A stretch of DNA of 64,000 nucleotides from a virus (taxonomy: Duplodnaviria > Caudoviricetes). The position numbers and the translations under genes were made by a program. This document shows, one piece after another, positions 1 through 64,000 of the stretch. Where the stretch lies: IMG/VR virus record IMGVR_UViG_2932385599_000003, positions 19,378 to 83,377 of that record. One strand, written 5' to 3'. Under the pieces are notes generated by a model. It saw only the letters and a program-made list of their open reading frames with translations, did no database searches and was not told the origin of the DNA. The first letter of the stretch is position 1, and every line of letters begins with the position of its first letter.

Positions 1-2
1 GC

Positions 3-428
3 CACCTCGACACGGTCGCCGCCCTCCTCACCCAGCACGGCTGGGCCGCCCCCCACACCACCCCCAGCGCGAGCAGCAGCATCGACATCCCCGACGACGA
101 GTCGATGACCGTCAAGGACATGCTCCGCACCCTCCTCCGCTTCGCCCGCCACCTCACCGAACCGGGCGACCCGCGCCTCACCTTCACCGACGCGATGTGC
201 AAGGCCACGGCCACCAGCGACTGCGACACCCGCGACGTCGCCGGGAGGGTCCTCAACGCCATCCTCCGCGCCCGCACCGGCGCCAGGTTCCCCCACTGCC
301 ACGCCTGGGCCAGCCGGGCCGACCGCACCTGGGACGACATCACGGGCCTCCTCGCCACCGGCGCCCACCTCGCCCGCCAGCACGGCCCCACCACCACCGA
401 CGCCCCCGCCCCCCACCTCGCCGCCTGA
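3..428 (+). CDS. Hypothetical protein, 5'-truncated by the window edge (DUF6197-like)
   Basis: Frame is open from base 3 (HLDTVAALLTQHGWA...). Resembles 54516..54950. Ends PHLAA. Confidence 0.65.
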   Translation, partial: HLDTVAALLTQHGWAAPHTTPSASSSIDIPDDESMTVKDMLRTLLRFARHLTEPGDPRLTFTDAMCKATATSDCDTRDVAGRVLNAILRARTGARFPHCHAWASRADRTWDDITGLLATGAHLARQHGPTTTDAPAPHLAA

Positions 429-446
429 CCGCAGGAAGGACCCGCC

Positions 447-914
447 GTGAGCCTGCCCGACCAGCACCCGACCGCCCCCGTCGGGCAGCCCACCCCGACC
501 ACCACCCCGCACCCGTACACCCCCTACACCCCGACCCACCACGACGGCCCGCTCGTCTACATCCCCCACCCCACCCACCCCAACCTGTCCACCCCCGTCC
601 CCCGCGAGGCCGTCCCCATGACCACCCCCACCCCGGCCCGCGACCTCACCCCCCAGCCCCTCCTCGACCCCACCGCCCAACGCATGCTCGCCGCCGGCCT
701 CGGCGCCGGCACCGCCGCCGCCGGAATCGGCTGGGGCGCCGCCCAACTCGTCTCCGCTCTCGCAGCCGGAGCCACCGGCCTCGTCGTCCTCGCGCTCCTC
801 CTCCTCGCCACCCACCTCACCCGCCCCCGCACCACGCACATCGAGCAGCACGTCACCAACCACGTCCGCGGCTTCGCCCGCGCCACCACCCACATCGAAA
901 GGACACCCCGATGA
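447..914 (+). CDS. SpdD-like small membrane spread protein
   Basis: GAAGGA RBS, Pro-rich N-terminus, two hydrophobic helices, next to the tra genes. Confidence 0.6.
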   Translation: MSLPDQHPTAPVGQPTPTTTPHPYTPYTPTHHDGPLVYIPHPTHPNLSTPVPREAVPMTTPTPARDLTPQPLLDPTAQRMLAAGLGAGTAAAGIGWGAAQLVSALAAGATGLVVLALLLLATHLTRPRTTHIEQHVTNHVRGFARATTHIERTPR

Positions 915-1165
915 CCTGCTGGTTCTGCGGCGCCGACAACCCGCCCGGCGCCAACCGGTGCGGCTTCTGCAACCACCGCGCCGACGACGGCCCCAACGCC
1001 CTGGCCCCGCTCTACGGGCCCGACGACCACGACGCCCTCAACCACACGATGCAGCTCCTCGGCGACGACCTCGCCCTCGACCACACCCTCACCGGCGACT
1101 GGCACACCGCCCTCCGCCAGGCCGCCGCCAAGTGGGCCAACGAGGGCACCACCCTCGCCGCCTGA
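911..1165 (+). CDS. Small zinc-ribbon protein
   Basis: ATGA overlap; CWFC...CGFC; ends TLAA. Confidence 0.65.
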   Translation: MTCWFCGADNPPGANRCGFCNHRADDGPNALAPLYGPDDHDALNHTMQLLGDDLALDHTLTGDWHTALRQAAAKWANEGTTLAA

Positions 1166-1206
1166 CACCCACCACCCGACACCCACACGAAAGGCCACCC
1201 ACCACC

Positions 1207-1422
1207 ATGACCACCCACACCAAGCAGCCCACCCACCACTGGATCATCACCCTCGAGGTCCCCGGCCGCGCCTCCATCAGCCGCGACGGCACCTGCACCC
1301 TCCGCCCCGGCGACACCCGCGCCAGCGTCCTGCAGGCCATCCGCAACACGATCACCGAGGAGCACCCCGTCTTCCGCTCCGCGAACGTCCTCTTCTTCTC
1401 CATCGCCCCCAACCAGCTCTGA
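1207..1422 (+). CDS. Hypothetical protein
   Basis: AAAGG RBS, typical codon use (MTTHTKQPTHHWIITLEV...). Confidence 0.6.
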   Translation: MTTHTKQPTHHWIITLEVPGRASISRDGTCTLRPGDTRASVLQAIRNTITEEHPVFRSANVLFFSIAPNQL

Positions 1423-1463
1423 CCCCCACCCGCACCACCCGCCCCCCTGAAAGGACCGTCATC

Positions 1464-2792
1464 GTGACCACCGCCCCGGCCGGCACCCAGCCGCCCCACA
1501 CCCCCGCCTCCGGGGAGGAGCAGCCCCACACCGCCGGGGCCACCCCCCACACCCACCACGACGACCGGCCCAACCCCCTCTACGACCCGCTCGTCACCCC
1601 CGCCCACGACGTCAAGACGTGGATCATCCGCGGCGTCCTCATCCTCGTCATGGCCGCCGCCCTCGGCGTCGGCACCTGGTCCATCTACACCCTCCTCACC
1701 GAGGTCTTCGGCACCCCCCGCCCCATCGCCATCCTCGGCTGCGGACTCTTCGACGTCGCCGGCATCTTCTTCGCCCTCCTCGCCCAGTCCTACGCCACCA
1801 CCACCGACTCCGGCCTCGCCCCCCGCCTCGCCATGCTCGCCATGGTCACCACCTCCAGCTGGGTCAACTGGAAGCACGCCCACATGGAGAACTGGGGCAC
1901 CGTCGGCGGGATCATCTTCGCCGCCGCCCCCGCCATCGCCGAGCTCGCCTTCGAGATGTGGCACCGCTACGAGCACCGCGAGACACTCCGCCGCCTCGGC
2001 CGCGTCGCCGACTCCCTCCCCGTCCTCGGCAAGTGGGCATGGATCGCCCACCCCATTCGCTCCCGCAAGGCCCTCGACGCCCACATCAAGGCCGCCCTCA
2101 CCGAGCAGGAAGCCGTCGCCGCCTTCCGCGAGAAGGTCGCCGGAGCGCGCGCGGCCGCCATCGTCGGTGGCGCCCCCACCACCCCCCGTAGCGCCGACGC
2201 CACACCGCTCCGCCACGACGCCACGACCAAGCCCTCCATCACCCTGGAGCGGATTCCGCTTCCCGCCACGGAGCGCCCCCAGAGCGCCAGCACCGCCACG
2301 CCCCCCACCCGCCGTAGCGCCTCCGCCGTGGCGCCCGCTCTCGTAGCGCCCGTAGCGGACGCCACGGAACCCGCCACGCCCCCGGCCCCCGCCCGTGGCG
2401 CCACCACCGCCCAGAGCGCCACGGCCCCCCGCCACGCCACCGCCCCCGACGCCACGACAACCGCCACACCCCCGGCCGGCCCCCGCCGCAGCACCCCCGC
2501 CACAAGCGACGCCACCATGGCGCCGCCCGCCAAGACCACCACCCAGCCCAACCGCACCAGCGGCACCACCATCGGCCGGCCCGCCGCCGAACTCGCCATC
2601 CGCGCCCTGTACGACACCCTCGGCCGCCGCCCCCTGGAGTCCGAGATGGTCGCCGAGCTCAAGCGGATCGGCAGCCCCTCCCAGTCCCGCCAGTTCGCCA
2701 ACAAGCTCCGCCGCGAACTGGAGGAGAAGGACCCGGCGCTCGCCGCCCGCGGAGCGGACAACGTCCGCCCCCTCACCGGCACCGACGGATGA
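1464..2792 (+). CDS. DUF2637-like/Spd-type multi-pass membrane spread protein with C-terminal helical domain
   Basis: About four TM helices, long Ala/Pro/Thr linker, upstream of traA/traB-like genes. Confidence 0.7.
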   Translation: MTTAPAGTQPPHTPASGEEQPHTAGATPHTHHDDRPNPLYDPLVTPAHDVKTWIIRGVLILVMAAALGVGTWSIYTLLTEVFGTPRPIAILGCGLFDVAGIFFALLAQSYATTTDSGLAPRLAMLAMVTTSSWVNWKHAHMENWGTVGGIIFAAAPAIAELAFEMWHRYEHRETLRRLGRVADSLPVLGKWAWIAHPIRSRKALDAHIKAALTEQEAVAAFREKVAGARAAAIVGGAPTTPRSADATPLRHDATTKPSITLERIPLPATERPQSASTATPPTRRSASAVAPALVAPVADATEPATPPAPARGATTAQSATAPRHATAPDATTTATPPAGPRRSTPATSDATMAPPAKTTTQPNRTSGTTIGRPAAELAIRALYDTLGRRPLESEMVAELKRIGSPSQSRQFANKLRRELEEKDPALAARGADNVRPLTGTDG

Positions 2793-2847
2793 CCCCAGCC
2801 CGGACCGCGGCCGGGCCCGCCCACCCCACCGGGCCGGCCCGGAAGTC

Positions 2848-2953
2848 CGACTCCGACTCCGACCGCGACTCCGACCCACCGCCCCGAACCCCCCTCCCAG
2901 CAGGCACAACCCCCCGCCCCGTCCGGTCGCAGTCGCGGTCGGAGTCGCAGTCG
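2848..2953. repeat. 29-bp inverted repeat built from tandem hexamers (CGACTC/CGACCG/CGACTG)
   Basis: 2848-2876 matches the reverse complement of 2925-2953 at 27 of 29 positions. Confidence 0.85.
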
Positions 2954-2983
2954 TACTGACCACGCCACCACCAGGAGGACCCC

Positions 2984-4573
2984 GTGGCCCGCACCGCACC
3001 CCCCGCGGCACCGCCCGCCGCGACCACCGACCCCACCCCGCCCACCGCGTACGCGGCGCCCGCGCCCGTCCCGGCTACCGCCGCATGGCCCTCCCCGCCA
3101 CTGCCCCCCACCTTCGACCCCGCGCCCGCCACCCCACACGCCGACACCAGCACCACCCCGACCAAGGCCCGCCGTCCCGCCCGCGGCGGCCTCCCCGTCG
3201 GCCCCGCCCTCGCCACCGCCGGGAACGCCACCGCCCTCACCCTCACCACCGCCCTGCACTACGCCGGCCCCATCGGCGCCGCCACGACCGGCGCCATCAT
3301 GGCGGCCGGGATCGCCGCCACCACGCTCCGGCAGCACGCCACCGCCCGACGCGCCCAGGCCACCCGCTCCGCCCGCACCGGCGCCACCAACGGCGCCACA
3401 CCCACCGGCCGTGGCGGGTACCGAGGCGCCACGAAAGGCGCCACGCCACGAGCCGGGAACGCCACCACGGCGGGCAGTGGAGCGCCACGCCGTGGCGCCA
3501 CGGGGCGTGGGACGCTACGCCACGGCGCCACACCTTCCGTTTCGGGAAAGCGTGGCGCCACGAACCAGCGCCACGGCGCCACCGGCTGGACGCTCCGCCC
3601 CAACGGGAAGACCAGCCGCCACGCCCCCGCCGCCGGGACCGTGGCGCCCGGCGCCACGAAGGCGCCCCGCCCCGCCACGCCCCGCCCCGGCGCGACCACG
3701 CCTCATGGCGCCCCCCACGGTCTTCGCAACAGCAACCGTTCTGCGGTGGCGGGTCATGGGCGCCACGGCACCATCAAGGCCGCCCTCGGGCGCGCCACCC
3801 GCGCCGCCGCCACCGGCACCCGCGCCACCGGCCGACTCGCAGCCCGCGGCGGCGCCCTGGCCGCCCGAGGCGCCACCACCGCGTGGAAAGCCACCGCCCT
3901 CCTCCGCGCGGCCGCCGCCCGGCAACTCGCCCTCGCCGCCACCACCACCGCCCGCCACGCCCGCCGCGCCCCCGCCGGCCTCCTCCACGCCGCCCTCGCC
4001 ACCACCGCCGGCCTCCTCACCGCCCTGTGGAAGCGCAGCCCCAGCGCCGGATACCGACGCCTCATCGACGTGTGGAAGCGCCTCCGCGCCCGCAGCGCAG
4101 CCAAAGCCAAGACCCACACCCCCGACACCCCCGGCACCGTCGCCCCACCCGTCGCCGACTCCGTGCGACAGCCCACCCACCCCACCCCCACCACACACAC
4201 CGGAGGAACCCACATGACCGGCGGCCACCACTTCCTCGCCCCCGCCATGGAGATGCACCGCCTCGCCACCACCTACGAGCCCACCGGCATGCTCCAGGTC
4301 GGCGCCGACTTCGCCACCCTCCCCGAGGCCCTGCAGCTCCACGCCGACGCCATGAAGGTCACCCTCGAGAAGGCCGACGCCTACTGGCCCGTCGACCCCG
4401 CCATCGTCGACCTCCTCGGCCAGATCCACGCCCTGCAACTGCGCGCCGCCGAGATGGCCCGCGAACTCACCCCCGCCTTCGAGCAGCTCCACGACGTCGA
4501 CCTCACCCGCCTGCACAACCCCCGCAAGAGCGCCCAGGCCGAAGCCATGTGGGACGTCTCCCGCAACCTGTAA
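2984..4573 (+). CDS. TraA-like transfer accessory protein; in-frame internal start at 4214
   Basis: AGGAGG RBS, TM segment, basic linker, helical C-terminal domain with its own GGAGG RBS; directly upstream of traB. Confidence 0.65.
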   Translation: MARTAPPAAPPAATTDPTPPTAYAAPAPVPATAAWPSPPLPPTFDPAPATPHADTSTTPTKARRPARGGLPVGPALATAGNATALTLTTALHYAGPIGAATTGAIMAAGIAATTLRQHATARRAQATRSARTGATNGATPTGRGGYRGATKGATPRAGNATTAGSGAPRRGATGRGTLRHGATPSVSGKRGATNQRHGATGWTLRPNGKTSRHAPAAGTVAPGATKAPRPATPRPGATTPHGAPHGLRNSNRSAVAGHGRHGTIKAALGRATRAAATGTRATGRLAARGGALAARGATTAWKATALLRAAAARQLALAATTTARHARRAPAGLLHAALATTAGLLTALWKRSPSAGYRRLIDVWKRLRARSAAKAKTHTPDTPGTVAPPVADSVRQPTHPTPTTHTGGTHMTGGHHFLAPAMEMHRLATTYEPTGMLQVGADFATLPEALQLHADAMKVTLEKADAYWPVDPAIVDLLGQIHALQLRAAEMARELTPAFEQLHDVDLTRLHNPRKSAQAEAMWDVSRNL

Positions 4574-4582
4574 CCCCCTGCC

Positions 4583-4611
4583 CGGCGGCGCCCCACCACG
4601 GGGCGCCGCCG
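4583..4611 (+). terminator. GC-rich hairpin between traA-like and traB
   Basis: CGGCGGCGCCCC...GGGGCGCCGCCG. Confidence 0.5.
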
Positions 4612-4656
4612 CCCCCCCCAGCCCACCTCCCAACCGCCAGAAAGGCACCCCAACCC

Positions 4657-7074
4657 GTGAAGCTCGCCCTCGACTGGGACCGCGGCCACGGCCCCGTCAC
4701 CGGCCCGATCAACGCCGCCGCCGCCACCCTCACCACCAGCTGGGCCGGACACCTCCTCGACACCCCCTGGCCCACCGCCGCCGCCATCGCCGGAGCCGGC
4801 CTCATCGGCTCCCACATCGCCGGCCGCCTCCGCCACGTCACGACCACCACCCTCCACATGCGCGCCGCCGCCTGGCTCGGCATCGGCGGCTGGTCGTCCT
4901 GGGCCATCGCCCACGGCCCCTGGAGCACCTGGTCCATCGGCACCCTCCTCGGCGGCGCCATCGGCCTCGGCGCCGCCATCAACGCCGCCCACCACGCCGA
5001 AGCCCAGGCCCCCGCCAAAGCCGCCGCAGCCGAAACCGCCGCCCGCGAGGAGCAGCGCGCCGCCCAGCGCGGCGTCCTCGCCGCCGAATGGAGCGAGCGC
5101 ATCGCCCGCGTCTGCGCCATCCCCGGCGTCCAGATCGTCGGCATCGAGCACTGGCAGCAGGGCGGCTACACCCTCGACGCCGAACTCCCTCCCGGCGGCG
5201 CCTCCTGGAAGGACCTCGCCCGCCGCACCGACGCCTTCGCCGCCGACGCCAAGCTCCCCGAAGGCTGCGGCGTCGAGATCGGCCCCGGCACGCACCGCGG
5301 CGCCGCGATCCTCCGCATCGCCACCGAGAACCACCTCCAGGCCGACGTCGACTACCCCGCCGACTACACCCCCCTCACCGTCAACCAGCCCGTACCCCTC
5401 GGCGTCCGCCGCGACGGCACCGTCTACGGCCCCGTCAACCGGCAGGCATCCATGCTCCTCGTCGGACAGCGCGGCTCCGGCAAGACCAACCTCATGCACG
5501 TCATGGTCGCCAACCAGTGCCGCATGACCGACTCCATCACCTGGATCATCGACCTCAACGGCGGCGGCCTCGCCCTGAAGTGGCTGCGCGCCTGGGCCGC
5601 CGCCGGCCGCCCCGGACGCCCCCCGGTCGACTGGGTCGCCGACACCCCCGAGAAGGCCCTCGCCATGGCCGAAGCCCTCGTCCGCATCGCCAAGGCCCGC
5701 AAGGTCGGCTACCAGGACCGCGAGATCGCCGCCGACGACGACAAGCTCCCCGTCGACCACGAGGTCCCCGAGATCCGCGTCTTCAACGACGAAGGCGCCG
5801 AGATCTTCTCCTCCCGCAACCGCACGGACGAGGTCCTCAAGGCCGTCGCCGGCGCACTCGTCCAGACCATCGAGATCGCCCGCGCCGCCGCCGTCAACAT
5901 CACCACGTCCGGGCTGCGCGGCACCCAGGACGTCATCGCCGACCCGCAGGTCCTCAAGCAGTCCACCTTCAAGGCCGCCATGAAGGTCGCCGACGACTCC
6001 GAGCTGAACTACTTCTTCGGCTACAACCACGGCGCCAGCGCCGAGGACGCCCCCTACCCGGGCTGCGCGCTCGTCCGCGACGGCGGCGGCCCCGCCCACC
6101 CCCTGAAGATCTACCGCATCAAGCCGTCCCAGATCGCCGACATCGCCACCACCACCGCCGACCGCCGCCCGGTCCTCGACGCCCTCTCCCGCCGCGCCGC
6201 CGGAGAGGCGTACGAGCGGCGCTGGGACAACACCGACCACCTCTTCGGCAACGGCCAGCCCCCCGCCCCGGCCGCCGCCCTCACCAGCCCGCCCGCAACC
6301 ACCACGCCCGCCACGCCGCCGACCACACGCACCACCGGCATCACCGCGAACTGGGGCAAGGTCCGCCCCGAAGGCGTCAAGGACGAGCTCGCCGCCGCCG
6401 ACGAAGCCGTCCAGCGCCTCCACGACCGGCTGCGCAACGCCCGCCGCACCGAGGATGCCGACCTCGACGCCCAGTTCATGGGCATCGTCAAGGGCGGCGG
6501 CCTCACCTGGCAGCCCCCCAAGGACCCCGCCACCGACAACCCCGCCCCCACCCGCGACGCCCGCTACGAGACCATCTACCGCATCGTCGACGGCGCCGGC
6601 CCCGACGGCATCGGCCGCGCCGCGATCCGAGACGCCTTCACCCAGCTCCAGCCCGACACCCCTGCCCCGAACCCCGACGTCATCGGCCGCTGGCTCGACG
6701 ACGACGAGCGGATCTACAAGCCGAAGTACGGCCGGTACGCCGTCCGACCCGAGCCCGCCGACGAGCCCGCCAGCACCACGGAGGAGAACACCTCCACCAG
6801 CCCCACCGCGGGCCTCCCCCGACCGGCCGCCGCGCCCGCCGTCGAGATGGGCCTGCTGCGCGACGCAGCCGAGCTGATCATCACCACCCAGTTCGCCTCC
6901 CGCCCCATGCTCCAGCGCAAACTCCGCATCACCTGGGACACCACCGCCACCCTCATGACCCACCTTGAGCAGCACCACATCGTCGGCCCCGACCAGGGCG
7001 ACCACGAACCCCGGCAGGTCCTGGCCGCCCCCGACCAGCTCCAGACCATCCTCGCCAAGCTGACCGGAGAGTAG
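4657..7074 (+). CDS. traB: TraB-like FtsK/SpoIIIE conjugative DNA translocase
   Basis: GTG after AGAAAGG; N-terminal TM helices; Walker A GQRGSGKT; Walker B VFNDE; winged-helix-like segment and C-terminal FtsK-gamma-like domain. Confidence 0.88.
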   Translation: MKLALDWDRGHGPVTGPINAAAATLTTSWAGHLLDTPWPTAAAIAGAGLIGSHIAGRLRHVTTTTLHMRAAAWLGIGGWSSWAIAHGPWSTWSIGTLLGGAIGLGAAINAAHHAEAQAPAKAAAAETAAREEQRAAQRGVLAAEWSERIARVCAIPGVQIVGIEHWQQGGYTLDAELPPGGASWKDLARRTDAFAADAKLPEGCGVEIGPGTHRGAAILRIATENHLQADVDYPADYTPLTVNQPVPLGVRRDGTVYGPVNRQASMLLVGQRGSGKTNLMHVMVANQCRMTDSITWIIDLNGGGLALKWLRAWAAAGRPGRPPVDWVADTPEKALAMAEALVRIAKARKVGYQDREIAADDDKLPVDHEVPEIRVFNDEGAEIFSSRNRTDEVLKAVAGALVQTIEIARAAAVNITTSGLRGTQDVIADPQVLKQSTFKAAMKVADDSELNYFFGYNHGASAEDAPYPGCALVRDGGGPAHPLKIYRIKPSQIADIATTTADRRPVLDALSRRAAGEAYERRWDNTDHLFGNGQPPAPAAALTSPPATTTPATPPTTRTTGITANWGKVRPEGVKDELAAADEAVQRLHDRLRNARRTEDADLDAQFMGIVKGGGLTWQPPKDPATDNPAPTRDARYETIYRIVDGAGPDGIGRAAIRDAFTQLQPDTPAPNPDVIGRWLDDDERIYKPKYGRYAVRPEPADEPASTTEENTSTSPTAGLPRPAAAPAVEMGLLRDAAELIITTQFASRPMLQRKLRITWDTTATLMTHLEQHHIVGPDQGDHEPRQVLAAPDQLQTILAKLTGE

Positions 7075-7369
7075 GCGCCCTGGTGCCCCTACCACCGCCC
7101 CTGGGGTACACCGCCCGCCCACCCGGCGGGCGGTCCCTCACCGTCATCCCCGACCCCCACACCACCGAGCACACCAGCCCACTGCGCCGGGCCCTGCGCG
7201 CCGCCGGCCTCCCGTCGCTGCCGCCCGACGAGGACACGGCCCGGACCCGGACCGGGGGATAGCAGCCCGGACAACCAGCCGCCCATACGCCACCATCGAA
7301 GCAGCGCGGATCGGGCCGGGATCCCAGCGTCCCCGCGCCCAGGCCCAGCCCGATCCGTACAACCCCGTA

Positions 7370-7403
7370 GGCCCCGCTCCCACACCCCCCGTGGAGCGGG
7401 GCC
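7370..7403. terminator. Hairpin between convergent traB and lipoprotein genes
   Basis: GGCCCCGCTCC...GGAGCGGGGCC. Confidence 0.6.
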
Positions 7404-7418
7404 CACGCACATCCCCGC

Positions 7419-8192
7419 CTACCTGACGGGCTTCCACACCGCGCAGTTCGTCGACGTGAACTGCCCGTCCGACGCCCGGATCGTCACCGTGATCTCCTGC
7501 GCCGACGTCGCGAACTGGTTGTCGATGATCTCCCCGTCCTTCGCCGTCCGCTCCCAGTAGCAATCCTTCACCCGGCCCCTCGCCCGGTACGTGCCCGGCG
7601 GGATCGTCTCCTCTACCTCCCCCTGGCCGTCCGGCAGCGCATCCACCCCGCCCGTGACGAAGTCGTCCGGGTCCGGCGCGCCGGTCGGGCTCGGCGACAC
7701 CTTCGGCTGGTCGGCCGCAACCACGTACGTGCCATCGGTGAACCACCGCTCGTACTTCCCCGACACCGCCTGCTTCACCGCGGCCGTCCACTTCGGGCAC
7801 AGCTTCGGCACCCCCGCCTGCAGCACCGCCGCCCCGTCACCGTCCAGATAGCCGCCCTCCGCGAGCCACTGCGGCCGCGAGGCCCCCTCCACCGCGCTCA
7901 CCGGCAACGAGTCACACATGTCCTGCACGAACGCGGACGCACTGGCATACAGATCGTCGACCACCCAGCCCCGCTCATCGGCGAGCTTGTCGATCTCCCC
8001 CTCAGCCGTCGGCGGATACTCCGGCCCCGTCGACGGCGCCTCCACCGGCCCGTCCGGCACCTCCACGCTCTCCGGCGGGCTCGCCGACTCACTCGGCGCC
8101 GCCCCGGCTCCGCCGCCCCCACCGCACCCCGCCACCAACACAGCCACGACCATGCCGGCCGCCCACGCCCCCACCCTGCGCACACGATTCAT
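7419..8192 (-). CDS. Lipoprotein
   Basis: Signal peptide with lipobox LVAG-C; C-terminal PGTY...CYWER...NC domain typical of actinobacterial lipoproteins. Confidence 0.8.
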   Translation of the reverse strand: MNRVRRVGAWAAGMVVAVLVAGCGGGGGAGAAPSESASPPESVEVPDGPVEAPSTGPEYPPTAEGEIDKLADERGWVVDDLYASASAFVQDMCDSLPVSAVEGASRPQWLAEGGYLDGDGAAVLQAGVPKLCPKWTAAVKQAVSGKYERWFTDGTYVVAADQPKVSPSPTGAPDPDDFVTGGVDALPDGQGEVEETIPPGTYRARGRVKDCYWERTAKDGEIIDNQFATSAQEITVTIRASDGQFTSTNCAVWKPVR

Positions 8193-8257
8193 CCGTGCAG
8201 GATCGCACCGCCACCGCCCAGGGGAATCCGAAACCGTTGAATCGGGGATCATCAAAG

Positions 8258-8272
8258 CAGGCGCGGGGCCTG
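8258..8272 (+). promoter_or_regulatory. Late-gene leader motif CAGGCGCGGGGCCTG, copy 1
   Basis: Identical 15-mer at 11078 and 13063. Confidence 0.7.
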
Positions 8273-8298
8273 ACCACACGAGCGGGAGCCCCACCGCC

Positions 8299-8883
8299 AT
8301 GCCAGCCTCCAAGGCCAAGCAAGCCGAGACCGCCGAACGCCGCGCCGCCCTCATCCGCCTCCGCCGCGCCGGCGTGCCCTTCGACGACGACCGCATCCTC
8401 AACCTCGGCTACGCCAGCCGCGGCGCCGCCTCCAAGGACCTCATCCGCGCCCTGGAAGAACGCCGCGACGAGCAGGACGCCGAAGCGTCCGTGTACCGGC
8501 AGCAGGAGAACGAACGCCTCGACGCCCTCCTCGAAGCCGTCTGGCCCAAGGCCACCCAACCCGGCCCCGTCTACGGCAAGGACGGCGAGTACATCGGCGA
8601 GGAGATCGACCTCAAGGCCGTCGACACCGTCCTCAAGCTCATGGACCGCCGCGCCAAGCTCCTCGGCCTCGACATGCCCATCAAGACCGAGCTGGCCGGC
8701 CCCGGCGGCGGCGCGCTGCGCCTGAGCGCCGTCAGCCTCGCCGAGCTCAACGACCTCATCAACACCGCCGGCGACCCCGGCGCCCCGGACGGCACCAGCG
8801 ACGACGACAGCGACCTGTACGACCCGAACGACGACCCAGACGACGACCAGGCCGAGCCCGAGGACGAGGCCGATGGGGACTGA
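8299..8883 (+). CDS. terS: Terminase small subunit
   Basis: Overlaps terL start; helical/HTH N-terminus; RRAKLLGLD motif. Confidence 0.75.
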   Translation: MPASKAKQAETAERRAALIRLRRAGVPFDDDRILNLGYASRGAASKDLIRALEERRDEQDAEASVYRQQENERLDALLEAVWPKATQPGPVYGKDGEYIGEEIDLKAVDTVLKLMDRRAKLLGLDMPIKTELAGPGGGALRLSAVSLAELNDLINTAGDPGAPDGTSDDDSDLYDPNDDPDDDQAEPEDEADGD

Positions 8884-10468
8884 CCTGGCCGTCGACCACG
8901 ACACCGCCACCGAAGCCGACGCCCTCAACCAGCTCACCGCCGCCTACCGGCGCCTCAACCGCACCGACCGCCGCCGCATCGCCCGCAACGCCGGCCCCGA
9001 GCTTCGCGCCGCCCTCGCCGAAGTCGAACGCACCATGGCCCTCCAGCGGTCACCCGGCTCCATGGCCGCGATCCTCACCGACGGCCGGGAGATGCAAGCC
9101 CCCCACCTCGCCCTCATCGACCGCCTCTTCCAGCGCATGGCCCGCGGCGAACGCGTCAAGGCCCTCATCACCATGCCCCCACGACACGGCAAGTCCCGCC
9201 GCGCCGCCCGCTGGGCCCCCCTGTGGTACCTCACCCAGCACCCCGACCACCGCATCATGATCGCCTCCTACGGCGCCGACCTCGCCGAGGAGCACTCCCG
9301 GTGGATCCGCGACGCGATCGCCACCTACGGGCCCCGCATCGGCATCGCCCTCCACGCCGGATCCAAGGCCGCCAACCGCTTCGACCTCGCCGACCCCCGC
9401 ACCGGCGACCGCCTCGAAGGCGGCCTCGTCGCCGCAGGCGTCGGCGGCGGCCTCACCGGCAAAGGCGCCCACCTCGCCATCGTCGACGACCCCATCAAGG
9501 ACGCAGCGGACGCCGAGTCCCCCACCATGCGGCGCCGCCTATGGGAGTGGTGGACCGCCGTCCTCAACACCCGCCTCGAACCCACCGGCTCCATCCTGGT
9601 CATCCAGACCCGATGGCACGAGCAGGACCTCGCCGGGAAGATCCTCGAAGGCCCCGACGCCGACGAATGGATCAGCCTCGACCTCCCCGCCATCTGCGAC
9701 TCCGAAGATGACCCCCTCGGCCGGCCCCTCGGCGCCGCCCTGTGGCCCAAGCGGTACGGCCGCCGCGCCCTCGCCCAGTTCCGGCGCGCCGTCGGCGAAC
9801 GTGTCTGGTGGGCCCTCTACCAGCAGAAACCCCGCCCCCTCGAAAGCGGCGTGTGGCAGTGGCCGTGGATCACCGACCACCGCATCACCGCCGCCCAGCT
9901 CCGCGGCGTCGACCTCACCCGCGTCGTCGTCGCCGTCGACACCGCCGGAGGCGCCGACGACACCAACGACGAGACCGGGCTCACCGCCGCCGGCCGCACC
10001 GCCGACGGCGACCTGTACGTCCTCGCCGACCGCTCCGGCCGCATGGGCGCCGACACCTGGGGCCACGAAACCTGCCGCCTCGCCGTCCAGGTCCAGGCCG
10101 ACGCCATCGTCGTCGAGTCGAACTTCGGCGGCGACATGGCCGCCCAGCTCGTCCGCCAGGCATGGCGCGAGCTCCAGCAGAACGGCGACACCGCGGGCCT
10201 GCTCATGCCGGCCATCGTCGAAGTCCACGCCAAGCAGGGCAAACGCCTACGCGCCGAGCCGATCGCCCAGCTCTACGCGCAGGGCCGCGTCCACCACGTC
10301 GGCGAGTACCCGCGCCTCGAAGGGCAGCTCGTCACGTGGATCCCCGGCATGGACTCCCCGGACCGCATGGACGCCCTCGTGCACGCCCTCACCGAACTCG
10401 CCGACCCGGCCACACAGGCCGTCGGCAGCACCTCGTACGCAGACCGGCGCCTGTCCGGACGGCGATGA
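8873..10468 (+). CDS. terL: Terminase large subunit
   Basis: MPPRHGKS Walker A, IVDDPIKD Walker B, QTRWH, RNase H-like VAVD and SPDRMDA. Confidence 0.95.
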   Translation: MGTDLAVDHDTATEADALNQLTAAYRRLNRTDRRRIARNAGPELRAALAEVERTMALQRSPGSMAAILTDGREMQAPHLALIDRLFQRMARGERVKALITMPPRHGKSRRAARWAPLWYLTQHPDHRIMIASYGADLAEEHSRWIRDAIATYGPRIGIALHAGSKAANRFDLADPRTGDRLEGGLVAAGVGGGLTGKGAHLAIVDDPIKDAADAESPTMRRRLWEWWTAVLNTRLEPTGSILVIQTRWHEQDLAGKILEGPDADEWISLDLPAICDSEDDPLGRPLGAALWPKRYGRRALAQFRRAVGERVWWALYQQKPRPLESGVWQWPWITDHRITAAQLRGVDLTRVVVAVDTAGGADDTNDETGLTAAGRTADGDLYVLADRSGRMGADTWGHETCRLAVQVQADAIVVESNFGGDMAAQLVRQAWRELQQNGDTAGLLMPAIVEVHAKQGKRLRAEPIAQLYAQGRVHHVGEYPRLEGQLVTWIPGMDSPDRMDALVHALTELADPATQAVGSTSYADRRLSGRR

Positions 10469-10673
10469 CCGCACAGAACAGGCCCGAGAAGGGCCCTAGA
10501 CGGCGATCTGACGGAACCGGGGTATCTCCGGCCGAAACTCGCCCAGGATTGGTGGTTAGTAGCGTCGATCTCTGGAGCGGAGAGATTGCAGAACTTCTGC
10601 AGATTCACGGATGGTGAACTCTTACGTCGGATAGCTTGTGGCTAGCACGTCCCAAAAATTGGGTACGTACGAC

Positions 10674-10703
10674 GGAGGGGCACACCTGACGGTGCACCCC
10701 TCC
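10674..10703. terminator. Hairpin 3' of the hidden peptide gene
   Basis: GGAGGGG...CAC-loop-GTG...CCCCTCC. Confidence 0.6.
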
Positions 10704-10730
10704 ACCTGTGATGGACCCCGGGCGGGGTCC

Positions 10731-10850
10731 TCAGCCGTGCCTGAGCAGCTCGAGGGCCAATCGAGCAGCGTTGATCACGCACGAGCATGCAGCGAGGACC
10801 CCGCTCGGGAGCCTGCGCCACCACGGCGGCTTCTTACCGGCCTCTCCCAC
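10731..10850 (-). CDS. 39-aa peptide, putative type I toxin (MGEAGKKPPWWRRLPSGVLAACSCVINAARLALELLRHG)
   Basis: AAGGAGGT RBS before GTG; RBS pairs with an upstream anti-SD; hydrophobic helix; below the ORF-track size cut-off. Confidence 0.65.
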   Translation of the reverse strand: MGEAGKKPPWWRRLPSGVLAACSCVINAARLALELLRHG

Positions 10851-11077
10851 AACAACCTCCTTGGTCCAATCCTTCAGTGAGCGCTGGACCGGAGGTTCGT
10901 CGAGGTGTGACGGTACGTCACCGCTCTCAGGGCTGAGCGTATTCGCCGCACTCTGTCCCTGTCCCGGAAACGGGGGACTTCACGCAACCTCACGAGATGT
11001 CTTTGGCATATGCGTGCAGCATGCGAGTCTCGGCCTGCGGGGCAACCCGAACGCCGCTCGCCCCGTACCCTGAAGAC

Positions 11078-11092
11078 CAGGCGCGGGGCCTG
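11078..11092 (+). promoter_or_regulatory. Late-gene leader motif, copy 2
   Basis: CAGGCGCGGGGCCTG upstream of portal. Confidence 0.7.
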
Positions 11093-11109
11093 TGTGCGGA
11101 GGGAACTTC

Positions 11110-13038
11110 GTGGGCCTCATCAGCGGCGCCCGGAACCTGGTCATCGACGCCTGGTCCTGGCTCAACTACAAGCCCGTCTTCAACGACACCCGCGGCATGC
11201 CCTACCGCCGCGCCTTCCCCGAAGCGACCGCCACCTGGGTCCCCGCCGACGACGAGCGGCGCCTGGCCGCCTACAAGCTCCTCGCCGCGTACGACAACAA
11301 CCAGGCCGGCGAGCTCGCCGCCCTCCGCGACGGCGACACGGCCCGCGAACGCCGCGAGTTCGGCGACCCGTCCATGTTCGTCGACACCCTCACCGCGCAC
11401 GTCATGGGCCGCGAGCAGCACATCGTCGTCCCCGGCGCCGAGCACGCCCCCACTCCCACCCGGCCGGACGACGGCAACGACCCCGTCGCCGCGGCCGCCG
11501 CCCGCGTGCAAGCCCTGCTGCGCGAGTGGGCCGAGGCCGAGCTGCTCCCCATGCGGATGCTGCAGACCGAACGCACCACCGTCCTCCTCGGCGACGGCGT
11601 CTACCTGCTGTACTGGGACCCGGCCAAGGGCCGCGCCCGCATCAAGACGTTCGACCCCGGCTTCTACTTCCCCTACCTGTCCGAGGACGACGACGGCGCC
11701 GACTACCCCGACCGCGTCCACCTCGCCTGGGAACTCCCCGAGGACCGCCGCCGCGGACTCCCCGCCCGGCTGCGCCGCATCACCTACGAGCTCGACTGGA
11801 TCCGGCCCGCCACCGCGTCCGGCATGGACCCCTCCGGCCGGCCCGTACGCGCCCCCGTCATGTCCGACCCCGACCCGGACAGCGACACCCCGCCCACCCC
11901 CGTCCTCAGGCCCGGCGACCGCGCCGACCAGGACACCGGCGCGATCAGCCGCCTCTACCCGTGGAACGCCGAGCCCGCCTACCGCACCTGCTACCTCACC
12001 GACGCCACCTGGGACCTCTCCGACCTCAAGGGGCCCCTGGACGTCGATGCCCTCCCCATGGACAAGGCCCAGTACGCGACCGGCCCCGACGGGGAAGTCC
12101 TCGACCGCCTCGACCTGTACCTGGACTTCGTGCCGATCGTCCACGTCCCGAACACCGTCCCCCCGGCCGGCGAGCACTGGGGACAGTCGTCCCTGGCCAA
12201 GGCCCTGCAGGTGTTCGACGAGCTGGCCGGCACCGACACCGACAGCAGCAAGGCGTCCGCGACGACCGGCTCCCCGATCGTCGCCCTGTCCGGCAAGACC
12301 ACCGGCCGCACGCACATGGAGGTCGGGCCCGGCGTGCTGTTCGAGCTCGGCGAGGGCGGCCGCATGGACACCGTCAACACCGCCCCCCAGCTCGCCGAGC
12401 TCCGCAACCACCGGCACGACCTCGCCGACCTCGCCGCGAGCGTCGTACGCCTCCCCGCCGTGTCCCTGGGCACCATGGACCCCTCCCAGGTCCCCTCCGG
12501 GTACGCCCTGGAGCTGTCCCTCGGCCCCCTCGACTCCCTCATCGCCGGCATGCGCCTGGCCCGCGCCCACAAGTACGCGCTGCTGCTGAAGTTCGTGCAG
12601 CGCATCCACCTCGCCGGGCAGCACCCCGACTGGGTGGGCGTCACCCCGCTCCCGGCCCGGCTGGAGTTCGGCCCGTACACGCCGACCGACCAGGCCGCCG
12701 TCCTCGGCCAGGTCGCCACCGCCTACGAGAAGCGCCTGATCTCCCTGGAGACCGCCGTACGCATGCTCACCTCCGCGGGCTGGCCCATCGACGACGCAGA
12801 GACGGAGATCGAGCTGATCGAGTCCCGCATGTTCGAGCAGGCCCGGTACCTCGCCGACGCGCTCGGCAACCCCGACGAGGTCGCCGCGTTCCTCCACCGC
12901 GAGCCGCCCACCCAACCAGTGCCGCCCGCCGTGCAGCTCCCTGGCGTCCCCGGCACGGGCGCCGCACTCCCGCCGGCCGACGACGAGAAGACCACTGACG
13001 AGACCGGCGGCGCGCAGGGGAGCGGGGGAACACGATGA
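11110..13038 (+). CDS. Portal protein
   Basis: Follows terL; LLGDGVY motif, SGYALELSLGPL, LISLETAVRML; GGAGG RBS. Confidence 0.8.
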   Translation: MGLISGARNLVIDAWSWLNYKPVFNDTRGMPYRRAFPEATATWVPADDERRLAAYKLLAAYDNNQAGELAALRDGDTARERREFGDPSMFVDTLTAHVMGREQHIVVPGAEHAPTPTRPDDGNDPVAAAAARVQALLREWAEAELLPMRMLQTERTTVLLGDGVYLLYWDPAKGRARIKTFDPGFYFPYLSEDDDGADYPDRVHLAWELPEDRRRGLPARLRRITYELDWIRPATASGMDPSGRPVRAPVMSDPDPDSDTPPTPVLRPGDRADQDTGAISRLYPWNAEPAYRTCYLTDATWDLSDLKGPLDVDALPMDKAQYATGPDGEVLDRLDLYLDFVPIVHVPNTVPPAGEHWGQSSLAKALQVFDELAGTDTDSSKASATTGSPIVALSGKTTGRTHMEVGPGVLFELGEGGRMDTVNTAPQLAELRNHRHDLADLAASVVRLPAVSLGTMDPSQVPSGYALELSLGPLDSLIAGMRLARAHKYALLLKFVQRIHLAGQHPDWVGVTPLPARLEFGPYTPTDQAAVLGQVATAYEKRLISLETAVRMLTSAGWPIDDAETEIELIESRMFEQARYLADALGNPDEVAAFLHREPPTQPVPPAVQLPGVPGTGAALPPADDEKTTDETGGAQGSGGTR

Positions 13039-13062
13039 CCGATCATGTGCTCTCCTTGATGC

Positions 13063-13077
13063 CAGGCGCGGGGCCTG
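13063..13077 (+). promoter_or_regulatory. Late-gene leader motif, copy 3
   Basis: CAGGCGCGGGGCCTG upstream of scaffold. Confidence 0.7.
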
Positions 13078-13103
13078 GAACCTCTCTGGGAGGACGTGCC
13101 CCC

Positions 13104-13850
13104 ATGCGCCGCCCCGCGCACCACCGCCCCACCGCCTGGGCCCACCCCTACACCGGGGTCGCCGGGCTCGCCGTCTTCTACAACTCCGGCGGCGACCCGG
13201 AGCCGCAGCCCACCCCCGCTCCCGCCCCGAAGCCCACACCGCCCCCCGCCGCCCCGGCGCCGGCACGCGAGTTCACGCAGGAAGACCTCGACCGGATCGC
13301 CGCCCGGGAGAAGGCCCAGGGCAAGCGGTCCGCGCTGAAGGAGTTCGCCGAGGAGCAGGGCTTCTCCTCCGCCGAGGACGCCGCCGCGTTCATCGCCGCC
13401 GCCCGCCAGGCCCAGCAGGCCGCCCTGTCCGAGGAGGACAAGCGCCGCCAGGAACTCGACCGGCGCGAGCAGGAACTCGCCGCGAAGGAAGCCGCCGCCG
13501 TCGCCCGGGAGCGGGCCGCGGTCCGCCGCGCCGCGCTGATGAAGCTCGGCGCGCTCGGCGACGACCTCGAAGACGCCCTCGCCCTCCTCGACCGCGACCT
13601 CCACGACCAGCCGGACGCCGACGAGGCCACCGTCACCACCGCCGCCGAGGCCATCAAGGCCCGCCGCGCCGCCCTCTTCGGCGCCGACCCGGCCGCCACC
13701 AGGACCCCCGCCCCCGTGCTGCCGCCCGCGCCCGCCGGAGCCCCCGCCGGCGGCCCGCCGCGCACCCCCGCCGTGAAGGACGACATCAAGGCCCGCGCGC
13801 TGGAGCGCGCCCGCAAGATGGGCTACGCCAAGCCCGACGCCGCCGCCTGA
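13104..13850 (+). CDS. Capsid scaffolding protein
   Basis: FTQEDLDRI motif, coiled coil, precedes head genes. Confidence 0.75.
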   Translation: MRRPAHHRPTAWAHPYTGVAGLAVFYNSGGDPEPQPTPAPAPKPTPPPAAPAPAREFTQEDLDRIAAREKAQGKRSALKEFAEEQGFSSAEDAAAFIAAARQAQQAALSEEDKRRQELDRREQELAAKEAAAVARERAAVRRAALMKLGALGDDLEDALALLDRDLHDQPDADEATVTTAAEAIKARRAALFGADPAATRTPAPVLPPAPAGAPAGGPPRTPAVKDDIKARALERARKMGYAKPDAAA

Positions 13851-13959
13851 CCGGCCCGCCAGACCGAGGGACCACGCCCTCCCGCACTCCTCCCGTGGAC
13901 GACACCACAGGTGTCCGCACCCCCTCTGAACACCCCCGCTCCATGGGAGGAGACTCGGC

Positions 13960-14376
13960 GTGGACATCCAGCCGATCACCACACAGGAGACCGTGACCGC
14001 CAGCCGCCCCTGGCTGCTGTCCCTCTACGGCTCCGAGACCAACAAGACCATCACCCTCGACCTGGCCCAGTTCACCGCCGACACCCACTACACCGCGGCG
14101 GCAAACGGCCTGCCCAACCGGATCTTCTCCGGCCTGCCCCTCGGCAAGGTCACCGCGTCCGGGCTGTACGCCCCCTACGACTCCGCCGCGGCCGACGGCA
14201 CCGAGGTGTTCGCCGGGCTCCTCGACACCGAGACCGCGTTCAACACCGGCTCCACCAAGTGCGGCGCCGCGCTGCGCATCGTCGGCGACGTCGACGTGTC
14301 CAAGCTCCCGGTCGACTTCACCCCGCCCGCCGCTGCGAACCGCAGCGACTCCATCCACTTCTCCGACCTGTCCTGA
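13960..14376 (+). CDS. Head decoration protein
   Basis: SGLPLGKVTASGLYAPYD...DG motif, immediately before the capsid gene. Confidence 0.8.
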   Translation: MDIQPITTQETVTASRPWLLSLYGSETNKTITLDLAQFTADTHYTAAANGLPNRIFSGLPLGKVTASGLYAPYDSAAADGTEVFAGLLDTETAFNTGSTKCGAALRIVGDVDVSKLPVDFTPPAAANRSDSIHFSDLS

Positions 14377-14392
14377 CAAGGGGTGACGACCG

Positions 14393-15442
14393 ATGCTTGA
14401 GGCCCTGCTCAGGGACATCACACCGACCGAGATCATCGCGTTCGCGCGGGCCGTGCAGACCCCGGCCGACTACGCGCTCACGCAGTCGGTCATGCCGGAA
14501 CGCCAGATCAACGGCGTGAAGTACAAGACGCGCCGCACCAGCCGCCGCGTCAACGCCGCGAAGTACCGCGCCTACGACGCGCAGACCCCCGTCGCGTCCC
14601 GCGAGGTCAAGCGGATCGAGACCGAGGGCATGCTGCCCCCGCTCGGCCAGAAGTACCTCGTCGGCGAGCTGGAGACCATCCTCCTGGCCGCCCGCCGCGG
14701 CCAGGACGGCTCCGAGCTGGTGGAGTCCCTGTACGAGGACACCGCCGCCCACACCCTGTCCATCCGCTCCCGCCTGGAGCTCGCCGTCGGCGACCTCCTC
14801 ACCGACGGCAAGTTCACCCTCTCCGGGGAGAACGGCCTGACCGTCGAGTACGACGCCGGCGTGCCCTCGGCGAACATGCCCACGGCCGCGACCGCGTGGA
14901 CCGACCCGACCGCCGACGCCATCGCCGACGAACTGGCCTGGCTGGAGACGCTCCGGGCGTCCGGCGCGCCGATGCCGGAGCGGGTCATCACCAGCTACAA
15001 GGCCCGCGCCCTCCTCGCCGGGAACGACGCCTACCGCGCCGCCTACTACGGCAGCGTGAACCCGTCCAACACCCCCACCGCGACCCTCGCCCCCAACGAG
15101 GTCGACACCGTCCGGGCCCGCTACAACCTCCCCCCGATCGAGATCTACGACGTGCAGATCCCGAAGGACGACGGCACCATGGCCCGCCCCCTGCCCGAGG
15201 ACCGGTGGGTGATGATCCCCCCGAACCGGGCGCAGTGGGGGGAGACGCAGTACGGCATCACCGCCGAGTCCATCGCCCTCACGACCGGCGACAACCCGGC
15301 CATCGAGCTGGAGGAGGCGCCCGGCATCATCGTCACCCACGGCTGGCAGGACGACCCCGTCCAGGTGTGGACGAAGGCCGCCGCCGTCGCGATGCCGGTG
15401 CTGTACGTGCCGGACATCCACATCACCGCGAAGGTGTTCTGA
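14393..15442 (+). CDS. Major capsid protein (lambda gpE-like family)
   Basis: 349 aa, position, WTDPTADAIADE and C-terminal AVAMPVL motifs. Confidence 0.85.
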   Translation: MLEALLRDITPTEIIAFARAVQTPADYALTQSVMPERQINGVKYKTRRTSRRVNAAKYRAYDAQTPVASREVKRIETEGMLPPLGQKYLVGELETILLAARRGQDGSELVESLYEDTAAHTLSIRSRLELAVGDLLTDGKFTLSGENGLTVEYDAGVPSANMPTAATAWTDPTADAIADELAWLETLRASGAPMPERVITSYKARALLAGNDAYRAAYYGSVNPSNTPTATLAPNEVDTVRARYNLPPIEIYDVQIPKDDGTMARPLPEDRWVMIPPNRAQWGETQYGITAESIALTTGDNPAIELEEAPGIIVTHGWQDDPVQVWTKAAAVAMPVLYVPDIHITAKVF

Positions 15443-15444
15443 CC

Positions 15445-15717
15445 ATGGCCCGCCTCGTCACCGACGTCCACGTCAAGGACCCGCACACGCGCCTCATGGT
15501 GCACCTGCAGGCCGGTGAGGAACCCGCGCCCGAGTACGCGGCCCTGGTCAAGAACCCCGACGCCTGGGAAGGCGGCAAGCCCCCCACCGCCGCGCAGGAC
15601 GCGCCCGACCCTGACGAGGGCCAGGACGCGGACACCAAGCAGGCCGCCAAGAAGACGGCGGCCAAGAAGCCGGCTCGGGGCCGGACGACCGCCGGCGAGG
15701 GCACCGGCGGTCAGTAG
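15445..15717 (+). CDS. Small virion-associated protein
   Basis: Follows the capsid gene; basic/Ala-rich tail. Confidence 0.6.
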   Translation: MARLVTDVHVKDPHTRLMVHLQAGEEPAPEYAALVKNPDAWEGGKPPTAAQDAPDPDEGQDADTKQAAKKTAAKKPARGRTTAGEGTGGQ

Positions 15718-15719
15718 AA

Positions 15720-15769
15720 AGGGTGCGGGCCCGCCCCGGTGGGGGCGCCCACGGCGGGCCCGCACCCCT
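15720..15769 (+). terminator. Long hairpin after the capsid block
   Basis: GGGTGCGGGCCCGCC...GGCGGGCCCGCACCC. Confidence 0.6.
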
Positions 15770-15815
15770 GCACACTCCCTTCCCGCCCTTGTCCGCAGCA
15801 CCCCCAAGGAGCCCG

Positions 15816-16157
15816 ATGAACACCGCCGTACGGGCATGGCTCATCGGCCAGCTCGGCCCCAACAGCGACCCCGCGGACCTCGACGCCCGCTACACCCGTC
15901 TCGGCACCGCCCGCGCCGTCGCCCTCGAAGTGCTCTCCGAACGGCACGCCGCGCTTCTCGCCCAGCCGGCCACCGTGAACGTGTCCGCCGTCGTGTCCAT
16001 CTCCACCGCCGAGAACATCAAGGCCCTGGAGCGGAAGATCACCGAACTGCGGGCCGGGATCCCCCTCGCCCCCGACGAGGACGACCCCGACGGCGACGGC
16101 ACCGCCCTCAACAGCGGCCCGCGCATCGTGCAGCTCACCGCCCGGCCCCGCCGATGA
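15816..16157 (+). CDS. Putative head-tail adaptor
   Basis: AAGGAG RBS, size and position. Confidence 0.55.
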   Translation: MNTAVRAWLIGQLGPNSDPADLDARYTRLGTARAVALEVLSERHAALLAQPATVNVSAVVSISTAENIKALERKITELRAGIPLAPDEDDPDGDGTALNSGPRIVQLTARPRR

Positions 16158-16975
16158 CCACCCCCGTACAACCGCGGCGGCGCACCCTGCGGGCCCGGCT
16201 CCTGGCGTTCATCACCGACGCCACCAGCCGGCTCACTGCGATCTGGCGGCTCCTCACCGGCGCCCAGACCACCCTGCTGCGCGCGCTCGCCGCGATCCGG
16301 CCCGGCCGCAACGCCGCCGCCCGCATCCGCGCCGCCGAGCAGACCTTCCGCCGCGCCCTCGCCCAGTACGCCCGCGACACGACCGCGTTCATCGAACGCT
16401 GGGCCGCCGTCGACCTGCCCCTCGCCTACCGCGAAGGCGCCCTCACCACCCTCGGCTACGCCCGCCGCCTCACCCGCCCATGGGCCTGGACCACTCGCCA
16501 CCAGGGCGCCATCACCACCCTGTCCGCCCAGTTCTACGCCGACCTCACCGCCCGCCTCACCGAGACCGTCCGCCGCGCCGAAGCGTTCCTGCGCGCCGCG
16601 CTCACCGCGGCCCGCGCCCGCCTCACCCACGCGACCGGCACCGTGTTCAGCCCGGCCCGGCTCCGCCGCGACCACCCCCTGGACACCGTCATCTACGCCG
16701 GCCAGCACCGCCACCCCGTCGCATCCTGGGCCCGCGCCGCGCTCGCCTGGCAGGCCGTCACCACCGCCAACACCGGCAGCATCCTCACCGCCGCCGAGCA
16801 GCTCGCCTGCACCCACGTCGAAGTCCGCGACGGCGCCGACTGCGGCTGGACCTCCCACCAGGACCCCGACAAGGCCCACGACACCCTGCGCACCATCACC
16901 GACGCCCTCGCCCACCCCCTCGCGCACCCGAACTGCGTCCGCGAGATCCGCCCCCACCTCACCAGGAGTTCGTGA
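16154..16975 (+). CDS. Minor capsid/head morphogenesis-like protein
   Basis: C-terminal DC...HPNCVR motif typical of MuF/minor capsid proteins. Confidence 0.6.
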   Translation: MTTPVQPRRRTLRARLLAFITDATSRLTAIWRLLTGAQTTLLRALAAIRPGRNAAARIRAAEQTFRRALAQYARDTTAFIERWAAVDLPLAYREGALTTLGYARRLTRPWAWTTRHQGAITTLSAQFYADLTARLTETVRRAEAFLRAALTAARARLTHATGTVFSPARLRRDHPLDTVIYAGQHRHPVASWARAALAWQAVTTANTGSILTAAEQLACTHVEVRDGADCGWTSHQDPDKAHDTLRTITDALAHPLAHPNCVREIRPHLTRSS

Positions 16976-17223
16976 TGCGCCTGACTGTCTCCTGCGGCGC
17001 CCGCCGCGTCGACCTGCGCATCGCCGGGGACGACGCCCGCACCCTGAAGGCGGCCAAGCGCGCAGCCCTGTCCCTGCTCGCCGCCCTTCCCGAGCCGGAC
17101 ACCGACCCGGCCGAGGACCGCGAGGCTGAGCCGTTCGGGTTCGTCGCGCTGTCCTCCGACACCGAGATCGCCGCCGACCAGACCCAGCTCGACGACGAAG
17201 ACGAAGAGGAGTGCCGCGCATGA
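16975..17223 (+). CDS. Hypothetical protein
   Basis: AGGAG RBS, coupled to neighbours. Confidence 0.55.
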   Translation: MRLTVSCGARRVDLRIAGDDARTLKAAKRAALSLLAALPEPDTDPAEDREAEPFGFVALSSDTEIAADQTQLDDEDEEECRA

Positions 17224-17600
17224 CCGGCCACCTCGGCATGGACGCCGCCCCCCGCCCGGTCACCATCACCACCGACGGCCCCACCGCCCACGTCACCGTC
17301 GACGGCCACGACCTGTCCCGGCAGGTCCGCGCCTACACCGTCCAGCACGAAGCCGGCCAGCACCCGCAGCTCCTCCTCTACGCCAAGCCCGGCGCCGACA
17401 TCGCCCTGGACGGGCTGGCGTATGTCGCGGTCGCCGCCGAAGACCCCGCCCCCGCCGTCATCGACTTCCTCCGCGGCATCGACCCGGCCGCCCTGGAGCA
17501 GGCCGCCCTCGAACGCGACGACCTCGACGACACCCGCAACGCCCTCACCCGCGCGATGCTCACCCAGCTCATCGAATGGGCTACCGGAGGCCCGCAATGA
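17220..17600 (+). CDS. Hypothetical protein
   Basis: ATGA overlap, typical codon use. Confidence 0.6.
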   Translation: MTGHLGMDAAPRPVTITTDGPTAHVTVDGHDLSRQVRAYTVQHEAGQHPQLLLYAKPGADIALDGLAYVAVAAEDPAPAVIDFLRGIDPAALEQAALERDDLDDTRNALTRAMLTQLIEWATGGPQ

Positions 17601-18034
17601 CCGGCCTGGACGACGCGCTGGCAGGCGTCACCACGTGGATCAACACCACCCTCCTCGTCGACACCGTCCGCATCACCCGCCCCGGCAGCGGAGAGCCCGT
17701 CCTCGACGAGGACACCGGCCAACTCACCTACCCCACCGGCACCCTCCTCTATGAAGGCGCCGGTGCGGTCCTGCCCGTCAACACCCAGCCGACCATCGTC
17801 ATCCCGGACGCCCAGCTCCCGTGGCCCGACGAGACCCGCTCCAGCTACCGGCTGCTGACCCCGCTCGACGCACCCGTCCCACCCAAGGACGCCCTCGTCA
17901 CGGTCACCGCCGCGCACTCCCCGGCCAGCGCCGCCCTCGTCGGCCGCGCATGGCGCTGCCTGGACCCCGGCCTCGCCGGAACCGTTGCCGTCGTCCGCGT
18001 CACCCTCCTCGACCAGATCCGGGAGGACGGATGA
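17597..18034 (+). CDS. Head-closure/stopper protein (DUF6093-like)
   Basis: DTVRITRPG...D.DTG...LYEG pattern and position. Confidence 0.65.
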   Translation: MTGLDDALAGVTTWINTTLLVDTVRITRPGSGEPVLDEDTGQLTYPTGTLLYEGAGAVLPVNTQPTIVIPDAQLPWPDETRSSYRLLTPLDAPVPPKDALVTVTAAHSPASAALVGRAWRCLDPGLAGTVAVVRVTLLDQIREDG

Positions 18035-18420
18035 CCCCCGACGACCTCGCCGACCGGCTCGACCAGGCCGCCGACCGCATCGGCCCGACCGTCGAGCGCC
18101 GCATCCGACATGTCGGCACCCTCGGTATCGCCAGCATCCGCGCCAACGCCTCCGGCCGGCCCGGCCCCAACGTCATCACCGGCGCCTACCGCGCCTCCTG
18201 GCAGTCGACCACCCGCCGCATCCCGTACGGCGCCCAGTGCACCCTCGGCAGCGACGCCCCCCAAGCCCGCCGCCTGGAGTTCGGGTTCTTCGACATGACC
18301 GACTCCCTCGGCCGGCACTACATGCAGCCGCCCTTCCCCCACGTGCAGCCCGCGCTCCCACGACTCGGCGCCACCCTGCGCACGCAGATCCGCCACGCGG
18401 TCGAGGAGGTCTTCGCGTGA
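18031..18420 (+). CDS. HK97 gp10-like neck/tail completion protein
   Basis: TGAYRASW...RLEFG...QPPFPHVQPA. Confidence 0.75.
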   Translation: MTPDDLADRLDQAADRIGPTVERRIRHVGTLGIASIRANASGRPGPNVITGAYRASWQSTTRRIPYGAQCTLGSDAPQARRLEFGFFDMTDSLGRHYMQPPFPHVQPALPRLGATLRTQIRHAVEEVFA

Positions 18421-18884
18421 TCGCCCGCCGCCCCGTGTCCCTCGCCGTCCAAGCCCTCCTCGCCACCGCCACAGGGCTCCCCGTAGGCCGCGGCCGCATC
18501 CCCGCCGGACCCACCGCAGGCAGTCAGGCCGCCCCGCCGTACTACCTGCTCTACCTGCTCGGCACCACACTCCACGGCCCCCCGCTCGCCGACGAGAACC
18601 CCGACGCCACCTTCGTCTACCAGGTCACCTCCGTCAGCGGGCCCAAGCCGGGCGTCACCGGCTCCGCAGGCAGCATCGACCAGGCGGAGTGGATGGCGGA
18701 CAAGGCCCGCGAGGCGCTGCTGGCCCGCGACCCGGCCACCGGCCTGTGGCTGCGCCCCCTCACCGTGCCGGGCGTGAAGAACACCGGCCGCGGCCTCGAC
18801 ACCGAACCAGGGGAATCATCCGCGCCGGACGATGCCATCATCACCTACGTACAGCGGTACAGGTTCGACCTGACCCCCGCCTGA
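18417..18884 (+). CDS. Tail terminator-like protein
   Basis: Directly before the major tail gene; PPYYLLY, YQVTSV. Confidence 0.6.
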   Translation: MIARRPVSLAVQALLATATGLPVGRGRIPAGPTAGSQAAPPYYLLYLLGTTLHGPPLADENPDATFVYQVTSVSGPKPGVTGSAGSIDQAEWMADKAREALLARDPATGLWLRPLTVPGVKNTGRGLDTEPGESSAPDDAIITYVQRYRFDLTPA

Positions 18885-18986
18885 CCCCACGTCGGGCGCG
18901 CACGACCGCACCGCGGCGGGACCCCACGCGGACGCCACCCCACTGGTGGCCGACACATCCGCACCAACCAGCAAGGGGTCCCCACC

Positions 18987-19463
18987 ATGCCGAGGTTTTC
19001 CCGCAAGGGCGTCACCAAGGTCTTCTTCATCGACACGATCGCCGACGCCTCCTACATCCCCACCCGCGAAGAGCTGACCGGCGCCACCAACCTCACCAAG
19101 GCCATCGCCTCCATCGACGGGTTCAGCCTGGAGAACCAGGAGATCACCACCCCGGACCTCGAGTCCACGTTCAACAGCAAGATCCCCGGCGACGACGAGG
19201 CCGCCGACTCCAGCATCACCTTCTACGAGGACGACACCAGCAGCGTGATGGAGGAAGCCCTCGCCAAGGGCACCACCGGTTTCATCGTCTTCCTCCGCAA
19301 GGGCGACGTCCCGGCCTCCAAGAGCCTCGACAGCTTCCCCGTCCGCGTGGCCTCCCGCTCCCCGCAGATCACCGTGGAGAACGAAGCCGCCAAGTGGGTC
19401 GCCCGCTTCTCCATCACCGACACCCCGGCGCTCGACGCCGCCGTGCCGGCCGCCACGCCCTGA
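18987..19463 (+). CDS. Major tail (tube) protein
   Basis: PTREEL motif, size, precedes chaperones and tape measure. Confidence 0.8.
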   Translation: MPRFSRKGVTKVFFIDTIADASYIPTREELTGATNLTKAIASIDGFSLENQEITTPDLESTFNSKIPGDDEAADSSITFYEDDTSSVMEEALAKGTTGFIVFLRKGDVPASKSLDSFPVRVASRSPQITVENEAAKWVARFSITDTPALDAAVPAATP

Positions 19464-19487
19464 CCCACACCCGCCCCCCTTTGAGCT

Positions 19488-19541
19488 CCTGGCCGGGCCC
19501 GACGGTGTTCGGGAAGGGGCGCCGTCCGGCGCCCGGCCAGG
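19488..19541 (+). terminator. Long hairpin after the major tail gene
   Basis: CCTGGCCGGGC...GCCCGGCCAGG. Confidence 0.5.
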
Positions 19542-19571
19542 TCCCCCCTTCCCCGACGGAGGACCACCCCC

Positions 19572-20129
19572 ATGCCCAGCAAGACCACCACCAAGCCGGC
19601 CCCGCCCGCGCAGGCCGTCGCCAAGGACGCCCACTGGGCGGCCAAGCTCGAACGGCTCCGCACCCGGCAACGCCCGACCGCAACCCTCACCATCTGCGAC
19701 GACCACACCGCCCGCAAGGCCCTCGAGGACGCCCGCCGTACGCACCTCCTCGCCTCCGTCAAGGCCGACGGCGCCCCGGACGACACCGACGCGCAGCAGT
19801 CGCTCCGCGACGCCAAGCAGCGTCTCGACCAGGCGCAGGCCGCATTCGACCAGGCCGCGATCGTCCTCACGTTCCAGGCGCTGGAGCGGCCCGCGTTCGA
19901 GGCGCTGCGCCGCGCGCACCCCCCGACCGAGGAGCAGGCCGAGGACGGGCAGATCGTCAACGTCGAGACCCTCGCGCCGGAGCTGATCGCCGCAGCCAGC
20001 CTCGACGGCCTCACCCCCGACCTGGCGCGCGAGTTCCTCGACACCTGGGCCGAAGCCGAAGCGAGCCAGCTGTTCCAGACCGCGTGGGACGTGCAGTCCA
20101 CCGTGCGAGCTGACGTGGGAAAAGGCTGA
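19572..20129 (+). CDS. Tail assembly chaperone (gpG-like)
   Basis: Between tube and tape measure genes; ends at a slippery G GGA AAA. Confidence 0.85.
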   Translation: MPSKTTTKPAPPAQAVAKDAHWAAKLERLRTRQRPTATLTICDDHTARKALEDARRTHLLASVKADGAPDDTDAQQSLRDAKQRLDQAQAAFDQAAIVLTFQALERPAFEALRRAHPPTEEQAEDGQIVNVETLAPELIAAASLDGLTPDLAREFLDTWAEAEASQLFQTAWDVQSTVRADVGKG

Positions 20130-20539
20130 TCCAGGATGAGCGGTTCCGCGCCGAGCTTGAGCTGTGCGACCGGTGGGGCATCCCCCACAGCCACTTCCTC
20201 GGCGCCGGCGACGGCCGCTGGACACCCCGCGACCGGGACAAGGCCCTCGCCTACCGCGCCTACCAGCGCACGGTGTGTCCGCAGTGCGGCACCCGTCACG
20301 ACGAATGGGATCACGGCGGCCCCGACGAAGAGGACCAGTACGTCGCGGTCGGGCAGCGCTGCGTCGGCTGCCAGACCATCGCCGACAAGCAGCAGCAACT
20401 CGAGCAGCAGGGCATCGACCTGCACGGCATGAAGATCGGCCTCCTCCCCGTCGCGGTCCACGCGGCGATGGAAGCCGAGCGGGACCTCCGCAAGGCCCAG
20501 CGCGGGCGCCGCGCCTGGGACGACGAAGACGACGAGTAG
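20117..20539 (+). CDS. Tail assembly chaperone -1 frameshift extension (gpGT-like)
   Basis: GGGAAAA at 20117-20123; the -1 frame reads RLIQDERFRAELELCDRWGIPH... to the stop at 20539. Confidence 0.8.
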   Translation, partial: GKRLIQDERFRAELELCDRWGIPHSHFLGAGDGRWTPRDRDKALAYRAYQRTVCPQCGTRHDEWDHGGPDEEDQYVAVGQRCVGCQTIADKQQQLEQQGIDLHGMKIGLLPVAVHAAMEAERDLRKAQRGRRAWDDEDDE

Positions 20540-20551
20540 AAGGGAGGGCCG

Positions 20552-23500
20552 GTGGCCAACTGGACCCTGTCGGTCGACCTGCGCGGGCAGGGCACCGACC
20601 TGGCACGCACACTCCGCCAGACCGCTGCCCAGGCCCGCACCCTCGGCACAGCCGTCCGCGGCGCCCAGCAGGAGGTACGCAGCCTCGGCGCCGCCTCCCG
20701 CACCGCCGGCGGACACGTCCGCGGCCTCGGCCGGGACACCAACACCACCCGCGCCAACCTCGCTCGGCTCGACACCCAGGCCGCCCGAACCGAGCGGCAC
20801 CTGCGGAGCCTGGCCGCTCAGGCCCGCGCCCTGCAAGCACAGCTCGCCCGGATCGACACCGACATCCGGATCGCCGTCCGCCTCGACGATGCCACCGGTG
20901 CCGGCACCGCGGCGATCCGCGCCACCCTCGACAGGCTGCGCTCCGAGAGCGCGTCCATCGGTGTGCGGCTGGAGGACGACACCGCCGCCACGGCCGCCGC
21001 CGTCCGCACCACCCTGGACGAGCTGCGGGCCAGCGCCACCAGCATCGCCGTCCGCCTCGACAACGAGACCGGACCCGGAGCGGCCGCGATCCGCGCCGCC
21101 CTCGACGAGCTGAGCACCCACAGCGCCAGCATCGCCGTCCGCCTCGACGACGACACCAGCACCGGCATCGCCGCCGTACGAGCGAGCCTGGCGGCTCTGC
21201 GCTCCGAGAGCCCCCTCAACCTCGTCATCAACGTGCGGCTCCGCGGCGCTGCCGCCGCCCAGCGCGCCCTGCAGCAGCTCCAGGACGCCGCTCAGGACGC
21301 CTACCGGCGCCTGGCCATCCTCGAACGCCGGGCCCGCCTCACCGCCGAGGCTCTCAACGAGCTCCGTACGGCCGCCCGCGCCGCCGCCACCGACATCCGG
21401 CGCCTGGACCGTGCAGGGGACCGGGCCGCCACACGGATGGGAGACCTCACCGGGAGCACCCGCACCCTGCGCATGAACATGGACGAGCTCGACACGTCCG
21501 TCACCCGCGTCGCCGGCCACATGGGCGGGCTGCGAGGCAGCCTGGGCACCATCAACCAGTCGACGAACCAGGCCAGCAAGAACTCGCGGCTCCTCATCAC
21601 CGCGGCCGTGGCGCTGGCCACGGCCCTGATCCCCATCGCCGCCGCAACCGTCCCGATCGCCACCGGCCTCGTCGCGGCTGCCGCCGGGGCCGGCGCGTTC
21701 GGCGCGGCGATCGGCGGGCAGATGAAGCACCTCGCCGACGCCACCGAAGCGGAAACGAAGTACCTGGAGGCCGTCGAGGAGCACGGCAAGGCATCAGAAC
21801 AGGCCGCCGAAGCAGAGATGGCCATGTTCCGGCAGCTCTCGAAGCTGCCACCGGCCACCCGCCGCGCCGCCGCCGCGTTCGAGAACTTCAAGGACGAGTA
21901 CGTCGCATGGTCCAACTCGCTGGCCGGCACCACCATGCCGGTCGTCGAGAAGACGTTCGGCATCCTCACCGACCTCTTCCCCCGCCTCAACCCGATGATC
22001 AGCGGCGCGAGCCGGGAGCTGCAACGCTTCCAGGCGATCGTCGCCGGCGGGATGCAGACAGGCGCCTTCGACGGGTTCATGAGCCGCGCCGAGGAGTTCT
22101 CCACCACCACCCTCGCCCGGATGAACAGCGGCCTGATCCGCCTGGCCATGCGCCTGGACAGCGGCGAGGTCGGCGGGAACCTCCGCGAGTTCTTCGAATG
22201 GGCCCGCCAGCACGGCCCGCTCGTCGGAGAGACCCTGGGCGAGATCGCCGACATGGCGCTGCACCTCCTCGTCGCCGCGTCGGACACCGGCGTCGGCGTG
22301 CTGACCCTCGTCAACGCGCTCGCCAGCCTGGTCACCGCCATCCCCACCGACGTGCTGTCCACGATGCTGCAGCTGTACACGGTGATGAAGCTCGTCAGCC
22401 TCGCGGCGACCGGGCTCAGTGCGGCGATGGGCCCGGCCGTGGCGGGCCGGATCGCCGCGTACTTCGCCGTCATGCGGGCGGCCGGCGTCGCCACCACACT
22501 GCAGGCGACCGCCGCTTCCATGTCGGCCGTGACGAAAGCGACGATCGGCCTGGGGGCCCTGGCCGTCGCCGCCATCGGCATCGGCAAGCTCGCCGACAAG
22601 GCCCGCGGCGCCCCGCCGGACATCGACCGGCTGACCACGAGCCTGAAGGAGCTCGCCGAGACCGGAAAGTTCACCGGCGAGCTGAAGGACACCTTCGGCG
22701 ACATCGACGGGGTCATCGACAAGCTCGAACAGCTCGGGCAGGCAACGAAGGACCAGCAGGAGTACGTCGACGGGTTCAACACCAGCGGCATGGTCGGCCC
22801 CCTCGACGACCTGCGGCGCAGCGCGAACGACCTGTGGCAGGACCTCACCCGCGGGGAGGAGTCCCTCACCGCGCTGGAGGACGACTTCAAGGGCCTGGAC
22901 GGGGCCCTCGCCGGGATGGCCAAGTCCGGCTACGGCGAGCAGGCCGCCGAGGACTACGCGCTGATCGTGGCCGCCGCGAACAAGGCCGGGCACTCCACGA
23001 AGGACCTCGCCGCGGTCTTCCCGCAGTACAACGCGGCGCTCAAGGCGGCCGCCGCCGAGCAGCGGCTCGTCGCCGCCGGCATGGGCCTGTTCGGTGAGCA
23101 GGCCCTGGCCACCAAGGCCAAGCTCGACAGCCAGAAAGCCTCCGCGGACGGCCTGCGCGGCGCCATCCAGGCCCTCAACGACGTCAACCGGGCCGCCCTC
23201 GGCGGGATGATCGCGTTCGAGCAGGCCATCGACGACGCCGCGAAGGCCGCCAAGGAGAACGCCGGCGCTCTCACCATGTCGGGCGGGAAACTCAACCTCA
23301 ACAGCGAGAAGGCCCGCGAGGCGGCCTCCGGACTGCAGGACCTCGCCACAAAGACTGAGGAGGCTGCTGCCGCCGCACGCGAGTCCGGCGCCTCGTGGGC
23401 CGAGGTGCAGGGCATCTACGACCGCGGCCGCGACTCGTTCCTCGCCTCCGCCAAGGCTGCCGGTCTGACCGCCCAGCAGGCCGAGCTCCTGCGGCAGCGG

Positions 23501-25216
23501 ATGCTTGAGCTCCCCGACAAGCGTTCCACTCGTATCGAGATGCAGACCGAAGACGCCGTCATGGGCCTCGACGCCGTCATCTCGAAGATCAAGGCCACGC
23601 CCAACGCCAAGTCGGTGACGGTCAACGCCCTGACCAAGGGCGCCACCGAGATGCTCAACGACCTCGGCTACAAGACCAAGACCCTGCCCGACGGACGAGT
23701 CCAGGTCACCGCGAAGACGGGGCAAGCGATCGACGGCCTGGCCGCAGTCCGGGCCGCCCGCGACGCGCTGCAGGACAAGACCATCACCATCACGACCCGC
23801 CGGGTCGTCACCGAGGAACGCATCGTCTACCCGGCTACCGGAGAGGTGAAGCCCCGCAACAAGCCCGGCCTCGGCGGGTACGCGGACGGCGGCATCGTCC
23901 ATGCAGCGAACGGCATGTTCGTCCCCGGCTACGCGCCGCGGCAGGACACCGTGCTGTCGCTGCTCTCCCCGGGCGAGGGCGTCCTCGTCCCCGAGACCGT
24001 CCGGAAGCTCGGCGCGGTGACGGGCATGGGCAGCGAGGGCGTCGTGAAGGCCCTCAACGCGTGGGGCCGCTACGGCACCGCCATGGCCGCGTTCGCCGAC
24101 GGCGGCCTCGTCGCCCCGCAGCGTTTCGCCGACGGCGGGATCAGTACGTCCTACGACCCCACCGAGCTGTACAGCCTGTCCTCGATCGCCTCGTCGTCCC
24201 GCGACGACAAGCAGAAGTTCTCCCCGGCGATCTTCGGGCGGCGCCTCACCTCGTCCATCCGCGTCGCCCGCGCCTGGCGCAAGGACCTCGCCACAGTCGC
24301 CGCCCGCGCCGGGCAGGACGTCGCCGACGCGCTGGAGGCGATGGGCGAGGAGGGCATCGAGCTCACCCGGAAGATGGCCAACGGCTCCGCGAAGTACACC
24401 CGCCAGATGGCCGCCAGCCTCAAGGCGCTGGCCGACGCGTCGAAGGCCACCCTCGGCGACTACACCGGGCAGCTCACCAAGACCGTCAAGGACCAGACCG
24501 CGTTCCAGAACAACCTGCTCAAGCTCGCCGCGCAGGGGAACACCGACCTCGCCAAGGCCCTCGCCGCGCAAGGCGACCAGGCCGCCGCCGACCTTGCCGC
24601 CGCCGCGGTGAAAGACCCGCGCCGGGCTCGCCACGCCAACACCGCCGCCCGCGAAGCCGCCAACGCGCTCTCCCCGGACCAGGTCGAACAGCTCGTTGCG
24701 ATCATCGCCGCGATCACCACCGCCAAGACCGGTATCCACGACGTCGCCGCGACGACCGGGCTGGGGGAGGACGACATCATCGCCGTCGCCACGAAGGCGT
24801 CCACCCGCATCAAGTCCGCGCTCGGCGCCCGCGCCACGCGGTTCCTCGCCGACCTGGCCCGAGCCAACAAGGGCCTGTCCTACGCCGACGGCGGTATCCG
24901 CGAGGGCATCTACTCCACCGTCGGCGGCGCCGTCACCTTCGCGGAACCTCAGACGGGCGGGGAGGCGTTCATCCCGCTCGGCGCGAACAAGCGCCGCGCC
25001 GCCACGCGCGTGCTCGCCGACGTGGCCGGCCGGTTCGGTATCGGCCTGACCGACATCAGCGCGGCCCGGCAGGTCGTCGTCGTGAAGGAGGGCGGCGACA
25101 CCTACGTCACCGTCCCCGCCGTCCGTACCGGCGCCACCGCGTCCGACATCGGCGCCCACGTCGGCCGGCAGGTCCGCCGCGCACGCAGGGGAGGGGTGGC
25201 AGCCCGTGGCTACTGA
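20552..25216 (+). CDS. Tape measure protein
   Basis: 1554 aa, Ala-rich and helical, YADGG/FADGG motifs, FAEPQTGGEAFIPL. Confidence 0.92.
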   Translation: MANWTLSVDLRGQGTDLARTLRQTAAQARTLGTAVRGAQQEVRSLGAASRTAGGHVRGLGRDTNTTRANLARLDTQAARTERHLRSLAAQARALQAQLARIDTDIRIAVRLDDATGAGTAAIRATLDRLRSESASIGVRLEDDTAATAAAVRTTLDELRASATSIAVRLDNETGPGAAAIRAALDELSTHSASIAVRLDDDTSTGIAAVRASLAALRSESPLNLVINVRLRGAAAAQRALQQLQDAAQDAYRRLAILERRARLTAEALNELRTAARAAATDIRRLDRAGDRAATRMGDLTGSTRTLRMNMDELDTSVTRVAGHMGGLRGSLGTINQSTNQASKNSRLLITAAVALATALIPIAAATVPIATGLVAAAAGAGAFGAAIGGQMKHLADATEAETKYLEAVEEHGKASEQAAEAEMAMFRQLSKLPPATRRAAAAFENFKDEYVAWSNSLAGTTMPVVEKTFGILTDLFPRLNPMISGASRELQRFQAIVAGGMQTGAFDGFMSRAEEFSTTTLARMNSGLIRLAMRLDSGEVGGNLREFFEWARQHGPLVGETLGEIADMALHLLVAASDTGVGVLTLVNALASLVTAIPTDVLSTMLQLYTVMKLVSLAATGLSAAMGPAVAGRIAAYFAVMRAAGVATTLQATAASMSAVTKATIGLGALAVAAIGIGKLADKARGAPPDIDRLTTSLKELAETGKFTGELKDTFGDIDGVIDKLEQLGQATKDQQEYVDGFNTSGMVGPLDDLRRSANDLWQDLTRGEESLTALEDDFKGLDGALAGMAKSGYGEQAAEDYALIVAAANKAGHSTKDLAAVFPQYNAALKAAAAEQRLVAAGMGLFGEQALATKAKLDSQKASADGLRGAIQALNDVNRAALGGMIAFEQAIDDAAKAAKENAGALTMSGGKLNLNSEKAREAASGLQDLATKTEEAAAAARESGASWAEVQGIYDRGRDSFLASAKAAGLTAQQAELLRQRMLELPDKRSTRIEMQTEDAVMGLDAVISKIKATPNAKSVTVNALTKGATEMLNDLGYKTKTLPDGRVQVTAKTGQAIDGLAAVRAARDALQDKTITITTRRVVTEERIVYPATGEVKPRNKPGLGGYADGGIVHAANGMFVPGYAPRQDTVLSLLSPGEGVLVPETVRKLGAVTGMGSEGVVKALNAWGRYGTAMAAFADGGLVAPQRFADGGISTSYDPTELYSLSSIASSSRDDKQKFSPAIFGRRLTSSIRVARAWRKDLATVAARAGQDVADALEAMGEEGIELTRKMANGSAKYTRQMAASLKALADASKATLGDYTGQLTKTVKDQTAFQNNLLKLAAQGNTDLAKALAAQGDQAAADLAAAAVKDPRRARHANTAAREAANALSPDQVEQLVAIIAAITTAKTGIHDVAATTGLGEDDIIAVATKASTRIKSALGARATRFLADLARANKGLSYADGGIREGIYSTVGGAVTFAEPQTGGEAFIPLGANKRRAATRVLADVAGRFGIGLTDISAARQVVVVKEGGDTYVTVPAVRTGATASDIGAHVGRQVRRARRGGVAARGY
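20870..21217 (+). repeat. Four 87-bp (29-aa) tandem repeats in the tape measure gene
   Basis: I(A/G)VRL(D/E) units start at 20870, 20957, 21044 and 21131. Confidence 0.85.
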
Positions 25217-26111
25217 GCCCGTACTGTCCGACGGACAGATCGACCTGTGCGGCACCGTCATCGGGGCCGGCACCACCGTCAACCTGATCGAGATCACCGG
25301 CCTGGGCCGGCCCCCGGTCCGGGACAACGACCACGACCAGCCCTCCATGGACGGCTCCTGGCCCGGCCCGGACTACTTCGCGCCCCGCTCCGTGCAGATC
25401 GACGCCGCCATCAAGACCCCCGGCGACCCGACCGCGTGCGAGGCCATGCTCGCCGCGCTCCAGCAGCCCGCATGGGACCCGACTGTTCGCCTCACCGGCG
25501 GCGCCACCACCCACCTGCGCATCAAGCGGCCCGGCCGCCCCACCAAGCGCCTCGAAGGCCGCCTGCGCCGCCTCGATGCCGAGTACGCGCAGGTCAAGCA
25601 CGGCTACATGCCCCTCGACATCGAGTTCCTGGCCACCGACCCCACCTGGTACGCCGACACCGCCACCACCACCGAGATCCCCCTCGGCTGGCTCACCGGC
25701 GGCGGGTTCGCCGCGCCCGTGACCGCCCCCCTCTACGTGCAGGACGGCGCCACGGCCGCCGACCGGCCCGGCTGGGCCACCAACGCCGGCACCGCCGACG
25801 CCTGGCCGATCATCCGCATCACCGGGCCCTGCTCCAACGTGACGATCATCCACGCCGACACCGGCCGCACCCTCGCCATGCCCGCCCTCACCCTCACCGC
25901 GGGGCAGTGGCTGGAGATCGACACCCGGCCCGGCCACCGCACCGTCACCCGCGAGACCGGCGGCAACGCCACGGCCCTCCTCACCCCCGCCTCCCGCATC
26001 GACCTGTTCTCTCTGCCGCCCGGCACCAGCGAGATGCGGTGGACCGCCTACGACCACACCAACACCGCCCGCATGCGCCTGACCTGGCGCGACGCCTACA
26101 CCGCCCTCTGA
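25206..26111 (+). CDS. Distal tail protein (Dit-like)
   Basis: Follows tape measure; FLATDPTWY, NAGTADAWP, LPPG. Confidence 0.8.
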   Translation: MATEPVLSDGQIDLCGTVIGAGTTVNLIEITGLGRPPVRDNDHDQPSMDGSWPGPDYFAPRSVQIDAAIKTPGDPTACEAMLAALQQPAWDPTVRLTGGATTHLRIKRPGRPTKRLEGRLRRLDAEYAQVKHGYMPLDIEFLATDPTWYADTATTTEIPLGWLTGGGFAAPVTAPLYVQDGATAADRPGWATNAGTADAWPIIRITGPCSNVTIIHADTGRTLAMPALTLTAGQWLEIDTRPGHRTVTRETGGNATALLTPASRIDLFSLPPGTSEMRWTAYDHTNTARMRLTWRDAYTAL

Positions 26112-26122
26112 GGGAGACCGCC

Positions 26123-27061
26123 GTGCCCCTGATTCCGCAGCCGATCCTCGTCAACGGCGCCACCCACTCCGCGCAGCAGTTCCGGCTCCTCGTCGAGGAC
26201 CTCTCCCGCGGCAACGAGGGCGTCACCCACGGAACCGACCTGAAGGTCACCGAGCTCGGCACACCAGGCGGCAGCGTGCAGGTCGCCTCCGGCACCGGCG
26301 TCATCCGCGGCCGCGCCGCCGCGTTCCAGGGCACCTACGCCGCAGCGAACGTCGGCTCCACCACCGTCGACATCGCCCCCACCGGGGGCACCGGCCGCTC
26401 CGACCTGCTCATCCTGCGCGTCGAGGACCCCGAGTACGAAGGCAGCCTCGACCCGGCCGTCGACCCGATCGCCTACTTCCAGGTCATCTCCAACGTGTCG
26501 TCCAGCGCCACGACGATCCCCGACGGCCGCACCGGCATCCCCCTCGCCCGGATCGACATCCCCGCCTCCACCTCCACCATCACCAACGCGATGATCACCG
26601 ACGTGCGAAAGATCGCCAACCCGCGCCGGGAACGCACCCTCCTGCCGCCGCAGTCACCCACCTCGCTCAGCGCAGAGCTCGGCGCCAGCACCACCTACAG
26701 CTACTTCTCCACCGCCGCCGGCTGGAACATCCCCGTCCCCGACTGGGCGAGCATCGCCCGCGTCCGCGTCGACGGGTCCGCGCTGCGCCTGACCACCGCC
26801 GACTTCTACGGCGGGTTCCGCGCCACGTTCGGGGCCTCCCTGGTCGTGCAGAACGTCACCATCGACGACAACGGCGGCGCCACCACCCGCCGCATCCAGT
26901 CCGTGGCGGCGGACACCCTCACCATCCCCGACGCCTACCGCGGCACCACCCAGCTCCTGCGCGCCCAGGCGGCCGGCTACACCGGCAACGCGGGCCGGAT
27001 CGCCGTCGACCCCTCCTCCACCCTCATCGGCGACATCGAGTTCATCGAGGCGCCCCGATGA
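26123..27061 (+). CDS. Minor tail protein
   Basis: RSDLLILRVEDPEY and PLARI...IT..DVR motifs. Confidence 0.7.
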   Translation: MPLIPQPILVNGATHSAQQFRLLVEDLSRGNEGVTHGTDLKVTELGTPGGSVQVASGTGVIRGRAAAFQGTYAAANVGSTTVDIAPTGGTGRSDLLILRVEDPEYEGSLDPAVDPIAYFQVISNVSSSATTIPDGRTGIPLARIDIPASTSTITNAMITDVRKIANPRRERTLLPPQSPTSLSAELGASTTYSYFSTAAGWNIPVPDWASIARVRVDGSALRLTTADFYGGFRATFGASLVVQNVTIDDNGGATTRRIQSVAADTLTIPDAYRGTTQLLRAQAAGYTGNAGRIAVDPSSTLIGDIEFIEAPR

Positions 27062-28161
27062 CGCCCAGCCCCATGCGGGTCCTCACCCAGCACGCCCTGA
27101 CCGGAGCCTGGCAGTCCCTGTCCCTGCCCCTGCGCGACCTGGAGTACGGGCCGGAGCTGAACGGGCCCGGCACCCTGTCGGGCACCCTGGAACCCCGCCT
27201 CCTCGCCCAGCACCCCACCCTCGTCGACCCCGGTACCACCTGCATCTACGTCGAAGCCGACGGGAACATCCGGTGGGGCGGACTCGTCTGGGACGTCCGC
27301 ACCCAAGGCGACCGCCTCACCGTCGAAGCCGCCTCGTGGTCGTCGTACGCGCAGCGCCGCCACGACCTCGACGGAGAACTCGGCGGACGCGGCCCCTACA
27401 CCTACGCCGACCCCTGCACGGTCATCCGCGACATGTGGGCCTACCTGCAGTCGGTGCCGGACGGGAACCTCGGCGTGCTCGTCGACCCCACCACGACCAC
27501 CGCGAAGGTCGGCACCCCCGCAGACCCCTACAGCTTTCCGTTCTGGGAGCACCCCAACCTCGGGGACCGGATGGACGACCTCGTCTCCGGTGACGCCACC
27601 CCGGACTACACCTGCACCACCGCGTGGAACGAGGACCGCACGGCGGTGGTGAAACGGATCCGGCTCGGCTGGCCCCGCCTCGGCGCCCGCCGCACCGACA
27701 TCAGCTTCGCGTCCGGCGTGAACATCCTCGAAGACCCCGAGATCCAGCTCGCGGGCGACGACTACGCCCAGGTCGTCGTCGCCGCGGGCGCGGGGGACGG
27801 CCGCGCCAAGCGCCGGCAGGTCTCCGCCGTCCGCAACGGCCGGCTCCGCCTGGAGCACATCCTCGACCTGCCCGAGGTGAAAGCCAACGACGTCCTCGCC
27901 GCCCGCGCGGCCGCCGAACGCGCGATCCGGCAGACCCTCGGCACCGTCGAGCAGATCACCATCCGCGACACCCCCGCCGCCCCCTTCGGCAGCTTCCAGG
28001 TCGGCGACGACGTGTACACCCGCGTCCACAACGCCTGGACCGACTACACCGGCTGGTGCCGCGTCACCGGCTGGACCATCCGCCCCCACGCCACCGGCGG
28101 CCCCCAGGCCACCATCAGCCTGCGCCCGGCCGACACCTACCAGTACGGAGGAACCCCGTGA
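27058..28161 (+). CDS. Minor tail/baseplate hub protein
   Basis: LNGPGTL, WGGLVW, VGD motifs; position. Confidence 0.7.
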   Translation: MTPSPMRVLTQHALTGAWQSLSLPLRDLEYGPELNGPGTLSGTLEPRLLAQHPTLVDPGTTCIYVEADGNIRWGGLVWDVRTQGDRLTVEAASWSSYAQRRHDLDGELGGRGPYTYADPCTVIRDMWAYLQSVPDGNLGVLVDPTTTTAKVGTPADPYSFPFWEHPNLGDRMDDLVSGDATPDYTCTTAWNEDRTAVVKRIRLGWPRLGARRTDISFASGVNILEDPEIQLAGDDYAQVVVAAGAGDGRAKRRQVSAVRNGRLRLEHILDLPEVKANDVLAARAAAERAIRQTLGTVEQITIRDTPAAPFGSFQVGDDVYTRVHNAWTDYTGWCRVTGWTIRPHATGGPQATISLRPADTYQYGGTP

Positions 28162-29789
28162 CCGACATCGGCCGTAAGCTCGCCCAGCTTGAGAGGCGGC
28201 TCGCCGCCGTCGAGCGGCAGTCCCGCCTCGGGTCCGCCAGCGTCGACAACACCGCCCTGGAGATCCGCGACCAGGCCGGGTCCCTGCGCGGCCTGATCGG
28301 GCAGCAGGCCGACGGCACCACCGCCGTCAACATCACCAACGGGCCCACCCCGCCCGCGCCGTCCACCCCGAGCGTCGCCCCGGCCCTCGGCGGTCTCGCC
28401 GTCACCTGGGACGGCACCTTCACCGACAGCACCCCGACGCCGCTGGACTGGGCCCGCGTCGAGGTCCACACCGGCGCCACCATCGACTTCACCCCGACCC
28501 CCGACACCCTCCAGGCCACCATCGAGACCCCGCAGGGCGCCGTCGCCTACGTCCCGACCAGCACACCGCTGTACGTGCTCCTGCTGGCCCGGAACACCTC
28601 CGGCACCGCCTCCGCACCCACCACGACCGTCGGCCCGTACGAGCCGCGCCCGGTCGCCGACGACATCGGCCCCGGCGGCATCACCACCACCCACATCGCC
28701 GACGACGCCATCACCACCCCCAAGATCCTCGCCAACGCCATCGTCACCGCGCACCTCGCCGCCGGCAGCGTCGACGCCACCGCCCTCAAGGCCGACGCGA
28801 TCACCGGCAAGACCATCACCGGCGGCACCGTCACCGGCAGCACCGTCCAGACCAGCGGCACCGGGCAGCGCCTCGTCCTCAACCCCAACGCCGCCGACCC
28901 CGGCGACCCCCTCAACACCGTCCCCGCCGTCGAACTCCACTCCGGCGCCGTCAGCCAGGTCACCCCCGGCTTCCTCTCCGCGAAGATCTCCGACGACACC
29001 CCGGCCCGCCCCTACGTGTCCCTGCGCTCCCCGGCCGTCGACACCGAAGGCCCCGGCGACACCGCCGACCTGCCCATCGACTCCGAGCTGCGCCTCTACT
29101 CCAGCCAGCCCGGCGTCCGCGGCGGCAGCTTCCTGCTGGACGCCAACCCCAACCCCTACGCCGACCAGTACGGCCTCTCCCGCGTCCGCGGCTACGTCGC
29201 CGACAGCACCACCGACACCAGCCTCCTCGAACTCAGCTGCTTCGACGCCGACAGCGCCCCCGGCGGCTCCGGAACCCTGGGGCCCGGCACCACCGTCGAG
29301 ATGACGGGCAGCCAGATCCGGCTGCGCGCCCAACGCTCCGGCGCCGACTTCTCCACCTACATCACCCCCGACGGCTTGACCGTGTCCGGCACCAACTGGA
29401 CGACGTACACCCCGACCGTCGCGGGCGGCGGCACCGCCACCTACACCACCCGCACCGGCTACTACTGGAAGCTCGGCAAGGTCGTCTTCGTCACCATCGA
29501 CATCACCGTCGGCGCGGCCGGCTCCGGCGCCAGCCTCGTCACCATCACCGCCCCCAGCAACATCGACCGCAGCGCCCGGCAGATCCTGCCCATCCAAGGC
29601 CGCGGCGTGTACCTGTCCGGGATGGCCGCCACCGGCAGCGCCCTGGCCATGGAGACCGGCTCCGGCGCCGTCATCGACCAGCTCGTCATGTCCAACGACT
29701 CCGCCACCAACCGCGACGGCGTCCTCACCGGCGCCAACCTCATCGGCGGCGCCCGCCTCACCATCACCGGCTGGTACCGCGAAGCCTGA
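28158..29789 (+). CDS. Tail fibre/receptor-binding protein
   Basis: N-terminal coiled coil, FN3-like segment, AITT repeats, C-terminal WTTYTP...G.Y...G domain. Confidence 0.7.
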   Translation: MTDIGRKLAQLERRLAAVERQSRLGSASVDNTALEIRDQAGSLRGLIGQQADGTTAVNITNGPTPPAPSTPSVAPALGGLAVTWDGTFTDSTPTPLDWARVEVHTGATIDFTPTPDTLQATIETPQGAVAYVPTSTPLYVLLLARNTSGTASAPTTTVGPYEPRPVADDIGPGGITTTHIADDAITTPKILANAIVTAHLAAGSVDATALKADAITGKTITGGTVTGSTVQTSGTGQRLVLNPNAADPGDPLNTVPAVELHSGAVSQVTPGFLSAKISDDTPARPYVSLRSPAVDTEGPGDTADLPIDSELRLYSSQPGVRGGSFLLDANPNPYADQYGLSRVRGYVADSTTDTSLLELSCFDADSAPGGSGTLGPGTTVEMTGSQIRLRAQRSGADFSTYITPDGLTVSGTNWTTYTPTVAGGGTATYTTRTGYYWKLGKVVFVTIDITVGAAGSGASLVTITAPSNIDRSARQILPIQGRGVYLSGMAATGSALAMETGSGAVIDQLVMSNDSATNRDGVLTGANLIGGARLTITGWYREA

Positions 29790-29800
29790 CCAGCACCACC

Positions 29801-29834
29801 AGGGGCGGGAGCAGGGCAGTACGCTCCCGCCCCT
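29801..29834 (+). terminator. Hairpin after the tail fibre gene
   Basis: AGGGGCGGGAGC...GCTCCCGCCCCT. Confidence 0.65.
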
Positions 29835-29966
29835 CCGCATACGCTGGGCCCACGGCGACCCTCCGCCACCGCTCCACCCCCGAGGGACTGCACGCCCAGC
29901 CCCCTGGCCGCGCGCAGCACACCAGCCACCAGCTCTGGGCGCGGGGAGATCCAGGAGCTCGGGCGG

Positions 29967-30788
29967 ATGCCCACCCACCCCACCATCGACGCGTACGCGT
30001 ACCCGGTCCAGCCGTCCCTCGGCCGCCACCACGTCCTGGACGGACGCAGCCTCGCCTACCGGCGCCCCTACGACGGCCACCGGCTGCGCACCGCCGCGTG
30101 GGAACCGCGCATCCCCGTCCTCGACCAGCGCAACCTGATCGCCCAGGGCATCCACACCAGCACGATGGGCCTGGACACCGACATCGACGCGCTCGCCTCG
30201 TGCACCGGCAACGCCGCCACGACCCTGCTGTCCGTCATCGCGCCGGACCGCGCCACCGCCGACGGCCTCGACCTCGCCGACACCGCGGCCGCCCAGCGGT
30301 ACGCGATCAGCCTGTACGCCGACGCCACCCGGCAAGACCGCTGGCACACTTCCTGCTGGCCCACCGACGACTGCGGCTCCTCCGGCCTCGGCGCCGCCAA
30401 GGCCTTGCGCGCACGCGGCCTGATCGACCAGTACGGGCACGCCACCACCGCCGAGGAACTCTGCGCCCTCCTGCAGACCGGTCCCGTCCTCCTCGGCATG
30501 CCCTGGTACGCCGCGTTCTCCGAGCCGGACGGCGACGGCTTCATCGACAACGTCGCCTGGTCCGCGTCCCCCCTCGAAGGCGGCCACGAGGTGTGCGTCA
30601 CCGCCCTCGAACGCGTCCCGAACTGGGACGGGACCGTCGACTACGACCACACCATCCTCCGCTTCCGGAACTCCTGGGGCCCCTCCTGGGGCGACCACGG
30701 CGACGCCCGGATGCGCCTGTCCACCTACCTCGCCCTGCGCGACCACTGCGACGTCATCCAGCCCCGACTCGACGGAGTGACCCCGTGA
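29967..30788 (+). CDS. Papain-like (C1-type) cysteine peptidase
   Basis: LDQ...SCTGNA, GGHEV and RNSWGPSWG catalytic motifs. Confidence 0.8.
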   Translation: MPTHPTIDAYAYPVQPSLGRHHVLDGRSLAYRRPYDGHRLRTAAWEPRIPVLDQRNLIAQGIHTSTMGLDTDIDALASCTGNAATTLLSVIAPDRATADGLDLADTAAAQRYAISLYADATRQDRWHTSCWPTDDCGSSGLGAAKALRARGLIDQYGHATTAEELCALLQTGPVLLGMPWYAAFSEPDGDGFIDNVAWSASPLEGGHEVCVTALERVPNWDGTVDYDHTILRFRNSWGPSWGDHGDARMRLSTYLALRDHCDVIQPRLDGVTP

Positions 30789-32158
30789 CCACCAGCACCG
30801 GCGCCTACCACGTGGCGGTCGACCACCTCGACCCCGACACCCTCACCCCCACCACCACCTACCTGGGCACCTGCGACCAGGCCCACGTCGACGAGGTCCG
30901 CGCCATCGCCGCCCTCGACACCAGCCCCCACCACCTCCTCGACCACCCCCGCCAGCCGGGCGCGTTCCTCGTGCTCCGTGCGGACGGCGACCTCGACGTG
31001 TACGTCCCGGTCGACGCGCCCGACTACACCGTCCGCACCCCCGACCCGGACCCGCAGGACCCGGCCGCGGGCGGCAGCATCGACACCCCGGCGCCGGGCG
31101 CGGCGGATCGGCCCGTCGAGCCGGACCGGCCGCGCGGCGCCGCCGGGCCCGCCTACATCGCCGGCGCCGTCCGCTTCGGCGCGCAGCGCATCGGCGGCGC
31201 CATGGACACCCCCACCGCCCCGCCCCGCGCCGTCTGGCACACCACCGAGTCCCCGGCCGGCAGCGCCTACTTCTACTCCATCGCCGCCTACCTCATACGG
31301 GTCGGCGCCGAACCCCAGGTCATCTACGACCCCGAGTCGGACCGGCTCGGCCAGTTCGGGCCGCTCACCTCCTCCGGCCGCGCCCTGCGCAACGACGGCG
31401 CCCGCCGCACCAACCGCGAAGGCCGAGTGTGCATCCAGGTCGAGGTCCTCGGCCGCGCCCGCTCCCCGTGGACGAACGGCTTCGACCCGGCGGCGAAGCC
31501 GAACTACCGCAAGCTGATCGCCGCGATGCGCGCCCACGGCATCCCCGACACCTGGCCAGCCGGGCCGCCGCCGGCGACCGCCGCCGCCGCGACCCGCCGC
31601 GACCGCACCACCTGGCAGACCAAGGGCGGCCACTACGGGCACTCCCAGGTCCCCGGCAACGACCACTGGGACCCCGGCGCCATCGACACCAGCCTCGTGC
31701 CCGGACCGCGCCCCGGCACCGGCGACGACACCCCCGCCGCCGGCAGCGGCGTGTACGTGGTGAAGAAGGGCGACACCCTCTCCGCCATCGCCGTCCGCCA
31801 CAGCACCACCACCGCGGCCCTGGCCAAGCTCAACGACATCAAGGACCCCGACCGCATCCGCGCCGGGCAGCGGCTCCGCCTCCCCGGAGTCGCTGCGGCC
31901 AAGCCGCAGTACGAGCCGTTCCCCGGCGCCGCGTTCTTCCACACCGGCCGACGCAGCCCCCTCGTCACCGCGATGGGCCGCCGCCTGGTCGCCGAGGGCT
32001 GCGGCCGCTACAACCACGGCCCCGGCCCGCAGTGGACCAACGCCGACCGCGCCTCCTACGCCGCGTGGCAGCGCAAGCTCGGCTACTCCGGCACGGACGC
32101 GGACGGCATCCCCGGCAAGGCGTCCTGGGACGCCCTCAAGGTCCCCAAGCAGCTCTGA
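30785..32158 (+). CDS. Endolysin: N-terminal extension, amidase, LysM and peptidoglycan-binding domain
   Basis: VWHTTE...GHSQVPGNDHWDPG; YVVKKGDTLSAIA; WQRKLGYSGTDADGIPG. Confidence 0.88.
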   Translation: MTTSTGAYHVAVDHLDPDTLTPTTTYLGTCDQAHVDEVRAIAALDTSPHHLLDHPRQPGAFLVLRADGDLDVYVPVDAPDYTVRTPDPDPQDPAAGGSIDTPAPGAADRPVEPDRPRGAAGPAYIAGAVRFGAQRIGGAMDTPTAPPRAVWHTTESPAGSAYFYSIAAYLIRVGAEPQVIYDPESDRLGQFGPLTSSGRALRNDGARRTNREGRVCIQVEVLGRARSPWTNGFDPAAKPNYRKLIAAMRAHGIPDTWPAGPPPATAAAATRRDRTTWQTKGGHYGHSQVPGNDHWDPGAIDTSLVPGPRPGTGDDTPAAGSGVYVVKKGDTLSAIAVRHSTTTAALAKLNDIKDPDRIRAGQRLRLPGVAAAKPQYEPFPGAAFFHTGRRSPLVTAMGRRLVAEGCGRYNHGPGPQWTNADRASYAAWQRKLGYSGTDADGIPGKASWDALKVPKQL

Positions 32159-32189
32159 CCCCCTGGTACCGCCCACCCCTCTCACCCCT

Positions 32190-32561
32190 ATGGAGACACC
32201 TGTGTCCACCCCGAAGTTCCTCGGCCGCGAACCCGCCGCCTGGCTCGCCCTGGTCGCCGTCCTCGTCAAGCTCGCCGCCGCGTTCGGCTGGGACGCCAGC
32301 CCCGCCGTGCAGGCCGCCGTCAACGGCTTCGCCGCCGCGGGCATGGGCGTCCTCATCGCCGTCGTCGCCAAGGACGGGCTCGGCGCAGCCCTCGTCGGCT
32401 TCGCCCAGGGCGCCCTCGCCCTCGCGCTCGGCCTCGGCCTCGACTGGTCCAGCGAGCGACAGGCCGTCGTCATGGCCTTCGTGACCGTCGCCGTCGGCAT
32501 GTGGGACCGCACCCAGGTCACCGCCCCCGTCCCGCCCACCCGCCCGCTCACCACCACCTGA
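32190..32561 (+). CDS. Holin-like membrane protein
   Basis: Several TM helices, GREPA motif, directly after the endolysin. Confidence 0.75.
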   Translation: METPVSTPKFLGREPAAWLALVAVLVKLAAAFGWDASPAVQAAVNGFAAAGMGVLIAVVAKDGLGAALVGFAQGALALALGLGLDWSSERQAVVMAFVTVAVGMWDRTQVTAPVPPTRPLTTT

Positions 32562-32598
32562 CCATCCGCACTACGCCACCCCCCACCTGGAGCACGCC

Positions 32599-32892
32599 GT
32601 GACGGACGACCCGACCCCCGGAGAGATGGTCCGACGCCTGGAAGACCGCCTCACCGACGTCCGCGACGACATCCAGCAACTCGAGCGGCGCCTCGACGGC
32701 AAGGTCGACCAGCGCATCTACGACCTCCGCCACGAAGCGCTGGCCTCTCGGGTGTCGACGCTGGAGACGCACCGGGAGAAGGACACCGAGAAGCTCGTCG
32801 CGACCCGACGCTGGCTGATCGGCGCGGTGATCGTGCCGCTGGTCGGGATCCTCCTCCCGGTCATCATCCTGCTGAGCAGGGGGACATCATGA
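32599..32892 (+). CDS. Coiled-coil protein with C-terminal TM helix
   Basis: Lysis-cassette position. Confidence 0.7.
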
Positions 32893-33575
32893 GGTCGACG
32901 ATCCGAGCCGAGGAGCGGCGCTGGCGACGAGGGGACGTCCTGGCCATCGCCGCGGCGCTCGCCCTCGGGACCGCGTTCGCGTGGATCATCCTGTCGGTGC
33001 AGGCGCTCCGCGAAGACCTGCACACGGCGAACGCCGCCCGCGACGCTCTCGCCGAGCAGGTCCTGCAGCTGGGGGAGAAGCCGGTGGCGGGGGAACCCGG
33101 CGACCGGGGCGCCCCCGGCCGGACCGTCGTCGGCCCGGCCGGAGCACAGGGTCCTCCCGGCCCAGTCGGCCCGCCGGGCCTGCCGGGCGCCTCCATCACG
33201 GGCCCGCCCGGCCCGGTCGGCCCGTCCTCGACCGTGCCGGGCCCGGCCGGGCAGGACGCCGTGGGCGAGGCCGGCCCGCCCGGCCCCGCCGGGTCCCCCG
33301 GCCCGGCGGGACCTCCAGGGCCGGCCGGACAGGACGGCACCGACGGCACCGACGGCCAGGCCGGGGCGGACGGCCGCGACGGGCAACCCCCCACGGGCTG
33401 GACCTACACCGACCCCCAGGGCACCACCTACACCTGCACCCGCGCGCCCGACTTCGACCCGACAGCCCCCCGCTACACCTGCACCACAACCGCCCCGGCG
33501 CCCGGCCCCGGCCCGGCCCCCAGCCCCAGCGCACCCAACACCATCGCGCTCGCGCCTGAGCGCCGCCGTCTCTAG
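32889..33575 (+). CDS. Membrane-anchored collagen-like protein
   Basis: TM helix, coiled coil, G-x-y repeats, two Cys near the C-terminus. Confidence 0.75.
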
Positions 33576-33584
33576 GAGCACGCC

Positions 33585-35594
33585 GTGCCGTTCCCCGAGG
33601 GCCTGCCGACCACCCTGCTCACCTACACCGCGGTGAACCCCGCCGGCGGCGGCCCGGCCACCGGCACCGTCGAGTTCGCGCCGACCGTCCCCGCCATCAC
33701 CCTCCCCGGCCACGAGACGGTGTTCACCGGCCGCGGCACCTACGCCTTCGACGCCCTCGGCCGGCTCGTCGACGGCGACCAGATCGGCGTACGGCTCCTG
33801 CCCAACGACGTGCCCGACGCCAACCCGACCACGTGGGCGTGGCTGGTGACCGTACGCGTCACCGGCGCGCCCGCCCGCTCCTTCTACATCCGCCTGTCCA
33901 CCAGCCAGCCCACCGTCGACCTGGCCGCCCTGGACCACGCCGACCCGGCCCGCGCCCAGTACGTCCTCGTGCCCGGCCCCCAGGGAGAACCCGGGCCCGC
34001 AGGCCCCGCCGGGGCTGACGGGGCGCCGGGGGAGCAGGGGCCCAAGGGCGACACCGGCGAGATGGGCCCGCAGCCGCCCCTCGGCGCGGCCGGCGCCGGC
34101 CCGACCATCGCCCTGCGCTCCGACGACCCCACCACCACCAACCCCCGGACCCCCCTGGCCCACGCCGGCTCCCACGCCCCGGGCGGCACCGACCCGCTCA
34201 CCGCAGCAGCGATCGGCGCCGAGACCCCCGACGGCGCGCAGGCCAAGGCCGACGCCGCCCAGCAGGCCGCCATCACCGCAGCGGCGGCGGACGCCACCAC
34301 CAAGGCCCAGGCCGCGCAGACCGCCGCCGTCCAAGCCGCAGCCACCGACACGACAAGCCAAGTCGCCTCCCACACCGCGGGCACCGACCCGCACAGCGAC
34401 CGCGCCTGGGCCCGCGCCCGCTTCCTGCCCACGGCCACCTCGCGCCGCCGTGACCTTCCCGACCCGGCCCTCGCCGACGGCCTCCACACCGGCACCGCAC
34501 CGACCATCACCACCACCCAGACCACCACCCCCACCAGCGGCTACATCAAGTACGCGCCGCCCGGAGTCGCCCTGACCGGCACCGACGTGACCGGCCCGTT
34601 CACCTACGCCGGCGCGGGCGGCTTCCAGATCGGCACCTCCGGGGCGAACCTCTCCTACGTCAAGCCGACGTCCCGCTACCCCAACACCTACGACTCCGGC
34701 CAGTCCGTGTGGGCCCTGGAGTTCTCCACCGACGCCGCCGTCTTCCAGCTGCGCTTCCAGCACCAGACCGCCGCGATGTACCGCCTGTCCATCGACGGCC
34801 GCAAGGCCACCGAACTGATGCAACCCGTCGGCGGCACCACGGCCGGCTCCGGGCACATGATGACCGTCGACCTCGGCAGCAGCGCCCCGCGCCGGATCCG
34901 TTTCGACTTCTCCACCGTCCCGTTCGGCGGCATCTACCTCCCCCCGTCGGCCACCATGTGGTCCTCCCCCCTGCAGGGAGGCCGCTTCATGGTCCTCGGC
35001 GACAGCATCAGCGACGGCTCCGCGCAGAACACCGGCGGCGGCGCCGGAACCTGGTTCGCGCGCGCCGCCCGGCTCCTCGGCGCGCCGGACGCCTGGGAGC
35101 AGGGCCGGGGCGGCACCGGCTACACCGCCGCCGGGTCCTTCGCCACGTTCGGAACGCGGGCCGCGGCCGACGTCATCGCCTGGGCCCCGACCCGGCTGGT
35201 CATCTGGGGCGGCTACAACGACAACACCGGCTCCCAGTCGGCCATCGCGACGGCCGCCGCCGACCTGTACGTGCAGATCCGGGCCGGGCTGCCGGACTGC
35301 GAGGTGTACGTGATCGGCTGCTGGGCCCCGACCGGCTCACCGGGCGCCTCCATCACGAACACCGACACCACGCTACGCACCGCGGCGGCCGCCGCCGGGT
35401 ACCCATTCATCTCCCCGGTGACGGGCTCGGTGTACGACGCGACGGGCGCCCTGGTCGTGACGCACGGGCCGTGGATCACCGCGGGGAACGCGGCCGCGTA
35501 CATCGGCGGCGACGGTGTCCATCCGACGGACGCCGGCCACGTGTACCTGTCGCGCCGGATCGTCGCCGCGGTCCGGGAGCTGATGCCTGCGTGA
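33585..35594 (+). CDS. Fibre-like protein with collagen repeat and SGNH/GDSL hydrolase
   Basis: LGDSIS, GGYND and DGVHP motifs. Confidence 0.8.
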   Translation: MPFPEGLPTTLLTYTAVNPAGGGPATGTVEFAPTVPAITLPGHETVFTGRGTYAFDALGRLVDGDQIGVRLLPNDVPDANPTTWAWLVTVRVTGAPARSFYIRLSTSQPTVDLAALDHADPARAQYVLVPGPQGEPGPAGPAGADGAPGEQGPKGDTGEMGPQPPLGAAGAGPTIALRSDDPTTTNPRTPLAHAGSHAPGGTDPLTAAAIGAETPDGAQAKADAAQQAAITAAAADATTKAQAAQTAAVQAAATDTTSQVASHTAGTDPHSDRAWARARFLPTATSRRRDLPDPALADGLHTGTAPTITTTQTTTPTSGYIKYAPPGVALTGTDVTGPFTYAGAGGFQIGTSGANLSYVKPTSRYPNTYDSGQSVWALEFSTDAAVFQLRFQHQTAAMYRLSIDGRKATELMQPVGGTTAGSGHMMTVDLGSSAPRRIRFDFSTVPFGGIYLPPSATMWSSPLQGGRFMVLGDSISDGSAQNTGGGAGTWFARAARLLGAPDAWEQGRGGTGYTAAGSFATFGTRAAADVIAWAPTRLVIWGGYNDNTGSQSAIATAAADLYVQIRAGLPDCEVYVIGCWAPTGSPGASITNTDTTLRTAAAAAGYPFISPVTGSVYDATGALVVTHGPWITAGNAAAYIGGDGVHPTDAGHVYLSRRIVAAVRELMPA

Positions 35595-35597
35595 CCG

Positions 35598-35642
35598 CCA
35601 CCCGTGTCCTATAGGAATGGGTCACAAATAAGGGATGCAAGC
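35598..35642 (+). repeat. 45-bp element, inverted partner of 46101-46145
   Basis: 38 of 45 identical to the reverse complement of 46101-46145. Confidence 0.8.
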
Positions 35643-35826
35643 AGACCTGATCAGTCACTTCCTGCATGAGGCGAGCGGCTGATCTGGCACGCGTGCGTTG
35701 CCGCCGGGCTCCCGCCGCTGCAGGGACGCCGGAACTGCCAGGATCACCTGCGGCACTTCATGAGGGGCCGGATCCCGCAGCGCTGATGAGCAGCGGGGGC
35801 GGCCGGGCTACGGCGAAGAAAGTCCC

Positions 35827-36249
35827 TCACCAGTCCTGTGAGGGCTTGTCGGCGGCGTGCTTGAAGACCTCGACGAGGTGCTCGGGGATCTGGTAGCCGA
35901 GGACCTTGCCGAAGCCGGGACCCTGGGGGATGACGACGGTCTCCATCCCGGCGGGCCACCATCCACTGGCGACGCCGCGTTCGATGGCTCGCTTGATGGG
36001 GGCGATGTGTCCGCGCAGGCTGCTGTTCTCATCGTCACGGAGGTCGTTGGCACTGACGTAGCCGCCGTTGGCGGCGGCCTCCTTGATGATGCGGCGGGCG
36101 CGGGTGGGCAGGGCGAGGTAGAGGCGTTCGGCTCGTTCCTTGGTCCAGGTGGCGTCGATCTGTACGTGGGCGGCGTGTTCGGCGAGGAGTGCGAGGAGTC
36201 GGTCCTGGAACTCAGGCGTGGCCTGCTCGACAGTGACGGTGATCTTCAT
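35827..36249 (-). CDS. Hypothetical protein, possibly winged-helix DNA-binding
   Basis: Globular-looking 140 aa, divergent from the recombinase operon. Confidence 0.7.
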   Translation of the reverse strand: MKITVTVEQATPEFQDRLLALLAEHAAHVQIDATWTKERAERLYLALPTRARRIIKEAAANGGYVSANDLRDDENSSLRGHIAPIKRAIERGVASGWWPAGMETVVIPQGPGFGKVLGYQIPEHLVEVFKHAADKPSQDW

Positions 36250-36386
36250 GAGGGGCCCGTTTCAACTGACCTGGATAGAGGTGCTTCTGACGTGACGAAG
36301 GTAGCGCGCCACCACTCGTCTGTCTAGCGTCTATTCGCTTCTAGTAAACGAGTGAATGGGGTCCCGCGTGTCGGGGTCATGGGGCC

Positions 36387-36418
36387 TGGTTCACGATAAG
36401 CTCACATATCGTGAACCA
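36387..36418. other. lox-like recombination site (12-8-12)
   Basis: TGGTTCACGATA-AGCTCACA-TATCGTGAACCA: perfect arms, asymmetric 8-bp spacer, upstream of the Cre-like gene. Confidence 0.7.
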
Positions 36419-36442
36419 CTCTGCTTCTACGGAAGGTGTCTC

Positions 36443-36997
36443 GTGAGCGACTTCGACGCCCGTGCGGCAGCCATCTTCGGCGTCAGTGAAGGGGCGGTGC
36501 GGTGGCCCTACGACGTCAGCGGCATCGACCGCACCCTGCGCCACCGCGACCCTGAGGCGTTCCGATACGAACTGGCGGTGCTGACCACTAAGCGGTACAC
36601 CATCGTGGAATGGGCAGAGGTGCATGGTCTCAAGGCCAGCCGGGTCAAGTGCTGCCCCCTCTGGCTCACCCGAAAGACGTCCCGTCGTTGCCGCTTCGAC
36701 AGTCCCTGCCAGTGCCGAACGGACCCGGACCGATCCTGGCTCGATCACGACATCTACTGGCTCCGCAACGGCCATCCTGCAGTGATCACCTCAGCCCCCT
36801 ATGACATCAGCCCGCAGTCCGTTCAGCGTCTCAAGTGGTGGCACGCGACGCACCGGCACTTGAAGGTAGCCACGGGGGAAGGGTGGTACGGGCACGGAAC
36901 CTCACAGATCGTCATGTGGAGTACCACCCGCATCAAGTACGTGTCGCCGGCCAAGAACATCGACCAGCCCAGCACCTTCATGCGGAGCCATGACTGA
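36443..36997 (+). CDS. Hypothetical Cys/Trp-rich protein
   Basis: GGAAGG RBS; lower GC; overlaps the recombinase start. Confidence 0.6.
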   Translation: MSDFDARAAAIFGVSEGAVRWPYDVSGIDRTLRHRDPEAFRYELAVLTTKRYTIVEWAEVHGLKASRVKCCPLWLTRKTSRRCRFDSPCQCRTDPDRSWLDHDIYWLRNGHPAVITSAPYDISPQSVQRLKWWHATHRHLKVATGEGWYGHGTSQIVMWSTTRIKYVSPAKNIDQPSTFMRSHD

Positions 36998-38018
36998 TCG
37001 CCTCCCAGCAGTCCGGGGCCCCCTCCTGCCGGTGGAGTTCGACCACGATCTGCAGGCCCGCCTTGCCGCGCTCGACGCCGCGTCCGACACCCACGCCCAG
37101 GAGCAGCGGCCCGACAACACGACCCGCTCCTACGCCTCGGACTGGAAGACGTGGGCCGCGTTCTGCGCGCAGCTGCGGATCCCGCCGACGGCCGCGACGC
37201 CGGGCACGCTTCGGGCATTCGTCGACTTCCTGTGGAACCGGGAGAAGCGCGCGTACGCCACCGTCGACCGGAAGCTCGCCGGGGTGACTGTGACGCTGCG
37301 GCAGCGGTACGGCGTCGTCGTCGACCCGGAGGCGACGAAGGCCGCGCGCGAGCTGTTGAAGGACTACCGCCGCCAGGCCGCCGAGCGGGAGGAACCGGTG
37401 CGGGGCCGCGGGAAGGCGCCAGCCATGCGCGTGGACGCCCTGCGGCGGATCGTGGAGAAGTGCTCGGACGACATCTTCGGCGTCCGGGACCGGGCGATGC
37501 TGCTGCTGGGCTTCTCGATCGCGTCCCGCCGCGCGGAGCTGGCCGGGCTGCGCCTGCGGAACGTCGTCGAGGACCCGGACGGGAACGGGCTCGTGGTGGA
37601 CGTGGTGGTGTCGAAGACGGACCCGCGTACCGTGCCGGTCCCGTACGGGGCGAACCCGGCGACCTGCCCGGTGCGGGCCTGGAAGGCGTGGGTCGAGCTC
37701 TCGGGGATCAGCGACCCGGACCGGCACGCCTTCCGCCGGATCCACCACACCGGCACGGTGCAGCCGCAGGGGCTGACGCCTCAGCGGGTCGGGGACATCA
37801 TCACGGCGGCCGGCGCGCGGGCCCGAGTGCCCGTGCTGTTCACGGGGCACTCGGTACGCTCCGGCATGGCGACCGAGGCGCGGCGGGCGGGTAAGGACCC
37901 GAAGGCCATCGCGCAGATTACGGGGCACAAGCCGAACAGCAGTGTGCTGCATGGGTACATGCAGATCGTCGACCGGTGGGGCGAGGACGACAATGCCCTC
38001 GTGGGGATCGGGCTGTGA
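36990..38018 (+). CDS. Cre-like tyrosine recombinase (probable multimer resolvase)
   Basis: NTTRSYASDW; RDRAMLLLGF...RRAEL; SKTD; GHSVRSG; TGH...GY (R-K-H-R-H-Y all present). Confidence 0.9.
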   Translation: MTDRLPAVRGPLLPVEFDHDLQARLAALDAASDTHAQEQRPDNTTRSYASDWKTWAAFCAQLRIPPTAATPGTLRAFVDFLWNREKRAYATVDRKLAGVTVTLRQRYGVVVDPEATKAARELLKDYRRQAAEREEPVRGRGKAPAMRVDALRRIVEKCSDDIFGVRDRAMLLLGFSIASRRAELAGLRLRNVVEDPDGNGLVVDVVVSKTDPRTVPVPYGANPATCPVRAWKAWVELSGISDPDRHAFRRIHHTGTVQPQGLTPQRVGDIITAAGARARVPVLFTGHSVRSGMATEARRAGKDPKAIAQITGHKPNSSVLHGYMQIVDRWGEDDNALVGIGL

Positions 38019-38029
38019 GGATGGGCGGG

Positions 38030-38731
38030 TCACTCGTCCGGCGATCGCTGTGCCTGGAGCCTCTCCTCCATCTCCTCGCGGCGTCGCCGTAGCGCGTCCA
38101 TGCGTTCTTGGCGTGTCTGAGTGATGGACGTGTGGTTGGCGTCGGCGTAGGACTTGGCGATCTCCTTGAGGGGTTTCTCGATCTTGGTGAGAACGGCTTC
38201 GATCCGCTTCGTCGGCCGCTCACCGATCAGCGTCTCCGACAAGACTTCGATGTCCACCGTGTAGTGCAACGGCTCCACGTCGCCTGCGGGTCCCTTGGCC
38301 TGCACGGTGAAGTTGTACGTCATGGGCAGGCCGCTGTTCAGGCGTGCGTTCGTATCGAAGAAGAACTCCAGCTTCCGGCCGGGCGGGAGCATCGGGATGG
38401 TGCGACTCAGCGCGGTACGAAGCGCCTCCGTGGCCTGCTCGTAAGTGGATTCGATCGGAGGGTCGACGCTGATCCGCACGTCCCGAGCAAGAGTGGGGCC
38501 GACGTTCTGGATGGTCAGGTAGAGCGCGAAGGAGCCTGGTCCACCGAAGTGGATGTCTACGATGACGTACGGCTCGTTCTTCTCCCTCTCGATCTTGCGG
38601 TTCAGTTCGAGCTGCTCCTGCGCAGCCTGCGCCTGCTTGCGGGCGTACCGCAGCGCGAGGCCGGCGGTCGTCGTGGACGCGACCACGGCCAACGCCGCAA
38701 GGGAGAACGAAACCCACTGCTCCAGATCCAT
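38030..38731 (-). CDS. Membrane-anchored hypothetical protein (moron-like)
   Basis: N-terminal TM, coiled coil, PYV...NVG...A.DV domain; lower GC. Confidence 0.75.
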   Translation of the reverse strand: MDLEQWVSFSLAALAVVASTTTAGLALRYARKQAQAAQEQLELNRKIEREKNEPYVIVDIHFGGPGSFALYLTIQNVGPTLARDVRISVDPPIESTYEQATEALRTALSRTIPMLPPGRKLEFFFDTNARLNSGLPMTYNFTVQAKGPAGDVEPLHYTVDIEVLSETLIGERPTKRIEAVLTKIEKPLKEIAKSYADANHTSITQTRQERMDALRRRREEMEERLQAQRSPDE

Positions 38732-38781
38732 CAGGGCAGGATAGGCGCCGAGGGTGGCAGGGGCGCGGGAAAGGCGAACTT

Positions 38782-39939
38782 GTGATGGCAGAGCGGTACG
38801 CCGCGGCGTCGGTGCGGCAGCTCGCCGCGGTGGTGGAGCGGATCGCGCCGCGGGACCGGGCCCGCTGGGAGGCGCGGGAGAAGGTGCCGGGCGCCGGTGG
38901 GGTGCTGATTCAGGTGTCGCGGTCGCGGGCGGACCAGCTTTGGATGGTGGTCGGCATGTTCGACCGGGCGGTGGGCCGGGAGGAGCTGCCGGGCCGGGCT
39001 GCCAGGTCGGCGGCGCAGTTGTTCACGTGGACGACGTTGCGGCCGTTCTGGGAGCTGGCGGCGGCGGGGATGCTGCGGTCGCGGGAGCAGGAGGTGGGGC
39101 GGCCGTTGCCGGTGGCTTCGCTGCGGATCGTGCGGGACTGCTTGGACATGCTGGCGCGGGTGGTGGTGCCGGGGAAGCGGGTGCGGTTGCCGGTGGTGGA
39201 GCAGCCGGCGCCGAAGCAGGTGGTGCCGGCGAGGGCTCGGACGGCGTTGTATCGGGAGTTGGTGGACATGGCGGGGGCCGGGCGGTGGGAGCGGCAGGCG
39301 GGGTTGGGGTTGTCGGTGGAGGAGCGGGCCCGGCTGCTGGCGATGGTCGCGGTGGTGCTGGATACGGGGGCGCGGTCGGGGGAGTTGGCGGCGTTGCGGA
39401 TGCCGGACCTGGCGGTGGGGGAGGAGGCGGTGGCCGTGCGGCGGCGGGTGCAGCGGGGGGCGTCGCGGGTGGAGGAGATCGCCGCGGTGGCGGAGGTGCG
39501 TCCGGCGTCGGTGCACCGGGTGCTGGGGGGTCGGTGGGAGAGCGTGTCGTACGCGACGCGGCAGCGTGTTCTGGCGGCGGTTGAGCGGCTGGAGCCGGCC
39601 CGGGAGGTGGAGTGGTATCGGTTGCGGGAGGGGACGCGGGTGGCGGTGCGGCGGTGGCTGGAGGTGCGGGAGCGGGTCATCGGGGCGTTGCCGTTGGAGG
39701 GGGGTCGGCCGGGGGTGTGGGTGACGTTGTCGGCGACGACGGCGGGCCCGCCGGGGATCACGCTGGGGCCGCGGGGGTTGCGGATGTCGTACGGGCGGGG
39801 GATGGCGGCGTTGAATCTGGCGATGGGGGGCCGGTGGGGGTGGGAGCCGTTGCCGACGACGATGGAGCAGCTGCGGCGTGCGGTGGATGCCGAGCCGTTG
39901 GAGGAAGGGGAGGTCGCGCGGTTGCGGTTGCGTGAGTAG
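38782..39939 (+). CDS. Integrase-fold protein with inserted HTH, lacking the C-terminal catalytic Tyr region
   Basis: VLDTGARSGELAALR box I; EEIAAVAEVRPASVHRVL HTH; ends soon after EQLRR. Confidence 0.65.
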   Translation: MMAERYAAASVRQLAAVVERIAPRDRARWEAREKVPGAGGVLIQVSRSRADQLWMVVGMFDRAVGREELPGRAARSAAQLFTWTTLRPFWELAAAGMLRSREQEVGRPLPVASLRIVRDCLDMLARVVVPGKRVRLPVVEQPAPKQVVPARARTALYRELVDMAGAGRWERQAGLGLSVEERARLLAMVAVVLDTGARSGELAALRMPDLAVGEEAVAVRRRVQRGASRVEEIAAVAEVRPASVHRVLGGRWESVSYATRQRVLAAVERLEPAREVEWYRLREGTRVAVRRWLEVRERVIGALPLEGGRPGVWVTLSATTAGPPGITLGPRGLRMSYGRGMAALNLAMGGRWGWEPLPTTMEQLRRAVDAEPLEEGEVARLRLRE

Positions 39940-40099
39940 GTGTCGCTCGGGTGCGCGTCGGGGGAGGCGGTGCCTGGGGTGGGGTCGTACGGTCGGCTGG
40001 TGGGCGCGGTGACAGGACGGCGTCCGCGTGGGGCGGCTCCGTGTCTCTTTCGCACGTGCGCGGGGCCGCCACCCTGCCGGCCGGGAGGGCTCGCTGGCC

Positions 40100-40294
40100 C
40101 TATAGGCCGGGTATGGGGTCTTGGTCGACGTGGTGGCGGTCGTGGGGGATGCGGGTGTCGGGGTCGCATTCGGGGCCGAGTCGGCGGCGGCGGGATTCGG
40201 GGTCGGTCAGCTCGCGCTTGCACTTGCGGCACCAGACGCGGGCGGGCAGGCCGGGCGGCGGTGCGGTGAGGGGCTGCTGCTCCGGGTGGGCCAT
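40100..40294 (-). CDS. DUF6011-like zinc-finger protein
   Basis: CRKCKRELTDPES...GPEC. Confidence 0.75.
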   Translation of the reverse strand: MAHPEQQPLTAPPPGLPARVWCRKCKRELTDPESRRRRLGPECDPDTRIPHDRHHVDQDPIPGL

Positions 40295-40374
40295 GTGCCC
40301 AGTCTGGCGGAGGGGGTGGCGGTGTGACATGAGGTTTCGCTACGCTGCGCGTGCGCGATGCGTGTGCATGCGTG

Positions 40375-40405
40375 AGGCCACCACCCGGTTCGGGGCGGTG
40401 GCCTT
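40375..40405 (-). terminator. Hairpin downstream of the WYL operon
   Basis: AGGCCACC...GGTGGCCT. Confidence 0.5.
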
Positions 40406-40418
40406 CGTTGTCTGCTGG

Positions 40419-40796
40419 TCAGGTGAGCGCCACTCGGTGGCGTTCGATGTACCAGCGGTGGGACTGCATGAGATCGCCGACCACGGCTGAGAGCGGCCCG
40501 TGGGCGCCGTGACTGCCGCCGAATCCGTCCTTGTCGGCGTACGTGACCCACCACCGCTGGACGCCGCTGGCGTCCCGTCCCATGTAGGTGATCCGGGGCT
40601 TGATGGGCTTTCGGACCATGATGACGGCATCATCTTCAAGAAGACGCTGCCAGTACGTCCTGTTCGGATACGGGCGGCCGTCGAAGGTGTTGGTGGCCGC
40701 TCGCGCCCGGTCGCGATCCTCGGTTTCCAGAATCGTCGTCCAGTCACCGAGCTGCGGGAAGGTCTTCAGGGTGGCTTGCACGCGGTAGAGCGGCAT
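40419..40796 (-). CDS. Hypothetical protein
   Basis: AAGGA RBS, downstream of the WYL gene. Confidence 0.65.
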   Translation of the reverse strand: MPLYRVQATLKTFPQLGDWTTILETEDRDRARAATNTFDGRPYPNRTYWQRLLEDDAVIMVRKPIKPRITYMGRDASGVQRWWVTYADKDGFGGSHGAHGPLSAVVGDLMQSHRWYIERHRVALT

Positions 40797-40813
40797 GAGG
40801 TGGTTCCTTCGGG

Positions 40814-41230
40814 TCAGGCGGCGAGGTGGGTGTCGGTCTGGGTGAGCTTCACGCGGGGGCGGTAGTCGGCGTCGTCCTTGTCGCGGGCCAGCTCGTAGAA
40901 GAACAGGGCCTGGGCGTCGTCGGTGGGCTGGGGCTCGGGGCGCTCGTAGGTGGTGGGCTCGGGCCGATCCAGGGTGAACGGGATGCGGTGCAGGGTGTAG
41001 GAGCGTACGCGGCTGATGCGGAAGTTGCGCTCGTCGCCGCGGAGCCGGCACATGGCGACGATGACGATGTCGCCGTCGTCGGTGGTGCGGATGTCGTGGG
41101 GCTCGATGGTGCGGACGGTGTCGGTGCCGTCGCGGTCGGTGTAGGTGATGGTGACGGCGTGGCGGCGGTCGAGGGCGCGGTAGAGGTCGGTGAGGGTCTT
41201 GGTGGTGGTCTGGCGGTTGGTGTGCTTCAC
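40814..41230 (-). CDS. Stand-alone WYL-domain protein
   Basis: VTITY...RTIEP...AMCRLRGDERNFRISRV. Confidence 0.85.
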   Translation of the reverse strand: MKHTNRQTTTKTLTDLYRALDRRHAVTITYTDRDGTDTVRTIEPHDIRTTDDGDIVIVAMCRLRGDERNFRISRVRSYTLHRIPFTLDRPEPTTYERPEPQPTDDAQALFFYELARDKDDADYRPRVKLTQTDTHLAA

Positions 41231-41261
41231 AGCGTCCCCCGGTGGTGTGTTGGTGTGTCCC

Positions 41262-41307
41262 ACCCTACTCATATTCTCTTGCATACGCAAGAGGTTATGG
41301 TTAGGGT
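41262..41307. promoter_or_regulatory. Symmetric divergent promoter pair with operator CTCTTGC-N4-GCAAGAG (41276-41293)
   Basis: + strand TTGCAT-17-TAGGGT; - strand TTGCGT-17-TAGGGT. Confidence 0.8.
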
Positions 41308-41376
41308 GGACCCACCAGAACCGGACGCGCACACCCTCCCCGATGGCGTGCGCAAGAGAATATGGAGGAAACTGGC

Positions 41377-41967
41377 GTGGCCAACGCCCGCACGCGCCCC
41401 CCGACCACCCACCGGTCCCGGCGGCGCCCGCCGAGAGGACCCCGCCCCGTGCCCACCAAGAGCGACGCCGACCGCCGCCTGCACCACAACCTGACCGCCG
41501 CCTCCGCCAAGCTCCGCGAAACCGGCGCCCCCGACCTGGCCGAAGCCGTCGACCAGGTCCTCGCCCCCGGCGGCTGGCACGCCCTGCGCCGGCTGGAGAA
41601 CGCCGCCACCGCGGCACCGAACTTCTCCATCCCCATGCGCACCGCCGACCGCGACACCGCCAAGCGCCTGTCCGAGAAGGCCGGCGAGTCCCTCACCGCC
41701 ATCGTCGAGAAGCGCCTGACGGACTTCGTCGCTGGCACCTTCGACCCGCGCGTCGCCCGCGCCACCCGCAACTCCGGCGCCGCCCAGGCCACCTCGAACC
41801 TGAACATGCGGCCCAACCCCGACCTCGTCCAGCAGGTCCGCGCCCGCGTCGACGAGCTCAACGCCTCCGGCCGCTCCCCGAAGCTCAGCGCCGCCGGCGT
41901 GGCCCGCGCGGCGATCGAGGAGCACTACCAGCTCGGCCAGTACAAGCCCGCGGACAAGGCGCAGTAG
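41377..41967 (+). CDS. Putative tandem ribbon-helix-helix regulator
   Basis: NFSIPM...SLTAIVEKRL and NLNMRP...SAAGVARAAI units; GGAGG RBS. Confidence 0.55.
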   Translation: MANARTRPPTTHRSRRRPPRGPRPVPTKSDADRRLHHNLTAASAKLRETGAPDLAEAVDQVLAPGGWHALRRLENAATAAPNFSIPMRTADRDTAKRLSEKAGESLTAIVEKRLTDFVAGTFDPRVARATRNSGAAQATSNLNMRPNPDLVQQVRARVDELNASGRSPKLSAAGVARAAIEEHYQLGQYKPADKAQ

Positions 41968-42056
41968 CACTCCGGCACGACGGGCCCAGGGGCCGGACGC
42001 CGACAACCAGCCCCTTCGCCCCGTACCGCGCGTGACAACCCCATAGGAGAGACCTC

Positions 42057-43217
42057 ATGGCCACCGCCATCCAGGCTGCCGCACACGCGGGCGGCCCGAC
42101 TTCGCACACCCTGAACCAGCCCGACGGACTCGACTTCGAGGACGCGGTACGCGCCGCAGAGAAGGCCCGCATCGCTCTCACCGGCCCGTCCGGTTCGGGC
42201 AAGACCTACACCGCGCTCAGCATCGGCACGGGCCTCCTGCCCGACGGCGGTACCCTCGGCGTCATCGACACCGAGCGGGGCTCCGCGTCGAAGTATGCGG
42301 GCCTGTTCACCTTCAAGACGATGAAGCTGCCCAGCTTCGAGCCGCAGGCCCTCATCCGCGCCCTCGCCGTCGCAGCGGCACGTGGCATCGACGTCGTCGT
42401 CATCGACTCGCTCACGCACTTCTGGTCCGGCCGCGGTGGCGCTCTCGCCCAGGTCGACCAGAAGACCCGGGCCGCCAACTCGAAGAACGCGTTCACCAGC
42501 GGGTGGAAGGACGTCACCCCGCTCCTGCACGACATGCTGGACGCGATCCTCGCCTACCCCGGCCACGTCATCTGCACGATGCGGGTGAAGACCGAGTGGG
42601 TGCTGCAGGAGAACCAGAACGGGAAGAAGGAGCCCACCAAGGTCGGCATGAAGCTCGACCAGCGCGACGGCATCGACTACGAGTTCGACCTCGTCGGCGC
42701 CCTCGATCAGAACCACGTCATGGTCGTGGACAAGTCCCGCTACCCGACCATTGAGGTCGGCTCCCAGCACGACAAGCCGGACTTCGCCTTCGGGCAGATG
42801 ATCGCCGGCTGGCTCGACGACGGCGAGGGCAGCGCACTGGGCGTCATGGACTTCGCCCGCCTCGCCGTCGACCCGGCGATGACCCCGCAGCAGCTGCTGG
42901 ACCTGCTCTCCGACGTGGAGAACCGCGGTCTGCTTGGAGCGGCCGTCCTCGACCTGGGCAAGCAAGCTACGTCGCTGGGCTCCCTGATCCGGCTGATGGG
43001 CTCGGCGGCCCGAGCGAAGGACCCGGCCACCACCCCCGACGACCTGCGAGCCCTGCGCATCCGCATGGAGCAGGCCGGACGGATCGGCGCACTCGTCCCT
43101 GGCATGGACGGCGAGCCGACGCCTCTCGGCGACCTCATCAACTTCGTCCAGACCACCCGTCACAACAGCTCGGAGCAGGGGCGACGCGACGACGCCGGAA
43201 GGACGGCGGCCGCATGA
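42057..43217 (+). CDS. AAA_24/Sak4-like recombination ATPase
   Basis: GPSGSGKT, IDTERGS, VIDSLTH, YEFD. Confidence 0.8.
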   Translation: MATAIQAAAHAGGPTSHTLNQPDGLDFEDAVRAAEKARIALTGPSGSGKTYTALSIGTGLLPDGGTLGVIDTERGSASKYAGLFTFKTMKLPSFEPQALIRALAVAAARGIDVVVIDSLTHFWSGRGGALAQVDQKTRAANSKNAFTSGWKDVTPLLHDMLDAILAYPGHVICTMRVKTEWVLQENQNGKKEPTKVGMKLDQRDGIDYEFDLVGALDQNHVMVVDKSRYPTIEVGSQHDKPDFAFGQMIAGWLDDGEGSALGVMDFARLAVDPAMTPQQLLDLLSDVENRGLLGAAVLDLGKQATSLGSLIRLMGSAARAKDPATTPDDLRALRIRMEQAGRIGALVPGMDGEPTPLGDLINFVQTTRHNSSEQGRRDDAGRTAAA

Positions 43218-44020
43218 CGGAGACCCCGGATGGACGGCCCCACGGGTACGCCCGGTACAAGCTGGACGGCTGCCGCTGCAACATCTGCGGCTGGGCCGTC
43301 GCCTCCTACAACGACGCGCGCGAGCACGCCATCCGCAAGGGCCAGTGGCAGCCGTTCGTCGACGCCAGCCCTGTGCGCGAGCACCTGCTGAGCTTGCGGC
43401 AGTGCGGCATCGGGCTCCGCACCGTCGCACGCGCCTCGGGAATCGACCGCAAGCGCCTCCAGGCCATCGTGACCGGGCGGCCCGAGCGGGGGACAGGCCC
43501 CCAGCGGCAGGTCCGGCCCGACCTGGCCGCCGCCGTCTTGGCGGTCCAGCCGTCCTTCGACCTGCTGGCCCCTTCCACCCAGGTCGACTCCACCGGCACC
43601 CACCGCCGCCTCCAGGCGCTGGTGGCGGCCGGGTGGCCACAGCACCACCTGGCCGTCGCGCTCAACATGACGGACGCCAACTTCGGAAGCATGCTCCGCC
43701 AGAAGCAGGTGCTGGCTCGCCGGGCCCGGCAGGTCAACGCCCTGTACGACGACCGCTGGCACCTGGATCCCCGCGACCACGGCGTGAACGTCCAGGCGTA
43801 CTCCCGAGCCCGCAACCACGCGGCCACCCGCCGCTGGGCACCGGTCGGCGCCTGGGACGACGACGACATCGACGACCCCAACGCGCTCCCCGACTGGACG
43901 GGCCAGTGCGGCACCCCCCAGGGCTACCACGCCCACCGAACCCTGAAGATCCCCGCGTGCCCGCCCTGCACCGCCGCCCACGCCGCTCGGCACCGCCAGA
44001 CGAAGCAGAACGCCGCCTGA
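43214..44020 (+). CDS. Zn-finger/HTH phage protein
   Basis: HGYARY..GCRC..C, two HTH-like segments, CGT..GY..H...C..C. Confidence 0.7.
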   Translation: MTETPDGRPHGYARYKLDGCRCNICGWAVASYNDAREHAIRKGQWQPFVDASPVREHLLSLRQCGIGLRTVARASGIDRKRLQAIVTGRPERGTGPQRQVRPDLAAAVLAVQPSFDLLAPSTQVDSTGTHRRLQALVAAGWPQHHLAVALNMTDANFGSMLRQKQVLARRARQVNALYDDRWHLDPRDHGVNVQAYSRARNHAATRRWAPVGAWDDDDIDDPNALPDWTGQCGTPQGYHAHRTLKIPACPPCTAAHAARHRQTKQNAA

Positions 44021-44104
44021 CCCGCCCGGGTCAGGGCCGGCCGATACGCAGACCTGATCCGGGCCCCGGCGGGGCCCACTCCACTCACCCGAGGAGGCCC
44101 CGCC

Positions 44105-44377
44105 ATGGGGACCATGCTGCTCGCCTTGTCCTACCTGTCCGCCGCCGCCGTGCTGCTGCTGTACGCGGCGGCGGTCGTCGTCTACTCGCGGCACGTCCGC
44201 GACCGGCTGCGCGCGGAGCGCCGCGCCACCGTCACCGCCCGCCTCACGGCCGCCGTCGACCAGCGCGACGCCGCGGCCGCCCGCCGGGCCCGCACCGCGC
44301 ACAGCGCGGTCCTCGCCGAGGCCGAGCACATCGTCGACACCGCCTACGCCACCCAGCAGGAAGGGGGACACCCGTGA
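44105..44377 (+). CDS. Small membrane protein
   Basis: AGGAGG RBS, N-terminal TM. Confidence 0.65.
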   Translation: MGTMLLALSYLSAAAVLLLYAAAVVVYSRHVRDRLRAERRATVTARLTAAVDQRDAAAARRARTAHSAVLAEAEHIVDTAYATQQEGGHP

Positions 44378-45240
44378 CCGCCACCAGCCCGGCCGCCGCC
44401 TGGCGGACCCTGACCGACCACCCCCACTACCGCTACCGCGGCTGCCAGCCGGACCCGGAGCAGCCGGCCCGCGCCGCGGGCGACCCGGACCTCAGCATCA
44501 ACGCGTGGCTGCCGTACACCGGCGACGGGCAGGAGAACCAGGCCGACCGGCACGCCCGTGAGCGGGCCGCGATCGTCGTGTGCGGGTTCTGCCCCGTCAA
44601 GGCCGCGTGCCTCGCGTACGCGACCACCCTGACGGCCGACGGTCTCCTCGCCGAGCCGGAGGGCATCTGGGGCGGTCTGCGGGCCCTGGAGCGGCACCGG
44701 GCCCTGATCGCCTCCCGCACCCACACCACGAGCCCCGTCGCGTGCGCGGACGCCGGGCAGCAGCCGACGGCGGAGAAGCTCGCCGAGGCCCGCACCCCCG
44801 CCAAGACGGCCGTGCTGCGCGCGCTCGCCCGGCACACCGACCCCGACCTCGTGGCCGCCGCCGCGGGCCTGGACGTGCGCACCGCGAACTGGCATCGCTC
44901 CGCCCTCGTGTCCCTGCTGGGGCTGGACAAGGAGACCACCACCCGCGAGCAGCTCCTGCACGCCGCGGTGGCGTACGGGCTGCTGCCGGACACCGTGCGG
45001 ATCGTCCCGGACGGCCGCTGGCCGCTGACCGCCGCACCCACCACGGACGGCGCCCGCCAGCGGCGCCTGGCCCCCGACATGCCTGTCCAGCTCACCATCC
45101 CCGGCCTGCCGCACTACCCGCGCCGGCTCCGGCGCCGTATCCGCCGTCCCGCGCCCGCGCCGGCCCGCCGGCTGCGCCTCGTCCGACCGCCGACCATGCC
45201 CGTCCCGCTCCCGCACCGTGCCCTGGAGTACGCCGCATGA
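44374..45240 (+). CDS. WhiB-like Fe-S regulator with C-terminal HTH-like extension
   Basis: C...CGFCPVKAAC...GIWGG. Confidence 0.8.
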   Translation: MTATSPAAAWRTLTDHPHYRYRGCQPDPEQPARAAGDPDLSINAWLPYTGDGQENQADRHARERAAIVVCGFCPVKAACLAYATTLTADGLLAEPEGIWGGLRALERHRALIASRTHTTSPVACADAGQQPTAEKLAEARTPAKTAVLRALARHTDPDLVAAAAGLDVRTANWHRSALVSLLGLDKETTTREQLLHAAVAYGLLPDTVRIVPDGRWPLTAAPTTDGARQRRLAPDMPVQLTIPGLPHYPRRLRRRIRRPAPAPARRLRLVRPPTMPVPLPHRALEYAA

Positions 45241-45677
45241 CCCACCCCGCACCCCGTAAGCCCGACGCCGACGAGCCCCACCGCGTCGACGGCCCCCATC
45301 AGGTCGACGGCGACAGCGTCGACGTCGACCAGGCGCTGGCCGCCCGCTGCACCAGCCACGGCGACTACCTCGCCGGCCTCATCGCCACCGCCATGCTCGA
45401 CACCGCCGCCCGCCCCGACCGCCTCCCCGAAACCCTCTTTCCCGACGCCGACCCCACCCTCGTCCGCGCCATCTGGAACACCGCCCTCCCCGTCGGCTAC
45501 CACGCCGGCCTCATCGCCGCCCACCCCCGCTGGGCCCCCGACACCCTCACCCGCGCCCACCACGACCTCGCCCGCGCCGGATACGCCGCCATGGCCCACC
45601 TCGCCGCCCGCTCCGCCAACACCCACCACCGCACCACCCCCCGCCCTCCCGACACCCCCCAGGGAGACCAGCCGTGA
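45237..45677 (+). CDS. Hypothetical protein
   Basis: ATGA coupling. Confidence 0.6.
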   Translation: MTHPAPRKPDADEPHRVDGPHQVDGDSVDVDQALAARCTSHGDYLAGLIATAMLDTAARPDRLPETLFPDADPTLVRAIWNTALPVGYHAGLIAAHPRWAPDTLTRAHHDLARAGYAAMAHLAARSANTHHRTTPRPPDTPQGDQP

Positions 45678-46081
45678 CCACGCCGCCCCGACGCGGCCGC
45701 GGCCGCCCCGCCACCTTCACCACCGCCACCCGCCGCGTCTTCCTCGACGCCGTCGCCGCCGGCACCCCCCTCGGCCAAGCCACCCAACTCGCCGGCGTCA
45801 GCCCCACCACCCCACGCCGCCACGCCCGCACCGACCCCGCCTTCGCCGCCGACCTCGCCGCAGCCAAGGCCGCCGGCCGCGAAGCCCGACTCGCGAACGT
45901 CCCCCACGGCGAGTCCCGCTACAACAACTACGGCTGCCGCTGCACCACCTGCCGCACCGCCGCGACCACCGCCCGCACCAACCGCCGCCACACCACCAAT
46001 CCCGACCCCCAGGTCGTCACCCTGCCTGCTCCGGCCGCGAGTTCGTGTCCTTCTTCCTTGTTGCTGGCCAAAGCGTCTTGA
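45674..46081 (+). CDS. HTH plus Zn-finger protein
   Basis: AT-hook-like GRGRP, HTH, HG..RY...GCRC..C. Confidence 0.65.
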   Translation: MTTPPRRGRGRPATFTTATRRVFLDAVAAGTPLGQATQLAGVSPTTPRRHARTDPAFAADLAAAKAAGREARLANVPHGESRYNNYGCRCTTCRTAATTARTNRRHTTNPDPQVVTLPAPAASSCPSSLLLAKAS

Positions 46082-46100
46082 CCGCCCGGCGGGCCCGGTT

Positions 46101-46145
46101 GCTGGCGTCCCTTATTTATGACCGCTTTCTATAGGACACGGGCGG
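46101..46145 (-). repeat. 45-bp element, inverted partner of 35598-35642
   Basis: See the partner feature. Confidence 0.8.
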
Positions 46146-46394
46146 ACGGTCGTACGCACGTCCGATGACCTGGATATCTGATGACAAGTCCACTGATCCG
46201 ACACGACTTCCAGGGGAGGAAGACAGGTGACGAGGTCAAGGGGTAGGCTGCGCCTTGCGCCAGACGACCACTCAGGTTCACGGCGCGCGCAGAACAACAA
46301 AACGGCCTCGCTCCCCCGGCTGGTAACCGGGATCGACGCGAGGCCGGCCGCCAACCTCACAGACAGGTGACGACGTGACGAAGCGTACCCGCCC

Positions 46395-46934
46395 ATGCGG
46401 GCAGACAGACAGTGGGACCCGAGACTCCGGCGTGAACATCACACCGCCGTCGAGCACGGGCCCCGCCACCACAACCCCCGCCCCCGCATGAGCGCGGTCG
46501 TCCGGCAGCTCCGCCGGACCACGACTGTCGACGGCCAGCCGATGGGCGTCGAGCTGGCGGCGGACTACTGCGAGTGCAACCGCGGCCCCGTCATCGGCAT
46601 CGTTCAGTACACCGATCGGCAGGTCCGGTTCTTCTCCCTGGACAGCTGGCAGGCGAGCACGCATCACGACGCCGCCGACCTCCGCTGCGTCGACTGCCTC
46701 GCTGAGGCAGCCTTGGCGGTCGCCAACGGCACGGTCCGCGAACGGATGCAGAAGCTGTCGCGTCAGCGCGCCGAAGGGATGCAAGCGCTGATGCGGACCA
46801 ACGCCATGCGACGGGAAGCCGGACTGCCGATCGTCCCGGCCATCATCCCCGAGGGTAACGACTGGCCCCTCACCCAGACTTCTGCGCCTGTTCCGGCGCA
46901 GACCCCACCAACTGATGGAGATCAAGTGACGTAG
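46395..46934 (+). CDS. Hypothetical Cys-containing protein upstream of rep
   Basis: CEC and CVDC motifs; start uncertain. Confidence 0.55.
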   Translation: MRADRQWDPRLRREHHTAVEHGPRHHNPRPRMSAVVRQLRRTTTVDGQPMGVELAADYCECNRGPVIGIVQYTDRQVRFFSLDSWQASTHHDAADLRCVDCLAEAALAVANGTVRERMQKLSRQRAEGMQALMRTNAMRREAGLPIVPAIIPEGNDWPLTQTSAPVPAQTPPTDGDQVT

Positions 46935-46957
46935 CCCTTATCGGGCGGGAGGTCCCT

Positions 46958-47129
46958 GGGCCCCTTGGCGGGGGCTCATCCTCTACCGCCTGGCCGCTGG
47001 TGTTGGCGCACCGTGCGCGGCCTTCATTCCACGGCCCGGAGTTGGCGCTCCGAGCTAAGGCCCGACTCTCAGATCCGGTTTGGCGACCGGGCCCGAGGTG
47101 TCGAGCGAGATCAGGTTCTCGGCAGAACC
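46958..47129 (+). ncRNA. Structured rep leader: five periodic hairpins with UUGGCG/UCGGCA loops
   Basis: Loops at 46965, 47003, 47042, 47080 and 47119, each closed by a different stem. Confidence 0.65.
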
Positions 47130-47187
47130 CCGAAGTCCCCACCGGGGGCCTTCGTGCATTCACGCGTCCAGTGAAAGCAGGTACATA

Positions 47188-48588
47188 GTGCCGTACGAGC
47201 ACGCTACTTGTCAGCTTGAGCACGCCCGCATGGGCGTTTCGTCCCCTATTTCCCCCACCGTCGGCGGCATCGAGTGCCCCGAAACGCAGCTCCGGGTGGC
47301 ACCCGAGCAGCAGTGGCTCGGCACCACCACCGGCCGGATCGCCCCCGACCCGTACTCGTGGATGCAGGCCGTGCACTGGGTCGGCGGCTCCGGCCTCTAC
47401 ACCCCCTCGCAGGAGCACGGCCCGAAGTGGGGGCCGACCACGGCCCTCATCGCGCAGGAGATCTCCGCGCTCGGCGAGTGCCGGCCGTCCGTCGGCTACC
47501 TCGCGCGGAAGCTCGGCCTGTCCGAGCGGACCGTGAAGTACCACCTGGCGATGCTGCGGGAGGCCGGGCTGCTGGTGTACCGCAGCAAGGGCACCCGGCT
47601 CTCGGGCCGGGTCCGGCAGGCGTCCGTGTACGAGCGGGTCATCCCCACGGCGTTCGATGAGGCGCTCGGCATCCGGACCGTGCAGCGCGACGAGGACGCC
47701 CCGGCGTACACGCGGGTCCCGGTCGGCATCGCCGAGACGGGCCGGAAGCTGATCGGGAAGCTCGCGAAGAAGGCCGCCCGCAAGGTCCGCCGCCGGAAGC
47801 GGACATCCCGGACTCGTTCGCAAGCCTCACGTTGCACCCCAATGCAGGGTGGTACCTCAGGTCTCTCCACTGCCGGTACTTCCACCGTTCCCTCTGAGAG
47901 CAAGCTCGCAAGCGGGCAGAGGAAGTCCCCCACCCCGAAGAAGCCCAACCGCGCGCCGCAGGCCCTGAACCGGGTCGGCCGCCGCTACCAGCTCGCCGGC
48001 GAGCTCATCGCCCAGGTGCCGTGGCTGGGCCACGCCTCCCGCCCGCGCATCGCGTGGATCGTCCGGCACGTCGCCGACGCCGGCTGGACCGCTCTAGAGA
48101 TCCAGGCCGTCGCCGAAGCCACCCCCCTCACCGCCGCCGACGTCCGCCGCCCGTCCGGGATGCTCGCCCACCGCCTCAAGGGCGCCGCCGACCTGTTCAC
48201 CACCCCGGAGCGGCGCCGCACCGCCGTGGTGGCGTGGCAGGAATCCCGCACCGCAGAGCAGGCCCGCCACCGCGCCTTCGACAACCAGGTGCAGCAGCAG
48301 CCGGTGCGCATGTCGGTGCGGCGCCTCGTCAACGAGGCGTGCGCCCAGGTCGCCGCCGCCGAGGCGGAAGGCGCCGTCGAGTACACGGCCAGCAGCACCA
48401 GCAGCATCGACGACCTCGACCGCACCACGGTCCTGCAGATGCGCGCCGCCGCCGCAGCCGACCACGCCCTCATCCACACCGCTCTCGAGGTCCTGGGCGA
48501 GACCGACACCCGCCGCCTGTACACCAACCGGCTCGTCGACCTCGCCCTCACCACCGCCGCCCAGCAGCCCGCCCCCGCCGCGTTCTGA
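47188..48588 (+). CDS. Putative replication initiator (RepA-like, winged helix)
   Basis: PSVGYLARKLGLSERTVKYHL...AGLL HTH; followed by DciA-like and parAB; start may be 47230. Confidence 0.65.
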   Translation: MPYEHATCQLEHARMGVSSPISPTVGGIECPETQLRVAPEQQWLGTTTGRIAPDPYSWMQAVHWVGGSGLYTPSQEHGPKWGPTTALIAQEISALGECRPSVGYLARKLGLSERTVKYHLAMLREAGLLVYRSKGTRLSGRVRQASVYERVIPTAFDEALGIRTVQRDEDAPAYTRVPVGIAETGRKLIGKLAKKAARKVRRRKRTSRTRSQASRCTPMQGGTSGLSTAGTSTVPSESKLASGQRKSPTPKKPNRAPQALNRVGRRYQLAGELIAQVPWLGHASRPRIAWIVRHVADAGWTALEIQAVAEATPLTAADVRRPSGMLAHRLKGAADLFTTPERRRTAVVAWQESRTAEQARHRAFDNQVQQQPVRMSVRRLVNEACAQVAAAEAEGAVEYTASSTSSIDDLDRTTVLQMRAAAAADHALIHTALEVLGETDTRRLYTNRLVDLALTTAAQQPAPAAF

Positions 48589-48603
48589 CAGGAGGACCCC
48601 CTG

Positions 48604-49407
48604 ATGCCCGACACCTCGCAGCCCGCGGGCGCGGACCTCGCCCGCCAGGCCCTCAACGCCTACCGGGCCAAGGCCGCCAACACCCCCACCGGGCCCGGCC
48701 GCAAGCCCCGCCCCCGCCCGCGCCGTACCGACCGCGGCAGTGGCCGCGACCCGATCGGGTTCGGCGCGCTCCTCACCCAGCTCGGCGCCGAGCAGGGCTG
48801 GACCACCAGCCTCGACGGCGGGAGCATCCTCGACCGGTGGGACGAGCTGTGCCCCAGCGCGCTCCTCGGGCACGTGCAGCCCGTCGCCTACGACCCGGAC
48901 AAGGGACGGCTCGACCTCCGGCCCGCCTCCGACGCGTACGCCGCGCAGCTGCGCCTCCTCGGCGGGCAGCTCGCCCGGCACCTCAACGACCGCCACGGCC
49001 GGACCACGGTGCGCAGCATCCGCATCCTGCCCGTCGGCACCCTCACCCCGACCGCGCCCCCGCCCGCGTCCGGCCGCGACGAGGAGGACGCTCCGGTCCG
49101 GACCCGCGAGACCGCGTCCCCCGGCTACCGGCGGGCGCTCGCCGCCGCCCTCCAGCACAAGCCCGCCCGCGACACCCTCCTCGATGAGCGGATCCGCGCC
49201 GCCGTCGACGCGTCCGACCGGTGGCTCGCCGACCCCGCCAACCGGCAGCCCGAGACCGCGTTCACCGACGGAATCGCGGCACGCGAGCAGGACGTCGAGG
49301 CCGCGGGCCCGCCGCCCGGCAGCCTTGAGGCCAGCATCCAGGCCGCCCTGCGCCACAAGCACACGGGGAACAGGCGGGAGCCGCGCCGCCTCTTCCAGGC
49401 GTCGTGA
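48604..49407 (+). CDS. DciA/DUF721-like helicase-loader protein
   Basis: DLARQAL...RDP...GW...RWDE...AYAAQLRLL...LN...VRSIRI. Confidence 0.75.
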   Translation: MPDTSQPAGADLARQALNAYRAKAANTPTGPGRKPRPRPRRTDRGSGRDPIGFGALLTQLGAEQGWTTSLDGGSILDRWDELCPSALLGHVQPVAYDPDKGRLDLRPASDAYAAQLRLLGGQLARHLNDRHGRTTVRSIRILPVGTLTPTAPPPASGRDEEDAPVRTRETASPGYRRALAAALQHKPARDTLLDERIRAAVDASDRWLADPANRQPETAFTDGIAAREQDVEAAGPPPGSLEASIQAALRHKHTGNRREPRRLFQAS

Positions 49408-49440
49408 CCGCCCCGCACCGAGCGCCCGCGCCGCCCCGGT

Positions 49441-49586
49441 ATTACGCCGTAATGAAGGCGCCGCTGCCGGTCCGGAGCGCGGGCCGGCGCGCGGACGGCT
49501 TCATTACGGCGTAATACAGGGAGGGCCCCGGCGTGAGCAGCAGGCCCTCCCGGAGGGCGGCGGACCATCGAGTATTACGCCGTAAT
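49441..49586. repeat. parS-like palindromes ATTACG(C/G)CGTAAT, three copies
   Basis: 49441-49453, 49503-49515 and 49574-49586, upstream of parA. Confidence 0.85.
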
Positions 49587-49670
49587 GAAGGCGGGGCCCG
49601 ATCGGGTGAAGCCGCCCGGAAGCCCGCCCCACGGGGTCCATCTCCACCACGAGGTCAGTAAGGTGACGCC

Positions 49671-50846
49671 ATGGCATCACCGTACCCCCAGGGAGACCGG
49701 GAAAAGGTAGCGTCGAAGCTGCCGCCGAGCCTCCGTCAAGAGCTGAAGATCCGGGCAGCCGAGTACAGCCTGGACATCCAGGACGCCGTCACCACGGCCA
49801 TCACCACATGGCGCGAGACGCCCGGCGGAGCCCCGGCCGACACCACCGGCGCCGAGTCGTTCAGCACCTGGCTGCCCGCCGGCCTGTACGACGACTTCAA
49901 GGAGACCTGCACCGGGCGCGGCATCTCCTACGTCCAGGGCCTCGCCCAGGCCGTACGCCGCTGGCTCGACGCGAACCCGTCGCCCGCCGACCGGCCCGCG
50001 GGCGGCATCCCCGAACGGAAGATCATCTGCAACCAGAAGGGCGGCGTCGGCAAGACCGCCATCGCCGCAGGGACCGCCCAGGCGTACGCCGAAGCCGGCA
50101 AGCGGGTCCTCCTCGTCGACTACGACCCGCAAGGACACCTCAGCGACCAGCTCGGCATCGACCAGATCGAGCCGGGACACGACAGCCTCGTCTCCCACAT
50201 GTGCGGCGAGAGCGACCAGGACCTGCGCGACCTCCTCGTCACCGTCGACGACGAGCGGTACGGCAAGCGCCTGGACATCCTCCCCTCCTGCTTCGACGGG
50301 TTCCTCCTCGACGCGAAGGTCGCCATCAAGGCCGCCCAAGCCCGCGGCTACCAGAAGGAATCCGCGCTCGAGCGCGCCCTGGCCCCCGTCGAGGGCGACT
50401 ACGACGTCGTCGTCATCGACTGCCCCCCGAGCCTGGGCATCGCCATGGACGCCGCGCTGCACTACGGACGGCGCCGCCAGGGCGAGCCCGCCATGAAGTC
50501 CGGCGTCATCATCCCGGTCCTCGCCGAAGACTCCTCCGCCACCGCCTACGGCATGCTCGCCGGGCAGATCCAGGACCTGTGCCTCGACCTCGACCTTGAG
50601 ATCGACTACCTGGGCCTCGTCGTCAACCTCTACGACAGCCGCCGCGGCGTCATCGCCACCTCCTCCCTGAAGCAGTGGCGGGAGCTCGGCGAGCCGCCGG
50701 TCCTCGCCGTCATCGGCGACCTCAAGGAGCAGCGCGAGGCGGTCCGCAAGCAGATGCCGCTCCTGTCGTACGCCCCCAGGTCGGAGCAGGCCGACCTGAT
50801 GCGGCAGATCGCCGGCACGCCCCGTGAGAAGGGCGGCCGGGCATGA
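49671..50846 (+). CDS. parA: ParA partition ATPase with N-terminal tandem RHH-like domains
   Basis: NQKGGVGKT, VDYDPQG, IDCPPSLG. Confidence 0.93.
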   Translation: MASPYPQGDREKVASKLPPSLRQELKIRAAEYSLDIQDAVTTAITTWRETPGGAPADTTGAESFSTWLPAGLYDDFKETCTGRGISYVQGLAQAVRRWLDANPSPADRPAGGIPERKIICNQKGGVGKTAIAAGTAQAYAEAGKRVLLVDYDPQGHLSDQLGIDQIEPGHDSLVSHMCGESDQDLRDLLVTVDDERYGKRLDILPSCFDGFLLDAKVAIKAAQARGYQKESALERALAPVEGDYDVVVIDCPPSLGIAMDAALHYGRRRQGEPAMKSGVIIPVLAEDSSATAYGMLAGQIQDLCLDLDLEIDYLGLVVNLYDSRRGVIATSSLKQWRELGEPPVLAVIGDLKEQREAVRKQMPLLSYAPRSEQADLMRQIAGTPREKGGRA

Positions 50847-51994
50847 GCAAGGCGCAGGCCCTCGGCAGCTCCAACGCCTTCGCGGCCGCCCGCGGCGCGC
50901 GGTCCGCGCGCAGCGCCGTCTTCAACGCCGCCGTCGGCCGGACCGACAGCGTCGTCACCAAGCTGCCCGTGACCGCCATCAGCCTCAACCCGGAGAACCC
51001 GCGCAGCGACCTCGGCGACCTCACCGAGCTCGCCGGGAGCCTGCGCGGCAACGGGCAGAAGACCGCCATCAGCATCATGACCCGGCAGGCGTACCTCCAG
51101 GCCAATCCCGACCGCGAGGCGGACCTGGAGGACGGCACCACTTACGTGGTCGTCGACGGCAGCTCCCGGCTCGCCGCGGCCCGCGAGGCCGGCCTCACTG
51201 AGATCAAGGTGATGCTCGACGACGAGCTGGGTGGCAGCCCCGCGGAACTCCTCGAGTCCGCGCTCGTCGCCAACATCCACCACCGGCAGCTCAGCCCCAT
51301 GGACGAGGCGGAGGCGCTGCACAAGCTGCTCGGCGTCTACGGGACACAGGACGCCCTCGCCCGGCAGCTGCACCGCTCGCAGGGCTGGGTGTCGCAGCGC
51401 CTCGCCCTGCGCAACCTCACTCCTGAGCTGCAGGCGCGCCTGGAGGCGGGGGAGGAGAAGGCGGATCTGCTGCGGCGGGTCGGGCGCAAGAAGCCCGAGG
51501 AGCAGGAGCAGCACCTCGCCCGGCTCAAGGAGGAGGAGAGCCTGAAGGCGGCCGCGAAGAAGGCGGCGGTGAGCAGGGTGACCTCCCCGCCCCCGCCCCC
51601 GCCTTCCGGCGCAGGCCCGGCGGAGCAGCCGGCCCGGTCCGGACCCGATACCCCCAACCACGCTGCGAACCAGGGCGGCGGCGTTCATTACGGCGTAATG
51701 AAGCCCGCCGCCCCGGCCCCGCCGCCGGCCGCCGATGCGGCGCCCAGCCCGCTCCCCGTGCCGGGCCAAGCACAGCCCCAGGCTTCACCGCAGGCCCCCG
51801 CAGCACACGAGTCCGGCCCGGTCTCCGCGGCCACGGTCGAAGTGTCACCTGCGGCCCCCGCGGAGGTCGCCGCGCGCCTGTTCACCGAGATGTCGCAGGA
51901 ACAGCGGGCGATCTTCCTGGCGCACTTCGTGATGCACATGAAGAAGGCGGGCGAGCTGGACGCAGCGGGCATCAACCCGGAAGTCCAGCCGTGA
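50843..51994 (+). CDS. parB: ParB partition protein
   Basis: NPENPR, VVDGSSRLAA, ANIHHRQLSPMDEA, HTH. Confidence 0.92.
   Translation: MSKAQALGSSNAFAAARGARSARSAVFNAAVGRTDSVVTKLPVTAISLNPENPRSDLGDLTELAGSLRGNGQKTAISIMTRQAYLQANPDREADLEDGTTYVVVDGSSRLAAAREAGLTEIKVMLDDELGGSPAELLESALVANIHHRQLSPMDEAEALHKLLGVYGTQDALARQLHRSQGWVSQRLALRNLTPELQARLEAGEEKADLLRRVGRKKPEEQEQHLARLKEEESLKAAAKKAAVSRVTSPPPPPPSGAGPAEQPARSGPDTPNHAANQGGGVHYGVMKPAAPAPPPAADAAPSPLPVPGQAQPQASPQAPAAHESGPVSAATVEVSPAAPAEVAARLFTEMSQEQRAIFLAHFVMHMKKAGELDAAGINPEVQP
51687..51699. repeat. Fourth parS-like palindrome inside parB
   Basis: TTCATTACGGCGTAATGAA. Confidence 0.85.
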
Positions 51995-52390
51995 CCGGGC
52001 ATTCCACCCGCCACGCCCCTATCTGCGTGTCGAGATGCCGGTCTACAATCGCCGTCATCTGACGGGCACGCCCGTGAGGTCTCAGGCCCTCGAGGGCTGG
52101 GGCGGGTCGTTGTCGGCAACACCGACCCTGCCTCAGACCACCGAGGGTCTCCTCATGCCCGCAGCTCCGACAGCGTCGTCGGCACCGAGCGGTCGCATGT
52201 GGCTGGTATACAGCGGTGCACCGGTCAAGGCGTGGTCAAAACTAAGGAGACACTGACCAACCGGGTCGGTTGGTGTCACAGTGGCTCACCAGGGGGCTGA
52301 CTGGCAGCAGCTCTCCGGCCGCACCGGCACCACAGCGCCGGAGCGCGCCGCCCCTTCCACACGACTGCCGGAGGAGCGGAGACTCCCCCC

Positions 52391-52735
52391 ATGTCCGCAG
52401 CTGAACCGGTCCGACCGCCGGGCAGGCACATCATCCGCCTCGTCCCCCGCCGCGCAGACCGCCCCGCCGGCCTCCCCGCCGACACCGGCGCCCCTCCCCC
52501 TCCCCCGCCCGCCAGCGCGCCCGTGCCGGCGCTCGCCGAGACCGTCGAGGCGATGTTCCTGGAGGAGGGCCTCACCCTCACCGACCCCGCCACCGCCCAC
52601 GCCTTCGACGTCACGATGAGCGCGGTCGTCCTCCTCGTCCAAGGCGCCCAGGAGGAAGGGGTCCTGGAGACCGACGCGTACACGATCCTGCGCCGGATCC
52701 TGGACGACATGCGGGCCACACCAACTCACCTGTGA
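52391..52735 (+). CDS. Hypothetical protein
   Basis: GGAG RBS, helical C-terminus. Confidence 0.55.
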   Translation: MSAAEPVRPPGRHIIRLVPRRADRPAGLPADTGAPPPPPPASAPVPALAETVEAMFLEEGLTLTDPATAHAFDVTMSAVVLLVQGAQEEGVLETDAYTILRRILDDMRATPTHL

Positions 52736-52940
52736 GCCCCGCCCTCACCTAGTGGGAAGCGCTCTCAGGGCACTCGCCGCCGTCTTCACACGATCTGTTC
52801 AATCGGAGACCATCCTGTGTCACGATTGGACAGGTCCGGACGACCCGGAGTAACACCCTCCGGCCGCCCCGGCGCGCGCCCCGGCCCATCGTGTCCCCGC
52901 TCCGCGCTCCCCGGCGGCCACTTGCGAACGGGGAGCGCTG

Positions 52941-53489
52941 ATGAGCCACACCGGAGACGACGACAGCGCAGCACATCGCCTGCGTCTCCTGCAGAGCGAG
53001 TTCCTGCAGCCGAGCCGCCCGTACGGCGAGGCGCACGTCTCCCGATCCACCACCCCCAGCGCGCCGATCCGCCTGGGCATAGCCGATCACATAAGCGAGG
53101 CCGTCGACGAGGTCGAGAAGATGACGCGCTCCGAGGTCCCCGACGCCGGCGCCCGCCCGAACGCCCCGGAACTCGTCTACGCGTGGGCCGTCCAGAAGAC
53201 CCGTCACCTCGACCCTCAGCGGCAGATGGTCCGCGACACGGTCATCTACCGGCAGTCCCTGGAGCACGCCATCGCCATGGGCGACCACTCCGTCATCCGC
53301 CGGCACCCCTGCCCCGCCTGCCGCACCTGGGGCCTGTTCTGGCGGGCCAGCGTACGCAAGGCGGTGTGCGTCAACCGGTACTGCGTCGACGACGCGGGCC
53401 GCGCGCGGAGCTGGGAGCTGGCCTACCTGGCGCACCGCCACATCGCCGCGCAGGCCACGCGATCCCACCGCGACGTGCGTGCAACCTGA
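52941..53489 (+). CDS. Zn-ribbon-containing hypothetical protein
   Basis: CPACRTW...CVNRYC. Confidence 0.7.
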   Translation: MSHTGDDDSAAHRLRLLQSEFLQPSRPYGEAHVSRSTTPSAPIRLGIADHISEAVDEVEKMTRSEVPDAGARPNAPELVYAWAVQKTRHLDPQRQMVRDTVIYRQSLEHAIAMGDHSVIRRHPCPACRTWGLFWRASVRKAVCVNRYCVDDAGRARSWELAYLAHRHIAAQATRSHRDVRAT

Positions 53490-53647
53490 CGGCACGTTCG
53501 GCTGTCTACTGGGTAAGCGCACCACCAAGCGTCACCACTGCATCACTACCAAGCGGGGTGCCCAGGACACGCCTGGTGCCCCATACCCGCATTCCGGTCG
53601 CCGCAGCTGCGAACTGCGGCGGCTGTTCCTTTCGGGGAGGGCCGAGC

Positions 53648-53875
53648 ATGGCCGTCGAGTATGTCGTCCCGTACGCCGTGGCGAGAGAGCTCGTCACCTA
53701 CAAGCAGGCTGAGGAGATGCTGGCCGATACGCCGTATCCGGTGTCGGGCAGGACGCTGCAGCGGTGGGCCCGACAGGAGCAGCTTCCTGTCGAGCGTATC
53801 CGCGGTGTCGTGTACGTGTCGTTCTCCGACCTGCTGATGGTCCATCTGGACAGGGCCTTGGGCAGGGAGCAGTAG
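53648..53875 (+). CDS. Small excisionase/MerR-like HTH protein
   Basis: VTYKQA...VSGRTLQRWA; GGAGG RBS. Confidence 0.65.
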   Translation: MAVEYVVPYAVARELVTYKQAEEMLADTPYPVSGRTLQRWARQEQLPVERIRGVVYVSFSDLLMVHLDRALGREQ

Positions 53876-53903
53876 CAGGGCCCAGGTAACCCCCCACTTC
53901 GTG

Positions 53904-53930
53904 AGCCCCGCCCGTCCGGGCGGGGCTTTC
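53904..53930 (+). terminator. Intrinsic terminator
   Basis: AGCCCCGCCC...GGGCGGGGCTTTC. Confidence 0.75.
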
Positions 53931-53954
53931 GTGTGTCCGGGCAACTCCAGCAAT

Positions 53955-53988
53955 CCTCTTGCCTATGCAAGAGGGTATGGGTTACGGT
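53955..53988 (+). promoter_or_regulatory. Promoter with operator CCTCTTGC-N4-GCAAGAGG, copy 2
   Basis: TTGCCT-18-TACGGT. Confidence 0.8.
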
Positions 53989-54047
53989 GGCAGAGCCGAC
54001 AACGACCCGCCCCAGGCGAGATCGCCCCATCACCACGAGGTCCCACC

Positions 54048-54395
54048 ATGACCACCACCGTGATCCCGCACACCCTCAACCACCCCACCACCAGCGACTA
54101 CCGCACCCTCACCCCCACCGCCCAGGCCCTCTTCGACCGCGCCCAGGAACTCGCCGACAACACCGTCGACGCCCGCGAGTACAACGCGTTCATGCAGATC
54201 GCCGCGCACGCCGCCGGCCTCCCCACCACCCCCGGCGCCGAGGTCGTCCACTGCGCCTGCCCCACCTGCCACTGCGCGCAGATCTTCCCCACCGACCTGC
54301 CGGGCCTGCACACCGTCGAGACCACCGACTACAACCTCCCCCGCCTGCAGTGCCCCACCTGCACCGACGCGCACCCCACCCCCCACGACGACTAA
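54048..54395 (+). CDS. Cys-rich hypothetical protein
   Basis: CACPTCHC...CPTC. Confidence 0.65.
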   Translation: MTTTVIPHTLNHPTTSDYRTLTPTAQALFDRAQELADNTVDAREYNAFMQIAAHAAGLPTTPGAEVVHCACPTCHCAQIFPTDLPGLHTVETTDYNLPRLQCPTCTDAHPTPHDD

Positions 54396-54515
54396 CCCCC
54401 GCACACCCCCCGGCGCCGGGTCGAGCACCACACCCCCAGGGAGCGCAGTAGCTCCCCGGCGCCGGGTGCACAACCACCCCCACACCACACCCGCATCCCG
54501 CACCGGGAGACACCC

Positions 54516-54950
54516 ATGTCCACCACCGGCACCACCCTGCGCACCGCCTGCCACCTCCTCAACTACTACGGCCTCGCCGACCCCAACCACCCCCACTACG
54601 CCATGCCCGACGGCCGCCTCACCCCCCTCGCCGCCCTCTACCGCGCCGCCACCGGCAACACCCCCACCCCCTTCCACGACGACCCCGACACCGCCAAGCA
54701 CCTCCTCCTCACCCACCCCCTCGTCCACGACAGCATCCGCTGGATCTCCGCCGTCCTGCCCACCCAGCCCCGCCCCGACGCCGAGACCGGCCTCCCCGAC
54801 CACATCGACCACATCGACCACTGGGCCGCCGACCCCGACCCCCACACCGGCCGCCACCCCAACACCAGCGACGTCATCGGCCTCCTCCTGCGCGCCGCCA
54901 ACGCCGCCGACAACCTCACCCACACCACCGCCCCGCGCCACGCCGCCTGA
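54516..54950 (+). CDS. DUF6197-like hypothetical protein
   Basis: Similar to 3..428. Confidence 0.6.
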   Translation: MSTTGTTLRTACHLLNYYGLADPNHPHYAMPDGRLTPLAALYRAATGNTPTPFHDDPDTAKHLLLTHPLVHDSIRWISAVLPTQPRPDAETGLPDHIDHIDHWAADPDPHTGRHPNTSDVIGLLLRAANAADNLTHTTAPRHAA

Positions 54951-54973
54951 CCGTACGAAGGAGAACCCCGGCC

Positions 54974-55258
54974 ATGACCACCATGACCATCGCCCCCGCC
55001 ACCACCGGCCCCGACGACACCTCCGAGTACGCCGCCGGCCGCGCCGACGCCTACGACGACGCCCACACCCTCACCCTCCCCCAGCTCCACACCCGCGCCG
55101 CCCACTACATCGCCTACGCCACCCCCGCCCGCGCCGCCGGCTACGCCGACCGCGTCCACGAGACCGCCATGGAGCGCGCCGCCGTCACCGCCGCCGAGAC
55201 CGAGCTCGCCCACACCAGCCCCACCACCTGGGCCCGCACGAACGACGCCGCCGCGTGA
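54974..55258 (+). CDS. Hypothetical protein
   Basis: AAGGAG RBS. Confidence 0.6.
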   Translation: MTTMTIAPATTGPDDTSEYAAGRADAYDDAHTLTLPQLHTRAAHYIAYATPARAAGYADRVHETAMERAAVTAAETELAHTSPTTWARTNDAAA

Positions 55259-55428
55259 GCACCCCGTCCACGCCCACCCCGGCGCCCTCCCCGCTGACGC
55301 AGACGGCCGCCGAGGTCCTCGCCGAGCGGTCCACCCCGTGGGTCTGCCGTGAGGACCGGTACGAGTCGCCGCTCCACAGCAGCTACGCCACCCCGCACGA
55401 CCTGCCCGATCCGGAGGTGAACGCATGA
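55255..55428 (+). CDS. Small hypothetical protein
   Basis: Coupled GTGA/ATGA overlaps. Confidence 0.45.
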   Translation: MSTPSTPTPAPSPLTQTAAEVLAERSTPWVCREDRYESPLHSSYATPHDLPDPEVNA

Positions 55429-55967
55429 CCGCCGCCCGCCTCGACGTCCTCCGCAACGCCGTACGCACCCAGCACGGCGAGTGGACCACCCACCACGTCC
55501 TCCACCTCTACACCGCCCGCGGACTGCGCATCCCCTTCCGCGGCACCGCCCGCCGCGACCTCACCCGCCTCGCCACCAACAACCGCCAGCAGCCCGACAT
55601 GGTCTACGACGCCCTGAACCAGCGCTACGGAGTCCCGGGCCGCTGGCAGGCCGAAACGTCCGCCCGCGTCGACTGGGTCATCGTCGGCGGAGAGTCCGGC
55701 CGCGGCGCCCGCCCCATGGCCCCCCAGTGGGCCACCTCGCTTCGCGACCAGTGCGCCGCCGCCGACGTCCCGTACTTCTTCAAGCAGTGGGGGGAGTACG
55801 CCCCGACCGGCTACCTCGTCATCGGCAGCACCCGCAGGGGCACCCTCCTCGCCGGAGACCCGGTCGACGACCTCGGCCACCGTGTCGAGCTCGCCCGCGT
55901 CGGCAAGAAGACCGCCGGCCGCGAGCTCGACGGCCGCACTCACGACGCGTACCCGAAGGCGCCGTGA
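55425..55967 (+). pseudogene. Chimeric ORF: unrelated N-terminus fused to the C-terminal part of phage Gp37/Gp68 (DUF5131)
   Basis: DWVIVGGESG..ARPM, FFKQWG and GRELDGRTHD present; N-terminal Cys motif absent. Confidence 0.6.
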
Positions 55968-56212
55968 TGGGACACCGCGCCAAGCCCAGCCGACGCCACC
56001 AGATCAGCTACGCCGCCCCCGAGAAGTACCGCCTCATCATCACCTACCCCGGCCAGCAGCGCCCCCGCCGCTTCAGCACCAGCGACCTCGCCCGCGCCCG
56101 CGCCGTCGCACGCCGCAACACCGCCAACGGCGCCCACGTCGACTTCCAGATCCACCGCGGCTGGGGCACGTACGAGACCACCCACACCTACACCCCGGAG
56201 CCCACCCCGTGA
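55967..56212 (+). CDS. Hypothetical basic protein
   Basis: Coupled to neighbours. Confidence 0.5.
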   Translation: MGHRAKPSRRHQISYAAPEKYRLIITYPGQQRPRRFSTSDLARARAVARRNTANGAHVDFQIHRGWGTYETTHTYTPEPTP

Positions 56213-56727
56213 CCACCACCACCGACACCCGACAACTCCGCCTCACCATCACCGTCCACGGCCGCCCCGCCCCCCAAGGCAGCAAGAAGTACGCCGGCCA
56301 CCGCCGCAACGCCGCCTCCGGACGCATCTCCGCCGTCCTCGTCGAGCAGTCCAAGCGCGTCAAGCCCTGGCGGGCCCTCGTCACCGCCGCCACCACCCAC
56401 GCCCTCACCGCCGAGCACAGCGGCCACGTCCCCGCCCACGCCCCCCCGCTCGACGGCCCCCTCGAAGCCGAGATCGTCTTCACCGTCCGCAAGCCCGCCA
56501 GCGCCCCCAAGCGACGCCGCACCTGGCCCACCACTCGCGACAGCGGCGACATCGACAAGCTCCTGCGCTCCACCTTCGACGGCATCGCCGACGCCGCCGC
56601 AGTCGTCGACGACTCCCGCATCATCCGCGTCACCGCCACCAAGACCTTCCCCGGCGAGCACCCCGAAGCCCTCGACCAGCCCGGCGCCGTCATCCGCCTC
56701 TACACCCTCACCGAGACCCCCACATGA
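56209..56727 (+). CDS. rusA: RusA-family Holliday junction resolvase
   Basis: GRPAPQGSK...DIDKLLRSTFDGI...VDDSRI. Confidence 0.85.
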   Translation: MTTTTDTRQLRLTITVHGRPAPQGSKKYAGHRRNAASGRISAVLVEQSKRVKPWRALVTAATTHALTAEHSGHVPAHAPPLDGPLEAEIVFTVRKPASAPKRRRTWPTTRDSGDIDKLLRSTFDGIADAAAVVDDSRIIRVTATKTFPGEHPEALDQPGAVIRLYTLTETPT

Positions 56728-56957
56728 CCGACTGGCTCGCCGGCGCCGCCCTCCTCCTCTACCTGGTCGGCGTCGGCACCCTCACCCACGCCGCACCCCA
56801 CGCCTGGCGCCACCTCACCACACAGGACCCACGGCTCACCCTCGCCCACGAGACGCAGCCCACCCTCCTGCCCCTCCTCCTGGCCATCGCCATCGTCGGC
56901 TGGCCCGGAACCCTCATCGCCCTCGCCCTCACCCGAACCCGCCGGAGCACCCGATGA
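56724..56957 (+). CDS. Small two-TM membrane protein
   Basis: Two hydrophobic helices. Confidence 0.6.
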   Translation: MTDWLAGAALLLYLVGVGTLTHAAPHAWRHLTTQDPRLTLAHETQPTLLPLLLAIAIVGWPGTLIALALTRTRRSTR

Positions 56958-57451
56958 CCACCAAAACCCGCCGCCCCATAACACCCGCCGCCACGGCCAC
57001 CTCCTGGCAGTCCTCCGCCGCCTGCCGCACCGCGGACCCCGAGCTGTTCTTCCCCGTCGGGAAGGGCCCGGAAGCCGAGCACAGGACCGCCCAGGCCAAG
57101 CAGGTGTGCGCCACCTGCCCCGTGCAGGACGACTGCCGCACCTGGGCCCTGGAAACCGGGCAGACGGCCGGGATCTGGGGCGGGACGACGGAGGCCGACC
57201 GGTGGGACGCCGGCATGCTCCAGACCCTCCGTGCGGAGCGCCGGAGTGTGGAGCGGGCCCGGCCCGCGTTCGACCGGTGCCTGGCCGCGCAGGACTTCAT
57301 CGAGGAGCGGTACGCGGCGGGTGTCTCCCTGCGGCGGATCGGCCGGGAGCTGGGGGTGGGGTACGACGCGGTGCGCCGGGCCCTGAGGTTCTTCGAGGAG
57401 CAGGCCGCGGCCGAGCAGGCTGCGGCGGCCGGGATGGAGACGGCGGCGTGA
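56954..57451 (+). CDS. WhiB-family regulator with C-terminal HTH
   Basis: AACRTADPELFFP...CATCPVQDDC...GIWGG. Confidence 0.9.
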   Translation: MTTKTRRPITPAATATSWQSSAACRTADPELFFPVGKGPEAEHRTAQAKQVCATCPVQDDCRTWALETGQTAGIWGGTTEADRWDAGMLQTLRAERRSVERARPAFDRCLAAQDFIEERYAAGVSLRRIGRELGVGYDAVRRALRFFEEQAAAEQAAAAGMETAA

Positions 57452-58005
57452 GCGGGATGAGCGCGCGCGAGCGCGGGGACCTGGCGGAGAAGCTGCTGCC
57501 GGTGGCGGCGCTGCTGGCGACGTACGTGCGCGGAGAGGGCGGCCCGGAGGATGTGCAGCGCGTCCTGGACGATCTGGACGACACCGCCCGTGCGGCGCTC
57601 ATCGTCGTGCTGGCCGGTCTGGTGGACCCGGACCAGACGGTGGGCGCGGCGCTCGGCTGGCTCAACTTCGACGAGGAGGGTCGGCTCCGGGTGCCGGACT
57701 GGGGGAACCGTACGAGGCTGCGCGAGTTGGCTGACGACGTTGTGCCGATCGCGAGTGTGCGCGTGGACGAGGTCGTGGTGGAGCGTCGTCTGGCCGGTGA
57801 CAAGTGCTTGCCGATGACGCGGGCGGAGCGGCGGTTGGCTGTTGAGCGGGGTGTCCGTCGGGGGATGGGCTACGACGATCTCGCCGAGCTGCTGGGGATG
57901 ACGCGGACGGCCGTGAAGCGGTCCTGGGAGCGTACGAAGGAGCGGCGCGGCGAGACGGGGCGGCGCGGGGCGACGGGGCCGGTGAGGCAGCTCCACGCGA
58001 GCTGA
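57448..58005 (+). CDS. Sigma-region-4-like HTH protein
   Basis: GMGYDDLAELLGMTRTAVKR; start 57448 or 57457. Confidence 0.65.
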   Translation: MSGMSARERGDLAEKLLPVAALLATYVRGEGGPEDVQRVLDDLDDTARAALIVVLAGLVDPDQTVGAALGWLNFDEEGRLRVPDWGNRTRLRELADDVVPIASVRVDEVVVERRLAGDKCLPMTRAERRLAVERGVRRGMGYDDLAELLGMTRTAVKRSWERTKERRGETGRRGATGPVRQLHAS

Positions 58006-58059
58006 CCGGCCGGCGCAGGTACGAGACAAGCAGACGCATTCGAGTTGAAGGAGACAGGC

Positions 58060-58563
58060 ATGGCTGGAGAGACCGTGATCACCGTGGTGGGGAACCTGGT
58101 GGATGACCCGGAGCTGCGGTTCACGCCGTCCGGGGCGCCGGTGGCGAGGTTCCGGATCGCGTCGACCCCCAGGTCGTACGACAAGCAGGCGCAGCAGTGG
58201 GTGGACGGGGAGGCGCTGTTCTTGTCGTGCTCGGTGTGGCGGCAGATGGCGGAGCATGTCGCGGAGTCGCTGCAGAGGGGGACGCGGGTGGTGGTGCAGG
58301 GCCGGCTGGGGCAGCGGTCGTATGAGGACCGGGAGGGTGTGCGGCGGACGGTGTTCGAGTTGGAGGTGGATGAGGTGGGTCCGTCGCTGCGGTACGCGAC
58401 GGCGGTGGTGACGAAGGCTGTGTCGTCGGGCGCGGGGCGGGGTGCGGTGGAGGCGGCGCGGCGGGAGCAGGGGGCGGTGTCGGCGCTGGATCCGTGGGTG
58501 TCGTCGACGCCGGGTGGGTCGGCTGGTGGTGGGTGGGGTGGGGGTGGTGAGCCGCCGTTCTGA
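58060..58563 (+). CDS. ssb: Single-stranded DNA-binding protein
   Basis: [25 protein letters not shown]...EPPF. Confidence 0.95.
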
Positions 58564-58579
58564 TGGTGGTGTGTGGGGG

Positions 58580-58609
58580 GCGGGGCCTGGCCGGGTGGTC
58601 GGGCCCCGC
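58580..58609 (+). terminator. Hairpin after ssb
   Basis: GCGGGGCC...GGCCCCGC. Confidence 0.6.
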
Positions 58610-58634
58610 TTCGTGTGGGGGGACACCCCGTAAG

Positions 58635-58668
58635 CCTCTTGCGTATGCAAGAGGATATGGGTTAGGGT
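58635..58668 (+). promoter_or_regulatory. Promoter with operator CCTCTTGC-N4-GCAAGAGG, copy 3
   Basis: TTGCGT-18-TAGGGT. Confidence 0.8.
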
Positions 58669-58711
58669 GGCAGTACCAGAACGGCACAACCCCGGCGAAG
58701 AGGAACCCACC

Positions 58712-58894
58712 ATGACGATCACCAACGAACAGGTCCTCGCCATCCTCGAAACCATCGCCACCGACGACGACCTGTACGACCGGTTCCTCACCGCCGCCGA
58801 GCGCCTCACCGCCGCCCCCCGCGGCCACGACGGCCACGCCCCCGACGCCCTGACCGTCGAGGAGCTCGCCGCCGACATCGCCGCCCGCCTCTGA
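58712..58894 (+). CDS. Small acidic hypothetical protein
   Basis: GAGGA RBS; first gene after the promoter. Confidence 0.6.
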   Translation: MTITNEQVLAILETIATDDDLYDRFLTAAERLTAAPRGHDGHAPDALTVEELAADIAARL

Positions 58895-58925
58895 CCAGCC
58901 ACCCACACCCCACGGAGGCACAGCC

Positions 58926-59186
58926 ATGTCCGACACGCTGCTGCGTTCCCTCGACCTCATCGAGCCCGGCGACCTGGCCCACTACCACGGCAGCATCACC
59001 GACCGGCACGGCCTGTACCTCGCCGTCCCGTGTACCTGCCGCCGGTGTCTCGCCGCTGACCACGCTGGGGTGGGGAGTCCCCGCTACGTCCTCCTGGACC
59101 CGTACGGCGAGGAGGACGCCGAGCTCAAGGTCGTTGCGTTCCCCGTACGCCGGCGGTCCATCAAGCGTTCCAACGCGAGCGCGTAA
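58926..59186 (+). CDS. Hypothetical protein
   Basis: GGAGG RBS; CTCRRC. Confidence 0.65.
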   Translation: MSDTLLRSLDLIEPGDLAHYHGSITDRHGLYLAVPCTCRRCLAADHAGVGSPRYVLLDPYGEEDAELKVVAFPVRRRSIKRSNASA

Positions 59187-59376
59187 GACCTCGCGGACGC
59201 GGTTACCGCCGGGCCGGGGTCGTCTTCACCGCCCATCGGCCCGGCCCCCCTTCTCTCACACGACCGCCCAGTCCCGCGCTCCCGCCGCTTGACCGCTCAC
59301 CCGATTCCGCAGCACCCCACCGCAACCGGGCCAGCCCTCCGTGGGCGGGCCCTCCCACACCACCCGGAGCCTCCCC

Positions 59377-60096
59377 ATGACCCTCGACAATCTGATCGAC
59401 GCCCTCACGGCCGTTGACTCCACGCTGATCGTCCCCGACGGGTTCACCAACCCGCACTCCTACCGGGGCTACTACGACGAGGTCGCCTTCGAGCCCGCCC
59501 ACGACGTCACCGCGGGCGCCATGCTCGCCGACGCCCTGGCCGCCCGCGGCGCCACCTACACCGGCTGGAAGGGCGGCGAGTACACCATGACCGGTGACAC
59601 CCCCTGCTGGCTCGCCCACGAGGGAAGCGCTGGCGGCGAGGCGCTCGACGAGGACCGGGTGCGCCGGATGCTGGCGTCGGCCCGCCCGGCCGATGCCGCC
59701 GGGGGGGCAGAGGTGACCATCCTCGACTTCGCCGAGCCGTCTGGCTGCACTCACTGCGGCGTACCGAAGCACCACCACGGCCTCCGGGGGCACCACACGG
59801 CTGGCCTGCACGCGTGGGGCAAGCCTGCGCAGCAGCAGATCAAGGACCGCATGCGTGCCCGCCGAGCCGCCCGCCAGGCCGCCGCGCCCACGCAGTACCA
59901 CGCCCGCACCGCGTGGATGGCGGACAACACCGGCGAGGACGGCATCCCGTACTGCGCCGACTGCGGTACGGAGGGCTGCCGCCAGTGGATGCGGACCGAC
60001 ACGCGGCTGACGAAGCGGCGTATGGAGCTCGCCGGCATCAACCCCAAGCGCCGCAGCGGCGCGGGCTGGGGCGGCGTCGAGTCGCGGCCGTTCTGA
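59377..60096 (+). CDS. Multi-module hypothetical protein with Cys motifs
   Basis: PHSYRGYY...GWKGGEY module, then CTHCG and CADCG. Confidence 0.65.
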   Translation: MTLDNLIDALTAVDSTLIVPDGFTNPHSYRGYYDEVAFEPAHDVTAGAMLADALAARGATYTGWKGGEYTMTGDTPCWLAHEGSAGGEALDEDRVRRMLASARPADAAGGAEVTILDFAEPSGCTHCGVPKHHHGLRGHHTAGLHAWGKPAQQQIKDRMRARRAARQAAAPTQYHARTAWMADNTGEDGIPYCADCGTEGCRQWMRTDTRLTKRRMELAGINPKRRSGAGWGGVESRPF

Positions 60097-60141
60097 CACT
60101 GCGCGCGAAGGGCCGCCCGCGGACTGGGCGGACGGACCGGT

Positions 60142-60172
60142 ACCCATCCCACCACACCACCCCGAGGAGACA
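60142..60172 (+). repeat. 31-bp leader repeat, identical to 63438-63468
   Basis: ACCCATCCCACCACACCACCCCGAGGAGACA. Confidence 0.85.
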
Positions 60173-60176
60173 TCCG

Positions 60177-60533
60177 ATGGCACGCCTACCGACCATCGTC
60201 ACCCCAGCCCAGATGGAAGCCCTCCGTCTCGCCGCGAACGGCCTGACCGCCCGCCAGATCGCCACCCGCCTCAACATCAGCGAAGGCGCCGCACACCTGC
60301 GACTCAACGGCGCCGCCCACGCCCTCGGCGCCCACTCCCGCACCCACGCCGTCGCCCTCGCCATCCGCACCGGACTGATGGACCTCACCGAAGTACGACT
60401 CACGGACGGTGCCCAGAAGCACGCCACAGAGCCGCTGCACGGCCGTCTGGGCACCGCCCCGGGGTGCAGCGAGGGAAAGCCCGTCGGGCGCGCGACCACC
60501 CCGCAGACGGGCGCGCGGCGCCCCGCCGCCTGA
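60177..60533 (+). CDS. LuxR-type HTH regulator
   Basis: TPAQMEALRLAANGLTARQIATRLNISE...LGAHSRTHAV. Confidence 0.85.
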   Translation: MARLPTIVTPAQMEALRLAANGLTARQIATRLNISEGAAHLRLNGAAHALGAHSRTHAVALAIRTGLMDLTEVRLTDGAQKHATEPLHGRLGTAPGCSEGKPVGRATTPQTGARRPAA

Positions 60534-60572
60534 CACCCCTGCCCGGCAGCCACACCCCACCACCACCTGACC
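60527..60572 (+). repeat. About 46-bp intergenic repeat, near-identical to 62208-62254
   Basis: CGCCTGAC.CCC.GCCC.GGCAGCCACACCCC.ACCACCACCTGACC. Confidence 0.8.
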
Positions 60573-60590
60573 ACCCGACAGGAGCCCACC

Positions 60591-61106
60591 GTGGACACCA
60601 CCCCGCAGTCCCTCCTCACCGACCTGGCCCGCCTGCACCTCCGCGCGACCGCCTCCCCGCTGCCGGCCGACCCGGCCGCCATGGGCTGGCAGATGCAGAC
60701 CGCCGCGGTCACCGGCCTCGCCGCCCGCCTGCTGCACGCCCTGGCCGCCGTCGACCCGCAGCAGGCCGCGGCCCTGGCCGACTGGTACGCGGGCCCGTTC
60801 GGCGAGGGCCCCCACCCGGCCAGCCACCTCCCGTGGCTGCACCGGCACGTCGCCCGCCCGGCCGGCGCCTCCATCGACCAGTGGCTCGACGACGCGCAGC
60901 AGCGCGCCGCCCAGGCCGCCGCCCGCCCCGCCCGCACCCTCACTCCCAACGAGCACGACTCCGCCTGGCACGCCATCGAGGGCACGGTCGGCGACCCCGA
61001 CGCCGACCCCGGCACCGTCCTCAACGCCGTCCTGGCCGCACTCCGTATCCAGGCCCCGACGGCCGCCGACGAGCAGGCCGCCAGCCCCCGCCGCCGCGCC
61101 GCCTGA
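60591..61106 (+). CDS. Hypothetical protein
   Basis: AGGAG RBS. Confidence 0.65.
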   Translation: MDTTPQSLLTDLARLHLRATASPLPADPAAMGWQMQTAAVTGLAARLLHALAAVDPQQAAALADWYAGPFGEGPHPASHLPWLHRHVARPAGASIDQWLDDAQQRAAQAAARPARTLTPNEHDSAWHAIEGTVGDPDADPGTVLNAVLAALRIQAPTAADEQAASPRRRAA

Positions 61107-61125
61107 CCCGGAAGGAGACCCGCAC

Positions 61126-61866
61126 GTGCGCATCCCCATCCACGTCGTCCGCCAGTGGCACCCCGACCAGACCCACAAGACCGGTCACCTCCCCGGCGAC
61201 GGGATCACGCCGCACCTCCGCGAGAGCGACTACTCCACCCGCATCCGCCCCGGCAGCCTCATCGCCTGGTCGGACCGCAGGGCCTACGAAGTCGTCGAGG
61301 TCCGCGAGCGCCCCGTCGACCTGTGGCCCGAGCACTTCCGCAACGAGTGGGACCGCTACACCGCCTGGTGGGTCGAGCAGGTCGTCGCCGGACGCGACAT
61401 GGGCGACCAGCCCGAGAAGCACACCTGGAAGCACCGGCCCCTCGTCCTCGTCATCCGCCCCGCCGACCAGCCCACCGCCAAGGCCGTGCACTACGCGGTG
61501 CGCGCCTCCCGCACCTTCTACGTCCTGCCCGAGCACTACAGCGTGTGCCGCCTGTGCGGGGAGATCCCGCCGTGCACGCACGCCACCACCGAAGCCGCCA
61601 TCCACCACGAGATGGCCAACACCGAGCGGCTGATGTCGATCCCGCCCGGCCACTGCCTCGACTGCGGAGAGCCGATCACCTTCCGCATGCAGGCCACCCG
61701 CTTCCCCGGCCCGAACCTGTGGCGCCCCGACCTCGGCGACGACACGGCCGTCTTCCACGCCCGCCAGCGGTGCTCCGACGGCGTGCGGGCCTACCGCCGG
61801 CAGTGGGAGGCCAAGGGCTACGCGAACGGCCAGCAGCAGCTCCCGCTCACCGACCCCACCACCTGA
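61126..61866 (+). CDS. Zn-finger-containing hypothetical protein
   Basis: CRLCGEIPPC, CLDCGEPI. Confidence 0.7.
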   Translation: MRIPIHVVRQWHPDQTHKTGHLPGDGITPHLRESDYSTRIRPGSLIAWSDRRAYEVVEVRERPVDLWPEHFRNEWDRYTAWWVEQVVAGRDMGDQPEKHTWKHRPLVLVIRPADQPTAKAVHYAVRASRTFYVLPEHYSVCRLCGEIPPCTHATTEAAIHHEMANTERLMSIPPGHCLDCGEPITFRMQATRFPGPNLWRPDLGDDTAVFHARQRCSDGVRAYRRQWEAKGYANGQQQLPLTDPTT

Positions 61867-61890
61867 CCCGCACACGAAGGAGCCCCGCCC

Positions 61891-62214
61891 ATGCCCGCCC
61901 AGCCCCTCGCCGACGAGATGCCCACCACCTGGATCACTGCCGTCGCCGACGCCATCGCCCACCACGGCCACCCCATCCACACGACCCGCCCCACCGGCAT
62001 CACCATCCACCTCACCCCCCAGCAGCGCCGCACCCTCCACGCCGACACCCAGCCCTACCTCCTCATCAGCTGGCACCCCGCCGGCATCGACTGGGGCCTC
62101 ACCGCCGACGGCACCCACACCACCCACCCGCAGCCCCTCACCGACACCACCCACCCGGCGGAGGTCGCCCACACGGTCGACCGACTGCTGACCACCGGAC
62201 AACCCACCGCCTGA
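61891..62214 (+). CDS. Hypothetical protein
   Basis: AAGGAG RBS. Confidence 0.6.
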   Translation: MPAQPLADEMPTTWITAVADAIAHHGHPIHTTRPTGITIHLTPQQRRTLHADTQPYLLISWHPAGIDWGLTADGTHTTHPQPLTDTTHPAEVAHTVDRLLTTGQPTA

Positions 62215-62275
62215 CGCCCTGCCCCGGCAGCCACACCCCCACCACCACCTGACCCACCCACCAAAGGAGAACCCG

Positions 62276-62659
62276 ATGACCGACACCACCGACCACATCC
62301 AGCACACCTGGAACCTCCACCACCCCGGCCACGGCGACCGCGTCACCATCGACCTCTGGACCGACGGCTACTCCGTCCGCGTCGACGGCGGCAATAGCGA
62401 GTCCACCGAAGGCGGCCGCCAGGACGTCGAGAAGCTCCTCGAGCGCTACGCCCTGCGCGGCTACTGGGTGGAGAGCGACTACCCCGTCAACGACCCCGCC
62501 GCCCACGACGACGACACCGACCCGGACGAGCCCGCCGACAAGCCCGACGCCTGCCCCGAATGCGGCGCCCCCGTCGAACACGCCTCCAACCACGTCGCCG
62601 ACCACCGCCAGGGCGACGCGTGGTTGTGCACCGGCTGCCGCTGGGGCGAGTGGATCTGA
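62276..62659 (+). CDS. Zn-ribbon hypothetical protein
   Basis: CPECG...CTGC. Confidence 0.65.
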   Translation: MTDTTDHIQHTWNLHHPGHGDRVTIDLWTDGYSVRVDGGNSESTEGGRQDVEKLLERYALRGYWVESDYPVNDPAAHDDDTDPDEPADKPDACPECGAPVEHASNHVADHRQGDAWLCTGCRWGEWI

Positions 62660-62741
62660 CCCGCCTGACCGCTCATCCGGTTCCGGCCGGCCACGCGCGA
62701 AGGGCCGCCCACATCACCCCGCACGAAGGAGAACCGCCACC

Positions 62742-63395
62742 GTGACCACCCTCCCGCCCCGCGCCCCCAACGGGCTGCACGTCCTCGACCTGTGCAGCGG
62801 CGCCGGCGGCCTGTCCATGGGCTACTACCTCGCCGGATACGACGTGACCGGCGTCGACCTGCACCCCATGCCGAACTACCCGTTCACGTTCCACCAGGCC
62901 GATGCCCTGGAGTACCTGGAGCGCATCACCGCCAGCGGGGAGATCGAGCGGTACGACCTGGTCCACGCGTCCTGGCCCTGCCAGCACTTCGCCAACGTCA
63001 CCAACTGGCGCGGCAACTCCGCCGACCACCCCGACCTGCTCACCCCCGGGCGCGAGCTGATGCAGGCCGCCGGCCGGCCGTGGGTCATCGAGAACGTCCC
63101 CGAGGCGCCCCTGCGCCCCGACTACCTCCTGTGCGGCTCCCAGTTCGGCCTCAATGTGCGCCGCCACCGCGCCTTCGAAACGTCCTGGGGTGGCGGCGGT
63201 GACCTGCTCCCGCCGTGCTGGCACCACAAGGGTCTGCTGCCGTTCATGCACAAGGCGGAGCGGGCCTACGCCGACGCGATGGGCTGCACGTGGATGAACA
63301 AGACCGAGGCCCGCCAGGCGGTGCCGCCCGCGTACAGCGAGTGGATCGGCCAGCAGTACCTCACCCACCACCAGGCCGCAGCCCCCGCGGCGTGA
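62742..63395 (+). CDS. Small DNA cytosine-5 methyltransferase-like protein
   Basis: LDLCSGAGG (motif I), SWPCQ (IV), IENV (VI), RRHR (VIII). Confidence 0.8.
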   Translation: MTTLPPRAPNGLHVLDLCSGAGGLSMGYYLAGYDVTGVDLHPMPNYPFTFHQADALEYLERITASGEIERYDLVHASWPCQHFANVTNWRGNSADHPDLLTPGRELMQAAGRPWVIENVPEAPLRPDYLLCGSQFGLNVRRHRAFETSWGGGGDLLPPCWHHKGLLPFMHKAERAYADAMGCTWMNKTEARQAVPPAYSEWIGQQYLTHHQAAAPAA

Positions 63396-63472
63396 CGCAC
63401 GAAGGGCCGCCCCCGTCCGTAGCAGGGGCGGCCCGGCACCCATCCCACCACACCACCCCGAGGAGACACCCC

Positions 63473-63679
63473 GTGACCGAGCAGCTCGACCTCCACCGCC
63501 GGGCCCTCGCCCGCGCGCACGCCCTCACCGAGCAGTGGCAGGGCGACCAGACGCCCATCACCCGCGCCCAGGCCGCCGAGCAGCTGGCGGACGCGATTCA
63601 GCTCCACGGGTGGACGCAGACCGCCGCCCCGGTCGAGCGGCACCTGAGCCCCGTCCGGCCCGTCGAGGAGACCCGCTGA
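63473..63679 (+). CDS. Small hypothetical protein
   Basis: GAGGAG RBS within the repeat. Confidence 0.6.
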   Translation: MTEQLDLHRRALARAHALTEQWQGDQTPITRAQAAEQLADAIQLHGWTQTAAPVERHLSPVRPVEETR

Positions 63680-63903
63680 TGGCCGCCGAGGAGACCCGCC
63701 CCGCGTACTCCCGCTGGCGCGTCGAGACCCGCGACCCCGACGCCGACGAGTGGGCGCCCGGCATGCCCTTCTACAGCGCCGACGAGGCCCACGCCCGCCG
63801 CACGTCCCTGGACACCCACCACCCGCGGTGGCGCGACGGGCGGCCGGTGGAGCGCCGCGTCGTCCGCGAGACCACCACCTGGACCGTCGAGCCCCACCGG
63901 TGA
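63679..63903 (+). CDS. Small hypothetical protein
   Basis: GAGGAG RBS, TGATG coupling. Confidence 0.6.
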   Translation: MAAEETRPAYSRWRVETRDPDADEWAPGMPFYSADEAHARRTSLDTHHPRWRDGRPVERRVVRETTTWTVEPHR

Positions 63904-64000
63904 GCACCGTCCTGTACGTCGCTGGCGGCTGGCTGGCCCTCTCGGCCGCCACCGCCGGCGCCTACACCACCCTCCGCCACCTCTACACCCGGAGACACCG

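What the first reader, a model, noticed from the sequence alone, without database searches (positions are those of the whole stretch)
46958..47129. Periodic array of five hairpins with UUGGCG-type loops directly upstream of rep
Seen: CCCC-TTGGC-GGGG, GGTG-TTGGCG-CACC, CGGAG-TTGGCG-CTCCG, CCGGT-TTGGCG-ACCGG and GGTTC-TCGGCA-GAACC. Loops start at 46965, 47003, 47042, 47080 and 47119 (spacing 38, 39, 38, 39). Stems differ in sequence but all pair, and several extend further, so structure and loop are conserved rather than a DNA repeat. Known: a single UUGGCG U-turn loop is the antisense recognition loop in the rep leaders of IncFII (CopT) and IncI (ColIb-P9) plasmids. I do not know of a phased multi-loop array. 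Inference: a multivalent RNA or ssDNA device for copy-number control or the plasmid-to-lytic switch, read by an antisense RNA or an oligomeric protein, or a hairpin-type origin.
Basis: partly seen in the sequence, partly recalled or inferred. Interest (0 to 1): 0.85.

Follow-up and report, generated by a model that had tools for sequence, protein, structure and literature searches.

The report
Hairpin array upstream of plasmid rep
Just before the replication gene of a Streptomyces phage-plasmid lies a conserved row of small hairpins that all show the same six-letter loop, most likely an RNA control cassette that sets plasmid copy number and compatibility.

Summary
Four hairpins with a TTGGCG hexaloop (loops at 46965, 47003, 47042 and 47080) and a fifth hairpin (47114-47129) lie between the stop of an upstream ORF (46934) and the rep start, which I place at GTG 47188. 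These are the only TTGGCG-loop hairpins in the 83-kb plasmid.

The array is conserved in pZL12-like Streptomyces plasmids and phage-plasmids. Stems covary. Loops are shared within an array but differ between elements: TTGGCG, TTGACG, TTGCCG, CTGGCA, or their reverse complements.

Loop type does not follow the Rep protein. Reps 90% identical carry different loops, and pZL12's very different Rep carries the same loop. Rep-read iterons are therefore unlikely.

The fifth hairpin is a different class: its stem is conserved and its loop is free. The 38-39 nt phasing is not conserved in relatives.

Best reading (about 0.45): a portable rep-leader RNA cassette whose U-turn-type loops kiss a countertranscript. 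That transcript would start at a conserved promoter-like motif inside rep codons 1-10, on the minus strand. No RNA data were available, so this is inference.

Rivals are a single-stranded DNA origin or priming signal, a protein-bound RNA, and plain dsDNA iterons.

The parts
46881..46902 (+). hp0: hairpin tctgcgcc-TGTTCC-ggcgcaga inside the 3' end of the upstream ORF
   Evidence: I8; RNA -15.3 kcal/mol. Relatives keep a hairpin here with other stems, for example ccgtggc/gccacgg, cgcgc/gcgcg and tgcgc/gcgca.
46917..46934 (+). Left edge of the conserved module: SD-like GGAG (46917-46920), then GTG ACG TAG (46926-46934). This is the shared stop of the upstream ORF and can also be read as a two-codon mini-ORF.
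   Evidence: Upstream ORFs differ between elements, but 30 of 31 relatives end in Thr-stop, with ACG, ACT, ACA or ACC as the Thr codon. The start-like codon varies among GTG, ATG and TTG, and the stop between TAG and TAA.
46943..46991 (+). hp1: long hairpin, apical gcccc-TTGGCG-ggggc (loop 46965-46970)
   Evidence: RNA -30.1, DNA -13.1 kcal/mol
46992..47022 (+). hp2: GGCCGC..GCGGCC outer stem, apical ggtg-TTGGCG-cacc (loop 47003-47008)
   Evidence: RNA -19.3, DNA -11.1 kcal/mol
47034..47055 (+). hp3: apical cggag-TTGGCG-ctccg (loop 47042-47047), with a C.A mismatch at 47036/47053
   Evidence: It has 12 distinct stem tops in 31 rows, and 5 of 6 lower pairs show changes on both sides.
47060..47106 (+). 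hp4: long hairpin, apical ccggt-TTGGCG-accgg (loop 47080-47085)
   Evidence: RNA -22.8, DNA -8.2 kcal/mol
47114..47129 (+). hp5: ggttc-TCGGCA-gaacc, a structure-only hairpin with a free loop in relatives
   Evidence: 5 stem variants, all Watson-Crick, and 21 different loops in 27 rows
47131..47154 (+). Hairpin cgaag-t-cccc-ACCG-gggg-gc-cttcg. In relatives a weak hairpin followed by CTTTT(T) sits here, which looks like an attenuator or terminator.
   Evidence: A T-run (at least 4 T in 6 nt) lies 31-43 nt before the start codon in 22 of 32 sources. The window's own copy is degenerate (CCTTCG). The simple terminator scan found none.
47174..47190 (+). rep ribosome-binding stretch AAAGCAGG and start codon GTG 47188-47190
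   Evidence: this GTG/TTG is in frame with the Rep body, with no stop, in 30 of 30 main-clade sources despite 52-82 codons of variable length. Annotators of L098 and pZL12 chose about the same start.
47185..47213 (-). Promoter-like motif on the minus strand: TGACAA (47213-47208), 17 nt, CACTAT (47190-47185). It would fire leftward into the array, with a start near 47178.
   Evidence: spacer identical in 36 of 36 sources.: codon 8 is TGT in 30/30 and codon 10 is CTT in 29/30, against strong TGC and CTC/CTG usage elsewhere. Variants CAAGAT, CAATAT and CAACAT keep A2, A5 and T6. The simple scan did not call it. Inference only.
47188..48588 (+). rep: winged-helix initiator-like protein, 466 aa
   Evidence: HTH_20 and HTH_36; RP-C N-terminal 22.3 bits, below the cut-off of 24.4. 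AlphaFold model pLDDT 78.2, with only winged-helix matches. The N-terminus is homologous to pZL12.20c. DciA and ParA genes follow.

Best explanation
The array is the core of a portable cis-regulatory cassette of about 330 nt (roughly 46880-47215) that controls expression of rep at the RNA level.

Proposed mechanism:
- The + strand is transcribed from upstream. Ribosomes translate to the shared stop at 46934, so the five hairpins lie in the leader or intercistronic RNA just before the rep ribosome-binding site and the GTG at 47188.
- A countertranscript starts at a conserved minus-strand promoter-like motif embedded in rep codons 1-10 (TGACAA-N17-CACTAT, start near 47178) and runs back through the array.
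- Sense and antisense hairpins first meet by loop-loop kissing through the hexaloops. These carry a U-turn (YUNR) motif on one of the two RNAs.
- Pairing then blocks rep translation, because the 5' end of the antisense RNA covers the Shine-Dalgarno stretch. It may also favour the hairpin plus U-run that lies 31-43 nt before the start codon.

Both partners are copied from the same DNA. A change of loop therefore needs no change in any protein and creates a new specificity, that is, a new compatibility type. Identical, non-self-complementary loops on one strand allow any sense hairpin to nucleate on any antisense hairpin, and they avoid kissing within one molecule.

Shown: the hairpins, their covariation, the behaviour of the loops across relatives, the reading frames, and the nucleotide-level constraint inside rep codons 7-10.

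Inferred: both transcripts, the kissing and the outcome.
For: 1. Position. The array lies between a stop codon shared by heterogeneous upstream ORFs and a rep start that is in frame and open in 30 of 30 sources, on the same strand.

2. Structure is under selection.
- hp3 has 12 stem-top variants, 11 of them fully Watson-Crick, while none of the cross-combinations is fully paired. hp4 has 6 of 6 variants paired and hp5 has 5 of 5.
- In the count of structure pairs, 5 of 6 pairs change on both sides and the covariation score is 0.302 against 0.099 shuffled (0 of 500 shuffles reach it). Slid partners pair at 43% or less.

3. Loops are shared within an array and differ between elements, without co-variation in Rep.
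- L006 (TTGACG) and L085 (CGCCAA) have Reps 394/438 identical.
- L090 (TTGCCG) and L091 (TTGGCG) have Reps 386/427 identical.
- The HTH recognition helix is the same across loop types.
- pZL12.20c is only 33% identical over 180 aa, with a different helix, yet has CGCCAA loops.
- Loop orientation needs 7-8 changes on the Rep tree, no fewer than shuffled labels.

4. The same hexamers occur on either strand in different elements.
- TTGGCG occurs on the + strand in the window's type and as CGCCAA elsewhere.
- CTGGCA occurs in L032-L034, L042 and L074, and as TGCCAG in L020, L027 and L036.
- Orientation is mostly uniform within an array. [quoted passage not shown]

5. YUNR is present on one strand in 100 of 136 array loops, against 89 of 574 other hexaloop hairpins of the plasmid.

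6. Stems show no G.T over A.C preference (7 against 8). That is expected if both strands must fold.

7. A promoter-like motif lies on the minus strand.
- Its spacer is invariant in 36 of 36 sources.
- It includes rare codons: TGT in 30/30 against TGC 135 to TGT 3 elsewhere, and CTT in 29/30 against 44 of 1203 other Leu codons.

8. Loop mutations that give new incompatibility groups, and a countertranscript upstream of repC in repABC plasmids, are established precedents (PMC4485353, passages). Rep has a sub-threshold RP-C match.
Against: - No transcript has been seen. No RNA run holds this DNA, so neither the sense leader nor the antisense RNA is shown.
- The simple promoter and terminator scan called nothing in 46300-47700. 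The minus-strand -10 (CACTAT) matches TATAAT at only 3 of 6 positions.
- The conserved blocks around the rep start also serve as ribosome-binding site, start codon and codons. Part of their conservation therefore has another cause.
- No terminator for the antisense RNA was found.
- A simple antisense pair does not require identical loops. My reason for uniformity (cross-nucleation and avoidance of self-kissing) is an argument, not a result.
- TTGCCG and TGCCAC loops (L001 and L090 arrays) carry no YUNR on either strand, and some arrays mix registers.
- Several G.U pairs are conserved on the + strand (hp2 T.G in 16 of 18, hp3 base G.U in 18 of 18). These would be C.A mismatches in the antisense hairpins.
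- In Streptomyces theta plasmids the non-coding stretch next to rep is, by experiment, usually the origin to which Rep binds (PMC3583192, passages).
Confidence: 0.45

Rival explanations
1. Single-stranded DNA element of the replication origin. After local melting or cruciform extrusion, one strand folds into four or five hairpins. Their identical loops are read by a replisome factor, such as a host primase or helicase loader (a G4-type single-strand initiation signal), or are held by Rep in a structure-specific way. Moving the loops to the other strand would switch the strand that is used.
For: - The location next to rep is where Streptomyces theta plasmids have their origins. For pWTY27, RepA binds a long inverted repeat and the authors suggest it recognises a stem-loop (PMC3583192, passages).
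- The motif can sit on either strand but is mostly uniform within an array. That is natural for DNA, where both strands exist.
- There is no G.T over A.C bias.
- A DciA-like helicase-loading gene follows rep.
- The hairpins are stable as DNA too, at -4.4 to -13.1 kcal/mol.
- Loops contain YTG, which resembles primase start triplets. That resemblance is recalled, not tested.
Against: - Element-specific loop motifs change without any matching change in Rep. A constant host reader gives no reason for loops to change together.
- Apical stems of 4-5 bp with 6-nt loops are poor cruciforms.
- No AT-rich unwinding stretch lies nearby: AT reaches at most 47% in 40-nt windows. I saw no DnaA box by eye.
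- Translation signals bracket the array on the + strand.
- Cumulative GC skew gave no origin signal.
Confidence: 0.2
2. The + strand RNA hairpins are repeated binding sites for an RNA-binding protein of the element or the host. The protein could be an antiterminator or attenuator protein, a translational operator, or the target of a CsrB-like decoy with several identical loops. It would set read-through into rep.
For: - There are several hairpins with one shared loop and free stems, followed by a hairpin plus U-run before the rep ribosome-binding site.
- The array lies in a transcribed and translated setting.
- Known protein-sponge RNAs and ANTAR leaders use repeated loop motifs. This is recalled, not tested.
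Against: - No candidate protein co-varies. Rep does not, and the upstream ORFs are unrelated between elements.
- Motifs found as reverse complements in other elements would then need transcription of the other strand.
- There is no Rfam match.
- The loops do not fit the ANTAR rule of A at position 1 and G at position 4. That rule is recalled.
Confidence: 0.15
3. Ordinary double-stranded DNA sites: short 6-bp iterons or operators bound head to tail by Rep or a repressor. The flanking dyad symmetry would be incidental.
For: - There are four co-oriented copies of one hexamer at regular spacing directly upstream of rep.
- Rep has a winged helix-turn-helix.
Against: - Covariation keeps every stem paired while stem sequences differ between copies and between relatives. 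dsDNA binding does not require this.
- Only 6 nt are shared, whereas iterons are typically 17-22 bp (recalled).
- Spacing is not conserved between array types.
- There is no co-variation with the Rep helix.
Confidence: 0.05

Closest known systems
ColE1 RNA I / RNA II
   Same: Several consecutive stem-loops upstream of the replication function. Sense and antisense copies meet by loop-loop kissing. Loop changes give new incompatibility types (PMC4485353, passages; the ColE1 details are recalled).
   Different: ColE1 has three different loops, no Rep protein, and an RNA II that is the primer. Here there are four or five hairpins with one shared hexaloop in front of a rep gene, and no transcript has yet been shown.
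IncFII CopA/CopT and IncI-alpha (ColIb-P9) Inc RNA systems with a 5'-UUGGCG-3' loop
   Same: The identical hexanucleotide sits in a hairpin loop of a rep leader. It has U-turn (YUNR) character. In those plasmids leader-peptide translation is coupled to rep control, and here a translated stop or mini-ORF lies 9 nt before hp1.
   Different: Those systems use a single recognition loop in proteobacterial plasmids. Here the loop is repeated four times, varies between relatives (TTGACG, TTGCCG, CTGGCA) and can sit on either strand. The IncFII and IncI facts are recalled and were not verified in the library.
repABC countertranscript (ctRNA) upstream of repC
   Same: An antisense RNA is encoded in the intergenic stretch directly upstream of the initiator gene and acts as an incompatibility determinant (PMC4485353, passages). 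Rep here has a weak RP-C N-terminal match.
   Different: The ctRNA is short with one hairpin. The RP-C match here is below Pfam's cut-off (22.3 against 24.4 bits). The gene order differs: rep, then DciA, then ParAB.
Rep-plus-iteron origins of Streptomyces theta plasmids (pWTY27, pFP1/pFP11, SCP2)
   Same: A non-coding stretch rich in inverted repeats lies next to rep. For pWTY27 the authors propose that RepA recognises a folded stem-loop (PMC3583192, passages).
   Different: Those origins have direct repeats of 7-8 bp that the protein protects. Here the stems are free and only the loops are shared, and the loops do not co-vary with Rep.
G4-type single-strand initiation signals and CsrB/RsmZ-type decoy RNAs
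   Same: Rows of hairpins on one strand, with (in the decoys) one loop motif repeated many times.
   Different: No primase or RNA-binding partner is known or indicated here. Both comparisons rest on recollection.

Membership tests
Antisense-RNA (countertranscript) control of rep | An antisense transcript overlaps the rep leader | tested here: inconclusive
   A promoter-like minus-strand motif has an invariant 17-nt spacer in 36/36 sources and is embedded in rare codons. The simple scan did not call it, and no RNA data were available.
Antisense-RNA (countertranscript) control of rep | The target lies in the leader just upstream of the rep start and is folded into stem-loops | tested here: met
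   The array lies at 46943-47129 and the start at GTG 47188. Stems covary.
Antisense-RNA (countertranscript) control of rep | [quoted passage not shown] | tested here: met
   100 of 136 array loops against 89 of 574 background hairpins. Exceptions are the TTGCCG and TGCCAC loops. The rule itself is from PMC4485353.
Antisense-RNA (countertranscript) control of rep | Loop sequence sets incompatibility specificity | not testable with these tools
   The comparative pattern is consistent: loops differ between elements whose Reps are 90% identical.
Iteron-type origin | Direct repeats of about 17-22 bp | tested here: not met
   Only the 6-nt loop is shared. The repeat finder gave one 18-nt pair at 83%. 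The typical iteron length is recalled.
Iteron-type origin | The repeats co-evolve with the DNA-binding part of their Rep | tested here: not met
Iteron-type origin | Adjacent AT-rich unwinding element and DnaA boxes | tested here: inconclusive
   AT reaches at most 47% in 40-nt windows against a 27.5% background. I saw no DnaA box by eye and ran no formal scan.
Iteron-type origin | Required in cis for replication and bound by Rep | not testable with these tools
   The pZL12 replication paper (PMC2897331) is not held.
Any Rfam family | Match to a curated covariance model | tested here: not met
   A search of 46300-47800 at E up to 10 gave three chance-level hits. Two lie inside the rep coding sequence, and one (che1, 46837-46907, minus strand, E = 1, 22.6 bits against a gathering score of 54.1) overlaps hp0 and the left edge of the module. 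None overlaps the hairpin array at 46943-47129.
ANTAR dual-hairpin leader | Two hexaloop hairpins with A at position 1 and G at position 4, the second overlapping a terminator | tested here: not met
   Loops start with T, and position 4 varies among G, A and C. The rule is recalled from memory.

The most novel reading that the evidence does not exclude
A modular 'address-loop' replication-control cassette. Four or five hairpins display one and the same non-self-complementary U-turn hexaloop, so sense and antisense RNAs can nucleate at any of up to about 16 loop pairs. The hexamer acts as a rewritable compatibility barcode. It changes in all hairpins together, flips between strands by inversion of the loop within its own stem, and moves by recombination between unrelated Rep bodies across Streptomyces plasmids and phage-plasmids.
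Probability: 0.3. Interest if true: 0.8.

Novelty: new variant of a known kind. Interest (0 to 1): 0.62.

Why it matters
Phage-plasmids of the pZL12 type and related large plasmids are common in Streptomyces. A search of PLSDB with 801 nt of this region found 97 plasmid records, and some strains carry two of them. How these elements set copy number and tolerate one another is not known.

A conserved cassette whose only element-specific letters are a repeated hexaloop would give a simple, testable determinant of compatibility. It would also give a handle for building compatible Streptomyces vectors.

If the RNA reading holds, it would extend the kissing-loop principle, including the very hexamer I recall from enterobacterial plasmids, to high-GC Gram-positive replicons in a multivalent form.

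If the DNA reading holds, it would be an unusual origin that is read as folded single strands.

Tried and rejected
Leads that went nowhere:
- Energy alone. The z-scores of the 301-nt region are unremarkable.
- Rfam. No match to the hairpin array; three chance-level hits at E of 1 or more, one of which overlaps hp0.
- Simple promoter and terminator scan. It found 0 and 0.
- RNA evidence. The look-up of sequencing runs listed no RNA holder.
- Strand assignment from G.T against A.C mismatches. The count was 7 against 8, so there is no signal.
- A fixed complementary partner for the loops. None was found within -1.5 to +2.8 kb of rep. One CGCCAA-loop hairpin at window 945-958 lies inside a coding region and is within chance.
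- Loops pairing with the stretch after TTGTCAGC in rep. This fits some elements (L083, L092, L017, L090, L038) but not others (L089, L091, L016), so I dropped it.
- tRNA CCA-end pairing with UGGC loops. The TTGACG arrays argue against it.
- Loops acting as -35 boxes. No -10-like hexamer lies 17 nt downstream of any loop (by eye).
Rejected.
- Rep classification. A profile search of PDB sequences gave nothing (best E 0.38). Foldseek gave only ArsR/SmtB-like winged helices at E of 0.07 or higher.
- Cumulative GC skew. It falls steadily over most of the plasmid and shows no turning point near rep, so it gave no origin signal.
- MAFFT alignment across array types. It misaligns hp1, hp2 and hp4, so I used anchor-based extraction instead. 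In that step I dropped mis-assigned rows: hp3 L084 and L093; hp4 L095, L009 and L093; hp5 L007, L017, L089, L095, L027 and L009.
- Loose pattern scan of IMG/VR. Only L157 and L193 hold hairpin-type clusters like this one, and L130 and L138 hold something else.

Literature:
- Searches found no description of this array.
- The pZL12 replication paper (PMC2897331) is not held. It may describe this stretch as part of the minimal replicon. My memory of its abstract is only that a replication locus (repA) was identified.
- Supplements were not asked for.
Full report
**What is there**

The window belongs to an 83,377-bp single-contig element with 72.5% G+C. It is related to Streptomyces plasmids of about 85-92 kb and to the plasmid-phage pZL12.
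- 801 nt around the finding match 97 PLSDB records (94 Streptomyces, 3 Kitasatospora) at 65-80% identity.
- 63 nt match the phage ZL12 record.
- A Rep-based search returned 113 relatives in species genomes, of which 80 were kept, and 16 IMG/VR contigs of 44-95 kb.

Four have a TTGGCG hexaloop on stems of 4-5 perfect pairs that differ from one another. Folding extends them into long imperfect hairpins with RNA energies of -30.1, -19.3, -12.6 and -22.8 kcal/mol. The fifth scores -6.4.

**Is it more than chance?**

Yes.
- Of 431 hexaloop hairpins in the window, only four have this loop, and all four lie within 120 nt.
- 200 Markov simulations never gave more than two same-loop hairpins within 200 nt.
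- The whole plasmid has no other TTGGCG-loop hairpin.

Energy of the whole region is not exceptional. It is also not a DNA repeat in the usual sense.

**Gene setting**

The upstream ORF (46395-46934, no Pfam match) ends at TAG 46934.

I place the rep start at GTG 47188, not at ATG 47230.
- ATG 47230 is not conserved in relatives.
- The GTG/TTG inside the conserved block ACAT(AG/CT)(G/T)TGC is in frame with the Rep body, without a stop, in 30 of 30 main-clade sources. This holds even though the distance to the SWMxAVHW motif varies from 52 to 82 codons.
- Annotators of pZL12 and of a PLSDB relative chose about the same start.

Rep has a winged helix-turn-helix and a helical C-terminal part without known relatives. 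A DciA-like gene and a ParA gene follow.

The array therefore fills the 253-nt gap between a translated stop and the rep start, on the coding strand.

**Conservation and covariation**

Hairpin arrays of this kind were flagged in 31 of the 95 sources scanned. These are sources with at least two motif-loop hairpins. All true arrays found in that scan sit in the homologous place.

The whole module is conserved, from about 45 nt before the shared stop codon to about codon 20 of rep. That includes the spacers.

Within the TTGGCG-type group the sequences are too alike to say much: 8 of 50 predicted pairs show changes on both sides. Across types the stems change and stay paired.
- hp3 has 12 different 4-bp stem tops in 31 rows. 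Eleven are fully Watson-Crick, and none of the cross-combinations is fully paired.
- hp4 has 6 variants and hp5 has 5, all paired.
- On an alignment of 19 distinct hp3 sequences, 5 of the 6 lower pairs show changes on both sides.
- In that alignment 91.2% of cells pair, against 80.8% after shuffling. The covariation score is 0.302 against 0.099, and no shuffle of 500 reaches it. Sliding the partner drops pairing to 43% or less.

The hairpins are therefore selected as folded single strands, either RNA or DNA.

**The fifth hairpin**

Its stem (mostly GGTTC/GAACC, with paired alternatives) is kept, but 27 rows show 21 different loops. In a few relatives it carries the array's motif: CTGGCG in L089 and CGCCAG in pZL12 and L086. 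It is best seen as a structural hairpin, not a loop-bearing member.

The 38-39 nt period is also not general. Arrays of the other types are spaced roughly 46-50, 44-46 and 27 nt.

**The loops**

Within an array the loops share a core. Between elements they differ.
- TTGGCG occurs in the window and 15 relatives.
- TTGACG occurs in L006 and L094, and is mixed with TTGGCG in L012.
- CGCCAA occurs in pZL12 and seven others.
- TTGCCG with TGCCAC, and CTGCCA or TGCCAG, occur in L001, L004, L017, L027, L084 and L090.

A more distant Rep clade has comparable arrays 500-900 nt upstream of the Rep body, with its own motifs:
- TTGGCA or CTGGCA in L032-L034, L042 and L074;
- TGCCAG in L020 and L036;
- TTGACA or CTGACAA in L038, L050, L055 and L057;
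- TTAGCCG in L062.

TTGGCG and CTGGCA each occur on the + strand in some elements and as exact reverse complements in others. In hp2 this happens with the same stem: ggtg-TTGGCG-cacc against ggtg-CGCCAA-cacc. In place, the order of hairpins and the spacers are unchanged. The loops, not the array, are therefore what is turned.

I note that the core YGNCR is a degenerate palindrome and that some arrays mix registers. Not every case needs an inversion.

**Who reads the loops?**

Not the Rep helix-turn-helix, as far as comparison can tell.
- Loop type needs 7-8 changes on the Rep tree, no fewer than shuffled labels.
- The recognition helix is the same across types.
- Reps that are 90% identical carry TTGACG against CGCCAA (394/438) or TTGCCG against TTGGCG (386/427).
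- pZL12's Rep is only 33% identical over its first 180 residues, with a different helix and an unrelated C-terminal part. It still sits behind the same module with CGCCAA loops.
- The upstream ORFs are unrelated between elements.
- No fixed complementary site lies nearby.

The simplest partner that changes automatically with the loops is the transcript of the opposite strand.

**Signals that point to RNA**

1. Different upstream ORFs all run into the conserved module and stop at the same codon. The module contributes a shared tail (..GDQVT) and an SD-like GGAG followed by GTG/ATG/TTG, ACN, then TAG/TAA. The last sense codon is Thr in 30 of 31 relatives, using all four ACN codons. Ribosomes therefore end 9 nt before hp1.

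2. 31-43 nt before the rep start, 22 of 32 sources have a T-run after a weak hairpin. That is unusual in DNA of 72% G+C. The window's own copy is degenerate.

3. The two most conserved blocks, ATAGTG (47185-47190) and TTGTCA (47208-47213), are separated by exactly 17 nt in 36 of 36 sources.
- They include the start codon and codons 7-10 of rep.
- Those codons are TGT in 30 of 30 and CTT in 29 of 30. Elsewhere the same genes use TGC 135 times against TGT 3 times, and CTT for only 44 of 1203 leucines. Something other than the protein constrains these letters.
- On the minus strand they read TGACAA-N17-CACTAT. The variants CAAGAT, CAATAT and CAACAT keep positions 2, 5 and 6. That is a promoter-like arrangement pointing into the array.
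- The simple scan did not call it, because the -10 matches TATAAT at only 3 of 6 positions.

4. Stems show no excess of G.T over A.C, as expected if both strands must fold.

5. 100 of 136 array loops carry YUNR on one strand, against 89 of 574 other hexaloop hairpins. The arrays were found through these motifs, so this is descriptive rather than independent evidence.

In the passages I read of PMC4485353:
- loop mutations are said to create new incompatibility groups;
- the repABC plasmids are cited for a countertranscript upstream of the initiator gene.

**Best explanation and its limits**

I therefore favour a portable rep-leader cassette controlled by a countertranscript through multivalent loop-loop kissing (confidence 0.45).

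The steps shown are the structure, its covariation, the loop behaviour, the frames and the codon anomaly. The transcripts, the kissing and the regulatory outcome are inferred.

Against it:
- no RNA data exist;
- the promoter call is weak by consensus;
- no antisense terminator was found;
- some G.U pairs are conserved on the + strand only;
- two loop types lack YUNR;
- identical loops are not a requirement of known antisense systems.

**Rivals**

A single-stranded DNA origin or priming signal (0.2) keeps the strand symmetry and fits the classical position of Streptomyces origins (PMC3583192, passages). It does not explain element-specific loops without a co-varying reader, and it lacks an obvious unwinding element.

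A protein-bound RNA (0.15) lacks a candidate protein.

Plain dsDNA iterons (0.05) do not explain the covariation.

About 0.15 remains for something I have not thought of.

**Comparison with known systems and novelty**

It works most like ColE1 RNA I/RNA II (several kissing hairpins) and like the UUGGCG-loop systems of IncFII and IncI plasmids. The latter comparison rests on recollection. By position it resembles the repABC countertranscript.

It differs from all of these in three ways. It repeats one loop four times. The repeated loop changes together across hairpins between relatives and can sit on either strand. The cassette is shared by unrelated Rep bodies.

No Rfam family matches the hairpin array. 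My literature searches found no description. The pZL12 replication paper could not be read and may cover this stretch.

I rate it a new variant of a known kind, with interest 0.62.

Noticed in passing
window 46881-46902: A further hairpin (hp0, tctgcgcc-TGTTCC-ggcgcaga) lies inside the end of the upstream ORF.
   Followed up: partly
window 46890-46934; relatives: Unrelated upstream ORFs in different elements all end in the same tail (..QTPPxxGDQVT*), which is encoded by the conserved module. The tail contains an SD-like GGAG plus a start-like codon, a Thr codon and a stop, which can be read as a two-codon mini-ORF. In L002, L094 and pZL12 the open frame ending there is only 7-31 codons long.
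   Followed up: partly
window 47206-47217 (rep codons 7-10): The letters T TGT CAG CTT are invariant. TGT occurs in 30/30 and CTT in 29/30, although the same genes use TGC 135 times against TGT 3 times, and CTT for only 44 of 1203 other leucines. This is a nucleotide-level signal inside the coding sequence.
   Followed up: yes
L018, L031, L038, L041, L027: In the distant Rep clade and in L027, the conserved start block (CATAGTG-N17-TTGTCAGC, peptide V......CQL) lies 80-177 codons before the Rep body. It is out of frame with the body (offset 2), with 0-2 stops in between. This could be a separate small ORF, a frameshift or a sequencing issue.
   Followed up: no
L081 (phage ZL12 record) 2284-3895: pZL12.20c shares only 33% identity over its first 180 residues with this Rep and nothing beyond. 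Yet its first ~25 codons and the whole upstream hairpin module are conserved. The control cassette seems to move between different Rep bodies.
   Followed up: partly
distant-clade loci, about 71 nt before the Rep match: Many loci of the distant Rep clade carry a 16-bp near-palindrome, ggcgg-CGCCGG-ccgcc (with variants CACCGG and CGTCGG), at a fixed distance before the Rep match.
   Followed up: no
window 945-958: The only hairpin in the plasmid with the complementary loop (ccgg-CGCCAA-ccgg) lies inside a small Cys-rich ORF (MTCWFCGADNPPGANRCGFCNH..). CGCCAA occurs 59 times in the plasmid, so one such hairpin is within chance.
   Followed up: partly
window 48604-49407 and 49671-50846: A DciA (DUF721) homologue directly follows rep, and a ParA gene follows that. 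The element appears to bring its own helicase-loading helper.
   Followed up: no
L130 and L138 (IMG/VR): TTGGCG-loop hairpins recur at distances of 72, 360 and 576 nt in two unrelated viral contigs. This is probably a different repeated element or a coding repeat.
   Followed up: no
whole plasmid: There is strong strand asymmetry of the hexamer: TTGGCG occurs 15 times and CGCCAA 59 times on the + strand.
   Followed up: no
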